64,000 nucleotides of DNA from Pseudomonadota bacterium (GCA_031416315.1 JANOTL010000136.1:1-64000); one strand, 5' to 3'. Positions 1-64,000 are shown, numbered from the stretch's first letter. Made by a program: numbers and translations. The notes: generated by a model not told the origin, from the letters alone.

Positions 1-111
1 CGAGCAGGGAAGGCAAAGTCTGCATGATCATTGCCGGGGAATCCGGCGAGAGCGAGGGTCGCGTGACGGACGCTATGGGTAGCGCCGCGAGATCCCTCGC
101 TCCGCTCGGGA

Positions 112-141
112 TAGACCCTGGCGCGAAAGCGCCAGGGTCTA
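112..141. repeat. Perfect 13-bp hairpin with GAAA tetraloop (terminator or REP-like element)
   Basis: TAGACCCTGGCGC-GAAA-GCGCCAGGGTCTA; preceded by a second short imperfect hairpin at about 92-112. Confidence 0.6.
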
Positions 142-239
142 ACTAACAGAATTTATTGGAGTCATTGCGCGAAGCGTCAGCTTTTGCCGGGGTCCGTCCG
201 AAACCGAGCTCACCCACGACTCGGGAAAGGATGCCCCGT

Positions 240-2387
240 ATGACTCGTCAAGACCGTCTCGTTTTGGCCTTCGCGACGCTTGTCGCCTCCGGTTGCGGCG
301 CCGTCAAGGACGCTGCCAACAGCGCGGAGAAGGCGCTCGACAACGAAGAGCGTTACGCTGAGGTGCCGGGCGAAGCCGCGGACACGCAGCTCGAGAAGAC
401 GACCTACGCGCCGACTTCCGACGCCAACGCCATCGCCGGCGCGCTGAAGCTCGCCGAGGCGGACAAAGCGAAGGAAGGGGCGCAACTCCTAGGCCTGATC
501 GAGGAGGAGGAAGGCTCCGTCAACGAGACCGACGACGCCACGGTCGACTATCTGAAGTCGGGGCAGGCCTCTAAACAAACGATCAAGACCGACGCGTTCA
601 AGCTGCCGGACCCGGCCGCGCTCGGCGCCACGCCGAAGCAAAAGGGCGCGGGCCTCCACTTCGCGCTCCTCTACGAGCCGAAGGAGACCGCGGATCCCGC
701 CACCTTCAACCCGGCGACTGACGCGGTCTCCGCCACGTCCGCCGCCTGGGGCGGCAAGAGCGAGATCATGATCTCGACCGCGGCGTCCGTCGCCGTGCGC
801 GACCAAGCCGCGCGCGGCACGTGCGCGGCGCACGCCGGCGTCGGCGAGCTCGAGCATTGGATCATGAAGAAGTACCCGAACCTGAAGGGCGTCGACCTTT
901 CCGAGCAGCGCTTCTACTTCATGTCGAAGAAGGAGAACTGGGAGAACGGCGGCACCGTCGACACCGACGGCGGCTCTTACTGGGGCTCCGGTTACGTCCT
1001 CAGCTCCGGCCAGGACGGCGAGCTCGCGCCCTCGAACAACAACCCGAGCTACAACATCCCGCTCGAGGCCGACTGCCCCTACAATCCGGCGGCCGGCTCG
1101 AACGAGCTGCAGACGCCGCAGCCCGCCAGCTGCCTCCGCGGCGCCGTCAAGGTCGTGAAGGCGACCGAGACGTATTGGCAGACGAAGGGCGGCGGCCCGA
1201 AAATCTGGTACTCCAACGCCGTGATGACGGCCGAGCAGATCCTCGCCTATCTCGCGACCAAGGACCTGCCGGTGCCGATCGCCTCCAGCCTCGACGATGC
1301 TTGGCGGGACAACGACGGCATGATCACGCTCGCCGCGTCGAAGGCGAAGTCCGCGGTGACGCAGGACGGGCACACCGGCGGTCACGCCTACCTCGTCGTC
1401 GGCGCGCGCAAGCTCGACGAGGCGAAGTTCCCGAACGAAGGCGGCATGTGCTTCGTCGTCAAGAACTCGTGGGGCTTGGGCTGGGGCGCCAACGGCTTCT
1501 CCTGCATGACGCTCGCTTGGTTCAACGCCCACCGTCGCCCCGAGGCGTACGACATCGCCACCGACGTCCTCGTCGACGAAGCCTACCTCGGCGCGACGTT
1601 CGCCGGCGGCGTTCCCGCGACGCTCGCTGCGCCGGAGGACAAGGCTCCGGATCCGGCGCCCGCGCCGACGCCCGAGCCCGCGCCCGTGGTCGTCGCCGCG
1701 ACGCCCGGAGCGCCGGCGCCCGCTCCGGCCCCCGCCCCCGCCCCCGTCGTCCAGACCACCGCGGACGGCTACGCCGTCGGCAAGCTCGTCACCGGCTCGA
1801 GCGGCGCCATCCAGGCGCTGACCAAGACCGAAGGCTCGACCTTGAAAGTGCGCGGCGTCCACAAGGGTCAGACCGGACAGACGCAGGATCTGTCTTTGAA
1901 TTTGAGCGGCAGCAAGATCATGCACACGCAGAAGAAGGGCGACAAGGACGTGACGACGCAGGTCGGCGAGGTCCAAGGCGACACCGTCGAGCTCTGCGGC
2001 GGCAAGTTCGTCGAGACCTGCAACCTCAACTTCGTCACCGACGCGAACGAGCTGAAGCTCGGCCTGTCCGAGGCCGAGTTCCGCAGCGAGGAGCCGGATG
2101 CGGACGCCGACTACGAGTCGCTCGTCAGCTTCAAGGGCTACGGCATCGAGTACGCGCTCGCCGGCAAGACGCGCGTCGACGTCCGTCTGAAGATCAACGG
2201 CACCGCCACCAACCCGATCCGCCTCAAGGTCAAGGTCATCGACGGCGACATCTTGTACAAAGGCAAGGCGATCGGCAACTACCAGAAGGCGGCGCTTTGT
2301 AGCGGGGCGTTCAAGGACGTGTGTCGGATCGTGGTGAGCTCGTCGGAGAAGAAGATCAATATCTTCTTCAAGGCGAAGAAGAACTAA
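240..2387 (+). CDS. Papain-like (C1 family) cysteine peptidase, lipoprotein
   Basis: Lipobox VASGC; catalytic motifs DQAARGTC, GGHAYLVVG, VKNSWGLGWG; Pro/Ala linker, then a duplicated C-terminal domain; start moved to ATG 240 after GGAAAGG. Confidence 0.85.
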   Translation: MTRQDRLVLAFATLVASGCGAVKDAANSAEKALDNEERYAEVPGEAADTQLEKTTYAPTSDANAIAGALKLAEADKAKEGAQLLGLIEEEEGSVNETDDATVDYLKSGQASKQTIKTDAFKLPDPAALGATPKQKGAGLHFALLYEPKETADPATFNPATDAVSATSAAWGGKSEIMISTAASVAVRDQAARGTCAAHAGVGELEHWIMKKYPNLKGVDLSEQRFYFMSKKENWENGGTVDTDGGSYWGSGYVLSSGQDGELAPSNNNPSYNIPLEADCPYNPAAGSNELQTPQPASCLRGAVKVVKATETYWQTKGGGPKIWYSNAVMTAEQILAYLATKDLPVPIASSLDDAWRDNDGMITLAASKAKSAVTQDGHTGGHAYLVVGARKLDEAKFPNEGGMCFVVKNSWGLGWGANGFSCMTLAWFNAHRRPEAYDIATDVLVDEAYLGATFAGGVPATLAAPEDKAPDPAPAPTPEPAPVVVAATPGAPAPAPAPAPAPVVQTTADGYAVGKLVTGSSGAIQALTKTEGSTLKVRGVHKGQTGQTQDLSLNLSGSKIMHTQKKGDKDVTTQVGEVQGDTVELCGGKFVETCNLNFVTDANELKLGLSEAEFRSEEPDADADYESLVSFKGYGIEYALAGKTRVDVRLKINGTATNPIRLKVKVIDGDILYKGKAIGNYQKAALCSGAFKDVCRIVVSSSEKKINIFFKAKKN

Positions 2388-2397
2388 GGCGGTTTAA

Positions 2398-2449
2398 ACC
2401 GCAAAGGGCGCAAAGAATTTTTAGGCCGAGCCTTTGCGACCTTTGCGGT
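2398..2449. terminator. Inverted repeat between convergent genes, probable bidirectional terminator
   Basis: ACCGCAAAGGGCGCAAAG ... CTTTGCGACCTTTGCGGT. Confidence 0.55.
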
Positions 2450-2456
2450 CAATGCC

Positions 2457-3029
2457 CTATTTGACCCAAACCTTCATCGCCCCGTCCTTGTCGTGCACGT
2501 AACCCCAACGCAGCATCCACGGATTCGCCGTCGTGCCGCTGACGAAGACGCGGTCCAGACCACCCACGGTGACGCCGGACGAAGGCTCGCCCGTGAGGTC
2601 GGGGTCGATGCCGATGAAGGACAAGGTCTTGCCGGGGCCGAAACCGCCGAGCCGGATGCGCACGGTGTCGGTGTCTTCGCCGTCGAGGGACGCCGTGACG
2701 CCGGTGACCTCCTGCGTGCCGAAGCTGTCCCACACGACGTTCGCACGGCGTCCCGAGACGATCAGCTGATCGATGGTCGCCGTCGTGTTGTTGACGAACG
2801 CGAGGTCGATCGCGAAGGACTCGAGCGAGCCCGGGAAGCCGCCGACGAGGTGCACGCTCGCTTTTGAGCCGTCAACGTCAACGTCTTCGATCTCTAGGAC
2901 GTACTTGACCGGGCTCGGCCGAGGGGCGAGCGCGGCGGTGGCGTTCGGGTCGCCTTCGGTGGCGAGGGCGGTCGTGGACACGGAAATTGCTGCTGCTGCC
3001 GAGAGGACTGCTGCTGCTAGGGCGTGCAT
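2457..3029 (-). CDS. Secreted hypothetical protein (beta-rich)
   Basis: Signal peptide MHALAAAVLSAAAAISVSTTALA; GGAG RBS; GC3-rich codons. Confidence 0.7.
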   Translation of the reverse strand: MHALAAAVLSAAAAISVSTTALATEGDPNATAALAPRPSPVKYVLEIEDVDVDGSKASVHLVGGFPGSLESFAIDLAFVNNTTATIDQLIVSGRRANVVWDSFGTQEVTGVTASLDGEDTDTVRIRLGGFGPGKTLSFIGIDPDLTGEPSSGVTVGGLDRVFVSGTTANPWMLRWGYVHDKDGAMKVWVK

Positions 3030-3164
3030 GGTGTGTCTCCAAAGGGTTCGTGGAGAAAGAGTAGGCCCGGGGTGCGGGGGCGGGCAAGGGTGGGGTTGCG
3101 GGGACGCGAGATTTGCGTTCGGGGATGGTCGGGCGAGGACGATTTTGGACGTCGTCGCGTCGGC

Positions 3165-3190
3165 AAAAAAAAGCCGCCCGAAGGGGCGGC
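3165..3190 (-). terminator. Rho-independent terminator after speD
   Basis: Minus strand GCCGCCC-CTTC-GGGCGGC followed by T8. Confidence 0.85.
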
Positions 3191-3210
3191 GACAGCGCGA
3201 AGCGCTCACG

Positions 3211-3993
3211 TCAATCCGGCCACATATGCAGAATCGACCGCATCTCCCGATTGATCGCCTCCATATGCGCCTTGATCGCCACATCCCCCGGATCCACCGG
3301 ATCCCGGAAGTAAGTCGGCACCGCCTGCTTCATCCGCAGCATCTTCGTCTGCCAGATGTTGTCCGACTGGAGCGCCAAATCGATGCAGTGGTAGTCCTTC
3401 AGCACGTCCGGCGCGATGAAGTCCTGGATGCTCTTCATCGCATGATCCATGTAAACGCGACGGCCTTCCTTGTCCCGTGTGAAGCCGCGCACCACGTAGT
3501 CCATCACGACGACGTCCGAGTCCAGCTTCTGGAACATGTAGTTCAAAGCGCGCAAAGGCGAGATCTCGCCGCAGGTCGCGATGTCGATGTCGATGCGGAA
3601 GGAGCAGATCGTGCCGCCGAGGTGGAAGTCGGGGTAGGTGTGCGCGCAGATGTGACTCTTGTCGAGGTGCATCGAGACGTTGCCGCCGATCGGCTTCCCC
3701 GGCGCGCCGCCGCCCTTCAGATCGCTCATCAGGACGAGCGAGCTGGCGCCCCACGGGTCATAGTCCTGATCGGAGACGGCGAGCACTTTCGCCTCGATGA
3801 TGTCGCAGATGCCGGTGAGGATCTCGGTGATCTTCTTGGCGCTGTAGCGCTCCGAGATGTACTGGATGTACGACAAGCGCTCCGACTCGTTCCGGGCGGC
3901 GCAGAAGTCGTACAGGTTGAAGCTGAGCGCCTTCGTCAAATTGTTGAAGCCGGCCAACTCGACGGTGGAGGTAGGGGGCGTGACTCGATGCAT
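3211..3993 (-). CDS. speD: S-adenosylmethionine decarboxylase proenzyme (E. coli-type, long form)
   Basis: GFNNLTKALSFNLYD, HLDKSHICAHTYP (self-cleavage region), TCGEISPL, DYVVRGFTRD. Confidence 0.93.
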   Translation of the reverse strand: MHRVTPPTSTVELAGFNNLTKALSFNLYDFCAARNESERLSYIQYISERYSAKKITEILTGICDIIEAKVLAVSDQDYDPWGASSLVLMSDLKGGGAPGKPIGGNVSMHLDKSHICAHTYPDFHLGGTICSFRIDIDIATCGEISPLRALNYMFQKLDSDVVVMDYVVRGFTRDKEGRRVYMDHAMKSIQDFIAPDVLKDYHCIDLALQSDNIWQTKMLRMKQAVPTYFRDPVDPGDVAIKAHMEAINREMRSILHMWPD

Positions 3994-3998
3994 CGTTC

Positions 3999-6900
3999 TC
4001 AGCCTTGTTCTTTTTTGGCCATGTTCGGGAGCGGGCGCTGCAAGCCCATGAAGATGACGGATAGCTGCAGCAGATACGAGGCCTCGGCCTCGGGATAGAG
4101 AAAGTTCTTGGTCCGCGCCAGCGCCAGACCCCAGCAGTTCGAGGTGGAACGATATTCGGCCCCGACGGCCGTGTAAACGTCCTTAGCGTAATCAGCGGCT
4201 TGCCCGTCGATCTCGCGTTTCTTGAGCCGTATATAGCTAACGATCCCAGGAATCAAGGTGCTATCGACCCCGGCCGAGCGCTCCCGAGTGTACTCAAACG
4301 TCTCGGTCGCGGTGATCAGCTTCTTGCTGACCGTGTAGCCGACGCTCATCGTCGTGCCGAGGACCGGGGGCAAGGCCAGACCCAGGGACAGCTTCTTCAG
4401 GGTTCGCACGTAGATCCCGTAGGTCCCGGCCGCCGTCAGCGCGTAGCCGTAGTGGCGGATCCCCATCTCATAGGCCAGGTCCTTCCACGCCTCGGGCACG
4501 GTGTCCGCCGGCGCCTTCTCCGCGCGCAGCTTTTCCCGCTTCAGGGCGTCGAGGAAATCGTAAGCCACCGAAGCCTTCAGGTTCATGGGCGAGTCGTAGT
4601 ACTGGTCGACGAGCTGCTCGCCGTCGACGAGCCAGCGCTTGTCGCCCTGCTCCAACGTGCCCGCGTCGGGCGGGATCGGGCGGCGCAGGCTGGCCTCCAG
4701 CTCGCGGCGGGCGCGCCCCTCGATCGTTTCGCCTTCGGGCGGCGCGAAGCCCGGCTTCGCCGTCTCGGTCCAGGCGCGCCGGTAGAGCTTCCAGAGATGG
4801 GTCGAAGACAGCTCGACCCGGCGGTGCGGCTTCATCCGCTCCTCCTCGGGGACGTCTTCGTCGGCGGGGAGCCGCGTGAACCGGTCGCTCGCGAAGTAGG
4901 AGAGCTCGCCGCCCTCCTCGTCCGGATCGGTGTAAGGCCCGCGCCGCACGACCGAGGGCCGCACCGAGAAGCGCAGGCGCCAGTCCATGAGGTGGTGGCC
5001 GTAGCGCCGCGGCCTGTTGGCGTCGGCCAGGAGCGCCTCGCAGTTGGCCTCCGAGTACGTCAAATCACGGGGATTGCAGACGGCCTCGCCCGGGTCGAGC
5101 CAGATCGGGAGCTCGCCCTTGCCGTCGATCGGCAGACTGAGGTCGATCCCGGTCCGGAACGTGCGCGCCTCGCTGCGCGGCTCGGCGAGGCCGGCGTGGT
5201 CGACGTAGCGGCCCTCGAAGACCGAAAAATGGCTCACCTGCACGATCTGGTCGGAGACCAGAGGCGCCGTCGTCGAGAACGCCACGCGTCGCCAGTTGCC
5301 GTCGCCCAGCGTCCTTTCCGCGGTGCTCTCTAGGGAGCTGTCCTTGAACTCGGTGATGCGCGACTGTTCCGCCTCCACACGGCCGTAGAGCGGGAAAGGC
5401 GCGCCCTTCGGCAGGAGGCTGAAAGGGCGCGTGGCAAGTTTAAAGCGTCCGGGCATCTGCTGGCCCTCGAAGCGCTCGTCGGTCAGATAGTTGTCGCCGT
5501 AACGGGCGCCGAGGCCGGCGTAAAAGTCGGTGCCGTCCAGATGCAGCTGCGCCTTCGCCGTGGAGAACGCCTTGGCGGCGCGCCCGCCGAACATCGCCTC
5601 CTGGAAATCGTTGGGGACGCGGAGATCCTCGGTGTAGCGGTGGTCGGAGAGGATCTCCGCGTTGCTCGCCAAGGATAGGCGCGGCGCGAAGAAGCTCACG
5701 CCGCGCCAGGCGTAGGCGCCGCGCCATGTGTTGTTCGGGGCGCCGAAGTGCTCGTCGATTTGATCGTGGAAGCGGCCGGCGCTCGCCTCCGTGAGGCGGC
5801 CGTCCGGATCGCTCGTCTCTTTTTCCTTGGCGATCCCGTCCCAATAAACCGGGTCGCCAAGCCGTTGCTCGAGGCGCCCGCGCGCCGTGGGAGCGGGCGG
5901 ATCGTCCGCCGAGGGCGCAGGCGCCTGCCCGCGTGTGACGGCGAGCGCCCGCCCTAGGCCCTCGTCGTAAAGCGAGTAGAGGTCCTGACGCGTCGAGCGG
6001 TCATCGAGCCAAAGGCGATCGCGAATGCCCTCGACGTTCAGCTCCCAGCCCGAGAACTGCCGCTGCTGAATCCGGTACTCGACGCCGACCCGCGTGCCGC
6101 GCTTCTCGAAGAGGTCGGTGGTGAAGGTCGCGTCGGCGTTGTCGCCCAAGGCGAAGAACACCGGTTGGCGGACGATGTTGCCGCTCCGAGGCTCGAAGCC
6201 GATGGTCGGCATGAGGAGGCCGGTTTGCCGCTCGTCCTTCAGCGGCACCTTGATATACGGCAGGTAAAGGACCGGGATGCCTTTGATCTCGAGCACCGGG
6301 TGATAGAGGTCGGCGTAGCCGCCGACCTGCGCCTCCATCTCGTCGGCGCGAAAGCCCCAGGCCGGCGACTCGCCCTCCTCGCAAAGGCAAGGCGTGAAGA
6401 GCGCGTGGCGCGCCTCGTAGTCATTGCCGTCCGTGCGGGTGAGCGTCTCGCCTTGCACCTTGAAGTAAAGGGTCGAGGGCAGCTCGGCCTTGGTCGCGGC
6501 GGCGACGCCGACCTTGCTCCGCTCGTAGAACTCGCGGCGGCGCGTGATGGCCTCGCGGCGCTCTTTGGGCAGGCGCGCCAGCGAAGGATTCGGCTGCTTG
6601 GCGATCAGCTCGCTCTGCTCTAACACGCGCGCGTAGCTCGAGACGAGCTCGTCCGCCACGTTCGGCGCCTGCCGCCGCGCCTCGCCCTTGAGCCGTGTTT
6701 TCTTCTCCTCGAGCTCGGCTAGGCGCAGCTTGCGCTTCTGCTCGAAGCCGAGCTCGGTCTTCGTGAATCCGAGGATGCGCTCGACGACGCGCGCCGATTC
6801 GAGCGGATCGTTGACGACCATCGTGGCGCCCTCGATCTTGAAGTCGCCGGTCTTCAGGTGGTAGCGCACGACGTCGCCGAGGAAGACGGCGTTCTTGCCC

Positions 6901-7187
6901 ATGACGACGACTCTGCCCTTCGCCTCGATCTTGCCGTTCGGCCGGTCGAAGGCGAGGGTGTCGGCGGCGATCAAGGTGCCGGCGCCGATCGCGACGACGT
7001 TGCCCTCGAGGTTCTGCTGCGTCATGTCCTTGTTGAAAGCGACGCGGTCGGCGTCGAAGAGCACGCGCGAGCCGATCTCTTCCGCGACGGCGCCCACGGC
7101 GTCGTCGAAGGCCTCGTCCTGTGCGGGCGCAGCCCCCGGGCGAGCCAGGACGGCGAGAAGGACGAGGGCTGCAGCGCGACGGAAAAT
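3999..7187 (-). CDS. lptD: LPS-assembly protein LptD (large, with insertions); start uncertain
   Basis: OstA-like N-domain, FTPC..C...PAWGFRA, IPVLYLPY, RQTGLLMP, C-terminal CWG and barrel strands. Confidence 0.8.
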   Translation of the reverse strand: MFRRAAALVLLAVLARPGAAPAQDEAFDDAVGAVAEEIGSRVLFDADRVAFNKDMTQQNLEGNVVAIGAGTLIAADTLAFDRPNGKIEAKGRVVVMGKNAVFLGDVVRYHLKTGDFKIEGATMVVNDPLESARVVERILGFTKTELGFEQKRKLRLAELEEKKTRLKGEARRQAPNVADELVSSYARVLEQSELIAKQPNPSLARLPKERREAITRRREFYERSKVGVAAATKAELPSTLYFKVQGETLTRTDGNDYEARHALFTPCLCEEGESPAWGFRADEMEAQVGGYADLYHPVLEIKGIPVLYLPYIKVPLKDERQTGLLMPTIGFEPRSGNIVRQPVFFALGDNADATFTTDLFEKRGTRVGVEYRIQQRQFSGWELNVEGIRDRLWLDDRSTRQDLYSLYDEGLGRALAVTRGQAPAPSADDPPAPTARGRLEQRLGDPVYWDGIAKEKETSDPDGRLTEASAGRFHDQIDEHFGAPNNTWRGAYAWRGVSFFAPRLSLASNAEILSDHRYTEDLRVPNDFQEAMFGGRAAKAFSTAKAQLHLDGTDFYAGLGARYGDNYLTDERFEGQQMPGRFKLATRPFSLLPKGAPFPLYGRVEAEQSRITEFKDSSLESTAERTLGDGNWRRVAFSTTAPLVSDQIVQVSHFSVFEGRYVDHAGLAEPRSEARTFRTGIDLSLPIDGKGELPIWLDPGEAVCNPRDLTYSEANCEALLADANRPRRYGHHLMDWRLRFSVRPSVVRRGPYTDPDEEGGELSYFASDRFTRLPADEDVPEEERMKPHRRVELSSTHLWKLYRRAWTETAKPGFAPPEGETIEGRARRELEASLRRPIPPDAGTLEQGDKRWLVDGEQLVDQYYDSPMNLKASVAYDFLDALKREKLRAEKAPADTVPEAWKDLAYEMGIRHYGYALTAAGTYGIYVRTLKKLSLGLALPPVLGTTMSVGYTVSKKLITATETFEYTRERSAGVDSTLIPGIVSYIRLKKREIDGQAADYAKDVYTAVGAEYRSTSNCWGLALARTKNFLYPEAEASYLLQLSVIFMGLQRPLPNMAKKEQG

Positions 7188-7263
7188 GTCGGGGATCCTC
7201 CTGATTTCTTTATAGATAGCAGGGATTCTGGCCTGCGCCTCGCGAAATGTGGCGGCTTCTTTC

Positions 7264-7290
7264 TCACATCGGCGGCAAGGGCGCCGAAAA
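7264..7290 (+). promoter_or_regulatory. Putative sigma28 (FliA)-like promoter
   Basis: TCAC-N15-GCCGAAAA, ending 8 nt before ATG 7299. Confidence 0.4.
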
Positions 7291-7298
7291 GTGGACAC

Positions 7299-9374
7299 AT
7301 GCCTAATTGGATTGCGAAATTGCGCGAGCGCCTGGCGGCCGGCAAGCGTTACGGCGCGCTGGGTCGCGCTTACGTGCCGGCGCTAGCGGTCATGGCGCTA
7401 GCGGTCGGCCTCGCGTTGGCGCCTTCCGGCGTCGGCCTCGAGCAGGCGAGCGCCCGGATCGTGGACCTCGCGCTCCGGCGCGCTGTCGGACGCGAGCCGC
7501 CGCTCGATCCGCGCATCAAGATCTTCGCCTACGACGACGCGACCCTCTCGATGGTCGGCGCACCGGACCTGCCGGTGAGCGACTGGATGAAGGTGGTCCG
7601 CGCCTTGTCGGCGAAGAAGCCGCAGCTCGTCGTGATCGACAAGATCTTCGCGCAGCTGCCACCCGGGGAGGATCTCACGGAGTTCCTCGAGGTCTTCGCC
7701 GCGGCGCCGGTCGTGGTCGGCGCCTTCGTCGCGACCGACGCCATCAAGGATCGGCCGCTCCTTGATCTGAGCCTTCCGGCGTTCGCCGCCGAGAACTTCC
7801 TGGCGACCGGCGCGGCGCGGGCGCCGAGCGGCGGGTTCCCCTACGGCCCCAGTGCCAAGCTCGCGGCGGCGCTCGGCACGACGCCACGCATTGGCCACGC
7901 CAATCTCGAGCCGGGTGGCGCACGGCGGCCCTTCGTGGCGTTCGAGGGCGGACGCGTCGTGCCGTCCTTGCCCTTGCTCGCGGCTAAGTCGATTCGGCTC
8001 GACGCGGCCGACGCCGTGTATGCGGACGGCAAGTCGATGCCGATCGACCACTTAGGCCGCACGCCGGGCGGCTTCGTCTCCCCAGAGGCGGTGACGAAGC
8101 GCTCCTATTCGATGCGCGCTTTGATCGAGCGTGCGCGCGCCGGGGGCGACATCTCGGTCGTGAAGGAAGCAGATATCGTCGTCATCCTGCCGCTGATGTT
8201 CACCGGTAACGCGGATTTCTTCGACTCGCCCTACGGTCGCCAGCCTGGAGGCTACTTCCTCGTCTCGGATCTCAACGACGTGCTGATAGGCCGCTACACG
8301 CGGCCGCTGCCGTCGCGTGGAATCTTGGTCTGTCTCTGGGGCGTCCTCGGCATCTACCTCGGCATGCGCGCGCGGCTCGGTCGCGCCCTGGTCCTCGTCG
8401 TCGCCGCGACGGCGTTCGCCTGCGCGCTCGGCGTCGCGGGCTTCGCGTTCGCCGACGTGGTGAGCCCGTGGCTGCCCTCCGCGCTCGCGACGCTCGGCTG
8501 CGGGACGATCATGTACCTGGAGCGGCAGCGCGAGGAGACATTGCGGCGCGTGCACGTCGACGCGGCCCTGGAGACGGCGAGCGCCTTACAGATGATCACG
8601 ATACCGCCTTCGACCTTCGTGTCGCCTGCGCTCAAGATTGCGGCGGCGTACGTGCCCGCCGACGAATGCGCGGGCGATTGGTGGCACCACTTCGAGCTCG
8701 AAGGGATCCGCTACGTGATCGTCGCGGATGCGACGGGCCACGGCGTCTCCGCGGCGCTGATCTCGACGGCGTCACGCGCGGCGGTGGAGTCGCTCTGCGC
8801 AGCGGGCGAGCCGATGGAGCCGGCCGCGATCCTCCAGCGCATGGGCCAAGTGCTCTTCGGCATGGGGCAAGGGCGGCTGACGACCTGCGCTTGCGCGGTC
8901 GCGATCGATCTGCGGCAGGGCACGATGCGGATCGCCAACTCGGGTCTGTGCTTTCCTCTGCTGGTGCCCGCGCGCAAAGACGACGACCGCCTGCCCGAAG
9001 GCACCAAACGGCGCGGCATCGCGAAGGCGGGGGTGCTGACGGTCCGCGCCGCCGGCTCGCCGCTCGGGCTCTTCGACGAGAACGACACGAACGCGGTCGA
9101 CGTCCCGCTGCGCGCGGGCGACCGCCTCGTGATTTACTCCGACGGCTTGACGGAAGCGAACGATCCGCGCGGCAAGCAGTGGGGCCAGAACGCGCTCGCG
9201 GCGGCGTTGGACCGCGCGCGCGAGCAGGATGCGCCCACGATCCTGCGCGACGTGCTCGCCGCGCTCGACCTTTTTCGCGAGAAAGAGCCGTTCGGAGACG
9301 ACGTCACGGTCGTCGTCGTGGATATCGCCGCGCTGCACGCCGATATGACGCGTTCCGCCACTCTGCTTGGTTGA
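7299..9374 (+). CDS. CHASE2-domain membrane sensor with SpoIIE/PP2C phosphatase
   Basis: N-terminal TM, CHASE2-like periplasmic region, 3 TMs, then AGDWW, ADATGHG, YSDGLTE, DDVT. Confidence 0.85.
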   Translation: MPNWIAKLRERLAAGKRYGALGRAYVPALAVMALAVGLALAPSGVGLEQASARIVDLALRRAVGREPPLDPRIKIFAYDDATLSMVGAPDLPVSDWMKVVRALSAKKPQLVVIDKIFAQLPPGEDLTEFLEVFAAAPVVVGAFVATDAIKDRPLLDLSLPAFAAENFLATGAARAPSGGFPYGPSAKLAAALGTTPRIGHANLEPGGARRPFVAFEGGRVVPSLPLLAAKSIRLDAADAVYADGKSMPIDHLGRTPGGFVSPEAVTKRSYSMRALIERARAGGDISVVKEADIVVILPLMFTGNADFFDSPYGRQPGGYFLVSDLNDVLIGRYTRPLPSRGILVCLWGVLGIYLGMRARLGRALVLVVAATAFACALGVAGFAFADVVSPWLPSALATLGCGTIMYLERQREETLRRVHVDAALETASALQMITIPPSTFVSPALKIAAAYVPADECAGDWWHHFELEGIRYVIVADATGHGVSAALISTASRAAVESLCAAGEPMEPAAILQRMGQVLFGMGQGRLTTCACAVAIDLRQGTMRIANSGLCFPLLVPARKDDDRLPEGTKRRGIAKAGVLTVRAAGSPLGLFDENDTNAVDVPLRAGDRLVIYSDGLTEANDPRGKQWGQNALAAALDRAREQDAPTILRDVLAALDLFREKEPFGDDVTVVVVDIAALHADMTRSATLLG

Positions 9375-9375
9375 T

Positions 9376-9396
9376 CACAGAACGCTTTGTTCTGTG
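9376..9396. promoter_or_regulatory. Palindrome CACAGAAC-N5-GTTCTGTG upstream of a DUF4360 gene
   Basis: Perfect 8-bp arms; same GAAC-N5-GTTC core as at 49933 and 50766. Confidence 0.45.
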
Positions 9397-9501
9397 GGTC
9401 CCTTCCCGCGGCCGCCGCCTCGTGCTACAAACCGATGCAGGGGGAGAGCTGCAGGCCACCCGCAAAGTGAAGAGCCACAAGACTTCCAAGGGGACATCAA
9501 A

Positions 9502-10137
9502 ATGACGCACGCAAGCAAGATCCTGAGCGCCGCGGCCGTTGCCGCCCTCGCGTTTCTCACCGCGGGCGTCGCCGCCGCCCGTCCTGCCGGACCCGACTAC
9601 GCTCGCGTCCGCGCCATCGCCTACGCCGGAACAGGCTGCCCCGCCGGCACGATCCAGGGCCGCTTCGGCTCGGATCTCACCAGCTTCTCGCTGGAGTCCG
9701 ACGACTTCGTCGCCGAAGCCGGCCCGGGCGTGCCGCTGTCATCGTCGCGCAAGAACTGTCAGATCATGCTCAACTTCGACTTCCCCGCCGGCTGGTCCTT
9801 CGCCGTCGCCGAAGTCGACTACCGCGGCTACGTCGCCCTCGACCGGGGCGTTTCGGCGACGCAGACCTCGACCTACTACTTCCAAGGTCAATCGGCGCAG
9901 GCGCGCCTCTCGACGACGCTGACGGGCCCGACCTTCGCGAGCTACCGCATCAAAGACACGCTCGGGATCTCCGCCTACGTCTGGTCGCCTTGCGGCCTGT
10001 CGCGCGCGCTCAACATCAACGCGCAGGTGCGCGTGGACAACAGCCGAAACCGGAGCGGCGACGGCGTGATCACGCTCGACCGGGTGTCGGGACGGTTGGC
10101 GCAGGTCTACGGGTTGAGCTGGAAACGTTGTAACTGA
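9502..10137 (+). CDS. DUF4360 family secreted protein
   Basis: Signal peptide; YAGTGCPAGT, RKNCQ, DYRGY, VWSPCG, terminal WKRC. Confidence 0.85.
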   Translation: MTHASKILSAAAVAALAFLTAGVAAARPAGPDYARVRAIAYAGTGCPAGTIQGRFGSDLTSFSLESDDFVAEAGPGVPLSSSRKNCQIMLNFDFPAGWSFAVAEVDYRGYVALDRGVSATQTSTYYFQGQSAQARLSTTLTGPTFASYRIKDTLGISAYVWSPCGLSRALNINAQVRVDNSRNRSGDGVITLDRVSGRLAQVYGLSWKRCN

Positions 10138-10169
10138 GCGCTGCGGGATTCGAAGCGCTGGTGCCCCGC

Positions 10170-10204
10170 GGGCGCCGGACTGGGAGACCAGCCGGCGCCC
10201 TTTT
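10170..10204 (+). terminator. Rho-independent terminator
   Basis: GGGCGCCGG(A)CTGG-GAGA-CCAGCCGGCGCCC-TTTT. Confidence 0.7.
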
Positions 10205-10224
10205 CTGGGCGATATGAGCGAAGC

Positions 10225-11796
10225 TCAGAAGACGCAAGCTTCGGGCACCGGGCAAGGCGTCGTCGGCGGCAGGCCGTTGCCGACGAGGTCGAATCGCGTG
10301 AGCTTCGTGAGCGGCGCGAGACCTTTCAGCCCGTCCCCGCTGCGGATGCGGTTGAACGATAGATCGAGCGTCTGCAGCTCGATTAGGCTCGCCAGGACGT
10401 CTGGCGCCGTCACGGCATTGCGCGACAGCAACAGGGTTTCCAAAGAAACCGCCGTCGCCAGGGCCGCGAGCGCCGCGTCTGAGAGCTCGTTCTTCGACAG
10501 GTCCAGGGATTTCAGGACCGGCGGCCAGGAGTCGGCGCTCAAACTCTCGATACCGCCGTCGCGCAGGCTGAGCTCGGTGAAGGCCGTCAGGTGTCCCATG
10601 CCGCTCAGCGTCCGGATGCGATTCTTCGCGGCGTCCAGCCGGATGAGGCTCACGGGCAGCGCCGTTCCGTCGAGCTCCTCCAGCTCGTTCGCCTCAATCT
10701 CGAGGACGGTCAGCACGGTGAGGCCGGAAAGCTGCGGCAAGGTCGTCAGTCCGACGTCGACCAGGCGCATACGCTTCACCGCCCGCAGCTCGCCGAGAGC
10801 TCTCGCCTTCGCGAAAGTCGCGCGCTCGATCGTCAGCTCTTCCAACGCGGGCAGCGCCGTCAAGGCAGGCAAGCCTTGCAACGGGCGACCGCCGAGACTC
10901 AAGCGCTGCAAACGCGATAGCCCCGCCAAGGGCGACAGATCGAGGCTCGTCTCGTAGGCGGAGGAATGCACCAGCGAAAAACGCGTCAGCTGCGTCAAAG
11001 CAGCGATCGGCGTGAGATCGCTCACGCTCGTGTCGCCGACGTCCAGAGTCACCAGCCGCGACAACGAGGCGAGAGGCGCGAGCTCGCGCACCGGATTGTT
11101 CGCGATCTTCAACTCGAGGAGGGCCGAAAGGCCCGCGAGCGGCGTCAGGTCCTCGATCCGATTGCCGGCCACGTCGAGCTCGGTCAGCAGCGGGAACCGC
11201 TCGAGCCCGAAGAGGCTCGTCAGCGCGGTGCGCGCGAGCCGGAGCTTGGTCAAGCGAGGCAAGGACGGCAGCCCTGCCAAAGTCTGCAGGGGGACGCGGT
11301 CGAGCGTGAGCTCCGCAAGCTCAGGAAGACCGGCGAGGGGCGCCAGGGCCGCGGCCGACAGCTCGAGGTTCCCGGACAGGTCGAGGCTCTGCAAGGTCGC
11401 GACGGCCGAGAGCGAGGCGAGGCTCGTCACCTTCCCGCCTTGCACCGACAGCCTGACCATGCCCGGCAAGGTCGCCACGGGCGCGAGATCCTCGACGCCT
11501 TCGTAGTTCAAGGTCATGATCTTGTCGGGCCGCGTGTCCCACCGGGCGGCCGCGAGCTCGCAGGCGCCCTTCCCCGGCTCGACGCCCAGGTCGTGCAGCA
11601 CGGCGGCGACGGTGCGCGCCGTCGCCGCGGGCAAATCCTTCGTCAGGCAGATCTCGGTGAACGTCGGCCCGACCTCAGGCACGGCGTCGTCCGAGCGCGG
11701 CTCGTCGCCGTCCTCGGTCGCGCGCAAGCAAGCCCCCGAGAGCGCGAGCGCGCCTGCGAGCGCCCAGGCGCCGCGCTTAGTGGTCACGGATCTCAT
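10225..11796 (-). CDS. Leucine-rich repeat lipoprotein (internalin-like 22-aa LRRs)
   Basis: Lipoprotein-like signal LSGAC; many LxxLxLxxNxIxDLxPL repeats; Cys-containing caps. Confidence 0.85.
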   Translation of the reverse strand: MRSVTTKRGAWALAGALALSGACLRATEDGDEPRSDDAVPEVGPTFTEICLTKDLPAATARTVAAVLHDLGVEPGKGACELAAARWDTRPDKIMTLNYEGVEDLAPVATLPGMVRLSVQGGKVTSLASLSAVATLQSLDLSGNLELSAAALAPLAGLPELAELTLDRVPLQTLAGLPSLPRLTKLRLARTALTSLFGLERFPLLTELDVAGNRIEDLTPLAGLSALLELKIANNPVRELAPLASLSRLVTLDVGDTSVSDLTPIAALTQLTRFSLVHSSAYETSLDLSPLAGLSRLQRLSLGGRPLQGLPALTALPALEELTIERATFAKARALGELRAVKRMRLVDVGLTTLPQLSGLTVLTVLEIEANELEELDGTALPVSLIRLDAAKNRIRTLSGMGHLTAFTELSLRDGGIESLSADSWPPVLKSLDLSKNELSDAALAALATAVSLETLLLSRNAVTAPDVLASLIELQTLDLSFNRIRSGDGLKGLAPLTKLTRFDLVGNGLPPTTPCPVPEACVF

Positions 11797-11845
11797 GGAG
11801 GAAAGTCTACGGGCCCGCGACGCTTCCGGCAAATGCCCGGCGTTC

Positions 11846-13099
11846 TTACCCTTCCAAGAACGCCAGCACCTGCCCCATGCCATGAACGGAGCCGCAGGCC
11901 ACAAGGGGTCCGGGCGGCAGCGCCTGCAGGTCGCCGCGGGCCGCGGTAAAGGCGGCGAGGAGCGTGTCGTGCCATGGCAGATCGCGGTGCCGCGCGGCCA
12001 GGCGCTCACTGGTCCAGCTGCGCTCGCTGTCCAGCGGGAAAAGGTGGATCGGCCCCAAGACGGCGCGCAGCCGATCCAGGACGGCGTCGCAGTCCTTGTC
12101 TGCGAACATGGTCATCATGCCGACCAGCTTCGCCCCGCCGCGGGCCGCGATCGTCGGCGCCAAGGCCTTCGCAAAGGCCTCCGCCCCGGCCGGATTGTGG
12201 CAGACGTCGAGGAGGCACTCGATGCCCTTGGCCTCGATGTGCTCGAAGCGCGCCCGCATCGCCGGGAGAGGCCGCAGGCGCGCGACCTTCTCCGGATCGA
12301 TGCCGGGGTCGTCGGCGAGCAGCTGGAAGGCGATCGCCGCCTTCTTCAGATTGTCCTCGAGGAAGAGCGGCAGCTTTTTCCACGCGGGCGGCAGAGGCAC
12401 GCGCACGCGGTTGTGCCCGACGCGCAGGATCGGCGTCCCGAGGCGCTCGGCCTCGTCGACTAGGACCTTCTCCGACGCGGCGTCGTAGGCCTCGGGTCCG
12501 CCCAGGATCAGCGGCTTTCCAGGACGCATGATCCCGGCCTTCTCAAAGGCAATCAGGGCGGTCGTGTCGCCCAGAAACTCCTGATGATCGAGGCCGATCG
12601 AGGTGATGATCGACAGGACCGGCTCGACGACGTTGGTCGAATCGAAGCGGCCGCCGAGGCCGACCTCCAGGAGATTGATCGTCGTCTTGCGCTCGTGGAA
12701 GGCCAGAAGGCCGAGGAGCGTCGTCACCTCGAAGAAGGACATCGCCTCGTAAATCGGCTCGGGGATCCGCGCGCGGAGGCGGTCGTGCGTCGCGACGAGG
12801 TCATCGTCGGTCAGGGCCGGCTCGTTCTCCAAAGACAGGACCTGGATCCGCTCGCAGAAGAGCTCGAGATGCGGCGAGGTGAACACGCCGACGCGCTCGC
12901 CCGTCGCCGCCAGCATTTGGGCGAGGTAGGCAGCCGTCGTGCCCTTGCCGTTGGTGCCGCCGATCAAGACGCAGGGCGTCGCGAGCTCGCCCTCGTTCAA
13001 AAAGGGCATGGCGGCGCGGATCCGGTCGAGCCCGGGCTTGATGACCTGGGGGCGCTTGGCGTACAGGGCGCGCAGCACTTCTTCCGAGCGGCGGCTCAC
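11846..13099 (-). CDS. folC: Bifunctional folylpolyglutamate synthase/dihydrofolate synthase
   Basis: GGTNGKGTT, FTSPHL, EVGLGGRFDSTN, LDVCHNP; follows accD. Confidence 0.93.
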   Translation of the reverse strand: MSRRSEEVLRALYAKRPQVIKPGLDRIRAAMPFLNEGELATPCVLIGGTNGKGTTAAYLAQMLAATGERVGVFTSPHLELFCERIQVLSLENEPALTDDDLVATHDRLRARIPEPIYEAMSFFEVTTLLGLLAFHERKTTINLLEVGLGGRFDSTNVVEPVLSIITSIGLDHQEFLGDTTALIAFEKAGIMRPGKPLILGGPEAYDAASEKVLVDEAERLGTPILRVGHNRVRVPLPPAWKKLPLFLEDNLKKAAIAFQLLADDPGIDPEKVARLRPLPAMRARFEHIEAKGIECLLDVCHNPAGAEAFAKALAPTIAARGGAKLVGMMTMFADKDCDAVLDRLRAVLGPIHLFPLDSERSWTSERLAARHRDLPWHDTLLAAFTAARGDLQALPPGPLVACGSVHGMGQVLAFLEG

Positions 13100-13941
13100 G
13101 AGCGCGGGAGCAAGATGTCCAAGATCTTGGCGATCTGCGGACGCAGGTTCTCGCGGTGGCAGATCATGTCGAGCATGCCGTGCTCCAGAAGGAACTCCGA
13201 GCGCTGGAAGCCTTCCGGGAGCTTCTCGCGGATGGTCTGTTGGATGACGCGCGGGCCGGCGAAGCCGATCAGGGCGTCGGGCTCGCCGATGTTGAGGTCG
13301 CCGAGCATGGCGAAGCTGGCCGCGACGCCGCCGGTCGTCGGGTGCGTCAGGACGGAGACGAAAGGCACCGAGTTCTCGCGGAGCTTCGCCAGGGCGGCGC
13401 AGGTCTTCGCCATCTGCATGAGGGACAGGATCCCCTCTTGCATGCGGGCGCCGCCCGAGGCGGAGAAGATGATCGCGGGCTCACGCTGCTCGGTGGCGCG
13501 CAGGAAGAGCCGCGCGATCTTCTCGCCGACGACCGACCCCATGCTGCCGCCGAGGAACTGGAAGTCGAAGACGCCGAGCTGAACGGGACGCTGGAAGAGC
13601 ATGCCGCGACCGGCGGTGAAGGCGTCGAAGCGGCCGGTGCGCTTGTACATGTCGGCCAGACGCTGCGCATAGGGCTTGGTGTCGACGAACGTCAAAGGAT
13701 CGGTGCTGCAAAGGTCGTGATCGAACTCTTGGAACGAGTTGGGATCGAGGAAGTGGCGGATGCGCGCGTCGGCGGCGACGGGGAAGTGGTGGTTGCACTT
13801 CGGGCACACGTTCTGGTTCGCCGCGAACTCGGTCTTCAGGATGATCTCGCTGCACTTCGTGCAACGTTCCCACAGACCGTCGGGAGTGTCCGTGCGTTCG
13901 CCCCGGGCGATCGGCGCTTTTTCGCGGTTGAGCCATGCCAT
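13096..13941 (-). CDS. accD: Acetyl-CoA carboxylase carboxyltransferase beta subunit
   Basis: Zn finger CTKC...CPKC, GGSMGSVVGEK, SGGARMQEG, PTTGGVAASFA. Confidence 0.96.
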   Translation of the reverse strand: MAWLNREKAPIARGERTDTPDGLWERCTKCSEIILKTEFAANQNVCPKCNHHFPVAADARIRHFLDPNSFQEFDHDLCSTDPLTFVDTKPYAQRLADMYKRTGRFDAFTAGRGMLFQRPVQLGVFDFQFLGGSMGSVVGEKIARLFLRATEQREPAIIFSASGGARMQEGILSLMQMAKTCAALAKLRENSVPFVSVLTHPTTGGVAASFAMLGDLNIGEPDALIGFAGPRVIQQTIREKLPEGFQRSEFLLEHGMLDMICHRENLRPQIAKILDILLPRS

Positions 13942-14068
13942 CGTAGATTCTCCTTAGAGCGCTAGACGCTAACAAAAAGGGAGTCAAGGGGTCAACGCGA
14001 CGGGCCCAATCCCTTCGAAATTTGGCTTTTCGCAAACCGGATTCCCCAAAAATAACAAAAGGTTTCGC

Positions 14069-14096
14069 TTGCAAGCGCGGCAATTTTCGCTAAGAT
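14069..14096 (+). promoter_or_regulatory. Putative sigma70 promoter
   Basis: TTGCAA-N16-TAAGAT in an AT-rich divergent intergenic region. Confidence 0.5.
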
Positions 14097-14314
14097 CGTC
14101 CTAATCCCAGGACCATTGGACTGAAGACCGAGGGCACCGGCCGGCGCAAGCTGCGCCGCTCGCACGATGAGAGTCGCGCGGCGGGGCGGGCAAAGGCGGC
14201 GGACGAGGCGGGCACGGCGCGACCACGGAAGGTCGCGGCCGGGCGGCTCCGAGGCGTGGGGACGGTGAGCGAAGCGACAGGAACGAACGGACGACCTAGG
14301 GAAGGGAGAGTTCG

Positions 14315-14596
14315 ATGAGCTGCAGAAAGTGCCCACATCACGTACGTCACGGCCAGGCTGCGGCCGACGGCAAGGGCATCGATTTCAAAAGCCGCTGTGG
14401 CCTGAAGATGCGGACTGCCGAGCAGGTCGACTGCAATCACCACCCGTTCAAGGCGCACTTCGAGTACACGACCTGCGACAACTATCTCGCGACCTTCAAG
14501 ACCGCGGGCCAGCGCAACGACGTCATGCCGACCTCGGATTTCCAGTTCCAGGAAAATCTGTCAGGCACCTCGATCACCGAAATGGAACTGCTCTAA
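14315..14596 (+). CDS. Small Cys/His-rich hypothetical protein
   Basis: GGAG RBS; CRKCPHH...C...CNHH...C; GC3-rich codons. Confidence 0.7.
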   Translation: MSCRKCPHHVRHGQAAADGKGIDFKSRCGLKMRTAEQVDCNHHPFKAHFEYTTCDNYLATFKTAGQRNDVMPTSDFQFQENLSGTSITEMELL

Positions 14597-14630
14597 AGGC
14601 ACCGGCTCCGCAACCGCCCGGCGAGATTGC

Positions 14631-14966
14631 ATGACCACCGAGGACGACGAGCTCCGCCGGCACCTCCGTCATCCCTTGACCGGGGACTTGACCGGCAGCC
14701 TGATTTCCGCGGCGACGGGATCGAAGATTCCGTGCATCGCGGTCGACGTGTCCCAGAGCGGCATGAAGATCGTGTTGACCCTGGACCTGGACGTCGGCAC
14801 GAAGCTCTTCCTGCGCCTCGCCAACCAGCGCGAGGTGCGGCTCGAGGTCGTCTGGTGCCGCAAGGAGCCGACGCGCAAAGGCTACTTCGCCTGCGGCCTC
14901 CGGCGCACGGAAGACACGACGGACCTCGAGAAGATCTTCACCGAAGCCGGATGGTTCGAACCATGA
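14631..14966 (+). CDS. PilZ domain protein (c-di-GMP receptor)
   Basis: RRHLR (RxxxR) and DVSQSG (DxSxxG) motifs, EVVWCR. Confidence 0.85.
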   Translation: MTTEDDELRRHLRHPLTGDLTGSLISAATGSKIPCIAVDVSQSGMKIVLTLDLDVGTKLFLRLANQREVRLEVVWCRKEPTRKGYFACGLRRTEDTTDLEKIFTEAGWFEP

Positions 14967-15541
14967 GCTTCCGCCCCGCGCTTTCCCTCGCGCCCGTCCT
15001 CGTCCTGGCCCTCGCATCGACCTCGGCCCTCGCCGCCGGCCCCCGCTCCTACGTCTCACTCGCCCTAACGCGCACCGAGGACTTCGCCCGCGCCGGCGAG
15101 GACAAGGCCAAAAGAGAGGTGACGATCCTCGACGTCGCCGCGGCGTACACGATGGCTACGGGTGTGGGCCTCGGCGCCAAGTACTACAATTACAGTCTCA
15201 GCGGCGACACCGGTGAAGAGTCCGGCACCGTGATCTCCGGCCTGGGCCCGATGGTGAGCTACCTCCACGGCTCCGGCTTTTTCGGCACGGGCACCTACCT
15301 CTTCGAGCCGACGAAGGCGGTCGACGCGGGCAACGACGTCGCGACCTACAAGGACGGTTACGGCTACGTCATCGACGCGGGCAAGATCTTCGAGTTCGGC
15401 GCCTGGGGCGTGGCCCTGCAGATCACGCACGCGAAGGTCACATACACTAAAGTGAAGACCGAGGACGACGAGGAGAAGCTCGAGGGCGACTGGAACGACG
15501 CGGCCACTTACCCGTTGATCGGCGTCTTCGTGTTCCTCTGA
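14963..15541 (+). CDS. Outer-membrane beta-barrel protein (small, probably 8-stranded)
   Basis: Signal peptide, alternating aromatic strands, C-terminus IGVFVFL; ATGA overlap with the PilZ gene. Confidence 0.7.
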   Translation: MSFRPALSLAPVLVLALASTSALAAGPRSYVSLALTRTEDFARAGEDKAKREVTILDVAAAYTMATGVGLGAKYYNYSLSGDTGEESGTVISGLGPMVSYLHGSGFFGTGTYLFEPTKAVDAGNDVATYKDGYGYVIDAGKIFEFGAWGVALQITHAKVTYTKVKTEDDEEKLEGDWNDAATYPLIGVFVFL

Positions 15542-16566
15542 CCTTCGGCTTCGGCGTCCCTTTCGGCCTCGGTCTCCGCGATCCCGTCGTCGACGAGGTG
15601 CTTGAAGCTCACCTTCTCGAGATCGACCGGGTAACGCAGGTGCATGGCGCTGACGCGGTTCCGTCCGAGATTCTTGCTGCGGTAGAGCATCAGGTCGGCG
15701 GCCTTGATGAGATCCTCGGCGCGGCCGTCGAAGCCGCGCGAGGCGCAAGCGACGCCGAAGGACGCGGTGATGCGGATCGTGCAGCCGTCGCGCGTGAAGC
15801 TGGCGGCCTCGATGATCTTGCGCAGCTGCTCGGCTTTCGCCTTGAGCCCGCGGGCGTCCTCGCACTCGACGCCGATGATGAACTCGTCGCCCCCGTAGCG
15901 CGCCGCGACGTCGTGGTCGCCGAGGACGTTCGCCTGGCGGATGAGACGGCCGACCTCAGAGATCGTGAAGCTGCCGATCAGATGGTTCGTGGTGTCGTTG
16001 ACCGATTTGAAGTGGTCGAGGTCGAGCATGACGACGCCGAGGCCCAGGCGGCCCTTGCGGCAGTGACGCACGAGCTCGCTGAAGCGCTGGTTGAAGCTGC
16101 GCATGTTCGCGAGGCCGGTGAGCTCGTCGGTGAAGCTTAGGATGCTCAGGCGATGATTGGCGCTGCGCAGCTCGTCGGTCATCGCTTTGAGGCGCAGCAC
16201 CGCCCGCACCCTGGCCATCATCTCGGCCGGCGAGACGCCGACGCGCAGGACGTCGTCGGCCCCCATCTCGAGGCACTCGACGGCGAGACGGGCGTCGCCC
16301 AGGGCGCGGCTGTCGAGGAAGACGATGCCGGTGTGGCGGGTGTTCTCCAGCTCGCGTACGGTGCGGCAGATGTCCCTTCCGCCCGACTCCAGGTCGTCGG
16401 TCGACACCAAAATGAGATCGGGGTGCGTCTCATGAAAGCGACGGAGCGTCTCATCGGCGGAACGGGTCCCGTCGATCTCGAGCTCGCCGGCGTGGGCGTG
16501 ATAATGGAGGGTACGGACCAATTCGGCGCGTCGCGCCTCGTCGGGCTCGACCACCAGAACCCGCAT
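15508..16566 (-). CDS. Diguanylate cyclase with N-terminal (pseudo)receiver domain
   Basis: REC-like MRVLVVEPD..PDLILVS..GADDVL; TDELTGLAN, DLDHFKSVND, RYGGDEF. Confidence 0.9.
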   Translation of the reverse strand: MRVLVVEPDEARRAELVRTLHYHAHAGELEIDGTRSADETLRRFHETHPDLILVSTDDLESGGRDICRTVRELENTRHTGIVFLDSRALGDARLAVECLEMGADDVLRVGVSPAEMMARVRAVLRLKAMTDELRSANHRLSILSFTDELTGLANMRSFNQRFSELVRHCRKGRLGLGVVMLDLDHFKSVNDTTNHLIGSFTISEVGRLIRQANVLGDHDVAARYGGDEFIIGVECEDARGLKAKAEQLRKIIEAASFTRDGCTIRITASFGVACASRGFDGRAEDLIKAADLMLYRSKNLGRNRVSAMHLRYPVDLEKVSFKHLVDDGIAETEAERDAEAEGQRNTKTPING

Positions 16567-16625
16567 TCGCCTCAACGTGTCGCGACCGTTGCGCTCCACA
16601 ACGCCCCCCCTTCAGTCCCCCTTGT

Positions 16626-16652
16626 CTATCGGCCTAGAGCCCGCACCCTTGA
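16626..16652 (-). promoter_or_regulatory. Putative sigma28 (FliA) promoter for the diguanylate cyclase
   Basis: Minus strand TCAA-N15-GCCGATAG. Confidence 0.6.
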
Positions 16653-16820
16653 CCGATTTCGACCGCTCTTGGCCAAAGGCCCAAGACCTCCAGGGTTTTT
16701 CTTGGCGACCCGGCATGGATTTGGCATTCCCCGAGCCGAGACCGGAAACTCCCGGGCCCCGGGCCCAAGTCGTGAGCGCAAGTAAGCCAAGGGGCTGCGG
16801 TTTCTGCCGAGTCGGCCGGC

Positions 16821-16847
16821 TCAAATGGGGCGCTAAAGCGCCGAAAA
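16821..16847 (+). promoter_or_regulatory. Putative sigma28-like promoter for the PBP1A operon
   Basis: TCAA-N15-GCCGAAAA. Confidence 0.5.
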
Positions 16848-16877
16848 ACGGAAGAGCCCAAACCGCAGAGGCAGCGC

Positions 16878-19112
16878 GTGCAAAAGCGAGACGACGACTC
16901 CGGCAACGAGAGGCCCTCCGGCGGCCACGGTGGCTTCGTGCCTTTCGGGCAAAAGAAGCCGGCCGCGCAAGAGCCTCTCACTCCGCCAGCGAAGACGCTC
17001 GAGCGCGAGCTGCAACGCGCCTCGAACGCGGCGCGCCCGCGCCGCAAAGCCAGCGTTTTCCTGCGCGCTGCGCGCATGCTCTTCGTCTGCTTAGCCCTAG
17101 CCGGAGCCGGCGGCGGCTGGCTCGGCTACAAATGGCTGAGCGAGCTCGGCGTCTTCGAGATCACCGACGCGCAGCTCGACATCATCGTGCAGCAGAAGCC
17201 GCTCGACAACAGCGAGGTCTTCGACCGCGCCGGCAAGAAAATCGGCGAGTACTTCGACTCGTATAGCGTCTACGTCCCCTTCAAGGAGCTGCCGAAGGAC
17301 CTCGTCAACGCCGTCGTCGCCATCGAGGACCGGAACTTCTGGGTGCACAAAGGCTTCGACCCGCGCGGCATGTTGCGCGCGACCGTGGCCCACGTCAAAG
17401 GCGGCATAGGCTCGAGACAGGGCGCGTCGACGCTCACGCAGCAGCTCGTGCGCCACTTCCTCCTCACGAACGAGCGCTCGATGGCGCGTAAGGTGAAAGA
17501 GATCGCGCTGGCGATCCAGCTGGAGAAGCGCCTTTCGAAAGAGAAGATCCTCGAGCTCTACGTCAACTCGATGTTCCTCGGCAACGGCGCCTACGGCGTC
17601 GGCGCTGCCGCGCGCCGCTACTTCGGCAAGGAGGCCCAAGCGCTTCTGCCGCACGAGTCGGCGCTGATCGCGGGCCTTTTCCAGTCGCCCTCGCGCATGA
17701 ATCCCACGCGCAACGCCAAAGTCGCCAAGAGCCGCCAGCAGCAAGTGCTGAAGGCGATGTACCGCGCCAAGTTCCTCACCTTCCAAAAGGCAAAGGACCA
17801 CTTCAAGGAGCCCTTGGCTTACGAAGAATACGTGCCGATGAACGCCTCCATCGCGCCCTACTGGGTCGACTACATCAAGGAAGAAGCCAAGAAGACCCTG
17901 GCCAAGCTCGAGCAGGAGAAGAAGCTGAAGGTCGGCGGCTCCGGCTTGCGGATCTACACGACCTTGGACCTGCGCCTGCAACGCTTGGCGGAGCAGTCGC
18001 TCGCCGACTCGTCGAAGCTGCTCGACGACGCGCGCGAGCGCACCTCGCCGATCAAGGGCAAGGACGGGAAGGTCACGCAAGCGACGGTCGAGGCGTCCAT
18101 TCTCTCCGTCGACCCGCGCACGGGCGAAATCCTCGCCATGGTTGGCGGCCGCGACTACGAGAAGTCGAAGTTCAACCGCACCTATCAGAGCTTGCGCTCG
18201 CCCGGGTCGAGCTTCAAGCCGGTCGTCTACTCGCTCGCGCTGATGAACAAGTGGAAATGGAGCGACGTGATCTTCGTCTCGCCGATCACCATCAACAACT
18301 ACCGCCCGCACACGCCGAACGACGACATGCTCACCGAGACGACGGTGATGCGCTCCTTCTACCGCTCGATGAACACGCCGACGGTCGAGCTCGGCCAGAA
18401 GCTCGGCCTGAAGAAAGTGATGGAGCACGCGCGGCTCTTGGGCATCCGCGCCCCGATCAAGGAAGAGTTCGGCTCGATGCTCGGCAGCTCCGACGCGACC
18501 ATGATGGACATGGCGCGCCTCTACTCCGTGTTCGCCAACCAAGGTAAGCTCACCGAGCTGGTCTCGATCACGAAGATCACGGATCGCGCCGGCAAAGTCG
18601 TTTGGGCCGCGCCGGAGGTGGTCGAGCGCCAAAAGCAGGTTCTGACGCCGCAGATCGCCTATCTGATGACCCAGGGCATGCGCGCCGTGCTCGCGATGGG
18701 CACCGGCTACACCAGCGCCCACCTCTCGGGGGTCGCCGCCGGCAAGACCGGGACCTCGAACGACTCGACCGACAACTGGTTCTGCGGCTACGCGCCGAAC
18801 TTGGCCACCATCGTTTGGGTCGGGACCGACGAGCACGCCTCGATCCACGGCGACACCACCGGCGGCAAGCTGGCCTTGCCGATCTGGGACAAATTCATGA
18901 CCAAGGCCTTCACGGAAGTGGCGAAGCCACAGCCCTTCACGGCGCCATCGGGCGTCGTCTGGACGTCGATCCATCCGAAGTTCGGCAACCGCGCCGAAGG
19001 CGGCGTTAAAATGTTCTTCCTGAAAGGCAACGAGCCCGCGGCGGACGCCTCGGCGCTCGAAGTCCTCTCCCAAACCACCGAGGGCGGATACCGCGATGTC
19101 TTCGCTCACTAA
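16878..19112 (+). CDS. mrcA: Class A penicillin-binding protein (PBP1A family)
   Basis: TM; transglycosylase EDRNF, GASTLTQQL, RKVKE; transpeptidase SSFK (SxxK), SMN, KTG. Confidence 0.9.
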   Translation: MQKRDDDSGNERPSGGHGGFVPFGQKKPAAQEPLTPPAKTLERELQRASNAARPRRKASVFLRAARMLFVCLALAGAGGGWLGYKWLSELGVFEITDAQLDIIVQQKPLDNSEVFDRAGKKIGEYFDSYSVYVPFKELPKDLVNAVVAIEDRNFWVHKGFDPRGMLRATVAHVKGGIGSRQGASTLTQQLVRHFLLTNERSMARKVKEIALAIQLEKRLSKEKILELYVNSMFLGNGAYGVGAAARRYFGKEAQALLPHESALIAGLFQSPSRMNPTRNAKVAKSRQQQVLKAMYRAKFLTFQKAKDHFKEPLAYEEYVPMNASIAPYWVDYIKEEAKKTLAKLEQEKKLKVGGSGLRIYTTLDLRLQRLAEQSLADSSKLLDDARERTSPIKGKDGKVTQATVEASILSVDPRTGEILAMVGGRDYEKSKFNRTYQSLRSPGSSFKPVVYSLALMNKWKWSDVIFVSPITINNYRPHTPNDDMLTETTVMRSFYRSMNTPTVELGQKLGLKKVMEHARLLGIRAPIKEEFGSMLGSSDATMMDMARLYSVFANQGKLTELVSITKITDRAGKVVWAAPEVVERQKQVLTPQIAYLMTQGMRAVLAMGTGYTSAHLSGVAAGKTGTSNDSTDNWFCGYAPNLATIVWVGTDEHASIHGDTTGGKLALPIWDKFMTKAFTEVAKPQPFTAPSGVVWTSIHPKFGNRAEGGVKMFFLKGNEPAADASALEVLSQTTEGGYRDVFAH

Positions 19113-20907
19113 GCTCACGCCGCACCTCGCGCTCGCCGCGATCTTTGCCCTCGCCTCGGGATGCTTCTCGAAGCCGAAGCGCGTGCATCCGGACGACTTG
19201 GCCCTCGAATCGAAGAAGGGCCACAAGGGCGGCAAGCCGATGACGATGGAGGAGGTCTCTGGCTACCCGACGTCCGAGCGCCGCACCAAGCGGCTCGGTA
19301 AGAAGACCGCGCCGAAGGGCGCGCCGGGCGTGAAGGCGTCCGAAGGCCATCTGCCGAGCGCCGCGGACCGGAACGAGGCCTGGGCGCAGGAACTCGGCTC
19401 GCAAGCCGAGCCGACGGCGTCCGTCCTCCTTCCCGGCGCCCCCGCTGGGACGACTGCGCCGGCCGCAAGCGCAGCCACCGGCGCCTCCTCAGAGGTGCAG
19501 ATGGGCTGCCAAGAGCTCGTCGACAAGTTCGCCGCCTCCTACCGCAAGCTTTACGCCATGGTGCCGACGGGCACTTACGTCCCCGGCGCCGCCGAGAATC
19601 AGGCCCTGGATCGCATGCTCGCGGCGCAGCCGGCCGACTGCGCCGACTCCGGCCGGCGCCGCGAGATCGTGCAGGCCATCTCGAACGCCGTCGGCCAACA
19701 CGGCGGCAAAGTCGGCGTCATCCTGCCGCTCGGCGGCAACCGCGCCAAGCTCGCCAACTTTATCGTCCAGGGCATGCGCGCCGCGCTCCAGGAGAGCGGC
19801 AAGAAGCTCGAGGACGTCATCATCCTCAAGGACTCCGGCGGCGTCGCGAAGACGGCCGAGATCAAGCTTGCGGAGCTCGTCTTCAAGGACAAGGTCGCGA
19901 TGGTGATGGGCGGCCTCGAGAAGCCCGAGGCCGACGTCCTCGCCGCTTGGTCGAAGGACCTGCAGATCCCCGTCCTCCTCCTCGCTCGCGACCGCGAGTC
20001 GGTCAATCCGTCGCCCCTAGCCTTCCGCGTCTATCCCGACGAGAAGCGCCTGGCCGAGACGCTCGTCGCCGCGGCCGTCAAGCGCGGCCTGAAACGCGTC
20101 GCCATCGTCCGCCCCGACAACCACAAGTCCGACAAGATCTCCGACTACTTCAAGAAGGCGCTCGCGGCCCAAGGCGGCGCCGTCGCCTTCGACCTGATGT
20201 ACACGCCGGGGAACTTCGACTCGATGCAAGGCGTCGGGCGCCAGCTCTTCCAGACGGAGGCGCAGGAGCGGCTCGACGAATACCGCAAAGCTTACAAAAA
20301 GGCGCAGAAAAAAGCCGCGGAAGAGGGCCAACCCTTCGACCCGCGTATGGTCGTCCTCAAGCCGATCGTCGCCTTCGACGCGGCCTTCATCCCCGACGAC
20401 TTCCGCACCGTGCGGCACTTCGCCAAGCTCTTCAAATATCACATGGTCGACAAGCTCCCGCTCATCGGCAACCACGAATGGCGCTCGCCCGCGCTGGTCG
20501 AGCCCTGGGACGAATTCCTGAACGGCGCGATCTTCGCCGACTTCATCGGCAGCTACGGCAAGCTGCCGCAGCAGCTCGCGACCGAAACGGTCGGCTCGCA
20601 GTTCTTCGTCAAGCCGTCCGAAGTCGTCCCGACCGATTTCAAGTTGATCGGCTACCGCGCGGCCCGCGTCCTCAAGCTCGCCGTCGCCAACGCCGCGGGC
20701 CAGCCGCGCCGCGCGGTGGCGCAGGCTCTGCCGGGGCTCGCCAGCGACTCGCCGGGCTTTCTCGGGGGCGGCAAGATCTTCGACGAGGGCCGGCACGCCA
20801 ACTGGCCGACCTACCTCTTCTCCGTCGCCAAGGGCGAGATCGTGCTCGAATCCGAGAATCAAGGTGTCAGCGCTCTGTCCGCGAACGGCGTGGTCGCTTC
20901 CCGCTAA
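19096..20907 (+). CDS. LpoA/LppC-like penicillin-binding protein activator lipoprotein (periplasmic binding protein fold)
   Basis: Lipobox LASGC; KVGVILPLGG, VMGGL, FDAAFIPD; overlaps the PBP1A stop. Confidence 0.75.
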   Translation: MSSLTKLTPHLALAAIFALASGCFSKPKRVHPDDLALESKKGHKGGKPMTMEEVSGYPTSERRTKRLGKKTAPKGAPGVKASEGHLPSAADRNEAWAQELGSQAEPTASVLLPGAPAGTTAPAASAATGASSEVQMGCQELVDKFAASYRKLYAMVPTGTYVPGAAENQALDRMLAAQPADCADSGRRREIVQAISNAVGQHGGKVGVILPLGGNRAKLANFIVQGMRAALQESGKKLEDVIILKDSGGVAKTAEIKLAELVFKDKVAMVMGGLEKPEADVLAAWSKDLQIPVLLLARDRESVNPSPLAFRVYPDEKRLAETLVAAAVKRGLKRVAIVRPDNHKSDKISDYFKKALAAQGGAVAFDLMYTPGNFDSMQGVGRQLFQTEAQERLDEYRKAYKKAQKKAAEEGQPFDPRMVVLKPIVAFDAAFIPDDFRTVRHFAKLFKYHMVDKLPLIGNHEWRSPALVEPWDEFLNGAIFADFIGSYGKLPQQLATETVGSQFFVKPSEVVPTDFKLIGYRAARVLKLAVANAAGQPRRAVAQALPGLASDSPGFLGGGKIFDEGRHANWPTYLFSVAKGEIVLESENQGVSALSANGVVASR

Positions 20908-20915
20908 GGATTTTT

Positions 20916-22826
20916 TTGCTCTTCCGCATCCTCCAAATCACGCTGGCGCTCGTCGCGCTCTCCGGTTGCAAGGCCGAGTACGATGCCATGCGTGGCGTCG
21001 TGCCGCCGACGGCCGTCAGCGGCATGGAGGTAGACTACGGGCGCGGCTTCGTCCCCTACTACGCCACGGGCGCAGCGGTGGACCACGTGCGCCGCGACCC
21101 GGTCGTCATCCGGATCCCGCTCTCCGCCGGGAAGTGGCGCGATCCCGCCGTCCTCCTGACGAAGGTGCGGCACCGCTTCGTCGCCTACGTCGAAGACGTC
21201 GAGGTCTACCGCTTCGGCAATCCGAACGACCGGACCGCGCGCTCCTACATCGGCGAGCCCCCGCACCTCGTGCCGCTGCCGGCGGATTTCGCCGGCAAGA
21301 CCCTGAAGATCGTCGTGTCGTCGAAGGAGTCGCGCGTCGGCCTCGACGGCGTGCCGCTCATCGGCTCGCGGCCCGACCTGCTCTTCAAGGTCCTCCGTCG
21401 CGACCTGAGGAGCCTCGTTTTCGGCATCATCCCGCTCTTCCTCGGCGGCACCATCGTCACGCTCTTTCTGCTCGCAATCCGGGCCCGCCTGGCGCTGTCC
21501 TTCGGCATGTTCTGCCTCACCTACGGCCTTTACCTCGTCTGCCATTCGCCGACGATCTACTTCTTCGTGCCGTATCCGCTCGCCTGGGACCATTTGCAGT
21601 ACTTTGCCACCTACCTGGCGCCGTTCTTCTTTCTCGACTTCGCCGAGCGCGCGGTCGACGGATTCAAGCGGCCCCACCTCTTCATGTTGCGCTGGGGCTA
21701 CGTGGCCTTGGCGCCGGGCGCCGTTCTGGGCTCACTCACGGGCTTGGCCGAGCTCAACGCATCTCTGCCCTTCTTCCAAGCCTTGCTCCTCGTCACCGTC
21801 GTGCTTCTGATGGTCGAGGTCGCCGTCGCCGCGCGCGCGGGCAGCGCTGCGGCCCGCGTCTTTGCGGCCGGCTCGTCCTTCGTCGCGATCGGCGCGGTCA
21901 ACGACGTCCTGGTCGAGCAACGCGCCCTCCCCTGGACGGTGGAGATCTCCGACGTCACGATCGTGGGCTTCATCCTCGCCCTCGCCATCTTGCTCGCCCG
22001 CAAGATGAGCGCCGACGCCGCGCACACTTTCCATTTAGAAAAAGACCTGGAGACCGCGGGCATCCTGCAGTCGCGCTTTCTTCAAGAGGCGACCAACTCC
22101 GGAAAATCCTATGAGATCGAGACCTTGGCTCGTTCCGCCGCGCGCGTCGGCGGCGACTGGTACGTGTACCGCTTGGTCGACAACCGCTTTCTGCACGTGC
22201 ACGACGGCGACGTGACCGGCCACGGCACGCGGGCGGCGCTGCTCGCGGCGTTCGCGCGCGGAGCCATCGACCTCTACTACCACGAGTCGGAGCGTCGCGG
22301 CACCGGGGCGCCGGCGATCGACAGCCTGCACACGGTCCTGAACAAAGTCCTGTGCGAGATGGGCAAGGACGAGGCGACCATGACCGTCGCGAGCGTCGCC
22401 ATCGACTTGCAGACGGGCGAGCTGGAGTACGTCAACTCCGGGCACCTGGCGCCGCTAATCTGTGGCGTACCGGGCGTCAAGCCGCGCTTCCTGCAAGGGC
22501 GCAACAGCAACTACCTAGGTTTGGACATGGACTTCGAGTCGAAGCCGCCGCAGCGCGGGACCTTGTCTGCCAACGAAGTGCTCCTGCTCTATTCAGACGG
22601 CGTCTACGAGCTCTTCCAGGTGAAGGGCGACATGAACGGCGCGACGCCGACGCGACGGGCGCAGCAGTTCCTGAACAAGACCTTCACCGTCAACGGACCG
22701 GGCTGCCCGAGCCCGAAAACGCTGCTGACCCTCTTTCCGGAGAAAGAGGATCAGCTGCTCGACGACGTCACGTTGCTCGCGGTGAAGTTGAAGCCGGCCG
22801 AGAGCGAGCTCGAACGGGTTGCTTGA
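20916..22826 (+). CDS. Multi-TM (7TM-DISM-like) sensor with SpoIIE/PP2C phosphatase
   Basis: TTG start after TAAGGA; extracellular beta domain, about 7 TMs, VGGDWY, GDVTGHG, YSDG, DDVT. Confidence 0.8.
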   Translation: MLFRILQITLALVALSGCKAEYDAMRGVVPPTAVSGMEVDYGRGFVPYYATGAAVDHVRRDPVVIRIPLSAGKWRDPAVLLTKVRHRFVAYVEDVEVYRFGNPNDRTARSYIGEPPHLVPLPADFAGKTLKIVVSSKESRVGLDGVPLIGSRPDLLFKVLRRDLRSLVFGIIPLFLGGTIVTLFLLAIRARLALSFGMFCLTYGLYLVCHSPTIYFFVPYPLAWDHLQYFATYLAPFFFLDFAERAVDGFKRPHLFMLRWGYVALAPGAVLGSLTGLAELNASLPFFQALLLVTVVLLMVEVAVAARAGSAAARVFAAGSSFVAIGAVNDVLVEQRALPWTVEISDVTIVGFILALAILLARKMSADAAHTFHLEKDLETAGILQSRFLQEATNSGKSYEIETLARSAARVGGDWYVYRLVDNRFLHVHDGDVTGHGTRAALLAAFARGAIDLYYHESERRGTGAPAIDSLHTVLNKVLCEMGKDEATMTVASVAIDLQTGELEYVNSGHLAPLICGVPGVKPRFLQGRNSNYLGLDMDFESKPPQRGTLSANEVLLLYSDGVYELFQVKGDMNGATPTRRAQQFLNKTFTVNGPGCPSPKTLLTLFPEKEDQLLDDVTLLAVKLKPAESELERVA

Positions 22827-22829
22827 GAT

Positions 22830-25253
22830 TCAGTACCACCAATACCACTGGTCGAAGCAGGTCTGATCGCACTGGTAGGCGACCGATCCGACCGGCGCCG
22901 CCGCGCTCAGATCGTTGACGTTCGCGGCGCGCACGCCGAAGTCGGAGATGGCGTAGACGATGTCGTCGGCGAAGAAGCTGCGGTTGACGCGGGCGCCGCC
23001 GAACCAGAAGCCCTCGTCGCGCTTCAGGCCGTCGTAGAGGCCGTCCATGCCGACTTTACCGACTTGGGCGATGCCGGCTCCGGCGTCGACCGAGAACACG
23101 AAGAGGGAGCTCTCGTAGCGGCTGTACCAGTACTTCGGCGAGTCGACGTAGGTGTAGCCGGTGATCGGCAGCGCGAGCAGCTTCTTCGAGGCGAAGTAGG
23201 TGAACGCTTTGTGGTCCCACTCGGCATCCGACCAGAACTGGCTGTTGCCGTCGCCGCCGAGCTCGAGCTTCTGCACTTCGAGCGGGTTCGCGAGGTCGGA
23301 GACGTCGAAGAGGGAGATCTTCATGCCGCCGTTCAAGCCGCTTTCGTCGCCGCTACGGCCGACCGCGAGAAGATGCGTGTCGTCGGTGAAGTGCATGTAG
23401 GACGAGTAGCCGGGGATCTTCAGGGCGCCCATGACCTTCGGTGCCGCCGGGTCGGCGAGATCCAAGGTGAAGAGCGGGTCGACCTGGCGGAAGGTGACGA
23501 TGAAGCCGCGGGGGCCGCGGAAGCGGGCGCTCATGATGCGCTCGCCCGGCGCGAGGTCCTCGGAGATGCCGACCTGCTTCAGCTCGGCGCCGACTTGCTC
23601 GAGGACGACGATGCGGTTGACGGTGACTGGCGGCACCCACTCCTGGAGCGCCAGGCCGGCCTTCGGCGCATCGGGGGCGGGCGCGTCCTCGGCGACGGGC
23701 GCCTCGGCCGAAACGGCGGTCCCGGCGCTGCCAACGCTCGCTCCCGAGGTCGCGACGCCTTCGCCTTGCGGCTGTGGCGAGTATTTCGTGTGCGTCGAGG
23801 CGACGCGCAGGCGGCCGTCGAACTCATCGAAGGAGAACTGGTTCAGCGGCATGCCTTCGATGCGGCCCGAGGCGAGATAAGGGGCGGTGGCCGGATCTTT
23901 CAGGTTGAACTTGTGGACGAAGGTCGCGTCGGTGTCACGGCTGTCCGAGCTCCACCACCAGTAGCGCGAGGCGAGGTAGAGGTTGTCGAGCGAAGCGTAG
24001 ACCTCGTCGACGTGGCTCAGCAGCAGCGTCTCGGAGATCGTGCCTTGGTCGAGGTCGAGCGAGGCGACGCGCGTCAGGCCCGACTGCGAGGCGACGGTCG
24101 GCGCGTGGATGCCCGAGCAGGTGCCGAGGTCGACCAGCGGCTCCTTCACGCCGGCCGTGCCGAGCTTGAAGTCGGCGTCGAAGTTGAGCCAGTACTTCAA
24201 GTCCTTTGCCTTAATGAGCGCCTCGTTCTCCAAGACGAAGGCCTTCAGGCGCGCGATCTTCTCGTCTTTCTTCAGCGTCTGCGATTCGGGATAGTCGATC
24301 CACATCTTCAAGCCGTCCAAATAGGGACGGTAAGTCTGCAGAACGAGGCGGACAGCGCCGCCGATGCGGCGCGAGGCGAGGTGGTTGCCGCGCAGCATGA
24401 ATTTCCCGGTGAGCGCGGGGGCGGCCGGGTTGGTGACGTCGATGGTCGAGACTTCGACGCGCTCGCGGTCGAAACGCGGCATGTTGCTCGGGAAAGGCGC
24501 GATGTCGATGGCGGGCTCCGCCATCCCGCCATTGCTGCCGGAGTATTTCGCGGCTTCGGCCGCGAGGTCCTCGGCCGTCATCCGCGGATGCGACAGGACG
24601 ACCAAGCGATGTTTCGCTTCGTCGAGGAGGAGCTCGAACGCGCGACCCTCGAGATCCAGCGTCGAGACGAGGCCCATCTCGTTCGCGGGCCAGCTCTTCA
24701 AGATGCGCAGCTTGCCGCGCGAGGCGTGGAAGACGTGGGTGCCGTCGTTCTTGACGAAGTCGCCTTCCTCGACGCCTTCGACCTGATTGTTGGTGCCGGT
24801 GTGCTCTTTCGGGCCGGACGCGGCATCGCCGCCGCCGTCGCTGGCGCCCGAAGCTTCGACGGCGCTCTCGGGAGCCGCGCCCGGCATGGCGACGCTCGAC
24901 TTGGCATCGCCGCCGATCGACTGGGGGCTCTCCAGCCACTTGATCTGGTCTTCGATCTGGCGGCGCATCGAGGCGATCTCGTCGTTCTCGATGTAAGCCT
25001 CGACCGCGCTACAGTCGGGGAAGGTCACTAGGGCCCCGGTGAGCGCCAAGGGGCTCGGCTGCTTGCCGCCGGGCGTCGTGCCGTTCGGATCGCTGGGCTT
25101 GGTCGGATCGGCCGGCTTGACGGGCGCCGGCTCGGTCTTCGACGCCTTGCCCCCGCTCTCGTCTTTTCGCTCGAAGGCACCGCAGGCGGTCGTCGTGGCG
25201 ATCAACGCGAGCGCGGCGAGGCGCGCGGCGAGAAAGCGGGAATAGTTCATCAT
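22830..25253 (-). CDS. Secreted beta-propeller domain lipoprotein (Beta_propel family)
   Basis: Lipobox TTAC; TNNQVEGVEEGDFVKNDG, LNQFSFDE, VTFRQVDPLF, LKIPGYSSYMH, KISLFDVSD. Confidence 0.85.
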   Translation of the reverse strand: MMNYSRFLAARLAALALIATTTACGAFERKDESGGKASKTEPAPVKPADPTKPSDPNGTTPGGKQPSPLALTGALVTFPDCSAVEAYIENDEIASMRRQIEDQIKWLESPQSIGGDAKSSVAMPGAAPESAVEASGASDGGGDAASGPKEHTGTNNQVEGVEEGDFVKNDGTHVFHASRGKLRILKSWPANEMGLVSTLDLEGRAFELLLDEAKHRLVVLSHPRMTAEDLAAEAAKYSGSNGGMAEPAIDIAPFPSNMPRFDRERVEVSTIDVTNPAAPALTGKFMLRGNHLASRRIGGAVRLVLQTYRPYLDGLKMWIDYPESQTLKKDEKIARLKAFVLENEALIKAKDLKYWLNFDADFKLGTAGVKEPLVDLGTCSGIHAPTVASQSGLTRVASLDLDQGTISETLLLSHVDEVYASLDNLYLASRYWWWSSDSRDTDATFVHKFNLKDPATAPYLASGRIEGMPLNQFSFDEFDGRLRVASTHTKYSPQPQGEGVATSGASVGSAGTAVSAEAPVAEDAPAPDAPKAGLALQEWVPPVTVNRIVVLEQVGAELKQVGISEDLAPGERIMSARFRGPRGFIVTFRQVDPLFTLDLADPAAPKVMGALKIPGYSSYMHFTDDTHLLAVGRSGDESGLNGGMKISLFDVSDLANPLEVQKLELGGDGNSQFWSDAEWDHKAFTYFASKKLLALPITGYTYVDSPKYWYSRYESSLFVFSVDAGAGIAQVGKVGMDGLYDGLKRDEGFWFGGARVNRSFFADDIVYAISDFGVRAANVNDLSAAAPVGSVAYQCDQTCFDQWYWWY

Positions 25254-25309
25254 CGGTTCGTCCCTTTCCATTGAGGAGCGGCCGCGAAGCTGTGCGGCAA
25301 CATGGGGAC

Positions 25310-25336
25310 GTTTCGGCCGAATCCGGGATAATTGGA
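25310..25336 (-). promoter_or_regulatory. Putative sigma28-like promoter for the beta-propeller gene
   Basis: Minus strand TCCA-N15-GCCGAAAC. Confidence 0.35.
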
Positions 25337-25383
25337 GGTTTTCCGGCAAGCTTTCGTATACACCCGTATACAAAATCACCGAT

Positions 25384-25911
25384 TTACCAATCGAGACGCC
25401 ACATTAGCTCATGACTGTCGACCTCCAGGGCCGCGGCCACCGGGGCGAAGTCCATCTTCTCGACGGCGGGGCCGAGGCAGCCTGGGAGCGGCTCGGTACC
25501 GGCGCCGGGGACACCGACGGCCCTCAGGTTTTTCAGTTTACCCGCCTTCAGCAGCGTCGCTGCGACGTGGAGTGAGGCGGGGCCGGGCGCCGCGTCTCGC
25601 AGGCAGCGAAGCGCCTCCGTCTGCGCCTGACGGCGAAAGGAGGCGATAAACGCCTCGCGATCGATCGGCGGCGGCGCATCGGTTTGGAAGGAGGCGAGCT
25701 TGCCGTGCGCCGGGGCCTGGCCGACGCGCCGCGGCGGCGGCGGCGGGACCTCGGCGACGGAGGGCGCCTCCGGGCCGAGCGCCTCGGGAAATTCGGGGCC
25801 GATCATCAGCGCCCAAAAGATCGCGATCCAGAGGAGGACGTAGCTCGCCTTCGCGAGCCGGAGCGAAAGCTCGGGAGCCGTGACCCTGCCGAGGGACTCG
25901 AGGTCCTTCAA
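25384..25911 (-). CDS. Single-pass membrane protein with Pro-rich linker and TonB-C/AgmX-PglI-C-like domain
   Basis: TTG start overlapping the upstream TGA; TM YVLLWIAIFWALMIG; PPPPP linker; LRCL...HVAATLLKAGKL...GCLG...MDF pattern. Confidence 0.55.
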   Translation of the reverse strand: MKDLESLGRVTAPELSLRLAKASYVLLWIAIFWALMIGPEFPEALGPEAPSVAEVPPPPPRRVGQAPAHGKLASFQTDAPPPIDREAFIASFRRQAQTEALRCLRDAAPGPASLHVAATLLKAGKLKNLRAVGVPGAGTEPLPGCLGPAVEKMDFAPVAAALEVDSHELMWRLDW

Positions 25912-27854
25912 CGAATCACCCAGCCGCGCTTGGTCGCGGCGTCGGGGACGGCGAGAAGATCGCGCAGCGGCAGGCTCGAAGGTGCGTTCCAGGAGTAAGG
26001 ATTCGCCAGCGCCGCGTCCTGCTCGAGGTCGACGACGCCGATCTGCGTCATGCCGCGGCGCGCCGCGGCTGCGCCCTTCTGCCACGCGTCGTCCTCAACG
26101 GTGAACGCCTGCAGGAGCTCGGCGAGCGCCTGATGATTGCCGCCGGTGCCGCCCTTCGCCAACTCTTCGCGCAGGTAGGTCGCGACGCGCGCTTGATAGG
26201 GTTTTAGCGACTCCCGCGTCTCTGCGGTGACGCCTGCGGCCCGCTCGGCGATCTGTGTCAGGGTGCGTAGAACCGGCATCGGCGGCCTTGCGCCGGTCTT
26301 CGCCAGCGCGTCGAAGATGCCGTCGAAGCGCGGGAATTGGCGCCGTGCGAGCGCGTCGAGGAGCTCCGCCGAGGTGCCGGAGAGCTCTCGCGCCGCGTTC
26401 GTGCGGCTCGTCTTGATGCGCACGAGCAGGCGGTCGTAGGCTTTCACCGAGCCGGCCAAGGCCTGCTCCAGCAGCACGGCGCGATAAACCTGGCCCCAGC
26501 GCGCCGTCGGCAAGGAGCCCTGGATCGCGCCGAGCATCGCCTCGTCGTACTGGTGCTCGCGGAAAATCGCGACCGCGAGGCGAAGAGCGCCGTTCATCGC
26601 CACGTCGTCTCCCTCGCCTTCCGGCTCGATCGTCAGGCGCCGCACCATGCCGAGCGTGCCGGTCAAGTCCCCTTCCTCGAAGGCGAGGCGCGCGCGGCGC
26701 AAGAGAATCCGCGGTCGCATGGGCAGGCCGTCGATCGCCAAAAGCTTGTCGAACAGCTCCTTTTGGCGGCCGAAGGACCACTTGTCGAAATCGACGGCGC
26801 CGAGCCAGGCGGCGACGTCGGGCGTGGGCGTGGCGAGGATGATCTGGGCCACCGTCTCGTAACGCGGGTCTTTCTCGCCGAGGGGCATCGGCGCGAAGAT
26901 GCCGGCCTCGATGAGCTTCTGCCAGGCGAAGCGTCGCTCGGGCTCGGGTACGCGGATCCAGCCGGCGGCATCGCGGTCTTTATAGCGCTTGGTCACCTCG
27001 GCGATCGTCTCTTTGTCCTTGTCCGCCAGCGCGAGCGCCAAGAGACGCAGGACGACGGCGTCATGGCCGGGCAAGGGCGCGGCGAAACCGCCGTCTTCGG
27101 GCTTCGCCTCGGAGAGAAGCACGTACTCCACGAGCGCAAGCTTTTCCCCGCGCTTCACCCCCTGCGCATCGGCGTACTCGCCGTGGCGGAAGCGGCAGCC
27201 CTTCGTCGAAATGAGCGTCGCCTTCGGGATGTCTCCGAGAAAGTGCGGGAACTCGAAGGCGAGGTGGGTCTGGCGGCGGCCCGTCGCGGCCAAACGGTAG
27301 GGATCGCCGTTGTAGCGGCCGTCGCGATAACGCGAGGCGTAGCGAAACGCATAGGCTTTGGTCAGAAGGTCGAAGAGATGCGGCTTGGCGTCGAGGCTCG
27401 TGGCGCAGGACCCGGATTTCAGGGCCGAGACTTTCGAGTAGTAACCCAAGAACGGGTCGTCCAGCTCCAGCCGCCGACCAACTTCGGCCACCCGCCAGGC
27501 TTCCTGATGGCGGTTGGCGAGGAGGTGCATGCGGGCGGCATCGATCAGCTTCAGGCTCCAGTCGGGGGTGCCGGCCTTGATCGCGGCATAGAGCTCGGCC
27601 GCGCGCGGGAGGTCCTTCGCCTCCAGCGCCGCGCGCGCCGCGGCCAGCGCCGGCGAGGCCGCGGGCGGCGGGGCGAAGAGGGCGGTCACGTCGTCCCCGA
27701 TCGGGCCGGCTTTCGCCCCGGTGGGATCTCGGCTGGACCACCACGGGACGTCGGGGTCCTCGGCGGGGGAGAGCTCGGGCTCGGGCTCTTCGCCCTGCGC
27801 GGTCGCAGGGAGGAGGGCGATCATTAGAAATATCTTGTTTAGTTGAAAGACCAC
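25908..27854 (-). CDS. Large secreted helical-repeat (TPR-like) protein
   Basis: Signal peptide MVFQLNKIFLMIALLPATAQG; repeated amphipathic helices such as LRRARLAFEEGDL. Confidence 0.65.
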   Translation of the reverse strand: MVFQLNKIFLMIALLPATAQGEEPEPELSPAEDPDVPWWSSRDPTGAKAGPIGDDVTALFAPPPAASPALAAARAALEAKDLPRAAELYAAIKAGTPDWSLKLIDAARMHLLANRHQEAWRVAEVGRRLELDDPFLGYYSKVSALKSGSCATSLDAKPHLFDLLTKAYAFRYASRYRDGRYNGDPYRLAATGRRQTHLAFEFPHFLGDIPKATLISTKGCRFRHGEYADAQGVKRGEKLALVEYVLLSEAKPEDGGFAAPLPGHDAVVLRLLALALADKDKETIAEVTKRYKDRDAAGWIRVPEPERRFAWQKLIEAGIFAPMPLGEKDPRYETVAQIILATPTPDVAAWLGAVDFDKWSFGRQKELFDKLLAIDGLPMRPRILLRRARLAFEEGDLTGTLGMVRRLTIEPEGEGDDVAMNGALRLAVAIFREHQYDEAMLGAIQGSLPTARWGQVYRAVLLEQALAGSVKAYDRLLVRIKTSRTNAARELSGTSAELLDALARRQFPRFDGIFDALAKTGARPPMPVLRTLTQIAERAAGVTAETRESLKPYQARVATYLREELAKGGTGGNHQALAELLQAFTVEDDAWQKGAAAARRGMTQIGVVDLEQDAALANPYSWNAPSSLPLRDLLAVPDAATKRGWVIR

Positions 27855-28543
27855 ATCGCGCCCGTCGAGAAGTGCTGCCACGCGCCGAGCCCCGGCGCCG
27901 ATCCACGCAAGCCCGCCTGCCGGTCCATCTCGAGAAAAAAGCCGACGTTTTTCGGCACGAAGATCTGCAGCCGCAGGCCGACCTCCAGCGCGAAGACGTA
28001 TTTCGCCTTCCTTTGCCCGGGCAAGCGCGAGGTGTCGTCGCCCTTCTTCGGCAAGGTCTGGGCGTTCGGCTCGTTGTAGTGCGCCATGCCGGTGAGGTAG
28101 AGCACGTGCTCGAAGTCGCTCAGCCAAGGTGACAGCCGCGTCATGCTTCGCCCCTCGAGGAGCGCGTAGCCCCCGCCGGCGCCGACCTCGTAGCGCGTCA
28201 CCTGCGCCGATTGCCGGTACGGCGTCTTCTCCAAGAGCTCGCCAGCGCGCGAAGGATGCACGTACATGCGGCGCAGCACCATCCGGGCCATCATCCCGCT
28301 GTCGAACGGCATCTGGGCGCCGACGTGCCAGCCGTTGCCGTCGAAGTTGTTGGCCTCGTCGACGTAGTCGACCCCGACCTCGGCCTCGACCACCGCCTTG
28401 CGCCAGTCGTACGCGTGCGGGCTGGTGCTCTGGGACATCACCTCGTCGACGAGGACGCCGCCGGTCAGGACGTCGGCGCCCTCGGCCACGGGCGCCGTGA
28501 GACCTGCGCACAAGAGGACGTGAAAGAAGCGGGCTCGCGTCAC
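27839..28543 (-). CDS. Outer-membrane beta-barrel protein
   Basis: GTGA coupling; signal peptide; amphipathic strands; C-terminus STGAMWSFN. Confidence 0.65.
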   Translation of the reverse strand: MTRARFFHVLLCAGLTAPVAEGADVLTGGVLVDEVMSQSTSPHAYDWRKAVVEAEVGVDYVDEANNFDGNGWHVGAQMPFDSGMMARMVLRRMYVHPSRAGELLEKTPYRQSAQVTRYEVGAGGGYALLEGRSMTRLSPWLSDFEHVLYLTGMAHYNEPNAQTLPKKGDDTSRLPGQRKAKYVFALEVGLRLQIFVPKNVGFFLEMDRQAGLRGSAPGLGAWQHFSTGAMWSFN

Positions 28544-30645
28544 GCCGGCGTCTCCTTTCCGGCGCTCGCCGCGTCGAAAGTGGGATGGATCGCGGCCGGG
28601 CAGGAGGCGCCCTCCTTCTCTTTCCACGGCGCGTGGATCTGGTAGGTGCCGCCCTCGTCGAAGAAAGGATGATCGCAGAAACGCCGGCACACCTGCATGT
28701 AGTCCCCGATGTTCCAGCGGTCGATCCCCCACTTTGGATCGCCGAGCGCCTCGCGGTTCTTGAAGCTTCTTTGGAACGGAATGACGCTGACGACGTTGCC
28801 GGTAAGGGCGGAGGTGTAGCTTACTGCACCGATGTACGGAAAATCCCAGGCGGTCCCGACGCGGTACTCGCCCGCGGCCGAATCGGACATCCACAGCGCC
28901 GCCGCCTCGACGATGGTGAAGCTTTCCTGCTCGGCGGGCATGTCGTCCAAGCGAAAGCGGAGATTGCCCAGGATCTCGGCGCCGCCCTTGTCTAGACAGA
29001 GGCGGATCACTTGACCGTCGGAGAGGACGAGCCGCTCGCCGTCGTGGAAGGTCACCTGCTTGCCCGCTTCCTGCCGCGTGTTGGCGCCGGTCGGCACCGA
29101 GCTGAAGCCGACGCTCGGATTCTTCGCGAGGCCGCGGTCGCCGTATTTGTCGACGTATTTCTGGTAGTCCGCGAGGGACGGGAAGGCGCCCATCGGCGTG
29201 ATGAAGTTGATCACCGTCAAGTCGAGGTTGGTCGTCGGCGTCACCGAGCAGTTCTCGTTCAAGCCGGCGGGCTGCGGGTCGAAAATCAATTCCTCCGGTG
29301 TAATCGCTTGCGGGCACCACAAGAGGAGCTTCCGCTGCGCTGCCGTCGGGCGGAAATCCGTGCGGCTGTCGTAGACGAAGCCGCCGACGAGCCGAGGCGA
29401 GACGTTCGCGGCCTCGCTCGCGATCTGCGCCGACAAGGACTCGGCGATGATCTGGTGGAAACGCCGGAACTCCTTGCTCAGGTTCTGATGGAATAGGACG
29501 ACGAAGACGAAGTCGCGGCCGTCGGAGCTTTCTTGCTTCACCAAGGTGAGGCGCTCGACCATCAGCGTCTCGAAGGCGGTCTTGAACTCGGCCTCCTTGC
29601 CAACGCGGAAGCAGAGATCGACCGGCCGGTCCGGAAGCCCGAGGATGTATTTCTGATAGGTGAAGAAGTCGGCGTCGGTGACCTGATCTGCCTGCGGATC
29701 GTCCTGGCAGTAGCGCAAGACGATCGGCATCTCGATCGCTTTCCGGAGCGGCGTGAGAAAGGTGTAAGACGAGGGCCCGAGCTCCGGGTTCTTCTGCGCG
29801 TAGCCGCTGCCGAGAAAGAGGCGCGCGCCCTTCTTGTCGAGAAACTCGCCGGTGAAACAGACGCCGCGCTCGCCGCCGGCGGGATCGAAGCGCGGCGGGA
29901 GCCAGCTCTTCTCGCCGACGAACTCGGCAGAGACGGCGCCCGCCGCCGCGGGCGCGCAAAAAGCCGGGGTGAAGAGGAAGTCGGAGCCCTGGGCGCGCGC
30001 CGTCTGGATCTCGTCCGCCGTCGTCGCCACGAGCGCGGGCTCGCGGATGCGAAAACGGCGGCGCATGCCGTATCTCAGAATCTCCGCGTCGCCCGGCGCG
30101 CCGAAGTTGTGGTGCACCCGGGTTTGCACGTGCTCGTTGGTCACGTCCCAGACGCCGTAGAGAAAGGCGCTGTGGGCGCTCGCATCCGTGCCCGCCGGGT
30201 GCGCTTGGACGGAGGCCTCGAGCTCGAGGAAGAGCGAGGCGTCGGGGTTGTAGTTGACGCGCACTGTCATCGAGTCCAAAGGCTTGTCGGTCACGAAGCT
30301 GTAGCTGCCGCAGATCCTCCGTGCGCCGCAGCTCTCCACCGAGTGCTCGTGCACGCCGGCGGCGAAGTCGATGCGCGCCCAGTCGTGGATCTCGGTGCCC
30401 CCAGCGGGTGTCTTCAGCGTATAGCGCATCTCCCAGAAGGCCTGCTCGAGCAGCGCCGGGTCCTCGGCGACGGAGAAGAAGACGTAGGCGACGTTCTCGT
30501 TGCCGAACCAGTGGGCGTTGGCGGCGGTGAAGCTGCCTTGTTGCTCGATTAGGGGGACTTTGCGGCAGGCGGTGACGTTGGCGCTTACGCCTACGACGAC
30601 GAGCGCGAGCGCGAGCGCGAGCGCGGGCGGGGACGGGCGGGTCAC
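28540..30645 (-). CDS. Large Cys-rich lipoprotein of unknown function
   Basis: GTGA coupling; lipobox VTAC; about 700 aa with multiple Cys pairs. Confidence 0.7.
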   Translation of the reverse strand: MTRPSPPALALALALVVVGVSANVTACRKVPLIEQQGSFTAANAHWFGNENVAYVFFSVAEDPALLEQAFWEMRYTLKTPAGGTEIHDWARIDFAAGVHEHSVESCGARRICGSYSFVTDKPLDSMTVRVNYNPDASLFLELEASVQAHPAGTDASAHSAFLYGVWDVTNEHVQTRVHHNFGAPGDAEILRYGMRRRFRIREPALVATTADEIQTARAQGSDFLFTPAFCAPAAAGAVSAEFVGEKSWLPPRFDPAGGERGVCFTGEFLDKKGARLFLGSGYAQKNPELGPSSYTFLTPLRKAIEMPIVLRYCQDDPQADQVTDADFFTYQKYILGLPDRPVDLCFRVGKEAEFKTAFETLMVERLTLVKQESSDGRDFVFVVLFHQNLSKEFRRFHQIIAESLSAQIASEAANVSPRLVGGFVYDSRTDFRPTAAQRKLLLWCPQAITPEELIFDPQPAGLNENCSVTPTTNLDLTVINFITPMGAFPSLADYQKYVDKYGDRGLAKNPSVGFSSVPTGANTRQEAGKQVTFHDGERLVLSDGQVIRLCLDKGGAEILGNLRFRLDDMPAEQESFTIVEAAALWMSDSAAGEYRVGTAWDFPYIGAVSYTSALTGNVVSVIPFQRSFKNREALGDPKWGIDRWNIGDYMQVCRRFCDHPFFDEGGTYQIHAPWKEKEGASCPAAIHPTFDAASAGKETPA

Positions 30646-31391
30646 GGTTGGGAGAGGAGCCACTGGACCACCTGTGCCGTGTCTGCCTTGATCGTCGCGG
30701 CGCGCGCGGCGATGCCGGCGTCCGACGGATCGACGTTGTCGATCGGGGTGCCGTCGACGCGGGCGTCGGTCGCGGTGGCGCCGCTCCACGAGGAGAAATA
30801 GCCTTCGGTCGAATGCTCGAGGACGAAGTGCGTCACCGTCCGGGCCTTCCGGCCGCTCTGCACCATCTTGTCCCAGGCGAACCAGTTCGGCTTGAGGACG
30901 ACATCGGGCGGGTCGAGCTCCACGTCCCCTTCCCAAAACACGGCACGCAGCTCGATCAAGGGACGATCGAGCGGATCGTCGGCCGGATCGGGATCCGGCG
31001 CCCAAGGCTTGGCGCTGATCGCGGCGCCGCGGACGACGGTCAGCGTGTCGCAGTCGTCCTTCGTGACGGGGCGCGGCCGGAGGACGAAGTTCTGCGCGAT
31101 GCCGGCGAGCGCCGCCGACAGCGAGGCGACGCGCTGCGCCCATTCGGATTTTCTGAATTCGGCGATGCCGTCGTTCGGAAAGCAGCCGTCGTCGGCGACC
31201 GCGTCGTCGGTCAGGTAGATGGGCTCGAACAGCACGTAGAATAGCGGCGGAATCGTGGGAATTGGCGGCGGCGGCGGCGTGGGATCGTCACCCGAGCCGT
31301 CTTTCTTGTCGTACTCCCAGCCTTCGTAGCAGCCGGGGAGCCCGGCAACGACGAAGAGGAGGACGAAGATGCGCGCCGCGTGGAGCATCAC
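30642..31391 (-). CDS. Lipoprotein of unknown function
   Basis: Lipobox LPGC; Pro-rich N-terminus; 4-bp overlaps on both sides. Confidence 0.7.
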   Translation of the reverse strand: MMLHAARIFVLLFVVAGLPGCYEGWEYDKKDGSGDDPTPPPPPIPTIPPLFYVLFEPIYLTDDAVADDGCFPNDGIAEFRKSEWAQRVASLSAALAGIAQNFVLRPRPVTKDDCDTLTVVRGAAISAKPWAPDPDPADDPLDRPLIELRAVFWEGDVELDPPDVVLKPNWFAWDKMVQSGRKARTVTHFVLEHSTEGYFSSWSGATATDARVDGTPIDNVDPSDAGIAARAATIKADTAQVVQWLLSQP

Positions 31392-33118
31392 TTGATGACC
31401 TTCGCGTTGATGGCGCCGAGGTCTATCAGACCCTGCGCATCCTTTTCTTTGACGAACGCGGAGACCTGCGTCCGGGCCTCGTTCGCCAGCGCCCGGTCCG
31501 GATGCGCCGCGTTGAGATAGCGTCCGATCGACTCAGCCAGGCGCGGCTTCAGGCGGCCCAGGATCTCCTTCCTGGCCTCGTGCTGCTCCAAATACGCCGC
31601 CGCGGCCTTGGGATTCAGGGCCAAGAAGGCCTCGGTGAGGAGCGCGTCGGGAAGATGCGCGAGGGAGGCGTCGAGGAAGATCCGCGGCGAGACCGCTTGG
31701 GCCAGCTCGGGACGCGACTTCGCGATGCCCTGCCACAGCTCCTTCCTCTCGTCTGGGCCGAGCGCGTTCAACGCCTGCTCGAGGAGCGGCACGCGGCGGA
31801 GCGGCACGGTGCGCAGATCGCCGTGGCTCGACTCGTGGATCTCGCGCATTTTCCGCGCCGTGCCGCGCACGACCGGATCGGGAACCTTGTCGACCGTCGC
31901 CAGCTGCTCGACGAAGGCGGAGAGGAAGCTGGCGTCGGAAGCGGCGAAGAAATCGTCGCGCAGAAGCCGCGGCATGTTGGCGATGGCGACGACGGCCTCG
32001 GTGGTGCTGAGCTCGGCGAGGAGGCCCTTCGCCTCGTCGACGGTGAGGTTCGCCATGAAGGCGAATTCGTCCTCGAGCGCCGTCTCGTCGGTGAGCCGCA
32101 CCTTCGCTCCGACTAGGCGCCGCTCGACGCGCTCGAGGAAGTTCCAAGAATCCGAGATGGTCGTCTTCTTCGGCCCCGCTTCCAGGCTTACTTCCTGCGT
32201 ATAGGCCTCTGAAAGGCGCGAAAGCTTGGACGCGAGCTGCGGCTTCTTCTTCAGGCTCGCCAGGGGCTCCGGGCCGAAGTGGCGGAGGAAGAGGCAGAGC
32301 TCGTCGTATTGATCGCTTTCGAGGAGCGGCCGCAGGACCTGCTCGGTCAGAAGGGGCGACTCGGCGAGGGCGCCTCGGAGCTGCTCCGTCTTCGTCATCA
32401 GCATGTAAGGCGAGGCATTCGCCTCGGGCGCTTCCGCCTTGACGGCGAGCGAGGTCGAGTCGACCTCCGTCGGCAGCGCCACGCGCGGCGCCATCTCGTC
32501 CTTCGGCCGCGTCTTTCCGAGGCGGCGCAGGCCCCAGATCAAGCCGAGGAGCACCAACATGCCGACGAGCGCGCAGGCGAGCCACGGCAGGACCGGGATG
32601 AGCGAGGCGGCGATCTGCTCGTTCACGGTCGGCGGCGGGGGCGGCGGGGGCGCGGGCTGCTGCGGCAAGAGCTCCGGCGGCTTCGTGGCGTTGACGACGT
32701 CGGGCTTCGGATTCAGCATGCGACTCGTGAGTTGGAGCGCGACGCCGGTGGCCTTCACCTTCTGCAGGAGGCGCTGGCGCAAGCTCGCGAGCTGCTTCGC
32801 GTCCATTCCCGGCTCGTAGGTGAACTCGCAGCGCACGGAGGCGAGCTTGTACTGCACGGATTTCGGCGGCGCATCCTCGAAATCCAAGCCGGGGAGCGAC
32901 GACCCCTGCCGCTCGTCCAAGGTCAAAAAGCGCGTGGTCTCGCAGCCGACGGCGCTACAGATGTTGTTCGGGCACTCCTCCTCCAGCACGGCGGCGAAGC
33001 GGTCGGCGATGCCCGCCGTCTCGGCGGCGATCCCCGGGGGAATCTGCGTCTTTTGCGCGAAGGCCGCCGAGCTCACGAGAAGAAAGGGTCCCAGCTTCCA
33101 CGTCATCTTCATCCTCAT
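31388..33118 (-). CDS. Membrane-anchored FliG-like rotor protein (signal peptide, periplasmic domain, TM, FliG middle/C-terminal-like domains)
   Basis: FAFMANLTVDEAKGLLAELSTTEAVVAIANM...LATVDKVPDPVV resembles FliG-M; ALNALGPDERKELWQGIAKSRPELAQAVSPRIF...KEILGRLKPRLAESI...EARTQVSAFVKEKDAQGLIDL resembles FliG-C. Confidence 0.7.
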   Translation of the reverse strand: MRMKMTWKLGPFLLVSSAAFAQKTQIPPGIAAETAGIADRFAAVLEEECPNNICSAVGCETTRFLTLDERQGSSLPGLDFEDAPPKSVQYKLASVRCEFTYEPGMDAKQLASLRQRLLQKVKATGVALQLTSRMLNPKPDVVNATKPPELLPQQPAPPPPPPPTVNEQIAASLIPVLPWLACALVGMLVLLGLIWGLRRLGKTRPKDEMAPRVALPTEVDSTSLAVKAEAPEANASPYMLMTKTEQLRGALAESPLLTEQVLRPLLESDQYDELCLFLRHFGPEPLASLKKKPQLASKLSRLSEAYTQEVSLEAGPKKTTISDSWNFLERVERRLVGAKVRLTDETALEDEFAFMANLTVDEAKGLLAELSTTEAVVAIANMPRLLRDDFFAASDASFLSAFVEQLATVDKVPDPVVRGTARKMREIHESSHGDLRTVPLRRVPLLEQALNALGPDERKELWQGIAKSRPELAQAVSPRIFLDASLAHLPDALLTEAFLALNPKAAAAYLEQHEARKEILGRLKPRLAESIGRYLNAAHPDRALANEARTQVSAFVKEKDAQGLIDLGAINAKVIK

Positions 33119-33810
33119 TCCGCTCCACCTTCCGCTTCGGGCTCCGCCTGACCCTCATCCTTCGGCGAAGCCGGTGCGCCCGAGAGCGAGCGCTCCAGCT
33201 CCGCGATCTGCGCCGCGACGCGGCGATTGGGCTCGATCTCCTCCGCCTTGCGATAGGCCTCGAGCGCCGCCGCGCGCTCGCCGATCTTCAGCAAGAGCGA
33301 GCCTTTGATCCGGAGCGACTCGACGTGCGCCGGGTATTTCGCCAGGAGCTGGTCCGCGTACTGCAAAGCCAGGGCGAAATTCCCGTCGCGCACGAGCTTT
33401 CGGATCATCTCGTGCGTGCGCACGATGCTCGTCGTCGGTGCCTTGGCCTGCACCGGCTGGCCGCTGGAGAGGTAGGCGTCCTCCGCGCTCTTGTCGGCGG
33501 CGGTCGGCGGCAGGGGCACCAAGGACAGCGCGGGCGCGGCGTCCTTCGACTTGTTGTCGACCAAAATCTGCTGGCCGGAGGAGAGGATCGGGATCATCAC
33601 CTCCGTCATCGTCGAGCCGTCGTTGTAGACCACCTTGACGTTGTAGGGGGAGAGCATCGCCGGCTTGTCGGGCGTGCCCTTCTCGCGGTCGGGCAAGGGG
33701 TAGTGCACCTCGTCCTCGACGACGTAGTTCCAGAACTCGCGGCCGGAGATGCAGCCCGTGAGGGCCGCCGCCGCGAGGACGAGGAGCAGGAGCTTGGCGA
33801 GCTGACGCAT
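33115..33810 (-). CDS. TPR-containing lipoprotein
   Basis: Lipobox LTGC; C-terminal TPRs (LRIKGSLLLKIGERAAALEAYRKAEEIEP). Confidence 0.8.
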   Translation of the reverse strand: MRQLAKLLLLVLAAAALTGCISGREFWNYVVEDEVHYPLPDREKGTPDKPAMLSPYNVKVVYNDGSTMTEVMIPILSSGQQILVDNKSKDAAPALSLVPLPPTAADKSAEDAYLSSGQPVQAKAPTTSIVRTHEMIRKLVRDGNFALALQYADQLLAKYPAHVESLRIKGSLLLKIGERAAALEAYRKAEEIEPNRRVAAQIAELERSLSGAPASPKDEGQAEPEAEGGAE

Positions 33811-33818
33811 GGATCCCC

Positions 33819-34778
33819 CTAGAGCATGAACGGCATGAGCAACGGATTGAAGAGGCTGATGCCAAGCGAGAGCGTGTTGTCGGTGTTGCCGATCGCGAAG
33901 ATTCCGAAGGTGGTGGAGAAGGCGTACTGGGCGCCGATCTGCAACACGAATTTCTTCGTCAGGTCGTCGTCGTCTTCGCCGATCGGGCCGGCGCCGAAGG
34001 CATTCTGCAACGGGTAGAAGAGCGTGCCGTTGAAGTTGAGCTTGCGCAAGGTCGGCATCATGTACTTGTAGGTGGCGCCGAGCGCGAAGGTCGGGCTGAA
34101 AAGGCTGAGGACGACGCCGGAAAGGTGCTGGTTGAGGCTTCCCCACTGCTCCAGATACTCCAGCTGGAACGTGCCAGTGGGGTAAGCGCCGAGGTTCAGG
34201 AAGATGTAGGCGAGCGACTCACCGAACTTGCGACGCTCGAGCTCGCGGGAAAGGTGGAGGTATGGCTTCGTATCCGAAAGCCGCTCGGAGCTATCGGCCA
34301 AGGCGAAGAAGAGGAGCGCGCCGTCGTCGAGCCCAATGACGCGCATTTCCACACCGGACGGCGTCTCCCGCACGGTCGCCACGCTCTTGGCGGCGCGAAA
34401 GCGGGGATCCTGACGCAAGCGCGCGATGTCGCCCAGGGCGAGCTCGCCGTTGCTGATCGAGACGCTCTGATTCTGCTGGATGTGGAGGCGGTGCGTATCG
34501 CAGTCCGGACAGATGATGACCGTACCTGCGTCCGGGATGACGTTCTTGATCACCGCGAGCGCGGAGCTGCCGAAGTCGTCGCGGGACTCCACCCAGACGT
34601 TTTTCGGCGGCGCCAGGAGCATCGGCACGATCTTGTTCTTGAGGCCCGGCTCGGTCTCCATGCGGTGGCGGAAAGAGTCCTCGAGCACGGCAAGGTCCTT
34701 GCCCGTCTGCGCCAGGACGGCGAAAGCGCGCGACGGCAGGAGCGCCGCGACAAAAAGCGCGAGGACGAGCCTTACCAT
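33819..34778 (-). CDS. Secreted CxxC protein with alpha/beta N-domain and beta-strand C-region (apparent paralog of the next gene)
   Basis: Signal peptide; ICPDC...SISNG; amphipathic strands in the C-terminal half. Confidence 0.65.
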   Translation of the reverse strand: MVRLVLALFVAALLPSRAFAVLAQTGKDLAVLEDSFRHRMETEPGLKNKIVPMLLAPPKNVWVESRDDFGSSALAVIKNVIPDAGTVIICPDCDTHRLHIQQNQSVSISNGELALGDIARLRQDPRFRAAKSVATVRETPSGVEMRVIGLDDGALLFFALADSSERLSDTKPYLHLSRELERRKFGESLAYIFLNLGAYPTGTFQLEYLEQWGSLNQHLSGVVLSLFSPTFALGATYKYMMPTLRKLNFNGTLFYPLQNAFGAGPIGEDDDDLTKKFVLQIGAQYAFSTTFGIFAIGNTDNTLSLGISLFNPLLMPFML

Positions 34779-35977
34779 CGGATCACCATGCCGATCCCCA
34801 TGTCTTGGTACGGGATGCCGATGAAGCGGTCGGAGGCGATGGTGTCGCTGTCTTTCAGCAGGGGCGAGTACTCGAGGAACGCCATCGCGCCGTAGCGATA
34901 TTTGATGTGCGTCTCGAGGCCGAGACGATACATGAGCAGCGTCGCCTTCGGCTCGTCGCGCTCGCGCAGGAGATTGTCGATGTCCATCTCCTCGGCGCCG
35001 AACGGCAAAGCGCCCGGACCGCGCAGACGCACGTAATGAAAGCCGCCAAACATGTAGACGTCGGGGTTGGCCAGGCTCGGCGTGTCGCCGAAGAGGAGCT
35101 GGGCCAGGTGACCGCCGACGCTGAAGCCTTGCATCGAGTCCTTGATGCTGGTGAAGCCGACCGTGACGGCAGCGCGCCGCGCCCGGTTCGGTAGGAGGAC
35201 GCCCTCGAAGCTCTGCTCGAAGAAGATGAGGGGCGCGGTCGTCTCGCCGAACGCGGTGTTGCTCAGGGTAAAGCTGCGCACGGAGAAGCGCGTCACCACC
35301 TCGAAGGCGTCGCGGCCCTGGATCAGCTCTTTTTGCTGCTTGCGCGCCTCTTCCAGGGAGATCAACGGCGTCGCTTCGCGTAGCACGCGGCGCGTCGACA
35401 TGGAGGTGGAGTAGCTTTTCGCCCAGACGATCGCCTGCGAGCCTTTCAACTCGAAGATCTGGGCGCGCAGGACGAGGTCGCGCGCCTCGGCCTCGAAGGA
35501 CAGGCTCAGCGCGAGGCGCTCGGGTGAAGCCTGCAGGAGCCCGGTCAGGACCTCCGGCTGGTCGATGCCGCGGCTGATGGTCGTGCCGCTTTGGGTCGAC
35601 TTCGCCACCATCTGCGTACAGATACTGCAATGCGTGAGCTTCACGGGTAGCCCCGGATTGGCGCGGACCAGCTCGAAAAGCCGATTCTCCACCAAGATCG
35701 TGAAGCGGTCGTCGAGGCCGATCGGCGCCGTCACCTCGACGAGGGTCACCGCGCGGGTCTCGCGGAAGGGCTGATCTTTCGCCCAGGAGAAGACCATGTC
35801 GTCGACTAGGTCGGCGCCCATGAGGCGGAGGTCTAGGTGGACGGGTTTTTCGTCGGGGGGGGTGGTGGCTTGGGCGGGGGGGGCGGCTACGAAACCGAAT
35901 GCGAATACGACTACGAATACGACGACGTTCACGAGCGCGAGCGCGGGCGCGGGGAGTCGTGGTTGGAGGAGCTTCAT
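34772..35977 (-). CDS. Secreted CxxC protein with FlgO/CsgG-like N-domain and C-terminal beta-barrel-like region
   Basis: Signal peptide; HCSIC...TISRG; LVLRAQIFEL..IVWAKS; ends GIGMVIRW. Confidence 0.65.
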   Translation of the reverse strand: MKLLQPRLPAPALALVNVVVFVVVFAFGFVAAPPAQATTPPDEKPVHLDLRLMGADLVDDMVFSWAKDQPFRETRAVTLVEVTAPIGLDDRFTILVENRLFELVRANPGLPVKLTHCSICTQMVAKSTQSGTTISRGIDQPEVLTGLLQASPERLALSLSFEAEARDLVLRAQIFELKGSQAIVWAKSYSTSMSTRRVLREATPLISLEEARKQQKELIQGRDAFEVVTRFSVRSFTLSNTAFGETTAPLIFFEQSFEGVLLPNRARRAAVTVGFTSIKDSMQGFSVGGHLAQLLFGDTPSLANPDVYMFGGFHYVRLRGPGALPFGAEEMDIDNLLRERDEPKATLLMYRLGLETHIKYRYGAMAFLEYSPLLKDSDTIASDRFIGIPYQDMGIGMVIRW

Positions 35978-36549
35978 AGGGCTCTCCAGGTCGCGGGCTC
36001 GCCGGCGATTTTGGGGCGGTCGAAGGCATAGACGCTGAATAAGAGGTTGGCGTCCTGAACGCGTCGTACTGAGATCACCAGCCGGCGCACTTCAGGATCT
36101 ACGGCGCGGCGCGCCACGCGGCCGCTACCTAACGCTTGCACCAGCTCCGTGCGCCAAATCGTCTCCACGTAATGCTTCACGTCGGGATCGTCGGCTTCGA
36201 CCTCGACCGACCAGACGGACGGCGCGGCGCGATCTTCTTGCGCCAGGCTGCGGGCGATCGCCTGCGCCTTTTTCACCGCGTGCTGCGAGACGTAGTCGGC
36301 GAACGTGTCGCGGTCGCCGAAGCGCACGGCGCGCGCCTCGCACACCCAGAATCCCTTCAAATTGAAGGTCGAGGCCTTGCCCTCGGGCGCAAGCCCGTCC
36401 TTTGACAGCTCCGCGCGCGTCGCCGGCCGGCATGGCGGCGGGCGATTTTCCTTTAAACCGAGCTCGTAGCGCGTCTGTGGCGTCATCAGCCATTCGCCTT
36501 GGCTGCCGATGCCGATGAGGAGGAGGATCGCGATCAGGAAGGGGCTCAC
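35974..36549 (-). CDS. Secreted hypothetical protein
   Basis: GTGA and ATGA coupling; hydrophobic N-terminus MSPFLIAILLLIGIG. Confidence 0.65.
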   Translation of the reverse strand: MSPFLIAILLLIGIGSQGEWLMTPQTRYELGLKENRPPPCRPATRAELSKDGLAPEGKASTFNLKGFWVCEARAVRFGDRDTFADYVSQHAVKKAQAIARSLAQEDRAAPSVWSVEVEADDPDVKHYVETIWRTELVQALGSGRVARRAVDPEVRRLVISVRRVQDANLLFSVYAFDRPKIAGEPATWRAL

Positions 36550-37379
36550 CTTTGGGCCTCCCCGGGAGCGAGGGCCGCGATGCGGTCGCGCGCCGCGAAC
36601 GTGTACACGGTGTTTTGCAAGTAGCGCAGGAAGAGCCGTCCGAAGATCTCGCGGTCTTCGTTCCGCCCGCGCTTGCGCAGATACTGCATGCCTAGGACCG
36701 GCAGCGCGGCGGCACCGAGGATGCGCCGCACTTTCAAGGACATCGTCTTGCGCACTTCGTTGCCGCGGGCGACGTCGAGCACGCGCAGCTCGGCGCCCGA
36801 ATCGATGTCCTCGAGGCAAGGTCCCATACCGAAGAAGAGGAGCGTCAGGATCGTGATGCCGCAATAGTCGGAGTCGGAGGCGCGCGAGACGTAGAGGACG
36901 GCGTAGTCGGGCGTCTCCTTCGCCTGATCGCCGTAGCGCCGCGGCAAGGGCTCGTCATTGCGACCACGTGGCCGTGGTGCTGCGAGCGCTTTGGAGCCGC
37001 TGCCGCCGCCTGATCCAACGCCAGAGGCGCTTCCAGAGCCGCTACCCGTGTCTTCGGCCTCTGGCGGGTCTTCGATCAGGATGGTAGCGCCGAGGTAGCC
37101 GAGCTCGACGCGCAATTTGCCGCAGTTTGGGCCGTCGTCCTTCGACGGCGGCTGATCGTCACCGCTGTCCAGGACGCAGTCGACGCGCAGCTTCACGCCC
37201 GCCAGGGCTTCCGCGTCGAGTCGCAAATCCGGGGACTCGGCCCACTCGCCCTCCGGGCGCACGAAAGAGATGCACCCCGAGAGGAGCGCGGTCGCGACGA
37301 AAAGGAGAGCCGCTCGGCCCACTTTTGACACGAGCGCTCGGGTGTCTGTATCTTTGAGGGACGGTTTCGCATTCATCAT
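36546..37379 (-). CDS. Lipoprotein of unknown function (first gene of the operon; start uncertain)
   Basis: Lipobox LSGC; GS-rich insert; CGITILTLLFFGMGPC hydrophobic hairpin. Confidence 0.7.
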   Translation of the reverse strand: MMNAKPSLKDTDTRALVSKVGRAALLFVATALLSGCISFVRPEGEWAESPDLRLDAEALAGVKLRVDCVLDSGDDQPPSKDDGPNCGKLRVELGYLGATILIEDPPEAEDTGSGSGSASGVGSGGGSGSKALAAPRPRGRNDEPLPRRYGDQAKETPDYAVLYVSRASDSDYCGITILTLLFFGMGPCLEDIDSGAELRVLDVARGNEVRKTMSLKVRRILGAAALPVLGMQYLRKRGRNEDREIFGRLFLRYLQNTVYTFAARDRIAALAPGEAQR

Positions 37380-37436
37380 ATTAGTTAGCGTATTGTCCCC
37401 GAGAAACTCGCGGCTTGCAACGAGGGCTCCCACGCC

Positions 37437-38177
37437 ATGATCACGCCGCTCGTCGGCCTCGCGATCCTGATCTTCGTTTTCAAGGTCGCCGTCACCGAGC
37501 GCGCCGGCGGCGAGCTCTCGTTCTTCGACTATCACGCCGCGCTCGTCGTCTTCGGCGGCGTCCTGGGCGCGCTCTGTCTCGCCATCGACTGGCGGGCGCT
37601 TTTACGCATGTTCATCGGCCTGCGCGACCTCCTGCCGACCACCAGCATCTTCACGCACGAGATGCGCAAGACGCAGAATTCGCTCATTAGCCTGCGCGAA
37701 TCCTGGCGCGAAGGACGCCGCGCGGTCGTCCTCGACATGGCCGACAAGGGGCCGACGCTCGAGATCCGCGTCGCCGCGGACGCTCTCATGCGCCAGCTCA
37801 CGGGCGCTGCGCTCGTGGAGCGCTTCTCCGAGATGCGCACGCGCTACATCGCCGTGAATCAGCCGATGATCGAGGGCTGGGACCTGATCGGCCGCATGGC
37901 GCCGTCGTTCGGCATGGTCGGCACGGTGACGGGCATGGTCCAGCTTTTCAAGAACATGGCGGCCGAGTCGGGCAACCTCGGCGGCGCCATGGCGATGGCG
38001 CTGCTCGCGACGCTCTACGGCATCACGTTCGGCGCCGCGGTCGGCAGCCCGATGGCGACGCGCCTCAACAACCAGCTGAACGAGCGGCTCAACATGATCG
38101 ACCTGCTCGAGCACACCGTCGCCTCGCTGCTCGCCGAAGGCGGCGGCGCCGCCCAACGCGTCCGCGCGGCGGAGTGA
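37437..38177 (+). CDS. motA: MotA-family ion channel (stator A subunit)
   Basis: FFDYHAALVVFGGVLGA, APSFGMVGTVTGMV, AMALLATLYG. Confidence 0.88.
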   Translation: MITPLVGLAILIFVFKVAVTERAGGELSFFDYHAALVVFGGVLGALCLAIDWRALLRMFIGLRDLLPTTSIFTHEMRKTQNSLISLRESWREGRRAVVLDMADKGPTLEIRVAADALMRQLTGAALVERFSEMRTRYIAVNQPMIEGWDLIGRMAPSFGMVGTVTGMVQLFKNMAAESGNLGGAMAMALLATLYGITFGAAVGSPMATRLNNQLNERLNMIDLLEHTVASLLAEGGGAAQRVRAAE

Positions 38178-38181
38178 GCCG

Positions 38182-38814
38182 ATGCGCCACCCGAGCCGGC
38201 TGAAGACCGGAAACGAAGGCTGGCTCACGAGCTATGCCGACCTGATCACCAACCTGCTGATCTTCTTCGTCCTCATCATCTCGGCCTCGTCCATTCAGAC
38301 GGGCAAAATGGAGAAGATCGTCCAGCAGATCAGCCAGGGAAAACCCCCGGCCGACTCGCTCGCCGCCGCCGAGAAGAAGGTGAAGGCGGCGATCAAGGAG
38401 GAGAACCTCCAAGACGACGTGACCGTGCAGCTCACCGACGACGGCCTCGAGCTCTCGTTCGAGTCGGGCGTCGTCTTCGCCTCGGGCAGCGCCACGATCC
38501 TCCCGCAGATGGAGACGCCTTTGGCGAAGGTCTTGACCGTGTTGGAGCCATACGCGAAAAAGTACCGCTTCGCCGTCGAGGGTCACACCGACGAGACGCC
38601 GATCAGCTCGGGCAGCTTCAAGTCGAACTGGGAGCTGTCGAGCGCGCGTGCGATGCAGGTGCGCGAGCGTATCGAGCTGGTCGGCGTCGAGAAGCAGCGC
38701 ATCCGCGTCGAAGCCTATGGCGAGACCAAGTCGTTGCCGGCCGAGGCGCTGCAGGGCCTCGGGCGGGAAGACGTCCTGGCGAAGCACCGGCGCGTCGTCG
38801 TACGGCTTTACTAG
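38182..38814 (+). CDS. motB: MotB-family stator B subunit with OmpA-like PG-binding domain
   Basis: WLTSYADLITNLLIFFV (conserved Asp), VEGHTD, NWELSSARA, HRRV. Confidence 0.9.
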   Translation: MRHPSRLKTGNEGWLTSYADLITNLLIFFVLIISASSIQTGKMEKIVQQISQGKPPADSLAAAEKKVKAAIKEENLQDDVTVQLTDDGLELSFESGVVFASGSATILPQMETPLAKVLTVLEPYAKKYRFAVEGHTDETPISSGSFKSNWELSSARAMQVRERIELVGVEKQRIRVEAYGETKSLPAEALQGLGREDVLAKHRRVVVRLY

Positions 38815-38815
38815 C

Positions 38816-39565
38816 GTGCGCCGCCTTCTCTTCGCGCTCTTGGTGCTGATCGGCGTGCCGCTCACCGGCTGCGCCACGATGTTCAACTCCGGCGACGAGC
38901 TCGACGTGAGGTCTACGCCTGCCGGCGCCGACGTCGCCATCGACGAGCTCGAGCCAAGCTGCACGACGCCGTGCGCGATGGAGATCAAGCCCGATCGCTA
39001 CATGCTGCACATCCGGCTGAAGGGCTATAAGCCCGTCGACATTCAGCTGGTGAAGCGGATGTCGGGCTGGTTCTGGGCCAACTTCGCCGTCGGCCCGTAC
39101 GCCGTCATCGGCATGGGCGTGGACTGGCTCACCGGCTCCATCATGCGTCTCGATCCGAACGAGATCGACGTGAAGCTCGTGCCGATGGAGGCGGATAAGC
39201 CCAAGGTCGAGGAAGAGGAAGAGGAAGAGGAGGAAGAAGAGGAAGAGCAGGACGAGCCTGAGGCGCCGCCACCCCCGCCGAGCGGGACACCGCAAGTGCT
39301 GAAGGGCGACGAGCCGCCGCCGCCGAAGCCTGCCGATGAGCCGCCGCCCTTGCCGGCGTCGCCGGAGGTGAAAGCGCTAAAAGCCGGGACGCCCGAGCCG
39401 TACTTGGATCGGCAGATCGATCTCTACTACGGCGGTACGAGCGCGAAGAAGAAGGCCGTGCTGCGAAACCGGCTTTACCGGATCATGCTGGAGCAGCAGA
39501 AGAGTGGCGGGAGGGCGGATTTGGAGGAGGCGATTCGGGTGGAGAGGGAGAGGTTCGGGCCTTAG
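38816..39565 (+). CDS. PEGA-domain lipoprotein with poly-Glu/Pro-rich tail
   Basis: Lipobox LTGC; VRSTPAGADVAID..TTP..LKGY; run of Glu codons around 39205-39250. Confidence 0.75.
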   Translation: MRRLLFALLVLIGVPLTGCATMFNSGDELDVRSTPAGADVAIDELEPSCTTPCAMEIKPDRYMLHIRLKGYKPVDIQLVKRMSGWFWANFAVGPYAVIGMGVDWLTGSIMRLDPNEIDVKLVPMEADKPKVEEEEEEEEEEEEEQDEPEAPPPPPSGTPQVLKGDEPPPPKPADEPPPLPASPEVKALKAGTPEPYLDRQIDLYYGGTSAKKKAVLRNRLYRIMLEQQKSGGRADLEEAIRVERERFGP

Positions 39566-39626
39566 AGGGTGTCTAAAAGGGCGCGGGACGTAGGTTTACG
39601 GTCCCGCGCCTTTTTAGACTCCCTCT
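39564..39626. terminator. Long inverted repeat between convergent genes
   Basis: AGAGGGTGTCTAAAAGGGCGCGGGAC ... GTCCCGCGCCTTTTTAGACTCCCTCT. Confidence 0.7.
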
Positions 39627-40369
39627 TAGCAGGACCTCGTCCTTCCGGCCTCATCCCCGCACGTGATGACGTAGATCGTGCACTTGACCTCCGCCTCAAC
39701 TTCCAGATCCGGCCCCACCCCGATCTCTCGCCACCGCATTCCAGCCTTCACCAGCGCCCGCTTGAACTCCTCCGCATACGGCCGATTCTGATCGGCCGCC
39801 AAAGCCGTGCCTCCAGGCGCCAAGAGCTTGGTGAGTGCGTGGACCAGCGGCTCGCAGTTGCGCGCCTCGTAGATCAGATCCGAGCCGAGGATGAGCTCGA
39901 AGCGCTCGTCGGGCGGATCGCGCCAGTCGATCGCGGTGGTTCGGTAGTTGGCGAAGCCGTTGCGCTCGGCGTTCTCCGCGGCGAACCAGATCGCCGTCTC
40001 GTCGTAGTCGCTGAAGGTGACGTCGTACCCCGCCGCCAAGGCTGCCAGGCCCGGCAACCCAAGACCGCAGCCGAGCTCGAGCGCCCGCGCGCCCGGTCTT
40101 ATCGGCAGGTGCTGGCTCAGCACGTGCCGCGCCAAGAACTTGGCCGAAGCCCAAAGCGACGCCCAGTACGGCATGTACTCGTCGTGCTCGAACGCCTGAT
40201 GCACTTCCTCGAGGTCGAGCAGGTCGTCGGGCTCGCGCGGCTTGCGCAGGGAGAGCCGCGTCCCCGCGAACTCGAAGATTTCCTCGACGCAAGGCAGGGC
40301 CTTCGCCGTCGGATGCGCCGGCATCTTGAAGCGCGCGGGGCGCTCCCCTTTAGGATCCTGGGACGACAT
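39626..40369 (-). CDS. Class I SAM-dependent methyltransferase (Methyltransf_16-like, protein methyltransferase)
   Basis: PYWASLWASA, LELGCGLGLPG, SDYD, GSDLIYE. Confidence 0.85.
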   Translation of the reverse strand: MSSQDPKGERPARFKMPAHPTAKALPCVEEIFEFAGTRLSLRKPREPDDLLDLEEVHQAFEHDEYMPYWASLWASAKFLARHVLSQHLPIRPGARALELGCGLGLPGLAALAAGYDVTFSDYDETAIWFAAENAERNGFANYRTTAIDWRDPPDERFELILGSDLIYEARNCEPLVHALTKLLAPGGTALAADQNRPYAEEFKRALVKAGMRWREIGVGPDLEVEAEVKCTIYVITCGDEAGRTRSC

Positions 40370-41003
40370 GGAGAAACACGTCCTTGGCCGTCTGCCCGAC
40401 GGCGCGGGTGGCCGCCGCGTCGACGCCGGCGGAGACGAAGCCGCCGAAGAGCGGGATCGCGCGCCCAAAAAGCGCCGCGCCCTTCTCGCCGAGCTTCGTC
40501 ACGATGCGCTTCGACACCGCCTCGGCGACCTTCGCCGCGACGGCGTCGTTGATCTTCGTCGTCGCCTCGCCTTTCGGTAGGATGAAGAACGAGAGCCCGA
40601 CCTGCTGCAGGGTCGCACGCGCATCCTTCCCCGTCAGGCACACGAGCGCGAGGGCTCGCGACGCCGGCTGCGCCGGATCGAGCCCGCAGATGATCGCGGC
40701 CGCCGTCGCCAGCCGCAGCTGGATGAAGTAATTCGCCGCGAGATTCCCCGGGAGGCTGAAGGGCAGGACCAGGAGACCGCCCAACCCGGTGGCGAAGCCG
40801 ACGGATGCCGAGCGGAGCATCTCCGCCTGCATCAGCTTGTCGAGCTTCTCCGGCGCCTTGCCCGGCATCGTCAAATAAGGGGCCGCGAGCTCGACGGCCG
40901 AGACGTATCCCGGCACGCCGGTAAGGACGCGGTCTTGGAGGTAACCTAGGACCTTCACGACCGCCTGCGGATCGAGAAGGGAGAGCGCCAGCTTCGGAAT
41001 CAC
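40350..41003 (-). CDS. EcsC family protein
   Basis: GFATGLGGLLVLPFSLP, RAIPLFGGFVSAGVDAAATRAVG. Confidence 0.75.
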   Translation of the reverse strand: MIPKLALSLLDPQAVVKVLGYLQDRVLTGVPGYVSAVELAAPYLTMPGKAPEKLDKLMQAEMLRSASVGFATGLGGLLVLPFSLPGNLAANYFIQLRLATAAAIICGLDPAQPASRALALVCLTGKDARATLQQVGLSFFILPKGEATTKINDAVAAKVAEAVSKRIVTKLGEKGAALFGRAIPLFGGFVSAGVDAAATRAVGQTAKDVFLHVVPGS

Positions 41004-41830
41004 GGGAAGATCTCCTCGAGCACGTGGATTGCGCCGAAGCCCAAGCGCTCGAGCGTCGGTCGGAGCGCCTCGACGTCGGGGCCTTCGCGCGTGAAATATG
41101 CGAGCGGCGGCAAGGCCGCGCCCGAGACGTCGAGCGTGCCGAGGAGGCTCGCGACGCGCGCGGCAATCGCCTCCGCCGAATCGAGCCAGAGCACCCGATG
41201 CGGGGCGGCTTTGGCGAGCTCCTCCCGCAGCAGAGGAAAATGCGTGCAGCCGAGCACGCAGACGTCGACAGGCGCGCGGCCGGGAACGGCCGAGAAGAAC
41301 GGCGCGATCTCGGCGGCAATCGCCCGGAGGTCGACGGGCTCGCCGCGCAACTTCGCCTCGGCGGCGCCGACTAGGATGTTGGAGCCGACGCGGACCACGG
41401 TCTTTCCGGGCGCGTGCTCGGCGATCAGCTCGTCCATGTACCGGACGTTGACGGTGAGCGGCGTGGCGAGGAGCCCGATCGTTCCCGTGCGCGTCCTTTG
41501 CGCCGCCGGCTTCACCGCCGGGACGACGCCGACGATGGGGAACGCGTGCCGCTGCCGCAGCGCGGGCAGCACGACGGTGCTCGCGGTGTTGCAGGCGACG
41601 ATCAGAAGATCGAGCGGCTCGCGGGCGAGCACTCGGTCGACCGAAAGGACGACGCACCGTACGACGTCGTCTTCCGCGCGCAGCCCGTAGGGATAGTGGA
41701 GGTTGTCCGCGACGTAACGGAAACGGCAACTGGGCAAGCGCTCGCGCACGGCGGCAAGGACGGAGAGGCCGCCGACGCCGGAGTCGATGACGCCGATGGT
41801 CGGGGACCGCCTCGCTGGCGCGTGCGTCAC
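41000..41830 (-). CDS. murI: Glutamate racemase
   Basis: DSGVGGLSV, PYG, ACNTAST, LGCTHFP. Confidence 0.95.
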   Translation of the reverse strand: MTHAPARRSPTIGVIDSGVGGLSVLAAVRERLPSCRFRYVADNLHYPYGLRAEDDVVRCVVLSVDRVLAREPLDLLIVACNTASTVVLPALRQRHAFPIVGVVPAVKPAAQRTRTGTIGLLATPLTVNVRYMDELIAEHAPGKTVVRVGSNILVGAAEAKLRGEPVDLRAIAAEIAPFFSAVPGRAPVDVCVLGCTHFPLLREELAKAAPHRVLWLDSAEAIAARVASLLGTLDVSGAALPPLAYFTREGPDVEALRPTLERLGFGAIHVLEEIFP

Positions 41831-42672
41831 GCTTCGTTCCCGCCTCGCGCCCATGCCGTGACGATGAGCTGCTGGCGGCCGAGCTCGAAGCCCGGGAAAC
41901 GCGGATGACGCGCCGGCTCGGGCTTGGCCGGAGTCGTGCCGTCGTGAAGGCGCGTGTGGCGCAGGATTTTCAGGATCTTGCCGCGAAATTTCGCCAGCTT
42001 CTGGCCGCGGACGACCTCGATGCCGCCCATGCCGTGCCGTTTGACCGAGCGGCTCACGTGCAGGATGTCGCCGGAGCCGTCGCCCGTCGAGGCGAGGACC
42101 ATGACGACGTGCTTATGGAAAAGGATGATGTCCCCCGCACGCGCCGTGCGGGGGTCGTTGCCGACGTCGACGAGCGAGAGCTTGGCTTTGAGCTCGGCCG
42201 CGCTCGATCGGGTCAGCTCCTTCGTCGCCGCGTACGGGAACTTGAGGCCGGCGTCGCCGAAGACGCGGTTGGCGAAGTGAGTGCAGTCGATGCCGCATTC
42301 GCTGCAGACCGGGCATGCCTTCATCCGGCGCTCGACTTTGAGTTTCGGCTTCGCGTCGACGCACGCACGACAGGCGCTGCAGCTCGATTTCGCGCCGATC
42401 TTGCTGCCACCGTAGACATAGGGAACGTAGGTCATTTGCGCGTATTTGCTCATGACCTGCTCGAGCGCCACGCGCGGATCGTCGAAAGCGGCGGGCAGGG
42501 CGTCCTCGGCGGCAGGGAGGTCGTCGGCATCGAGCGCCGCGGGAAGCGGGATCGGATGGTGCTCGCCGCGGCTGGGGGCGGCGGCGGGGTCCAAGGTCTC
42601 GAACACGGCAAAAGCCGAGGAAGCACCGGCAACGAAGGCCAGCGTCGCGAACAGCATGCCAAACATTTTCAT
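41827..42672 (-). CDS. NlpC/P60 family secreted peptidase with Cys-rich insertion
   Basis: Signal peptide; VPYVYGG, GIDCTHF, GDIILF..HV, ILHVS. Confidence 0.8.
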   Translation of the reverse strand: MKMFGMLFATLAFVAGASSAFAVFETLDPAAAPSRGEHHPIPLPAALDADDLPAAEDALPAAFDDPRVALEQVMSKYAQMTYVPYVYGGSKIGAKSSCSACRACVDAKPKLKVERRMKACPVCSECGIDCTHFANRVFGDAGLKFPYAATKELTRSSAAELKAKLSLVDVGNDPRTARAGDIILFHKHVVMVLASTGDGSGDILHVSRSVKRHGMGGIEVVRGQKLAKFRGKILKILRHTRLHDGTTPAKPEPARHPRFPGFELGRQQLIVTAWARGGNEA

Positions 42673-42746
42673 GTTTACATTTCTCCCGTAAGCGCCGTTG
42701 AACACTGACGATATCATTGAATCTTGATCCATGCTAATGAAAAAGC

Positions 42747-43655
42747 ATGCAGTGGCGCCTGACAAAATCCGAGTCAAGCTCGCGTAACCCTTGGACGACA
42801 AGGTTTGCGCCGAGTCCGACCGGATTCTTGCATCGCGGGCACGTCGCGTCCGCGCTGTGCGTCTTCGGCATCGCGCGCGCGCTCGACGCCGAGGTCCTGC
42901 TCCGCATCGAGGACCACGACCGAGGTCGCGCCCGCAAAGCCTTCGAGGACGCCATCGACACGGATCTCGCTTGGCTGGGTTTAGTCGCCGCGCGGCGTGC
43001 GCGACAAAGCGATCACCCGGAGCGTTATGCTGCGGCGCTCGACGCCTTGGACGCAAGCCGGCTCCTCTACGGCTGCGACTGCAGCAGAAAGCGCCTGGCC
43101 CAAGGCCTGCAAGGCGAGCTTGCGAGCGAGCTCCGCTACGACGGTCAATGCCGCGAGCGCGGTCTCGATTGGCGCGACCCCACCGTCGGCGTGCGCGTGC
43201 GCCTCGAGGCCGAGCTCGTGAGCTTCGACGACGCGATCCTAGGGCCGCAGACGCAGTCTCCTGCTACGGAGTGCGGCGATCCCCTCCTCCGCGATCGGCA
43301 CGGCAACTTCACTTACCAGCTTTGCGTCGTCGTCGACGATCACCTCGAACGCGTCGGCCTCGTCGTCCGGGGCGCCGATCTGACGGCCTCGACCGGGCGG
43401 CAGATTCTCCTGGCGCGGCTGCTCGGGCGCACGGAGCCGCCGGCCTTCGCGCACCATCCTCTCCTCGTCGACCTCGAGGGCAAGAAGCTCGGCAAGCGCT
43501 TCTTCTCGGCGGCCGTCGCGCAGGAGCGCGCCGCGGGAGTTGCGCCCGAAAAGATTCTCGGCGAGGTTCTGCATCACTTGGGGCTCGCGGCCACGGCCGC
43601 GCCGCTCTCGACGGACGCGGCGCTCGCCGCGGTTGCGGCCGCCAGACGGAGTTGA
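42747..43655 (+). CDS. gluQ: Glutamyl-Q tRNA(Asp) synthetase (truncated GluRS paralog)
   Basis: TRFAPSPTGFLHRGH, LRIEDHD, CDCSRK, YQLCVVVDD, KLGK; no anticodon-binding domain. Confidence 0.88.
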   Translation: MQWRLTKSESSSRNPWTTRFAPSPTGFLHRGHVASALCVFGIARALDAEVLLRIEDHDRGRARKAFEDAIDTDLAWLGLVAARRARQSDHPERYAAALDALDASRLLYGCDCSRKRLAQGLQGELASELRYDGQCRERGLDWRDPTVGVRVRLEAELVSFDDAILGPQTQSPATECGDPLLRDRHGNFTYQLCVVVDDHLERVGLVVRGADLTASTGRQILLARLLGRTEPPAFAHHPLLVDLEGKKLGKRFFSAAVAQERAAGVAPEKILGEVLHHLGLAATAAPLSTDAALAAVAAARRS

Positions 43656-43656
43656 G

Positions 43657-44565
43657 ATGGCCGAGTTCGATTTCCTGGCAAAACTGCAGCGCCGCCTGCG
43701 GCGCACGACGCCGACGGGACGCCTCGTCGTGCCGCCGGGCGACGACGCCGCCCTCGTGCAGCTCGACGGCAATCAGCTCTTGTTTTGCTCCGACATGCTC
43801 TTGGAGGGCGTGCACTTCGACCTCGCCCGGGCGACGCCCGCGCTCGTGGGCCGGAAGGCGCTCGCGGTCAACCTGAGCGACATCGCGGCAATGGCAGGCA
43901 CGCCGCGCGCCGCCGTCGTGTCGCTCGCCCTGCCGCGTCAGGGCGGCGAGGCTCTGGGCGAAGGCGTGATGGAAGGCATCGCCGCGCTCGCTTCGGAGTT
44001 CGACGTCGCCGTTGCGGGCGGCGACACCACCGCCTGGGACGGCCCGCTCGTCGTCGACCTCGCGCTGACCGGCGAGCCGCACCCGCGCGGCAGCGTCCGC
44101 CGCGGCGGCGCCAAGCCTGACGACGTGATCTACGTCACCGGCCCGCTAGGCGGAAGTTTTCGCAGCGGACGGCATCTCTTGTTCACGCCGCGCGTCGCGG
44201 CCGCGCAGCTCTTGCACGGCGCCGTCGGCATCGCGGCGATGATCGACCTCAGCGACGGCCTCGCCGGAGACCTACGCCATGTGCTGACGGCGAGCGGCGT
44301 CGGCGCCGTCCTCGAGCACGCGGCGATTCCCGTGCACGCGGACGCCGCGGCGCGCGAGCAGGCGCTGACCGACGGCGAGGACTTCGAGCTCTGCTTCACG
44401 CTCAGGCCCGAGGCCGCGCTCCGCTTCGAGGCGCAACGCGCCGCGTTCGAGGCGAAGCTCGGCCTCGTTCCCGTGGCGATCGGCCGCGTCGTCGCGACGG
44501 CGGGGCTCGTCTTCTCTGACGGGAGCCCGATGCCCTCCGCAGGCTACGTGCACGCGCTCGGTTGA
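43657..44565 (+). CDS. thiL: Thiamine-phosphate kinase
   Basis: GDDAA, EGVHF, NLSDIAAM, GGDT, IDLSDGL, GEDFELCF. Confidence 0.93.
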   Translation: MAEFDFLAKLQRRLRRTTPTGRLVVPPGDDAALVQLDGNQLLFCSDMLLEGVHFDLARATPALVGRKALAVNLSDIAAMAGTPRAAVVSLALPRQGGEALGEGVMEGIAALASEFDVAVAGGDTTAWDGPLVVDLALTGEPHPRGSVRRGGAKPDDVIYVTGPLGGSFRSGRHLLFTPRVAAAQLLHGAVGIAAMIDLSDGLAGDLRHVLTASGVGAVLEHAAIPVHADAAAREQALTDGEDFELCFTLRPEAALRFEAQRAAFEAKLGLVPVAIGRVVATAGLVFSDGSPMPSAGYVHALG

Positions 44566-45086
44566 CCGGCGCGCACGCGGCTCGCCGCGAAAGACGGCGG
44601 CACGACGACGCGCTCGAGCACGATCTCCAAGCGTCGGCGCAGGGCCTGCATCTGCTTCATCTGCGAGCGCATCGACAGGGTCCCGTCGAAGCCGTACTCG
44701 ACGACCAGATGATCGCCGTCGGACTGGTCGGCGAAGAACCACAGATGCGCGACCGGCTCGCCGCCCTCGGGGGGCGAAAGCTTTTGGATCTTCCCGCGCC
44801 AATAGCGCCACTGCGCGTGCCCTGCCTCGCGGGTCGTCATCGTCAAGAGCGGCGTATTGAAGATCCGCACGAGACGATAGAGCCGCAAATCCGGCGTCAA
44901 CCGCGCCAGCTGCGCAAAGTTGAACCGATACGCGGCCCACTCCTGCGGGCTCGGGTCGTGCGCGAGAAAAGTCTCGTCCGCACGCGCCGTCCGCTCCGGC
45001 AAGGCCTGGTCACAAGGCGGCGCCGGCTCCGGCAGCCATTGCCAGCGCAACACGAGCTCGTTTTCTTGGATCAGCCCTAAAGTCAT
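44544..45086 (-). CDS. Hypothetical protein
   Basis: 180-aa ORF with plausible composition, divergent from an AT-rich promoter region. Confidence 0.55.
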   Translation of the reverse strand: MTLGLIQENELVLRWQWLPEPAPPCDQALPERTARADETFLAHDPSPQEWAAYRFNFAQLARLTPDLRLYRLVRIFNTPLLTMTTREAGHAQWRYWRGKIQKLSPPEGGEPVAHLWFFADQSDGDHLVVEYGFDGTLSMRSQMKQMQALRRRLEIVLERVVVPPSFAASRVRAGQPSACT

Positions 45087-45170
45087 CGTCGCAATTCCAT
45101 AGCGCAGCTTGGGGCCGTCACGCGCGGAGTAAAGAATTGCGATCGTAAACTATTGATATATTTATATAAA

Positions 45171-45779
45171 ATGGAAGTCCTCAGCGCGGCTGCCGCGGAC
45201 GCCGAGGACCCTCTCGACGATTTGGAGGTCACGAACGGCATGAACCAACAGTTTTTCAAGATCGCGGTCACGCGTTTAAGCCTCTTTCGCGCCTCCCGGC
45301 GCCCGCGCGCGATCCTCTCCGCCTTGGCCGACGCGACCGGCATTCCCGTGATGCGCCTCCTCGCCGCGGAGCGGCGCATGCGCGCCCTCGGCAGCCTCGC
45401 CCCCTTGAAAGAGTTGCTCCAGGACGAAGAGCTCTCGGAGCGCCACGGCCTGCGTTGGCAGGTCGGCCTCAACCAGAAACGCAAGGGCGAGAAGACCCCG
45501 CACGAGCTGGTCGCCTCCGTCGTGCGCCTGCGGATCCGCACCGCGCTCGGGAAAGTCGACATCATGGCCCGCGTCGAGGTGGCCCGCACGATTCTGCCTC
45601 TGCGTCGGCGCCGCCAAACCGCGCGCATCCTGATGATGTACCGCATCAGCCAGGGCGGCGAGGCCAAGGTCTATCATCAGACCCTGGCGCTAACGGGCGA
45701 GTCGGTCGCCGGCGTTCCGGTCAAGGACAAGCCCCGACGCTGGTTCGGCGGGGTCGTGCCGCGCACTCAGCACGCTTGA
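45171..45779 (+). CDS. Hypothetical protein (possible HTH-like segment)
   Basis: LSALADATGIPVMRLLAAE resembles an XRE helix-turn-helix; basic C-terminal region. Confidence 0.5.
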   Translation: MEVLSAAAADAEDPLDDLEVTNGMNQQFFKIAVTRLSLFRASRRPRAILSALADATGIPVMRLLAAERRMRALGSLAPLKELLQDEELSERHGLRWQVGLNQKRKGEKTPHELVASVVRLRIRTALGKVDIMARVEVARTILPLRRRRQTARILMMYRISQGGEAKVYHQTLALTGESVAGVPVKDKPRRWFGGVVPRTQHA

Positions 45780-47273
45780 GGGAGTCAGAGGTCCCGAGCA
45801 CGCCAGCTTTCCCGCGAATTTGAGCCACGAGCGCGTCGCCGCCGAGTCGTAGTCGGCGACGCGCTCACAGGCGAAGTCGCCCGCGAGCAGGAAGCGGTCG
45901 TAGAACTTCGTCACGCCGTCTGCGCCGAGCGTTCGCCCGAGCTTCTCCGCCTTCTCGCTGCGCGTGACGACGAAGGAACAGCGCGACGACTTGGCAAAGG
46001 CCACGCTCGAGCGCCATGCGCCGTTGAGCTCGCCCAGCTCCGCGCTCAGAAAGAGCTCGACGCTCCGGCGCGAGTCGCTGGCATCGAAAGTAAAGCTCTC
46101 GCCGGCGACGGGAAGATTTTTTGCGTCGAGCGTGACGCGGAGCTTTTGGGTCAGCTTCGAGTCGCCGTACGTGTCGCGGAAGCCGAGGACGACCTTCTCC
46201 GTCTCTTTGTCCCAACCGCATTGCGCCGCCGGCATGAAGGGCAAATCAAGGCGGACACCGCGCTCGCCCTTGAACCACCCGGCGTCGCTCACCAGCGCGC
46301 CTTCTTCGTCCCACGCGCGCGCGGCGAGGGCCGTGGCGCCGATTGGCGCTTCCTGCGCCGTGAGCCGCAGCGCCTGCCAGTCGGCGACCGCGCCGGTCAT
46401 CCTGAAGAGCTGGAGCCCCGTGGCGCTCTCGCCCGGCTGTAAGACGCGGTAGCGAAGAAGGCTCCGCTCGTAATCGAGGTCCTTGATCTTGGTGAGCTTG
46501 CGGTCGACCTTACGGCCTGAGATGCGGCCCGTGAGGTCGAGCGCCGCGTGCTGCTTCCAACAGGAGCTCGCGAACGCGCTCGCCTCCTCGTTGGTGAACG
46601 GCTTGCCGTCGTAGCTCTGCGGCACGCCGCCGGGGCAGAGGACGCCGGTTCCGGCGCCGATCGAGACGTTGCCGAGACGCACGTTCGGCGCCAGCTTCAA
46701 AGCGAGGTTCCCCATCTTCGAGCCCTTGGCCTGCGACGCGGCGACGTAGAACGTCGCGAGGACGCCGACGACGAGCGCGGTCGTCACGACCGCGTCGGCG
46801 ACGTTGGCGCCAAAGGCCTTCGCATCGAACACTGAGAGCTGCGCAGGGATTGCATCGTTGGGGATCGCCGCGCCGCGGTTCGTCGCCGTCTCCGCGCCGA
46901 GCATCAGCGCCGCCATCGACGCGGGTGCTTCGCCCGTGTTCTGCACGCGCACGAGGGCGGGGAGAATGCCGGCGTCGAGGAGGTCCTCGATCAGCTCGCC
47001 TTCGATGTTGCTCGGCACGTAGCGCCAGTCGAGCGCTTCGAGCGCGCCGTTCATCTCGCCTTGGCCGAGCTGCCGGACGAAGCCCTCGAAAGGCAGGAGC
47101 GTCGGGTGGTAGAACGCGGCTGTGACGGTGAATGGTCCGGCCGTCGCCAAGCGCGGCGCGGCGCCGTCCAATTCGCGGGCCGCGGCCTCGGCGCGCTCGC
47201 GCTTGTTGCTCGAGACGCAGCCCGAGGCGACGACCGAGACGCTGAGACTCAAGGCCAGGACCCTTCTTTGCAC
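45690..47273 (-). CDS. Lipoprotein of unknown function
   Basis: Lipobox ASGC; internal hydrophobic segment. Confidence 0.65.
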   Translation of the reverse strand: MQRRVLALSLSVSVVASGCVSSNKRERAEAAARELDGAAPRLATAGPFTVTAAFYHPTLLPFEGFVRQLGQGEMNGALEALDWRYVPSNIEGELIEDLLDAGILPALVRVQNTGEAPASMAALMLGAETATNRGAAIPNDAIPAQLSVFDAKAFGANVADAVVTTALVVGVLATFYVAASQAKGSKMGNLALKLAPNVRLGNVSIGAGTGVLCPGGVPQSYDGKPFTNEEASAFASSCWKQHAALDLTGRISGRKVDRKLTKIKDLDYERSLLRYRVLQPGESATGLQLFRMTGAVADWQALRLTAQEAPIGATALAARAWDEEGALVSDAGWFKGERGVRLDLPFMPAAQCGWDKETEKVVLGFRDTYGDSKLTQKLRVTLDAKNLPVAGESFTFDASDSRRSVELFLSAELGELNGAWRSSVAFAKSSRCSFVVTRSEKAEKLGRTLGADGVTKFYDRFLLAGDFACERVADYDSAATRSWLKFAGKLACSGPLTPSSVLSARHDPAEPASGLVLDRNAGDRLAR

Positions 47274-47308
47274 GCGAAATCCTCCGCCTCACATGGTACA
47301 CCAGAGCC

Positions 47309-48244
47309 ATGCCGAACCGCTCGAAGACCGTGATTTTTGCGCTTCTGGCGCTAGCCTGCCTGCACCCGGCCGTGCCTTCGGCCCTAGGACTTCTGGCCGG
47401 CGTCGGCATCGGGCTGGTCGGCTGGAACCCAGACCCCGAGAGGACGAGAAAGTGGGCGTCGATGCTCCTGTCGTCCTCGGTGATCGGCCTCGGCGCCGGG
47501 ATGAATCTGGCGCAGGTCTTGAAAGTCGGCGCGCAGGGCTTCGTGCAGACGGCGGCGTCGATCGCGCTGACGCTCGCGCTCGGCCTCGTGCTCGGGAAGC
47601 TCTTGAAGGACGAGCGCTTCATCTCGCTCCTGGTCTCCAGCGGCACCGCCATCTGCGGCGGCAGCGCCATCGCCGCCGTCGCCGCCGCGATCGCCGCGCC
47701 CGAGGAGGCGGTCGCCGTAGCGCTCGCCACCGTCTTTCTCTTGAACGCGGCCGCGCTCTGGATCTTCCCGCCTTTGGGCCATGCGCTCGGCATGAGCCCC
47801 GCGGATTTCGGCCTTTGGAGCGCGCTCGCGATCCACGACACGAGCTCGGTCGTCGGCGCCGCCGTCGCCTTCGGCGGCGAAGCCGTCGACGTGGCCACGA
47901 CGGTGAAATTGGCGCGCGCGCTGTGGATCGTCCCCGTCGCGCTGCTGGCCGCGCGCTTCTTCAAGAAGGCGAAGGCAGACCCCGCGCAGCCGGCGACGAA
48001 GGCGAAGAAGCCGTGGTTCATCCTTGGCTTTCTGCTGGCGGCCGCGCTCGCGACCTACGTGCCGCCGCTCGCGCCCGCGATGCAGATCGTGGCCATGGTC
48101 GCCAAGCGCACGCTCGTCGTGACGCTCTTTTTGATCGGCAGCGGCGTGAGCGTCGCGGCGCTGCGAAAGACCGGCGCGCGTCCGATGCTGCACGGCGCGG
48201 CCTTGTGGTTGATCGTTGCGGCTTCGACGTTGGCGATCATTTAG
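47309..48244 (+). CDS. YeiH / putative sulfate exporter family membrane protein
   Basis: GTAICGGSAIAA, AIHDTSSVVGA, VKLARALWI, KPWFILGF. Confidence 0.88.
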   Translation: MPNRSKTVIFALLALACLHPAVPSALGLLAGVGIGLVGWNPDPERTRKWASMLLSSSVIGLGAGMNLAQVLKVGAQGFVQTAASIALTLALGLVLGKLLKDERFISLLVSSGTAICGGSAIAAVAAAIAAPEEAVAVALATVFLLNAAALWIFPPLGHALGMSPADFGLWSALAIHDTSSVVGAAVAFGGEAVDVATTVKLARALWIVPVALLAARFFKKAKADPAQPATKAKKPWFILGFLLAAALATYVPPLAPAMQIVAMVAKRTLVVTLFLIGSGVSVAALRKTGARPMLHGAALWLIVAASTLAII

Positions 48245-48383
48245 GCACCGGCTCGAAGCGCGGCACTGTCCTTGCAGTTTCGCGAAACGACTTCAGGATA
48301 CTGCGTCGGGAGCGTGGGGTGCCCACTTCAGCGCAGTCAAAACACGACAGCGCGTCGCTGAAACGGAACACGAGGAGTGGGCC

Positions 48384-49889
48384 ATGAGACTCATCATGTC
48401 GAGAAAAGGTGCCTGGCTGCTATCGGCAGCCGTGAGCGGAGCGGCGGTGAGCGGGTGCGGCGGCGCGACGGCTAAGCTCTTAGGCCGCGGCGGCGACGAC
48501 GCGCGGCCTGCGCGTGACGCCGCCGCCGGCGACGAGCGTCCGGAGCCTGAGCAGCCGCGGCCGGAACCGGGTCCGGTCGCGGTCCCCGCGCCGCAGCCGG
48601 GCGACTTCGATCCGGCGCAGTTTGCGCCGACGCGTGAGCGCCTGATCGCGGAAAAGGACGCCTTCGCCGCGCGGCAAAAAGAGTTGCTCGAGGCGCGCTA
48701 CGACCTGGCCGACCGCTCCGCGCCGGGCATCACCATGTCCCGCGGCAAGACGGTGCAGGCCGGCGTACGCGTCAAGCTTGCCGAGGGTCAAAGTTTCGCC
48801 GACCTCGCGGCATTGAGCCCGGCTGAGATCCGCGCGCGCAAGGCCTTCCCGGGCGGCTTTATGCCGCTGCCCCATCCGAAACAAGAAGAAGGCGGCATGG
48901 TCTTCCCGCAGGTCCAGATCGACGAGCTGAAAGCGCAGGAAGGCCGCGACCTGACGCGCTTCGACCTGGATTTCGACCTGCCTGACCATTTCATGCCGGA
49001 GTTCCCGCCGGCGATGTTCCTGACGACGCGAAAGGACCTGGGCGACGTGTCGCAGGGCAAGCTCGTCACCAACCAAAACTTCTATGATTTGTTCGCCGGC
49101 ATCCTAAACCCGAAGCAGCTCGACGGCCTGCGTCTCCTGACCACGCCGTTCGCGCAGCAACAGTTCAATCTGACGCCCGACCGCCGCAGCGACGAGCCGC
49201 ATCAAGGCGTAGCCTGCCTCGACTGCCACGCGAACGGCGGCAGCAACGGCGCCACGCACCTCATCGGCGACATCCGCCCGCAAGAGCTGCGGCGCCGCAT
49301 CGACACGCCGGCCCTGCGCGGCCTCAATATCCAGCGCCTCTTCGGCTCGCAGCGCGCCTTGAAGACGGTCGAGGATTTCACCGAGTTCGAGCAGCGCGCC
49401 GCATACTTCGACGGCGACCCGGTGGCGGCCTTGAAAAAGGGCGTAAATTTCCTCGACCGCGGCCACGAGGTTCAGGCGATGGCGGAGCTGCAGGAGCTCT
49501 TCGACTTCCCGCCCGCGCCGAAGCTAGGCTTCGACGGCAAGCTGGATCCGATGCAGGCGACCGCCCAGGAAGAGCGCGGCCAGGAGATCTTCTTCGGCAA
49601 GGGCCAGTGCGCCACCTGCCACACGCCGCCCTACTACACCGACAACACGATGCACGACCTGCGCGCCGAGCGCTTCTACACGGCGATCACCGTCAACGGC
49701 CGCAAAGCCGGCATGGACGGCCCGATCAAGACCTTCGTCCTGCGCGGCATCAAGGAGACGCCGCCTTATCTGCACGACGGACGCCTGCTGACGCTCGACG
49801 ACACGGTCGAGTACTTCAACTTGATTCTCGGCCTGAAGCTCGCACCGGCGGAGAAGGCAGATCTGGTCTCTTTCCTCTACACGCTCTGA
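48384..49889 (+). CDS. Di-heme cytochrome c (CCP/MauG-like) lipoprotein
   Basis: Lipobox VSGC; CLDCH and CATCH heme motifs; DTPALRG, PPYLHDG. Confidence 0.85.
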   Translation: MRLIMSRKGAWLLSAAVSGAAVSGCGGATAKLLGRGGDDARPARDAAAGDERPEPEQPRPEPGPVAVPAPQPGDFDPAQFAPTRERLIAEKDAFAARQKELLEARYDLADRSAPGITMSRGKTVQAGVRVKLAEGQSFADLAALSPAEIRARKAFPGGFMPLPHPKQEEGGMVFPQVQIDELKAQEGRDLTRFDLDFDLPDHFMPEFPPAMFLTTRKDLGDVSQGKLVTNQNFYDLFAGILNPKQLDGLRLLTTPFAQQQFNLTPDRRSDEPHQGVACLDCHANGGSNGATHLIGDIRPQELRRRIDTPALRGLNIQRLFGSQRALKTVEDFTEFEQRAAYFDGDPVAALKKGVNFLDRGHEVQAMAELQELFDFPPAPKLGFDGKLDPMQATAQEERGQEIFFGKGQCATCHTPPYYTDNTMHDLRAERFYTAITVNGRKAGMDGPIKTFVLRGIKETPPYLHDGRLLTLDDTVEYFNLILGLKLAPAEKADLVSFLYTL

Positions 49890-49910
49890 TTCCCGCCTGA
49901 GCCAAACCGT

Positions 49911-49950
49911 GTGTTCCACCGTTCCAAATTGGTGGAACACATTGTTCCAA
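49911..49950. promoter_or_regulatory. Multi-site operator containing TGGAAC-N5-GTTCCA
   Basis: GTTCCA at 49913, 49921, 49944 and TGGAAC at 49933. Confidence 0.65.
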
Positions 49951-50046
49951 ACGCTCTAGACGGCGTCGACGCCGGCTGTTAGAACTCGCTTCGTCAGGGC
50001 AACACCCGCCCGGAACCACCTCACAAACAAGCTCGAGGAATCCACG

Positions 50047-50628
50047 ATGCAAGCTATCGTCACGACCGTCACCGTGTCCGCGCTCTTCACCTTGGCCGCC
50101 TCGCCCGCGTTCGGCGCGCCCCGCCTCCGCAGCGTGCAGAGCGCCGGCAGCGGCTGCTACGCCGGCTCCGTCGACGCCGAGCTGCGCGGCAACGTCGTCG
50201 AACTGACCATGGATCCGCTGCAGAACGAAGGCGGCCGCGGCGCCAACTTCGCCTCGGCGCGCAGCAACTGCTCGCTCATCCTCTCGATCAGCTCGCCGCG
50301 CCAGCAGGTCGCGGTGGAGGCGATCGACCTCGAATACTCTTCCGACCTCGGCCGCACCGGCTCTTCGACCTTCGCGAGCTTCGTCTACGTGCAAGGCGGC
50401 GGCACCAACTATGCCTTCGACGACCTCTCGATCGACGGGCAAAATTCGGAGGGCGAGGCGACGGTCGGTGCTTGGGACGACCAACTCGCCTGGACGCCGT
50501 GCGGCGGCGGCCGCGCCTTGGGCTTCTCGCTCGCGAACACCTTCGACCGCGGCCGCACGCTCTCCGATTACGGCACGACCAGCGTCACGCCGAAAGCCTT
50601 CCGCCTGCGCGTCCGCAGCTGCCGCTAA
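50047..50628 (+). CDS. DUF4360-like secreted protein
   Basis: Signal peptide; AGSGCYAGS, RSNCSL, WTPCG, terminal RSCR. Confidence 0.7.
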   Translation: MQAIVTTVTVSALFTLAASPAFGAPRLRSVQSAGSGCYAGSVDAELRGNVVELTMDPLQNEGGRGANFASARSNCSLILSISSPRQQVAVEAIDLEYSSDLGRTGSSTFASFVYVQGGGTNYAFDDLSIDGQNSEGEATVGAWDDQLAWTPCGGGRALGFSLANTFDRGRTLSDYGTTSVTPKAFRLRVRSCR

Positions 50629-50744
50629 AAGCCTCGTCTCCTCCGAGCGAGCTCCCAGAATGTCTTTGGCGGCACGGCCCGGGCCGATCGCCCGGCTCGT
50701 GCCGCCGGTTCGCAGGGCTGCCGCCGTCCCTCTCCGATTCCCGT

Positions 50745-50817
50745 ATTCCAGTGTTCCAAGCCCTTTGGAACCAAGTGTTCCAAATCCCTTGATCCACCGA
50801 ATTGGTTATGGTAAGTT
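50745..50817 (+). promoter_or_regulatory. Second copy of the TGGAAC-N5-GTTCCA operator, followed by a sigma70-like promoter
   Basis: ATTCCA 50745, GTTCCA 50753, TGGAAC 50766, GTTCCA 50777; TTGATC-N17-TAAGTT at 50789-50817. Confidence 0.65.
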
Positions 50818-50850
50818 CCGCCGCCGCAGCTCGATGGGGTCACTTCGCTC

Positions 50851-51621
50851 GTGGACGCTTCCGCTCAATCCGCGATCAGCAACGTCCTGCGCCAGGCCTT
50901 CGTCGAAGCCCAGGTCCGGAACCCCTCGTATTCGCTCCGCGCCTTCGCCCGCCGCCTCGCCATCAGCCCCTCGGCGCTCTCGGAGATCATGGCCGGCAAG
51001 CGCCGCATCTCCCGCAAGATCGCCGATCGTCTGACCGAGAAGCTTTGCCTCGAGCCGCGCCAGCGCCAGGCGATCCTCACGCTCTTCCGTGCCGGCGGCG
51101 CCGCCGCCGGAGATTCCGCCGCCGGCGGCATCGAGTACGAGCTCCTCGACGCCGACAAGTTTGCCGCCATCGCCGACTGGTACCACTTCGGCATCCTGTC
51201 GCTGATGGAGACCAAGGACTTCCAGAGCGACCCGCAGTGGATCGCCGCGCGCCTCAACATCCGCCTGCGCGAGTCCGTCGCCGCGCTCGAGCGCCTGGAG
51301 CGTCTGGGCCTCATCAAGAAAACCCGCGGCAAATTCAGCCTCACGAAGGGGCGCCTCACCAGCTCCGACGGCGTCCGCAATTTGAGCCTGCAGCGCGCGC
51401 ACGCCGCGAACCTGGCGCTCGCGCAGACGTCCTTGGCGGAGGATCCGGTCGACTCCCGCGACTTCTGCGCCACGACCATGGCCATCGATCCCGAGAAAAT
51501 CCCCGAGGCGAAGCAGATGATCCGCGAGTTCTCGGACCGCTTGGCCAGCTTCCTCGAGACATCCGGAAAACAAACGGAAGTTTATAAGCTGTGCCTCCAG
51601 CTTTTTCCGCTCAGCCATTAG
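50851..51621 (+). CDS. TIGR02147/DUF4423 family HTH protein
   Basis: RNPSYSLRAFARRLAISPSALSEIMAGKR, WYHFGILSL, LERLGLI, VYKLCLQLFPL. Confidence 0.88.
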   Translation: MDASAQSAISNVLRQAFVEAQVRNPSYSLRAFARRLAISPSALSEIMAGKRRISRKIADRLTEKLCLEPRQRQAILTLFRAGGAAAGDSAAGGIEYELLDADKFAAIADWYHFGILSLMETKDFQSDPQWIAARLNIRLRESVAALERLERLGLIKKTRGKFSLTKGRLTSSDGVRNLSLQRAHAANLALAQTSLAEDPVDSRDFCATTMAIDPEKIPEAKQMIREFSDRLASFLETSGKQTEVYKLCLQLFPLSH

Positions 51622-51646
51622 ACCCCCGTCACGAAGGATCACGCGC

Positions 51647-52699
51647 ATGTCACCTCGTCTCATGACCCTCGCCGCGAGCCTCGCCTTCGTGGCCGCTTTG
51701 ACGACTTTTCCCGCCGGCGCCGGCCATCGCGAAGGCAACGGCGGCGATTACATCCGCGCGACCTACATGCGGATGGGCCACGCCGTCATTCAGCATCTGA
51801 AGACGACGCCCGAGGGCAAGGCCCTCGTCCAGGCGCACCACCTCTCGGTCGACGACTTGACCGATCAGCTCTCGATCGCCGTGATCAAGGTCTCCGACAC
51901 GCCGCTCGCCGACAACGGCGAGTCGCAGGTCGACGCCCTCGGCGAGCCCGGCAAGATCACGCTGTACCACGGCGCGTGGTTCGAGCACTTCGAGCGCGAT
52001 CGCGACGTGTACTTCCTCGTCCTCCACGAGATGCTGCGCGCCGCGGGCGTAGACGACGACGACTACGTGATCTCCGGCCGCGTGCGTCCCTTCCCGGAGG
52101 ACGGCAAGATCGCGACGAGCATCGGCTCCTCCATCCCTCTGATCGCCGAGGACGACGTCGAGCGCTACATCGACATCAGCCAACCCGCCGTCAACGGCAG
52201 CGGCTGCCCGAGCGGCTACGGTGCGCTCGCCGACTTCGACGCGGCGCACAACGTCTTGGGCCTGCGCATCAGCGAGCTCAGCGTCAGCGATTATTCCGGC
52301 GCCTCGCTGCCAGAACGCCGCGAGAACTGCATCCTTTCGCTGCAGACGCGTCAGCTGCCGCCCGGCAAGCGCCTCGTCGTCACCCAGATCGACGCGATGG
52401 GCGACGTCGAGCTCCCGCCGCACTCCACTTTCACGATGACGGCCGAGGCTTACCTCGGCGGCTCGGTCTCCCAGTCCGGGATCCAAACGAAGACGGTCGC
52501 CGCCGGCGCAGTGCCCGTCAACGGCCGTACGCTTCTGCGCGCCTCAGGCAACATGCTAACGACCGAATGCGGCTCCGCCGGGAAGCTCCTGAACATCTCG
52601 GTCAGCGGCCGCACCCAGCGTCACGTGCCCTCCGCCAACACGGAGTCGCGTGGCCGCGTGCACGGCATTTCCCTCTCCTTGCGGCTGAAGAGCTGCTGA
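51647..52699 (+). CDS. Secreted protein with N-terminal GNGG domain and C-terminal DUF4360-like domain
   Basis: Signal peptide, REGNGGDY, LVLHEMLR; NGSGCPSG, RENCIL, TECG, terminal LKSC. Confidence 0.7.
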   Translation: MSPRLMTLAASLAFVAALTTFPAGAGHREGNGGDYIRATYMRMGHAVIQHLKTTPEGKALVQAHHLSVDDLTDQLSIAVIKVSDTPLADNGESQVDALGEPGKITLYHGAWFEHFERDRDVYFLVLHEMLRAAGVDDDDYVISGRVRPFPEDGKIATSIGSSIPLIAEDDVERYIDISQPAVNGSGCPSGYGALADFDAAHNVLGLRISELSVSDYSGASLPERRENCILSLQTRQLPPGKRLVVTQIDAMGDVELPPHSTFTMTAEAYLGGSVSQSGIQTKTVAAGAVPVNGRTLLRASGNMLTTECGSAGKLLNISVSGRTQRHVPSANTESRGRVHGISLSLRLKSC

Positions 52700-52724
52700 G
52701 TTACGGTGCGCTCCCCCATCCGAA

Positions 52725-54074
52725 ATGGTGAACCCTTTGCTCAAGCCGAAGTCCCTGCTCACCGTCGTCGAAACGCTCTGGAGCGAGCTCGCCGCCACCG
52801 ATCGGCCCTGGCCCTTCGACCGGCGCCTCGCAACCCTCTTGAAAGAACGGGGGAAAAGACCCGAGCGCGACGGCGGGCCGACGCGGACGCTCTTGGGCGA
52901 TCTTCTTTTGGCGGTCATGCGGCATGCGGGAGCGGCGGCGTATGCCGCTGCGCCGTCGAAGGATTTCGTCACGCACCTGACGCAGCCTTCGGTTCCGCCG
53001 GAAGAGTGCTGGCGACTCATTCGCACGGCGCCCGCGACGGCGATGGTGCGCATGGCCTTGGCGCGGGATCTGGCTTCGAGCGCCGGCTCGGCTTACATGA
53101 CTGCGCCGGAGCTCGACTCCTTACGCAGCGAGCTCGCCCGAGAGATCGACCACATCAAGGGCGCGAATGAGCGCGCGCGCTCGGCCGGCCTCGCGAATGC
53201 GGTCGCCGCCGCCGGCCTGCCGGCGTGGTTCGCGCCGAAGCTCGCGCGCCGTGCGGAGACGAGTCCCGACTTCAACCTGCGCGCTTTTCTCGAGCAGCTG
53301 GCGCTGCGCCCGCCACTCTGGCTGCGCATCGCCGATCCGGAGAAACGCGCGATCGTGATCGCCGATCTTTCCGCGGACTACGAGATCCTCGAAGAGCGCG
53401 GCCTCGCTCTGCGCGTCCGCGGCGCGCGCCCGCTCGGCACACATCCGTTGATGGAGACCGGCGCGGTCGAGATCCAGGATCTGGCGAGCCAGGCGATCGG
53501 CGCTGCCGTCGCCGCGACGCCCGGCACCTTCCTGTGGGACGCCTGCGCCGGCCGCGGCGGCAAGACGCTCCAACTCGCCGCGGCCCAACATGGTCGCGGC
53601 GCGCTCTACGCCTCCGACATCGACGAGAAGAAGCTCGACGTCTTGAAGAAGCGCGCCGCGCGCGCCGGCTTCGCCCAGGTGCGCCCCTGGCCATGGAAGG
53701 GCGACGAGCCCGCCACCTTCGCCAAGGAAGTGACGCGCCGCGGCGGCTTCGACGCCGTCCTCGTGGACGCGCCGTGCGGCTCGAGCGGTACTTTCCGCCG
53801 CAACCCCGAGATGCGGTACGCGCAAGGCGACGTGTCGCTCGCGAGCCTCGTCATGGTGCAGCGCCGACTCCTCGCCTTGGCGGCTGAGGCCGTCGTTCCC
53901 GGCGGCCTCGTCGTCTACGGAACTTGCAGTTTCCTCGTGGAAGAGAACGAGGAAATCGTCTCGACGCTGGCGGCGGCGCGGCCGGATCTCGAGATTCTGG
54001 CGCAGGGGGTGCACGGGGGCCCCGCGGACGACGCCGACCTTACCTTCGTGGCGCGGGCACAACGCGCGAAATAA
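52725..54074 (+). CDS. RsmB/NOP family RNA m5C methyltransferase
   Basis: IQDLASQ, DACAGRGGKT, VDAPCGSSG, YGTCS, EENE. Confidence 0.88.
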   Translation: MVNPLLKPKSLLTVVETLWSELAATDRPWPFDRRLATLLKERGKRPERDGGPTRTLLGDLLLAVMRHAGAAAYAAAPSKDFVTHLTQPSVPPEECWRLIRTAPATAMVRMALARDLASSAGSAYMTAPELDSLRSELAREIDHIKGANERARSAGLANAVAAAGLPAWFAPKLARRAETSPDFNLRAFLEQLALRPPLWLRIADPEKRAIVIADLSADYEILEERGLALRVRGARPLGTHPLMETGAVEIQDLASQAIGAAVAATPGTFLWDACAGRGGKTLQLAAAQHGRGALYASDIDEKKLDVLKKRAARAGFAQVRPWPWKGDEPATFAKEVTRRGGFDAVLVDAPCGSSGTFRRNPEMRYAQGDVSLASLVMVQRRLLALAAEAVVPGGLVVYGTCSFLVEENEEIVSTLAAARPDLEILAQGVHGGPADDADLTFVARAQRAK

Positions 54075-55047
54075 TCGTGCGGATCATCGTGTTGGCGTCG
54101 AGGACGAGCCTGGCGCCGGCCGCCGGGCGTTGCAGGAATTGCAGCCAGCTGAGAAGATCGAGGAGCTGTGCCTGACGCCGCCAATCGGCGGGAAGCCGGC
54201 CGCCGTGCAAGCGAAAGCCCCGCTCCAGGCCGGCCGTGAAGCCCGGGGCGCTGCCGCCGGGTGGACGTAGCGCATGACCCAAGTCGACGAGCGGCGAGCC
54301 GGCGAAGGCGAACTCCCAGTCGAGGAGCCCGCTGATGCGCCAGCCGTCGTCGGTCCTTTGCACCAGGATGTTCGTGGCGTCGAAATCTCCGTGCGTGAGC
54401 GCCGGCTCCAGATCTTCGACTTCGTCGAGGATCGAAGCGTGTTGCGCCAGGCAGTCGTCGAGAGCGGCGGCGAGGCCGGCGTCTAAACGAGAAGCCGGCA
54501 ACGGCTCCCTGCACCAAGAGCGCAGAAGGCTCGAAACGGCTTCGCCGTCGAGTCGCAGCGGCGTCGCGATCGCGAGCGACGGCTTGAAGAAGCCCGCATG
54601 CGGAAAGCGGATGGCGTCGAGCTCGGCGAGAAGACCGCCGACCGCCTCGCCGAGCGCTACGGCTTCGGCAGGGTCGTCGGCGTGCGTCGTCAGCGCGCTC
54701 TGCAGCGTTTCACCGGGAAGCCAGTCGACGAGGACGTACGGGTGCGGCGTCACCGGATTTTTGCGCGCGGCGTAGAGGATCTCGGGGACTGGAAGACCGT
54801 GGCGCAGCGCAAGCTGCATGACCGCTTGCTCGATTGGGGCCGAGTCGGCGTCGCGTAGGTAGACGCGCACGCCCACCTCCGTTTCGTGGCCGTCGAGGGT
54901 CGCGACGTAGGTGGCGTTGGCGAGGCCCCCGTGTTGGCGGCGGGCCGCCGTGACGGTTGCCGCGGGAAATGCGGGCGCGAGGAGGGCGGCGATCTCGGGG
55001 AGGCCGAGGCTTAGATCTTGTTGGGTGGGTTCCCAGTTTTGGCGCAT
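54040..55047 (-). CDS. Aminoglycoside phosphotransferase-like kinase
   Basis: GGLAN, LPVPE, THGDFDATNIL, LLDWEFA. Confidence 0.82.
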   Translation of the reverse strand: MRQNWEPTQQDLSLGLPEIAALLAPAFPAATVTAARRQHGGLANATYVATLDGHETEVGVRVYLRDADSAPIEQAVMQLALRHGLPVPEILYAARKNPVTPHPYVLVDWLPGETLQSALTTHADDPAEAVALGEAVGGLLAELDAIRFPHAGFFKPSLAIATPLRLDGEAVSSLLRSWCREPLPASRLDAGLAAALDDCLAQHASILDEVEDLEPALTHGDFDATNILVQRTDDGWRISGLLDWEFAFAGSPLVDLGHALRPPGGSAPGFTAGLERGFRLHGGRLPADWRRQAQLLDLLSWLQFLQRPAAGARLVLDANTMIRTIISRVVPAPRR

Positions 55048-55131
55048 GGGATGAGGTCGTCGGCAGTATGGGTTTTATGCTTTGGCTCTTTTTTGGGCTC
55101 TAGCGCGGAGGGGCGGAGCGCCAAAAACGCG

Positions 55132-56019
55132 CTACGCCTCCGTCAACCCCCGCACCACCACCGACGCACAAGCAAAGCCGAACGCCCCCGTCACGAACCC
55201 CGCATTCCCCATGATCACGTTCCGGTTCTCACAGTTGAAATACGGATTTTCTCCCCCGGGGCACACGCACCGAAAGCCCTTCCCGTTGTCATAACGCAAC
55301 TCCTCCGGCTCCGTCGGACTCTCGGTGGAGAAGACCGCCGAAATCCCGAACGTCGCCCGCGGCGCATTCGGAAAGCCGTATTTTTCCCGCAGAACGCGGC
55401 GTACGGCGCGCGCCAGATCGTCGACCTCGGTCAGGGCGAGGTCGGTGATCTTGATCGCCGTGGGGTCGAGCCGGCCGCCAGAGCCGGTCGAGGTCACGAC
55501 CGGGATACCCTCTTTCACGCAGTGCGCCAGCAAATGGCACTTCGAGGTGATGTGGTCGATCGCGTCGAGGACGAAGTCGGGCCGCCGGCCGAATAGGAGC
55601 TCGCGGTTTTCCTCGTTGTAGAAGACCGGGAAGACCTCGATCTCGCAGCGCGGATTGATCTGCCGCAGGCGCGCGGCCATCACCTCCGCCTTCTTCTGGC
55701 CGACGGTGCCGTGCACCGCGTGCAGCTGCCGGTTGAAATTGGTGACGCAAACGTCGTCGAAGTCGACCAGGGCGATCTTGCCGACGCCCGAGCGCACCAA
55801 GGATTCCGCCGCCCAGGAACCGACGCCGCCGAGGCCGATCACCATCACGCGCGCTTCTTTCAAGCGCTTCATCTTGGCGTCGCCGATCAGGCGGCCGATG
55901 CGGTCGAAGCGGCGGTTCAGCTTGTAGGTCTCGAGCTCCTCGACCCCCATTTCCTGCATGTTCGCGGGAAGCGATGGGGCGGTCGGGACGGTCTTCGGCA
56001 TGGACTCTAGATCGGTCAC
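55132..56019 (-). CDS. tcdA: tRNA threonylcarbamoyladenosine dehydratase (ThiF family)
   Basis: GLGGVGSWAAESL, TNFNRQLHA, DAIDH, GGRLDPT, FVTGAFG. Confidence 0.9.
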   Translation of the reverse strand: MTDLESMPKTVPTAPSLPANMQEMGVEELETYKLNRRFDRIGRLIGDAKMKRLKEARVMVIGLGGVGSWAAESLVRSGVGKIALVDFDDVCVTNFNRQLHAVHGTVGQKKAEVMAARLRQINPRCEIEVFPVFYNEENRELLFGRRPDFVLDAIDHITSKCHLLAHCVKEGIPVVTSTGSGGRLDPTAIKITDLALTEVDDLARAVRRVLREKYGFPNAPRATFGISAVFSTESPTEPEELRYDNGKGFRCVCPGGENPYFNCENRNVIMGNAGFVTGAFGFACASVVVRGLTEA

Positions 56020-56804
56020 GGCGATGTTCCTCGGATGATGAGCTTACGGATGGCTTGGGTGCTGGCGGCGAGCAAGGCCTCGGCCGGCGCGTCGCCGAGG
56101 ACTCGGCCCAAGGCGGTCGCGACTGCGGGCAGGGTCGCGGGCTCGGCGACGTGGCCCGCCAGCGCCCCGTCGGGCGCGTCGGTCTCGACGAGCAAACGGT
56201 CGCGAGGCAGGGTCGGCAGCGCCCGGCGGAGCTTTCTGAAGCTTTCGCGGGCGACGCCGGCGTTCACCGAGATGTGGAGGCCGAGACCGACGTAGGCGCG
56301 CGCGGCATTTTCGTCCCCGGAGAAGGCGTGGACGATGCCGCCGGCCGGCAACGGCCCGTGCGCGGCGAGGATGCGCGCGGCCTCCGCGTGCTCGCGTACG
56401 ACATGGAGGACGAGCGGCTTTTCGTGCTCGCGGGCGAGCTCGACGTGGCGCACGAAGCTGCGCCTTTGCCGCTCGAGGTAGACGGCGCCTCCAGCACGCG
56501 CGCCCGAGTCGAGTCCAGTCTCGCCTAGAAACGGCGTCTCCGCCATCAACGCGGCGAGCTGTTCGAGCGCAGAGTCGACTTCGGCGTCCGTCTTTTCTGC
56601 GACCCACCACGGGTGCAAGCCGAAGGCGGGGAAAAATCCGGCACCGACCCAGTCGCGCAAGCGGCGCTGGCGGTCCCAGTCCTCGGGCGAGACCCCGCCC
56701 TGCACCCAAGCGTCGACACCGGCCGCACGCGAGCGGGCGACCACGGCGCGAGCGTCGTCATAAAGCCGCGGATCGGCCAGGTGGCAGTGTGCGTCGGTCC
56801 ACAT
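56016..56804 (-). CDS. TatD family hydrolase
   Basis: DAHCHL, GLHPW, GETGLD, HAFSG, VETDAP. Confidence 0.9.
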   Translation of the reverse strand: MWTDAHCHLADPRLYDDARAVVARSRAAGVDAWVQGGVSPEDWDRQRRLRDWVGAGFFPAFGLHPWWVAEKTDAEVDSALEQLAALMAETPFLGETGLDSGARAGGAVYLERQRRSFVRHVELAREHEKPLVLHVVREHAEAARILAAHGPLPAGGIVHAFSGDENAARAYVGLGLHISVNAGVARESFRKLRRALPTLPRDRLLVETDAPDGALAGHVAEPATLPAVATALGRVLGDAPAEALLAASTQAIRKLIIRGTSP

Positions 56805-56874
56805 CGGGCGCCAGGATCGCTTGCGCGGGCGACCGGGTCAAGGCCGCTGCCGCCCCGAGCATTGATTATGAAAA

Positions 56875-57759
56875 TCAGAGGCTTAGCGGAGCAAGCCAGG
56901 CGAGCTTCGCCGCCAGCTGCCTCGCCACCGGGTCTTCGGCCGCGAAAGCCACGTGACACAGGATGTTGACGACGTGCCGCAGATGCACCGCCTCGACGTC
57001 GATCGGTACCTGGGCGCGAGCCTCGTAGTCGCGGACGACGGCGCGCGCGAAGGCGTCGCCGTAACCTTCGAGGTACTGGAAATCGAGCTGCGGCGAGGCG
57101 ATGCCGGCGTCCCCGAAGTCGAAGACGCCGCGCAGCGCGCCGGTCGTGTGATCGACCGTGAAATTGTGGCCGCCGAGGTCCCCGTGCACGAAAACCAAGC
57201 GCTCCGGCGCGGGGAGCGCCGCGTGACGCTCGAGCGCCCGATCGATCAGCGCGAAGGTGGCCACCGGGATCGCGTCGCGGTGCGGCTTTAGCGCCGCCCG
57301 GATGCGCGCGGCCGGCAGCGGCCACGGCGGCGCCAAGAAGCCTAGCTCCCGCGCCATCTCCACTTCGATCGCGGCATGGAGCTCGGCCAAGAAGCGGCCG
57401 AGGTCCCCGGCCAAGCGCGCGAGCTTTTCCGGGCTCAAGGCGTCAAAGGCCGCGTGCGTGAATTTTTCGCCGGGAATCCGCCGGTAGGCGTCGAAGTACG
57501 CCGGGGAGCCCGCCGGCGCGACGCGCTCGACGTGCGGAATGCGCGCGTGAATCTTGCCGGCGAGCGCGGCAAGGAGGCGGCGCTCGCGCCGCATGGCAGC
57601 CTCGGCGGCCGCGTTCTTCGGCACGCGCACGATCCAAGCGCCGAGCTCGATCGCGTCTTTCTCGAAGCCGGAATGCAGGCGCAGCGGGTCGACGCTGGCA
57701 GAGACGAGGTCTGGAACATGCTCGGCGCAGAAGGCTCGCGCGCTTTTCGGCGTCAGCAT
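56875..57759 (-). CDS. Aminoglycoside phosphotransferase-like kinase
   Basis: WIVRVP, FLAELH, VHGDLGGHNF, VFDFGDA. Confidence 0.82.
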   Translation of the reverse strand: MLTPKSARAFCAEHVPDLVSASVDPLRLHSGFEKDAIELGAWIVRVPKNAAAEAAMRRERRLLAALAGKIHARIPHVERVAPAGSPAYFDAYRRIPGEKFTHAAFDALSPEKLARLAGDLGRFLAELHAAIEVEMARELGFLAPPWPLPAARIRAALKPHRDAIPVATFALIDRALERHAALPAPERLVFVHGDLGGHNFTVDHTTGALRGVFDFGDAGIASPQLDFQYLEGYGDAFARAVVRDYEARAQVPIDVEAVHLRHVVNILCHVAFAAEDPVARQLAAKLAWLAPLSL

Positions 57760-60194
57760 CAAAAACGCCACTTCAGCTGGATCAGCAGCGCGCGCGTGTC
57801 GACGTCGACCTCGACCGACTCGTCGGAGGCGACCGTGAACGCGTGATGGCGGGCCAGGAAACCGGTCTCGAGCGCCCACCAGTCGCCGATCGGGATCTCG
57901 AGGAGAAGCGTGCCGGCGTAGAGGCGCGAGCTGGTCTTCTCGTCGGGAACCGAGAAAAGCCCGAGCGCATACTCGCCGCCGAGCTTCAGACGCACGGCTG
58001 CGAGCTTGGCCGCGAGCTCGAAGCCGAGCGCGAGGCCGTGCACGTGGATGTGCCGCGCCGCGAGCGTATTGCCGTCGCGGCGGTGAAAGCGGACCGAGCT
58101 CTCCATCGCATAGCCGAAGCGCACGTCGGCCTTCAAAAGCCCGAAGATCGCGTCGGCCAGGCGCCGGCGCACGCTGGCGGCGAACGAGAACGGCTGCACG
58201 ATGAGCGGTCTTTGCCCGGCGGGCGTCTTCGCGTCGGGCTTGCGGAAGAGGACGGTGCCGGTGCGATGGAAGGACAGATCGATCGCCCAAGCCGGAAGCG
58301 GCCAAAGCTGCGTCGCGAAAAGCCAGCTATTGAACAGCGTCGCCTTGATCTTCGTCTCCGGATCCTCGCCGGAGGCGACGTAAGAGAGAGCGGTCGGCGC
58401 GAAGGCGGCGGAGAGCCAGCTGTGGGGAGCTTGCGCGGGAGCTTCGGCCGCGTCGGGGGATCTCGCGGGTGCCGCCGAGGCGGCGACGGGCTCGGGGATT
58501 TTCGTCGGCTCGGCCGTCGGCGTGACCCCGGTCGAGCTTGCCGTCGAAGGGGGCGGGGAAGCGTCAGGGGGAGGAGCGGCGGACGCATTGGTCGCCGTCG
58601 GCTCAGCCGAAACGGCGACCTCCGTTGGCGTCGGCACGGGCGCAGCCGCAACTTGCGACGCGGGCGCTGGCTCGGCGACAGCCAGCGGCACCGGCGCAGG
58701 CGCCGCCAACCCAATCGGCTCCTGCACCGGCGCCGGCTCCGCCAAACCCAACGGTTCCGGCACCGGCGCCGGCGGCGCCAAAGCGATCGGCTCCGCCGCT
58801 CCCACGGGCTCAGGCTCAAGCACGGCCGCCGGCTCGAGCACGGTCGCCGGCTCAACCACCACCGGATCGGCCGCCTGCACGCTCTCCCCAAGCGGCGCCA
58901 TCAAAGCCAGCGCATTGGCAGCGTTCCCCGCAACCGCATCGACCGGTGCCCCTGCGGCTCCACTGCCGGCCGCCACCGCCTTCTCCGCTCCCGCCGCCGC
59001 CACGACCCGCAACTTCGCCGCCATCCCCGCCACGACGCTCACCCCAAACGCCCGCATCTCACTCCACTCCGCCCCCACCTCGTCCACCCGCACCCGCCAC
59101 TCGTAGGCTCCGCTCGCAAGCGGCGGCGTCGTCACGCTCGTCGCCACGACCCGCATCTCCTCCGCGCCCCAGGAGACCCGATAGCCCTTCGCTCCGGGAA
59201 CTGCCCGCCATATCAAGCGCGCCCTCACGTCCTCGCCGCTCAGGCGCTCCCCGTTGAAGGGCGCGAGGAGCTCAGGCTTCACCGTCCTCGCCTCGATCAC
59301 GACCGCAAACCGGCGCGCCTCGCTCGCCGCCTCGCCCGCAACGACGCGCCAGAAATACTCGCCCGCGGCGAGCGGCGGCACTTTGAGCCGCGAGGTGCCG
59401 ACCTCGACCTTATGCACCAACTGCGCGAATCTTTCGTCGCGCGCGATCTCGACTCTCGCGCTGCCCTTGAAGCCGCGCGCCTCCCAGCTGAGCTCGGTGC
59501 CCGCGGCAGCGACCTTCGCGCCATGCGCCGGCGCCGCGAGCCTGACCTCCTGCTGCACGACGACGACGGGGGCCTCCGGTTTCTCGCTGACGCGCGCCTC
59601 CTCGCCGGCGGAAACCTTGGTCCGCTCTCTGAAGATCTCGGCTACGCCCCTGTGGACCGCGACTTTCACTGCGCCGCTCTTCTCGACCTTCAGCGCCAAG
59701 CTGGTCGCCGCGCCCGGCCGCACCGTCCCTGATTGCCCCGGCACCTTGAGCGCGAGCTTCGGCGCCGCCGCGAAGGCGCCGATCACCTCGGGCGCCGCAT
59801 CGACCCGGAGGCTGCCACGGATCACGTTCAGGACCGAGCTCGACTCGAGCTTCTCGATCGCCACGAGCGTGTTCTCGCCCAGCTCGACCACCGTGCCGTC
59901 CCCAAAGCGCAGGATGGCGCCCGCCGCTTCGTCGGTAAACACAAAATCTTTGACATAAAGCGACGCATCGACCGCGGCCTGATCCCACACCGGCAGGTCG
60001 TGCGCGCGTCGCCTGACCGAGCTCCGCACCACCTCGATCTTCGCGATCTCGCCCGCGGCGCCCTTTGCCTCCGGCTTCGGCGTGAAGAGCTGCACGTCGA
60101 GCGCGAGCAATAGCGCGGCGACGCCGGCGACCAACGCGGTGAGCGTGATCAGCAGGCGGTCGGCTCGACCGGCTTGCGGGGCTTCTGGCTCCAG
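57759..60194 (-). CDS. FecR-domain protein with Fn3-like domains, Pro/Ala repeat linker and C-terminal beta-barrel-like domain (start uncertain, 60134 or 60194)
   Basis: TM; DFVFT...FGDGTVVELGENTLV (FecR-like); GEYFWRV and GAYEWRV; EPxxLAxPAPV repeats; ends QLKWRF. Confidence 0.75.
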   Translation of the reverse strand: MEPEAPQAGRADRLLITLTALVAGVAALLLALDVQLFTPKPEAKGAAGEIAKIEVVRSSVRRRAHDLPVWDQAAVDASLYVKDFVFTDEAAGAILRFGDGTVVELGENTLVAIEKLESSSVLNVIRGSLRVDAAPEVIGAFAAAPKLALKVPGQSGTVRPGAATSLALKVEKSGAVKVAVHRGVAEIFRERTKVSAGEEARVSEKPEAPVVVVQQEVRLAAPAHGAKVAAAGTELSWEARGFKGSARVEIARDERFAQLVHKVEVGTSRLKVPPLAAGEYFWRVVAGEAASEARRFAVVIEARTVKPELLAPFNGERLSGEDVRARLIWRAVPGAKGYRVSWGAEEMRVVATSVTTPPLASGAYEWRVRVDEVGAEWSEMRAFGVSVVAGMAAKLRVVAAAGAEKAVAAGSGAAGAPVDAVAGNAANALALMAPLGESVQAADPVVVEPATVLEPAAVLEPEPVGAAEPIALAPPAPVPEPLGLAEPAPVQEPIGLAAPAPVPLAVAEPAPASQVAAAPVPTPTEVAVSAEPTATNASAAPPPDASPPPSTASSTGVTPTAEPTKIPEPVAASAAPARSPDAAEAPAQAPHSWLSAAFAPTALSYVASGEDPETKIKATLFNSWLFATQLWPLPAWAIDLSFHRTGTVLFRKPDAKTPAGQRPLIVQPFSFAASVRRRLADAIFGLLKADVRFGYAMESSVRFHRRDGNTLAARHIHVHGLALGFELAAKLAAVRLKLGGEYALGLFSVPDEKTSSRLYAGTLLLEIPIGDWWALETGFLARHHAFTVASDESVEVDVDTRALLIQLKWRF
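58690..58870 (-). repeat. Intragenic tandem repeats encoding EP(I/L)(A/G)LAxPAPV and VLEP units
   Basis: About three 12-aa units plus 6-aa units in the translation; boundaries approximate. Confidence 0.6.
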
Positions 60195-60278
60195 CGACTG
60201 AGTTCCTTATACTATGAGCCCCTCGTCGGAATTCCCGCACGAAATTAAAGGGAAAATTCGGGCGCGCCGGCTCCGGGG

Positions 60279-60305
60279 TCAACTTCCCGAGGCTCACGCC
60301 GAAAA
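60279..60305 (+). promoter_or_regulatory. Putative sigma28-like promoter
   Basis: TCAA-N15-GCCGAAAA, ending 7 nt before ATG 60313. Confidence 0.5.
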
Positions 60306-60312
60306 CCAATCA

Positions 60313-61821
60313 ATGGCCAAGCGCGTAAAATCCATGGGCGGCAAGGCGGAGATCAAGGCCGCGTTCGACGGCAGCTTTGACGACGTCAGCGCCGCCGTGC
60401 TCGTCTGCGTCGCGCCGCTCGGCAAGATCGTCTCGGTCAACGTCGAGGCGGAGGAGCTCACCGGCTACGAGCGCGCCGAGCTCGAGGGCATGGAGCTTTC
60501 CGAGATCTTTCGGCCAGAGGACCAAAGCCGGATCCGCTCCATCTTTTCCGCCTCGGTGGCCGCCGACTTCAAAAAGCTCGTCGAGCACAACGTCATCGTG
60601 CGCAAAAGGAGCCGACGCAAGATCGTCGTCGACATGGGCTTTCGCCGCTCGAAAGAGGCGGGTCGCGGCGACGCCTTCGTCTTTACGCTCCAGGACATTA
60701 CCGACCTCAAGGCGAACGAAGAGCGCGTGGTGCGGGCGCACGAGTACGTCAATAGCATCATCGACTCGATCGCCGAGATCATGCTCGTCGTCGACGAGAA
60801 CGACCTGATCGAGAAGGCCAATGCCGCGACCTTGTCGCTCCTCGGGTTCGAGGAGGGCGAGATCGTCGGTCAATCGATCGCTTTCATCCTACCGGAGATC
60901 GCGAGGGCGCACGGCAGCTACGCCGAGACCGAGACCGTCGTCCGCAGGAAGGACGGCCGCGCCATCCCCGTCCTAGCCTCGAAATCCGAGCTCCGCTCGC
61001 ACCGCGAGGCGAAGAGCGGCGGCCGCGGCAAAACCGTCTTGATGGCCATGGACATCTCCGAGCGCAAAAAGGCGGAGCGCCTCATCTCTGAGCAGCAAAT
61101 GATGCTCGTGCAGGCCTCGAAGATGTCGTCCCTCGGAGAGATGGCGAGCTCGATCGGCCACGAGATCAACAACCCTTTGACCGTCGTCCTCGGCCGTTGC
61201 GAGATCCTCGAGATGCGGATGGAGAAGGCCGGAATCGCCGAGACCGACGAGATCGCCCTGGATGTGAAGCTCATCGATAAGATGAGCCGCCGCATCCTGA
61301 AGATCGTCCGCGGCCTCCAGGCGCTCGCGCGCGATCAGCGGCACGACGCGATGGAAGAGGTCGACTTGAACGACATCCTGCGCGAGACCCTGGCCGTCTG
61401 CGAGCAAAGGATCCGCTCCGGCCTGGACTCCCTCGAGCTCCCGAAGATGGAGGAGGTGATCCTCCTGCGTTGCCGGCCGACACAAATTTCCCAAGTGCTG
61501 CTCAACCTCCTCAACAACTCCTACGACGAAGTCGCCGGCAAGCCTCTCGCCTGGATCCGCATCGAGGTCGAGGTCGGTCCGAGCGAACTGCGTCTCGTCG
61601 TCACCGACAGCGGCCGCGGCATCCCGGCCCCGGTCGCCGAGAAGTTGTTCACGCCGTTCTTTACCACCAAGCCGGTCGGAAAGGGCACGGGCATCGGACT
61701 TTCCGTGTCGAAGTCCCTGATCGAGTCGCACGAGGGCACGCTGACGCTCGACGACAGCTCGAAGAATACCCGCTTCGTCATCCGCCTGCCGCGCGCCCAG
61801 GGCGCGAAAAAAGCGGGCTGA
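60313..61821 (+). CDS. Cytoplasmic PAS-PAS sensor histidine kinase
   Basis: Two PAS domains; HEINNPL, NLLNNS, DSGRGI, PFFTTK, GTGIGL. Confidence 0.92.
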   Translation: MAKRVKSMGGKAEIKAAFDGSFDDVSAAVLVCVAPLGKIVSVNVEAEELTGYERAELEGMELSEIFRPEDQSRIRSIFSASVAADFKKLVEHNVIVRKRSRRKIVVDMGFRRSKEAGRGDAFVFTLQDITDLKANEERVVRAHEYVNSIIDSIAEIMLVVDENDLIEKANAATLSLLGFEEGEIVGQSIAFILPEIARAHGSYAETETVVRRKDGRAIPVLASKSELRSHREAKSGGRGKTVLMAMDISERKKAERLISEQQMMLVQASKMSSLGEMASSIGHEINNPLTVVLGRCEILEMRMEKAGIAETDEIALDVKLIDKMSRRILKIVRGLQALARDQRHDAMEEVDLNDILRETLAVCEQRIRSGLDSLELPKMEEVILLRCRPTQISQVLLNLLNNSYDEVAGKPLAWIRIEVEVGPSELRLVVTDSGRGIPAPVAEKLFTPFFTTKPVGKGTGIGLSVSKSLIESHEGTLTLDDSSKNTRFVIRLPRAQGAKKAG

Positions 61822-61833
61822 GCCGCGGGCCGT

Positions 61834-62316
61834 CTACTTCTTCAGAAAGACGAAGTACTTCTTCTCGATCCCGTCGAACTCGGCTTCTTTGCGGCAGCGC
61901 GAGCAATTCATCTTCGGCGCCTTCATCTTGTCCAGGTCGGCCTTGTGCGCTGCATAGTCGAGGAGCAGCTCGATCGACAGGTCGCAAGCCTCGCAGAAAT
62001 ACGGCGCGAAGAACGACTCGATCGCGACCTTGCGCCCGGCGAGAAAGCCCGGGAACATGTTGATCTGCGTCACTGTCCGAATCGAGCAGCGCCTAAAAGC
62101 CATGGCGACGGTCGGGGCGAAAGACTCGAGGAACTTGATCCAACGCTGCAACCCGGTCGAGTTGATCAGCTTCACCTTCTCGAAATCGAAGGTGACCGAG
62201 GCTACGCCCGCGGACTTGACGACGCTATAGTCGGCCTCTTCGTCGATCGCGCCGGCGAGGGTCAGAGCCAAGCTCTGATCCGGCTCCTGACGCTGCGTGA
62301 GGACGAGCGAGTTCAT
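61834..62316 (-). CDS. STAS-like anti-anti-sigma factor with C-terminal Zn ribbon
   Basis: LAGAIDE, INSTG phosphoacceptor-like Ser, FAPYFCEAC...CSRC. Confidence 0.75.
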   Translation of the reverse strand: MNSLVLTQRQEPDQSLALTLAGAIDEEADYSVVKSAGVASVTFDFEKVKLINSTGLQRWIKFLESFAPTVAMAFRRCSIRTVTQINMFPGFLAGRKVAIESFFAPYFCEACDLSIELLLDYAAHKADLDKMKAPKMNCSRCRKEAEFDGIEKKYFVFLKK

Positions 62317-63263
62317 CCGTCTCCCTCCTTCCCAAAGTAATTGAGCGAGTGACCGAGTCGCTCGAAATCGCGGTAGCGCTTGCTGACGCCGATGACCGCC
62401 GTGAGCCGGGTGAGCTTACCACGCTCCACGTAGACGTCGAGCTGCGTCGCCGCGTTGATCACCATGTAAAGGCCGACACCGGCGCCGGCGGTCTGCATCT
62501 TGATCTGCGCCGCCCCGATGCGCGAAGCGCGCAAGAGATTCGCGGCGAGCGTCGCGCGCGAGAGCATGCCGAAACGGTCCTCGACGCCGAGGACGAGCGC
62601 GCCCTCGTCGTGCCCGAAGAAGGCCCGCACCTCTTCGCCCGCCGCGAGCGTCAAGGTCTCGTCCCGAGGCAGATCCCGGTATTTCGGCAGGCCGCGCTTC
62701 GCGTCATGCGGCGCGTTGAAGACGGCGTTCATCAAGAGCTCCGAGGTGACCGTGGCCACCACGCCGGCAAGATCGGCGAAAGCGACGACCGGCGCGACGT
62801 CGAAGACGATGGCATCGATCACGCCCTGCTTCGCTTGGCTCGATTTCACCACCATCGACTGCAAGCTCGCCCCGGAGGCGAGGTAGCGCGTCAAAGGCAG
62901 TGGCGCATCCGCGAGAATCTGCGCCAAGGTGGTCTCGAGCTGGCGCCCGAGCAGCGCGTCGTTGATCGAATGCACGTGGCGCAGCGCCTCGTTCTCGGCG
63001 AAGAGGCGGATCGTGCTCTCCACGTCCTGCGCGGTCAAGAGGACGAGCCCGCGGCGGCGCATCACTGCGGTGCGGCGCGCCGGCTCCTGTTGCAAGAGCG
63101 CTTCCTCCACGACGTAGAGGTCGGGTCCCCCGTCGCGCGGGCCGATGGCGAGGAGCGCTTCGGCGCTTGGAAGGCGCCGGATCGCGCAGCGGCCGAGCTT
63201 GCCGGCGAGAGGCGCGAGGTGCTGCGTGAAGATCGCGTCGCTGACGAAAGCGTGGACGCTCAT
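62313..63263 (-). CDS. RsbW-like HATPase (anti-sigma kinase) with degenerate receiver-like N-domain
   Basis: SELLMNAVFNAP, VEDRFG, GAGVGLY. Confidence 0.72.
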   Translation of the reverse strand: MSVHAFVSDAIFTQHLAPLAGKLGRCAIRRLPSAEALLAIGPRDGGPDLYVVEEALLQQEPARRTAVMRRRGLVLLTAQDVESTIRLFAENEALRHVHSINDALLGRQLETTLAQILADAPLPLTRYLASGASLQSMVVKSSQAKQGVIDAIVFDVAPVVAFADLAGVVATVTSELLMNAVFNAPHDAKRGLPKYRDLPRDETLTLAAGEEVRAFFGHDEGALVLGVEDRFGMLSRATLAANLLRASRIGAAQIKMQTAGAGVGLYMVINAATQLDVYVERGKLTRLTAVIGVSKRYRDFERLGHSLNYFGKEGDG

Positions 63264-64000
63264 CCCGCCACCCGGTGGCCCGAGGCCTCGGCCCGATGCT
63301 TCACGACGACGAGGGTGACGTCGTCCTCGGGGGCTCCCTCGCCGGAGAAGTCCATAGCGCCCTTGACGAGCGCATCTTTGATCGCGTCGCCTTCTTCTCC
63401 GCCGCAGGCGAGCAAAGATTTCAGGAACCGTCGCTCGCCGTATTCCTCTTTCTCCGCATTGCGGCATTCGAGAATGCCGTCGGTATAAAGGATTAGCACG
63501 TCGCGGGCCGCGAGCTCCGCTTCGTGTTCGGTGAACACGGTATCAAGGCTCTCGCCGAGGCAGGCGTCGGGGCGCTCCGCGAGGCTGTCGAGATGCGCCT
63601 TCGTCAGCGGCTCGCCCTCCTCGACTTGGCTCGCGCGGCAAATGAAGGGCATCTCGTGCGAAGCGTTGGCGTAGCAGACCTTCCCAGTGTAGCGGTCGAT
63701 CACCGCGGCGAAGAAGGTCATCTTCACGCGGCCGCGGCCGGCGTGGTAGATCGCGGCGTTCAGGCTGTCCAGGATGAAGGCCGGCGTCAGCGGAAAGGCG
63801 TGGTCTAAGCGCTCGGAAAGCCGCGAGAGCGTCATCGCGCAGCTGTGCGCGGCGGCGGTGATCAAGGCCGCGGGAACGCCGTGCCCGGTGGCGTCACCGA
63901 TTAGAATCACGAGCTTGTCCGGAAGCGTGAGACCGCCCCACCAGTCGCCGCCGCACTCGGAGGCCGGCTTGAAGAAGGCGGAGACCTCGAGCGGCCCGAC
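63260..64000 (-). CDS. SpoIIE/PP2C phosphatase (5' part lies beyond the window)
   Basis: ECGGDWW, GDATGHG, YTDGILE, EDDVT. Confidence 0.88.
   Translation of the reverse strand, partial: VGPLEVSAFFKPASECGGDWWGGLTLPDKLVILIGDATGHGVPAALITAAAHSCAMTLSRLSERLDHAFPLTPAFILDSLNAAIYHAGRGRVKMTFFAAVIDRYTGKVCYANASHEMPFICRASQVEEGEPLTKAHLDSLAERPDACLGESLDTVFTEHEAELAARDVLILYTDGILECRNAEKEEYGERRFLKSLLACGGEEGDAIKDALVKGAMDFSGEGAPEDDVTLVVVKHRAEASGHRVAG

Follow-up and report, generated by a model that had tools for sequence, protein, structure and literature searches.

FliG is the torque receiver of the flagellum and, together with the FliF MS-ring and a MotA5B2 or PomAB stator, makes up the flagellar motor core. 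FliF itself has two transmembrane (TM) helices flanking RBM1-RBM2-RBM3. The nearest published case to the protein analyzed here is the natural FliF-FliG fusion of the Chlamydiaceae, a single-chain hybrid in a nonflagellar setting. According to parts of the report describing it (PMC4768692), this fusion has about 330 amino acids and two TM helices, lacks the SpoIIIAG-like (RBM3) domain, and has only FliG-M in its cytosolic part; the injectisome is its proposed partner, and these parts name no stator. A functional analogue is found in the gliding motor of the Bacteroidota type 9 secretion system (T9SS), in which GldLM drives GldKN and fixed ion-driven stators thus set an envelope assembly in motion, no flagellum being involved (PMC13104615, in part). 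In the main texts of the mostly open literature, a search for FliF-FliG fusions, nonflagellar FliG or MotAB, and FliG-like gliding returned only laboratory fusions and the Chlamydia case, and FliF-FliG fusions go unmentioned in the available sections of PMC13277936. The gene cluster reported below is undescribed in the literature searched.

We analyzed a stretch of 64,000 nucleotides from a Pseudomonadota bacterium (GCA_031416315.1, JANOTL010000136.1:1-64000), hereafter the window. A first-pass annotation, made from the DNA alone, had read one of its genes as a single-chain fusion of FliF-like and FliG-like parts. We find that this protein, here called FG, differs from the Chlamydiaceae fusion in that it retains an RBM3-like domain and FliG-M plus FliG-C and has its own MotAB. 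The FG system would work like the flagellar motor core, yet on the features tested it falls outside FliG, FliF, the flagellum, and the Ton, Tol, and Agl-Glt systems.

FG is a one-chain protein with a single TM helix

The open reading frame at 31388..33118 (minus strand) encodes 576 amino acids free of internal stops and has abundant full-length homologs, which confirms it as a real gene. Its overlap with the neighboring genes is 4 nt upstream and 1 nt downstream. A profile search against 1.84 billion representatives returned 100 proteins at an E value of ≤1e-30 and 828 at ≤0.001. The family alignment used throughout comprises 80 full-length members out of 165 proteins, fragments and paralogous subfamilies being excluded. 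FG is poorly conserved, with a median identity of 25% compared to 47 to 53% for MotA and MotB. Scanning the genome contigs with the single FG protein revealed one locus only, and a plasmid collection gave no match. A promoter/terminator scan stayed at chance level (1 versus 0.9 expected; 11 versus 10.3 expected).

At its N terminus, FG has what inspection and comparison with homologs suggest is a signal peptide, followed by an RBM-like domain, a proline-rich stalk (about residues 139 to 164, where model confidence is low), a TM helix at residues 176 to 194 (32537..32593, minus strand) placed by hydropathy, and a FliG-like cytoplasmic region. Exactly one TM helix beyond residue 40 was found in 70 of the 80 family members. 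The four-cysteine periplasmic domain, the stalk, and the single TM helix of the first-pass annotation were thus all recovered. The AlphaFold model of FG (mean pLDDT, 78; pTM, 0.32) is reliable for the domains and unreliable for their mutual arrangement.

The initial description of FG as MS-ring and C-ring in one protein turned out to be overstated. FliG-M and FliG-C are indeed present; however, there is one predicted RBM and one TM helix, RBM1 and RBM2 are missing, and FliM and FliN are unlinked. Compared to FliF, FG has a single domain of about 110 amino acids in front of its TM helix, and the likely signal peptide replaces the first TM helix, RBM1, and RBM2. At most, the chain is equivalent to FliG joined to the C-terminal half of FliF.

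The C-terminal half of FG is a distant homolog of FliG-M and FliG-C

The region homologous to FliG-M and FliG-C covers about residues 347 to 569 (31412..32080, minus strand) and was recognized by family profile, hhalign, and structure overlay. The profile of the 80-member family, built without any FliG sequence, matched FliG-MC in the PDB with an E value of 1.5e-16 over profile positions 347 to 569, compared to 1.5e-4 for MgtE over about 65 (about 50 to 70) positions. When the 5,457 predicted proteins of the same genome were searched, this profile retrieved only FG itself, one paralog, and the two canonical FliGs. With hhalign, FG matched FliG at 92.8 to 95.6%, and 212 columns were collinear in the 92.8% run, in good agreement with the FliG-M and FliG-C segments first aligned by eye. 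Furthermore, ranks 1 to 13 of a Foldseek search with the FG model were all FliG or C-ring chains. FliG likewise took the top ranks in VIA, where residues 482 to 566 superimposed on the FliG chain of a MotAB-FliG complex (8ucs) with a Z score of 9.7 and an rmsd of 2.5 Å over 85 of 88 residues.

Only the family profile and the model of the structure bring out the FliG signal. FG alone scored 20.3 bits against Pfam FliG_C (PF01706; cutoff, 23.3), with an E value of 7e-4 and the whole profile covered, and an NCBIfam search gave no match, the TIGR00207 FliG threshold not being reached. Against a profile of 30 FliGs of the same phylum, the single sequence scored no better than shuffles, and it found nothing in the PDB. 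Moreover, MgtE_N was matched by Pfam in 34 of the 80 members and FliG_C in 14. These results, together with a periplasmic fold that is a common one, would suit a nonmotor membrane protein, a sensor or scaffold in which generic ARM/MgtE_N repeats are combined with a periplasmic domain of the KH/OsmC kind and which stands beside motAB by history only. We consider this highly improbable. FliG_C and MgtE_N have an ARM-like motif in common (PMC11870540, in part), and on whole-domain comparison FliG is matched better than MgtE_N or generic ARM repeats, with 220 collinear positions at 1.5e-16 against about 50 to 70 positions at an E value of ≥1.5e-4. In addition, motAB is linked to FG wherever a locus is long enough, as detailed below. 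An MgtE transporter was rejected as the identity of FG on the grounds that the match is a short ARM-like stretch and that Pfam and profile searches of the family found neither CBS nor MgtE membrane domains. Neither MgtE nor TonB C-terminal domains appeared among the 50 best matches listed in the fold searches with the FG model, which by itself does not argue against either. We conclude that the C-terminal half of FG is a distant homolog of FliG-M plus FliG-C.

Between the TM helix and this region, a helical segment (residues 237 to 346; 32081..32410, minus strand) takes the position of FliF-C plus FliG-N, with a similarity that is positional and not significant. The best local matches, to FliF-C at residues 243 to 267 and to FliG-N at 275 to 295, had probabilities of ≤1%, the same as four control windows, and whole-chain overlays covered this position at high rmsd. 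EHPQ, the FliM-binding motif, was found in none of the 80 members, and FG has LSTT at residues 370 to 373, so that the loss noticed initially extends to the family. Because of this, FG should not dock on FliM and is unlikely to be switched through FliM and CheY.

The periplasmic domain of FG is predicted to be RBM-like

The periplasmic domain (residues 28 to 134; 32717..33037, minus strand) contains a conserved SLPG insert after its first strand. C49, C54, C59, and C97 are invariant in all 80 full-length members, and so are F41 and P76-G77, which makes this domain the best conserved part of FG. The four cysteines, predicted to form two disulfides, distinguish FG from the flagellar core, as does the lack of EHPQ. 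The AlphaFold model gave a helix at residues 28 to 48, a strand at 54 to 67, the SLPG insert at low confidence, a strand at 89 to 101, a helix at 107 to 121, and a strand at 127 to 134. The modeled domain is therefore predicted to have the RBM topology alpha-beta-(insert)-beta-alpha-beta. In it, the SLPG insert sits where RBM3 carries its collar.

An RBM3-like domain ahead of a TM helix would be a further likeness to the flagellar core, and a weak resemblance to RBM3 had already been suspected. The predicted topology agrees with it, and RBM3 ranks with the best-matching folds: a VIA overlay on FliF RBM3 (8z5v) gave a Z score of 8.6 and an rmsd of 3.4 Å over 94 aligned residues, with RBM3 domains ranging from 8.1 to 8.6. 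However, this score is tied with those of the OsmC, MamM-CTD (CDF-CTD), and KH folds, which build no such rings, and in Foldseek the FliF RBM3 rings ranked after FliG at E values of 0.02 to 0.16, intermixed with OsmC. Direct sequence and profile comparison of the domain with FliF, RBM1/2, and RBM3 found nothing (0.3%). A weak, indirect chain of profiles led from the domain to the first RBM of a paralog of the C130 type (see below) at 81% and from there to a third subfamily at 99%; the paralogous domains at its end matched a collarless RBM3 at 19 to 23%, compared to <1% for RBM2. We consider an RBM3 ancestry of the domain likely. A complex prediction for four copies of the domain, with a median of 0.18 against a mark of 0.42, speaks neither for nor against a ring.

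FG is accompanied by a dedicated flagellar-type stator

Divergently from FG, the window encodes a dedicated MotA of 246 amino acids (37437..38177, plus strand) and a dedicated MotB of 210 amino acids (38182..38814, plus strand). MotB combines a MotB_plug domain (PF13677; E value, 6e-13) with a peptidoglycan-binding OmpA domain (PF00691; 3.7e-15) and has a TM aspartate, Asp20, the motif of which is present in 54 of 56 MotBs. Plug and OmpA domains are marks of flagellar-type stators (PMC12505986, in part), and the same three features of MotB are shared with the flagellar motor core. The best NCBIfam matches of MotA were MotP, MotA, and PomA. Similarly, in a quick tree of 32 rows, with long branches flagged, the cluster MotAs formed one clade of their own on the MotA side and not with ExbB/TolQ (SH-aLRT, 99). 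The stator linked to FG is thus of the flagellar type and not of the ExbBD, TolQR, or AglRQS type.

We then compared the residues of the rotor-stator contact. The charges of the FliG torque helix are R281, D288, and D289 (PMC12505986, in part). Little of the E. coli contact code, R90/D288-D289 and E98/R281, is left on either the rotor or the stator side. In the FG family, with the torque-helix register taken from the hhalign and family-profile alignments to FliG, the D288 and D289 equivalents are acidic in 0 and 2 of 80 members, respectively, and the R281 equivalent is basic in 25 of 80. In the cluster MotAs, the R90 equivalent is basic in 36 of 49, and an acidic E98 equivalent is absent from all 49. 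These proteins have instead a conserved WxxGxR motif, with W90 and K/R95 both present in 49 of 49. FG has conserved acidic positions (484, 492, 496, and 502) that are candidates for a rewired contact with MotA W90, R91, and R95. Compared to the flagellar core, the torque charges are therefore either rewired or lost. Their joint loss on MotA and FG suggests an orthogonal rotor-stator pair. It may also mean that no torque is transferred, rather than that the contact is rewired, which is where the rotor reading is weakest.

FG and motAB sit in a conserved envelope gene cluster

FG belongs to a conserved envelope gene cluster of about 12 genes that includes the dedicated motA-motB. In the window, eleven tightly packed genes run on the minus strand from about 37379 to 25384, and motA, motB, and a PEGA gene are divergent at 37437 to 39565. 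Ahead of FG lie g11 (36546..37379; start uncertain), a predicted lipoprotein of no known family; g10 (35974..36549), a small protein, exported or in the membrane, that belongs to no known family; g9 (34772..35977), predicted to join a TolB-N/LpoB-like domain to an 8-stranded OmpA-type beta-barrel; g8 (33819..34778), with a CxxC periplasmic domain and a likely C-terminal barrel; and g7 (33115..33810), a TPR protein with a lipobox-like motif. After FG come g5 (30642..31388), a predicted lipoprotein limited to the gene arrangement of the window (13 of 64 loci); g4 (28540..30645), a Cys-rich predicted lipoprotein of 700 amino acids and no known family; g3 (27839..28543), exported and by eye a small outer-membrane barrel; g2 (25908..27824), exported, about 600 amino acids long, helical by eye, and of no known family; and g1 (25384..25911; start uncertain), a TonB-shaped protein with a TM helix, a Pro-rich stalk, and a small C-terminal domain with two cysteines. 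The gene 3' of motB (38816..39565, plus strand) encodes a PEGA-domain predicted lipoprotein present in 7 of 64 loci.

Lipobox-like motifs were found in 26 of 36 members of g4, 33 of 45 of g7, and 23 of 29 of g11. The modeled barrel of g9 superimposed on that of OprF with a Z score of 15.2 and an rmsd of 2.4 Å over 127 residues, and profile comparison of g8 and g9 (90%) identified them as paralogs. No significant match was obtained when the profiles of g4, g9, g8, g1, and g11 were compared to PDB sequences, and an ESM Atlas search with g4 gave no usable match.

To assess the conservation of the cluster, we compared 64 loci chosen by FG alone, namely, 28 stretches from related genomes, two of these genomes being split over two contigs each, and 36 metagenome loci. 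motB was present in 57 of them and motA in 52. In 47 loci, motB lies on the same strand directly upstream of FG, and in 10 it is divergent as in the window; the 7 loci without motB all stop no more than 3.6 kb upstream of FG. motAB is linked to FG in all loci of sufficient length and in three paralogous subfamilies, and the stator has remained linked to FG through gene rearrangement. The common order is g11-g10-g9-g8-g7-motA-motB-FG-g4-g3-g2-g1. Separate protein clusters occupy the g10 and g1 positions of this arrangement in 17 and 11 loci; its g1 aligns with g1 of the window, and its g10 is equated by position only. Strong g4 matches and FG orthologs occurred in the identical 27 of 116 genomes from the phylum (one FG being a short fragment only, and two weak partial g4 matches having been dropped). 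No further conserved neighbors were found beyond the cluster genes. The strongest evidence, which consists of this dedicated stator and of the conserved envelope genes, had been absent from the first-pass annotation, and so had the finding that the canonical torque charges are lost.

We also searched the cluster loci for flagellar genes. No export, FliM/FliN switch, or rod genes were linked, and 28 proteins of two flagellar regions of the same genome gave only one CheY-like and one ATPase-like match in all cluster loci. Unlike the flagellar core, FG is linked to outer-membrane barrels and lipoproteins instead.

The gene content recalls Ton, Tol-Pal, and Myxococcus Agl-Glt, which have in common with it a motor of the 5:2-type ion motor family as well as TPR proteins and, on the predictions made here, small barrels, a domain like TolB-N, and an envelope-spanning protein of TonB shape. 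The shape of g1 and its fixed place in both arrangements offer an alternative route for force. The dedicated MotAB would then energize g1, which would tug the TolB-N/barrel proteins such as g9, and FG, its FliG fold preserved, would act without rotating as a scaffold or as a dock for the stator; the lost torque charges would agree with such a role. The C-terminal domain of g1 showed a faint match to AgmX/PglI (E value of 0.03, in 1 of 15 g1 proteins). No Pfam or PDB profile match was found for g1, and the NCBIfam Glt/Agl models gave one faint match only on the cluster. Against a puller of this kind, the stator has the plug and OmpA domain of the flagellar type, rather than being ExbBD or TolQR (marks as in PMC12505986, in part), and FG keeps a complete FliG-M plus FliG-C, a FliG-like protein being a difference from all three systems. 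Moreover, FG and motAB occur at a paralogous locus, L142, without a g1 being noticed by inspection. We regard the puller as unlikely.

FG-type proteins occur beside a separate flagellar motor in the same genome

Besides one FliF and one FlhA, the genome of the window encodes FliM/N, two canonical FliGs, and a motAB in which the canonical Arg and Glu are kept. Its fliF operon has no fliG, indicating that flagellar genes are scattered in this genome. This operon, and the presence of a flagellar FliF in all 27 cluster carriers of the phylum sample, would be compatible with FG and its MotAB being an accessory of the ordinary flagellum, either as an alternative rotor-stator set or as a periplasmic scaffold. 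However, FliF is found in 101 of the 116 genomes and the cluster in only 27, which makes their co-occurrence little informative and the cluster dispensable for the flagellum. A flagellar role is also opposed by the full flagellar set listed above, by the absence of EHPQ from FG and of flagellar genes from the cluster loci, and by two FG homologs labeled Myxococcaceae and Myxococcales, a mostly unflagellated group. It thus appears improbable. Look-alike clusters in the Atlas were mostly from Myxococcota and Bdellovibrionota.

Two further FG-type proteins, C109 and C130, are encoded in the same genome. In the C109 type, a small ORF and then motA-motB follow directly. The C130 type has two RBMs and is present in 66 of the 116 genomes. 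L142, one of eight C130-type loci examined, has the order g8-like, g7-like, motA, motB, FG; no g1 was seen there on inspection. In the genome of the window, the parts of the L142 type are dispersed over C105, C202, and C130. From the layouts of L142 and of these paralogs, we infer that the window cluster is an elaborated, larger, and divergent paralog of a five-gene core.

Discussion

We propose, with a probability of roughly 55%, that FG and its cluster constitute a switchless, nonflagellar rotor-stator machine acting on the outer membrane. FG would assemble into an inner-membrane ring through RBM contacts and ARM-M/ARM-C stacking. Peptidoglycan-anchored, ion-driven MotA5B2 units would turn this ring in one direction, presumably without CheY switching, and a contact rewired through the WxxGxR motif of MotA would keep the motor apart from the flagellar one. 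The periplasmic RBM ring would hand its movement to a lipoprotein and barrel module rather than to a flagellum, with coupling probably running through g7, g8/g9, g4, g2, and g1. The most likely output is the movement of an assembly anchored in the outer membrane, for surface motility or adhesin handling; outer-membrane transport and envelope remodeling come next. The T9SS gliding motor would be comparable in function; no homology to it was seen, and in contrast to it, the predicted driven ring lies here in the inner membrane and would be engaged from the cytoplasm.

A broader proposal, which is possible but doubtful, is that these proteins represent a rotary family separate from the flagellum, in which a one-chain RBM-TM-FliG rotor, turned by an orthogonal MotAB that has a contact code of its own, drives an outer-membrane TolB-N/barrel-lipoprotein assembly. 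Such a family would power surface motility or prey contact and would be present in three paralogous versions in one genome. No FliG-driven motor would have been known before it outside the flagellum, and it would represent either a living model of a preflagellar motor or a clean case of reuse.

If the machine proposed first is real, it would establish a new type of envelope machine powered by ions, made of a membrane-bound FliG homolog, its own flagellar-type stator, and outer-membrane genes, with no other flagellar part. It bears on the existence and evolution of a rotor-stator pair without type III export. The charges lost together on MotA and FG bear on how cross talk is avoided between several MotAB motors in one cell. 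According to parts of a 2026 review, the gliding machinery of Bdellovibrio is unidentified (PMC13104615), and in groups where surface motility still lacks a known motor, the FG system would be a candidate that can be tested.

Paralogues of the RBM-TM-FliG-like protein

The genome that contains the window (G000) encodes further paralogues of FG, the 576-aa RBM-TM-FliG-like protein (window 31388..33118, minus strand). The second such gene (C109:107356-111441, equivalent to L023:7357-11442, a span given for the whole entry) encodes a protein of 724 aa with a long coiled stalk, which matched FliG_N (5e-6) and FliG_C (1e-4), and is followed directly by a 74-aa ORF, motA and motB.

The third paralogue (C130:71659-73899, equivalent to L022:10660-12900) harbors two tandem 2-Cys RBMs and retains an EKPQ motif. 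This type was found in 66/116 genomes of the phylum sample, usually with no adjoining motAB and with pilMNO and a cNMP-binding gene as neighbors. The same genome carries an orphan motAB and a pair of genes resembling g8 (CxxC periplasmic domain) and g7 (TPR) of the FG cluster (C202:64926-66440 and C105:54157-56185), homologues of which join a C130-type protein in a single five-gene run in genome G100 (L142:2286-8065).

We found an additional subfamily whose members are 560-615 aa long and carry a 2-Cys, LCPGRCE-like RBM nearer to FliF RBM3 (P0125, P0130, P0132, P0135, P0143, P0151, P0153, P0157, P0161 and P0165).

Surroundings of the FG cluster

The gene immediately after the cluster (window 22830-25253, minus strand) is predicted to encode a lipoprotein and contains a Beta_propel domain (PF09826); among relatives, it was not kept next to the cluster. 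A single sigma70-like site (window 37325-37354, plus strand) lies in an AT-richer stretch 83 nt 5' of motA, the number of sites being at chance level. At another locus, L060, a motA-motB-FG copy is broken into many fragments by frameshifts or sequencing errors.

Canonical flagellar genes

The fliF operon of G000 lacks fliG. Canonical fliG is instead present as two genes, each standing alone, away from this operon (regions for operon and fliG genes together: C67:37874-44735, C50:21340-22341 and C16:265-1242), and many genomes of the phylum likewise carry two.
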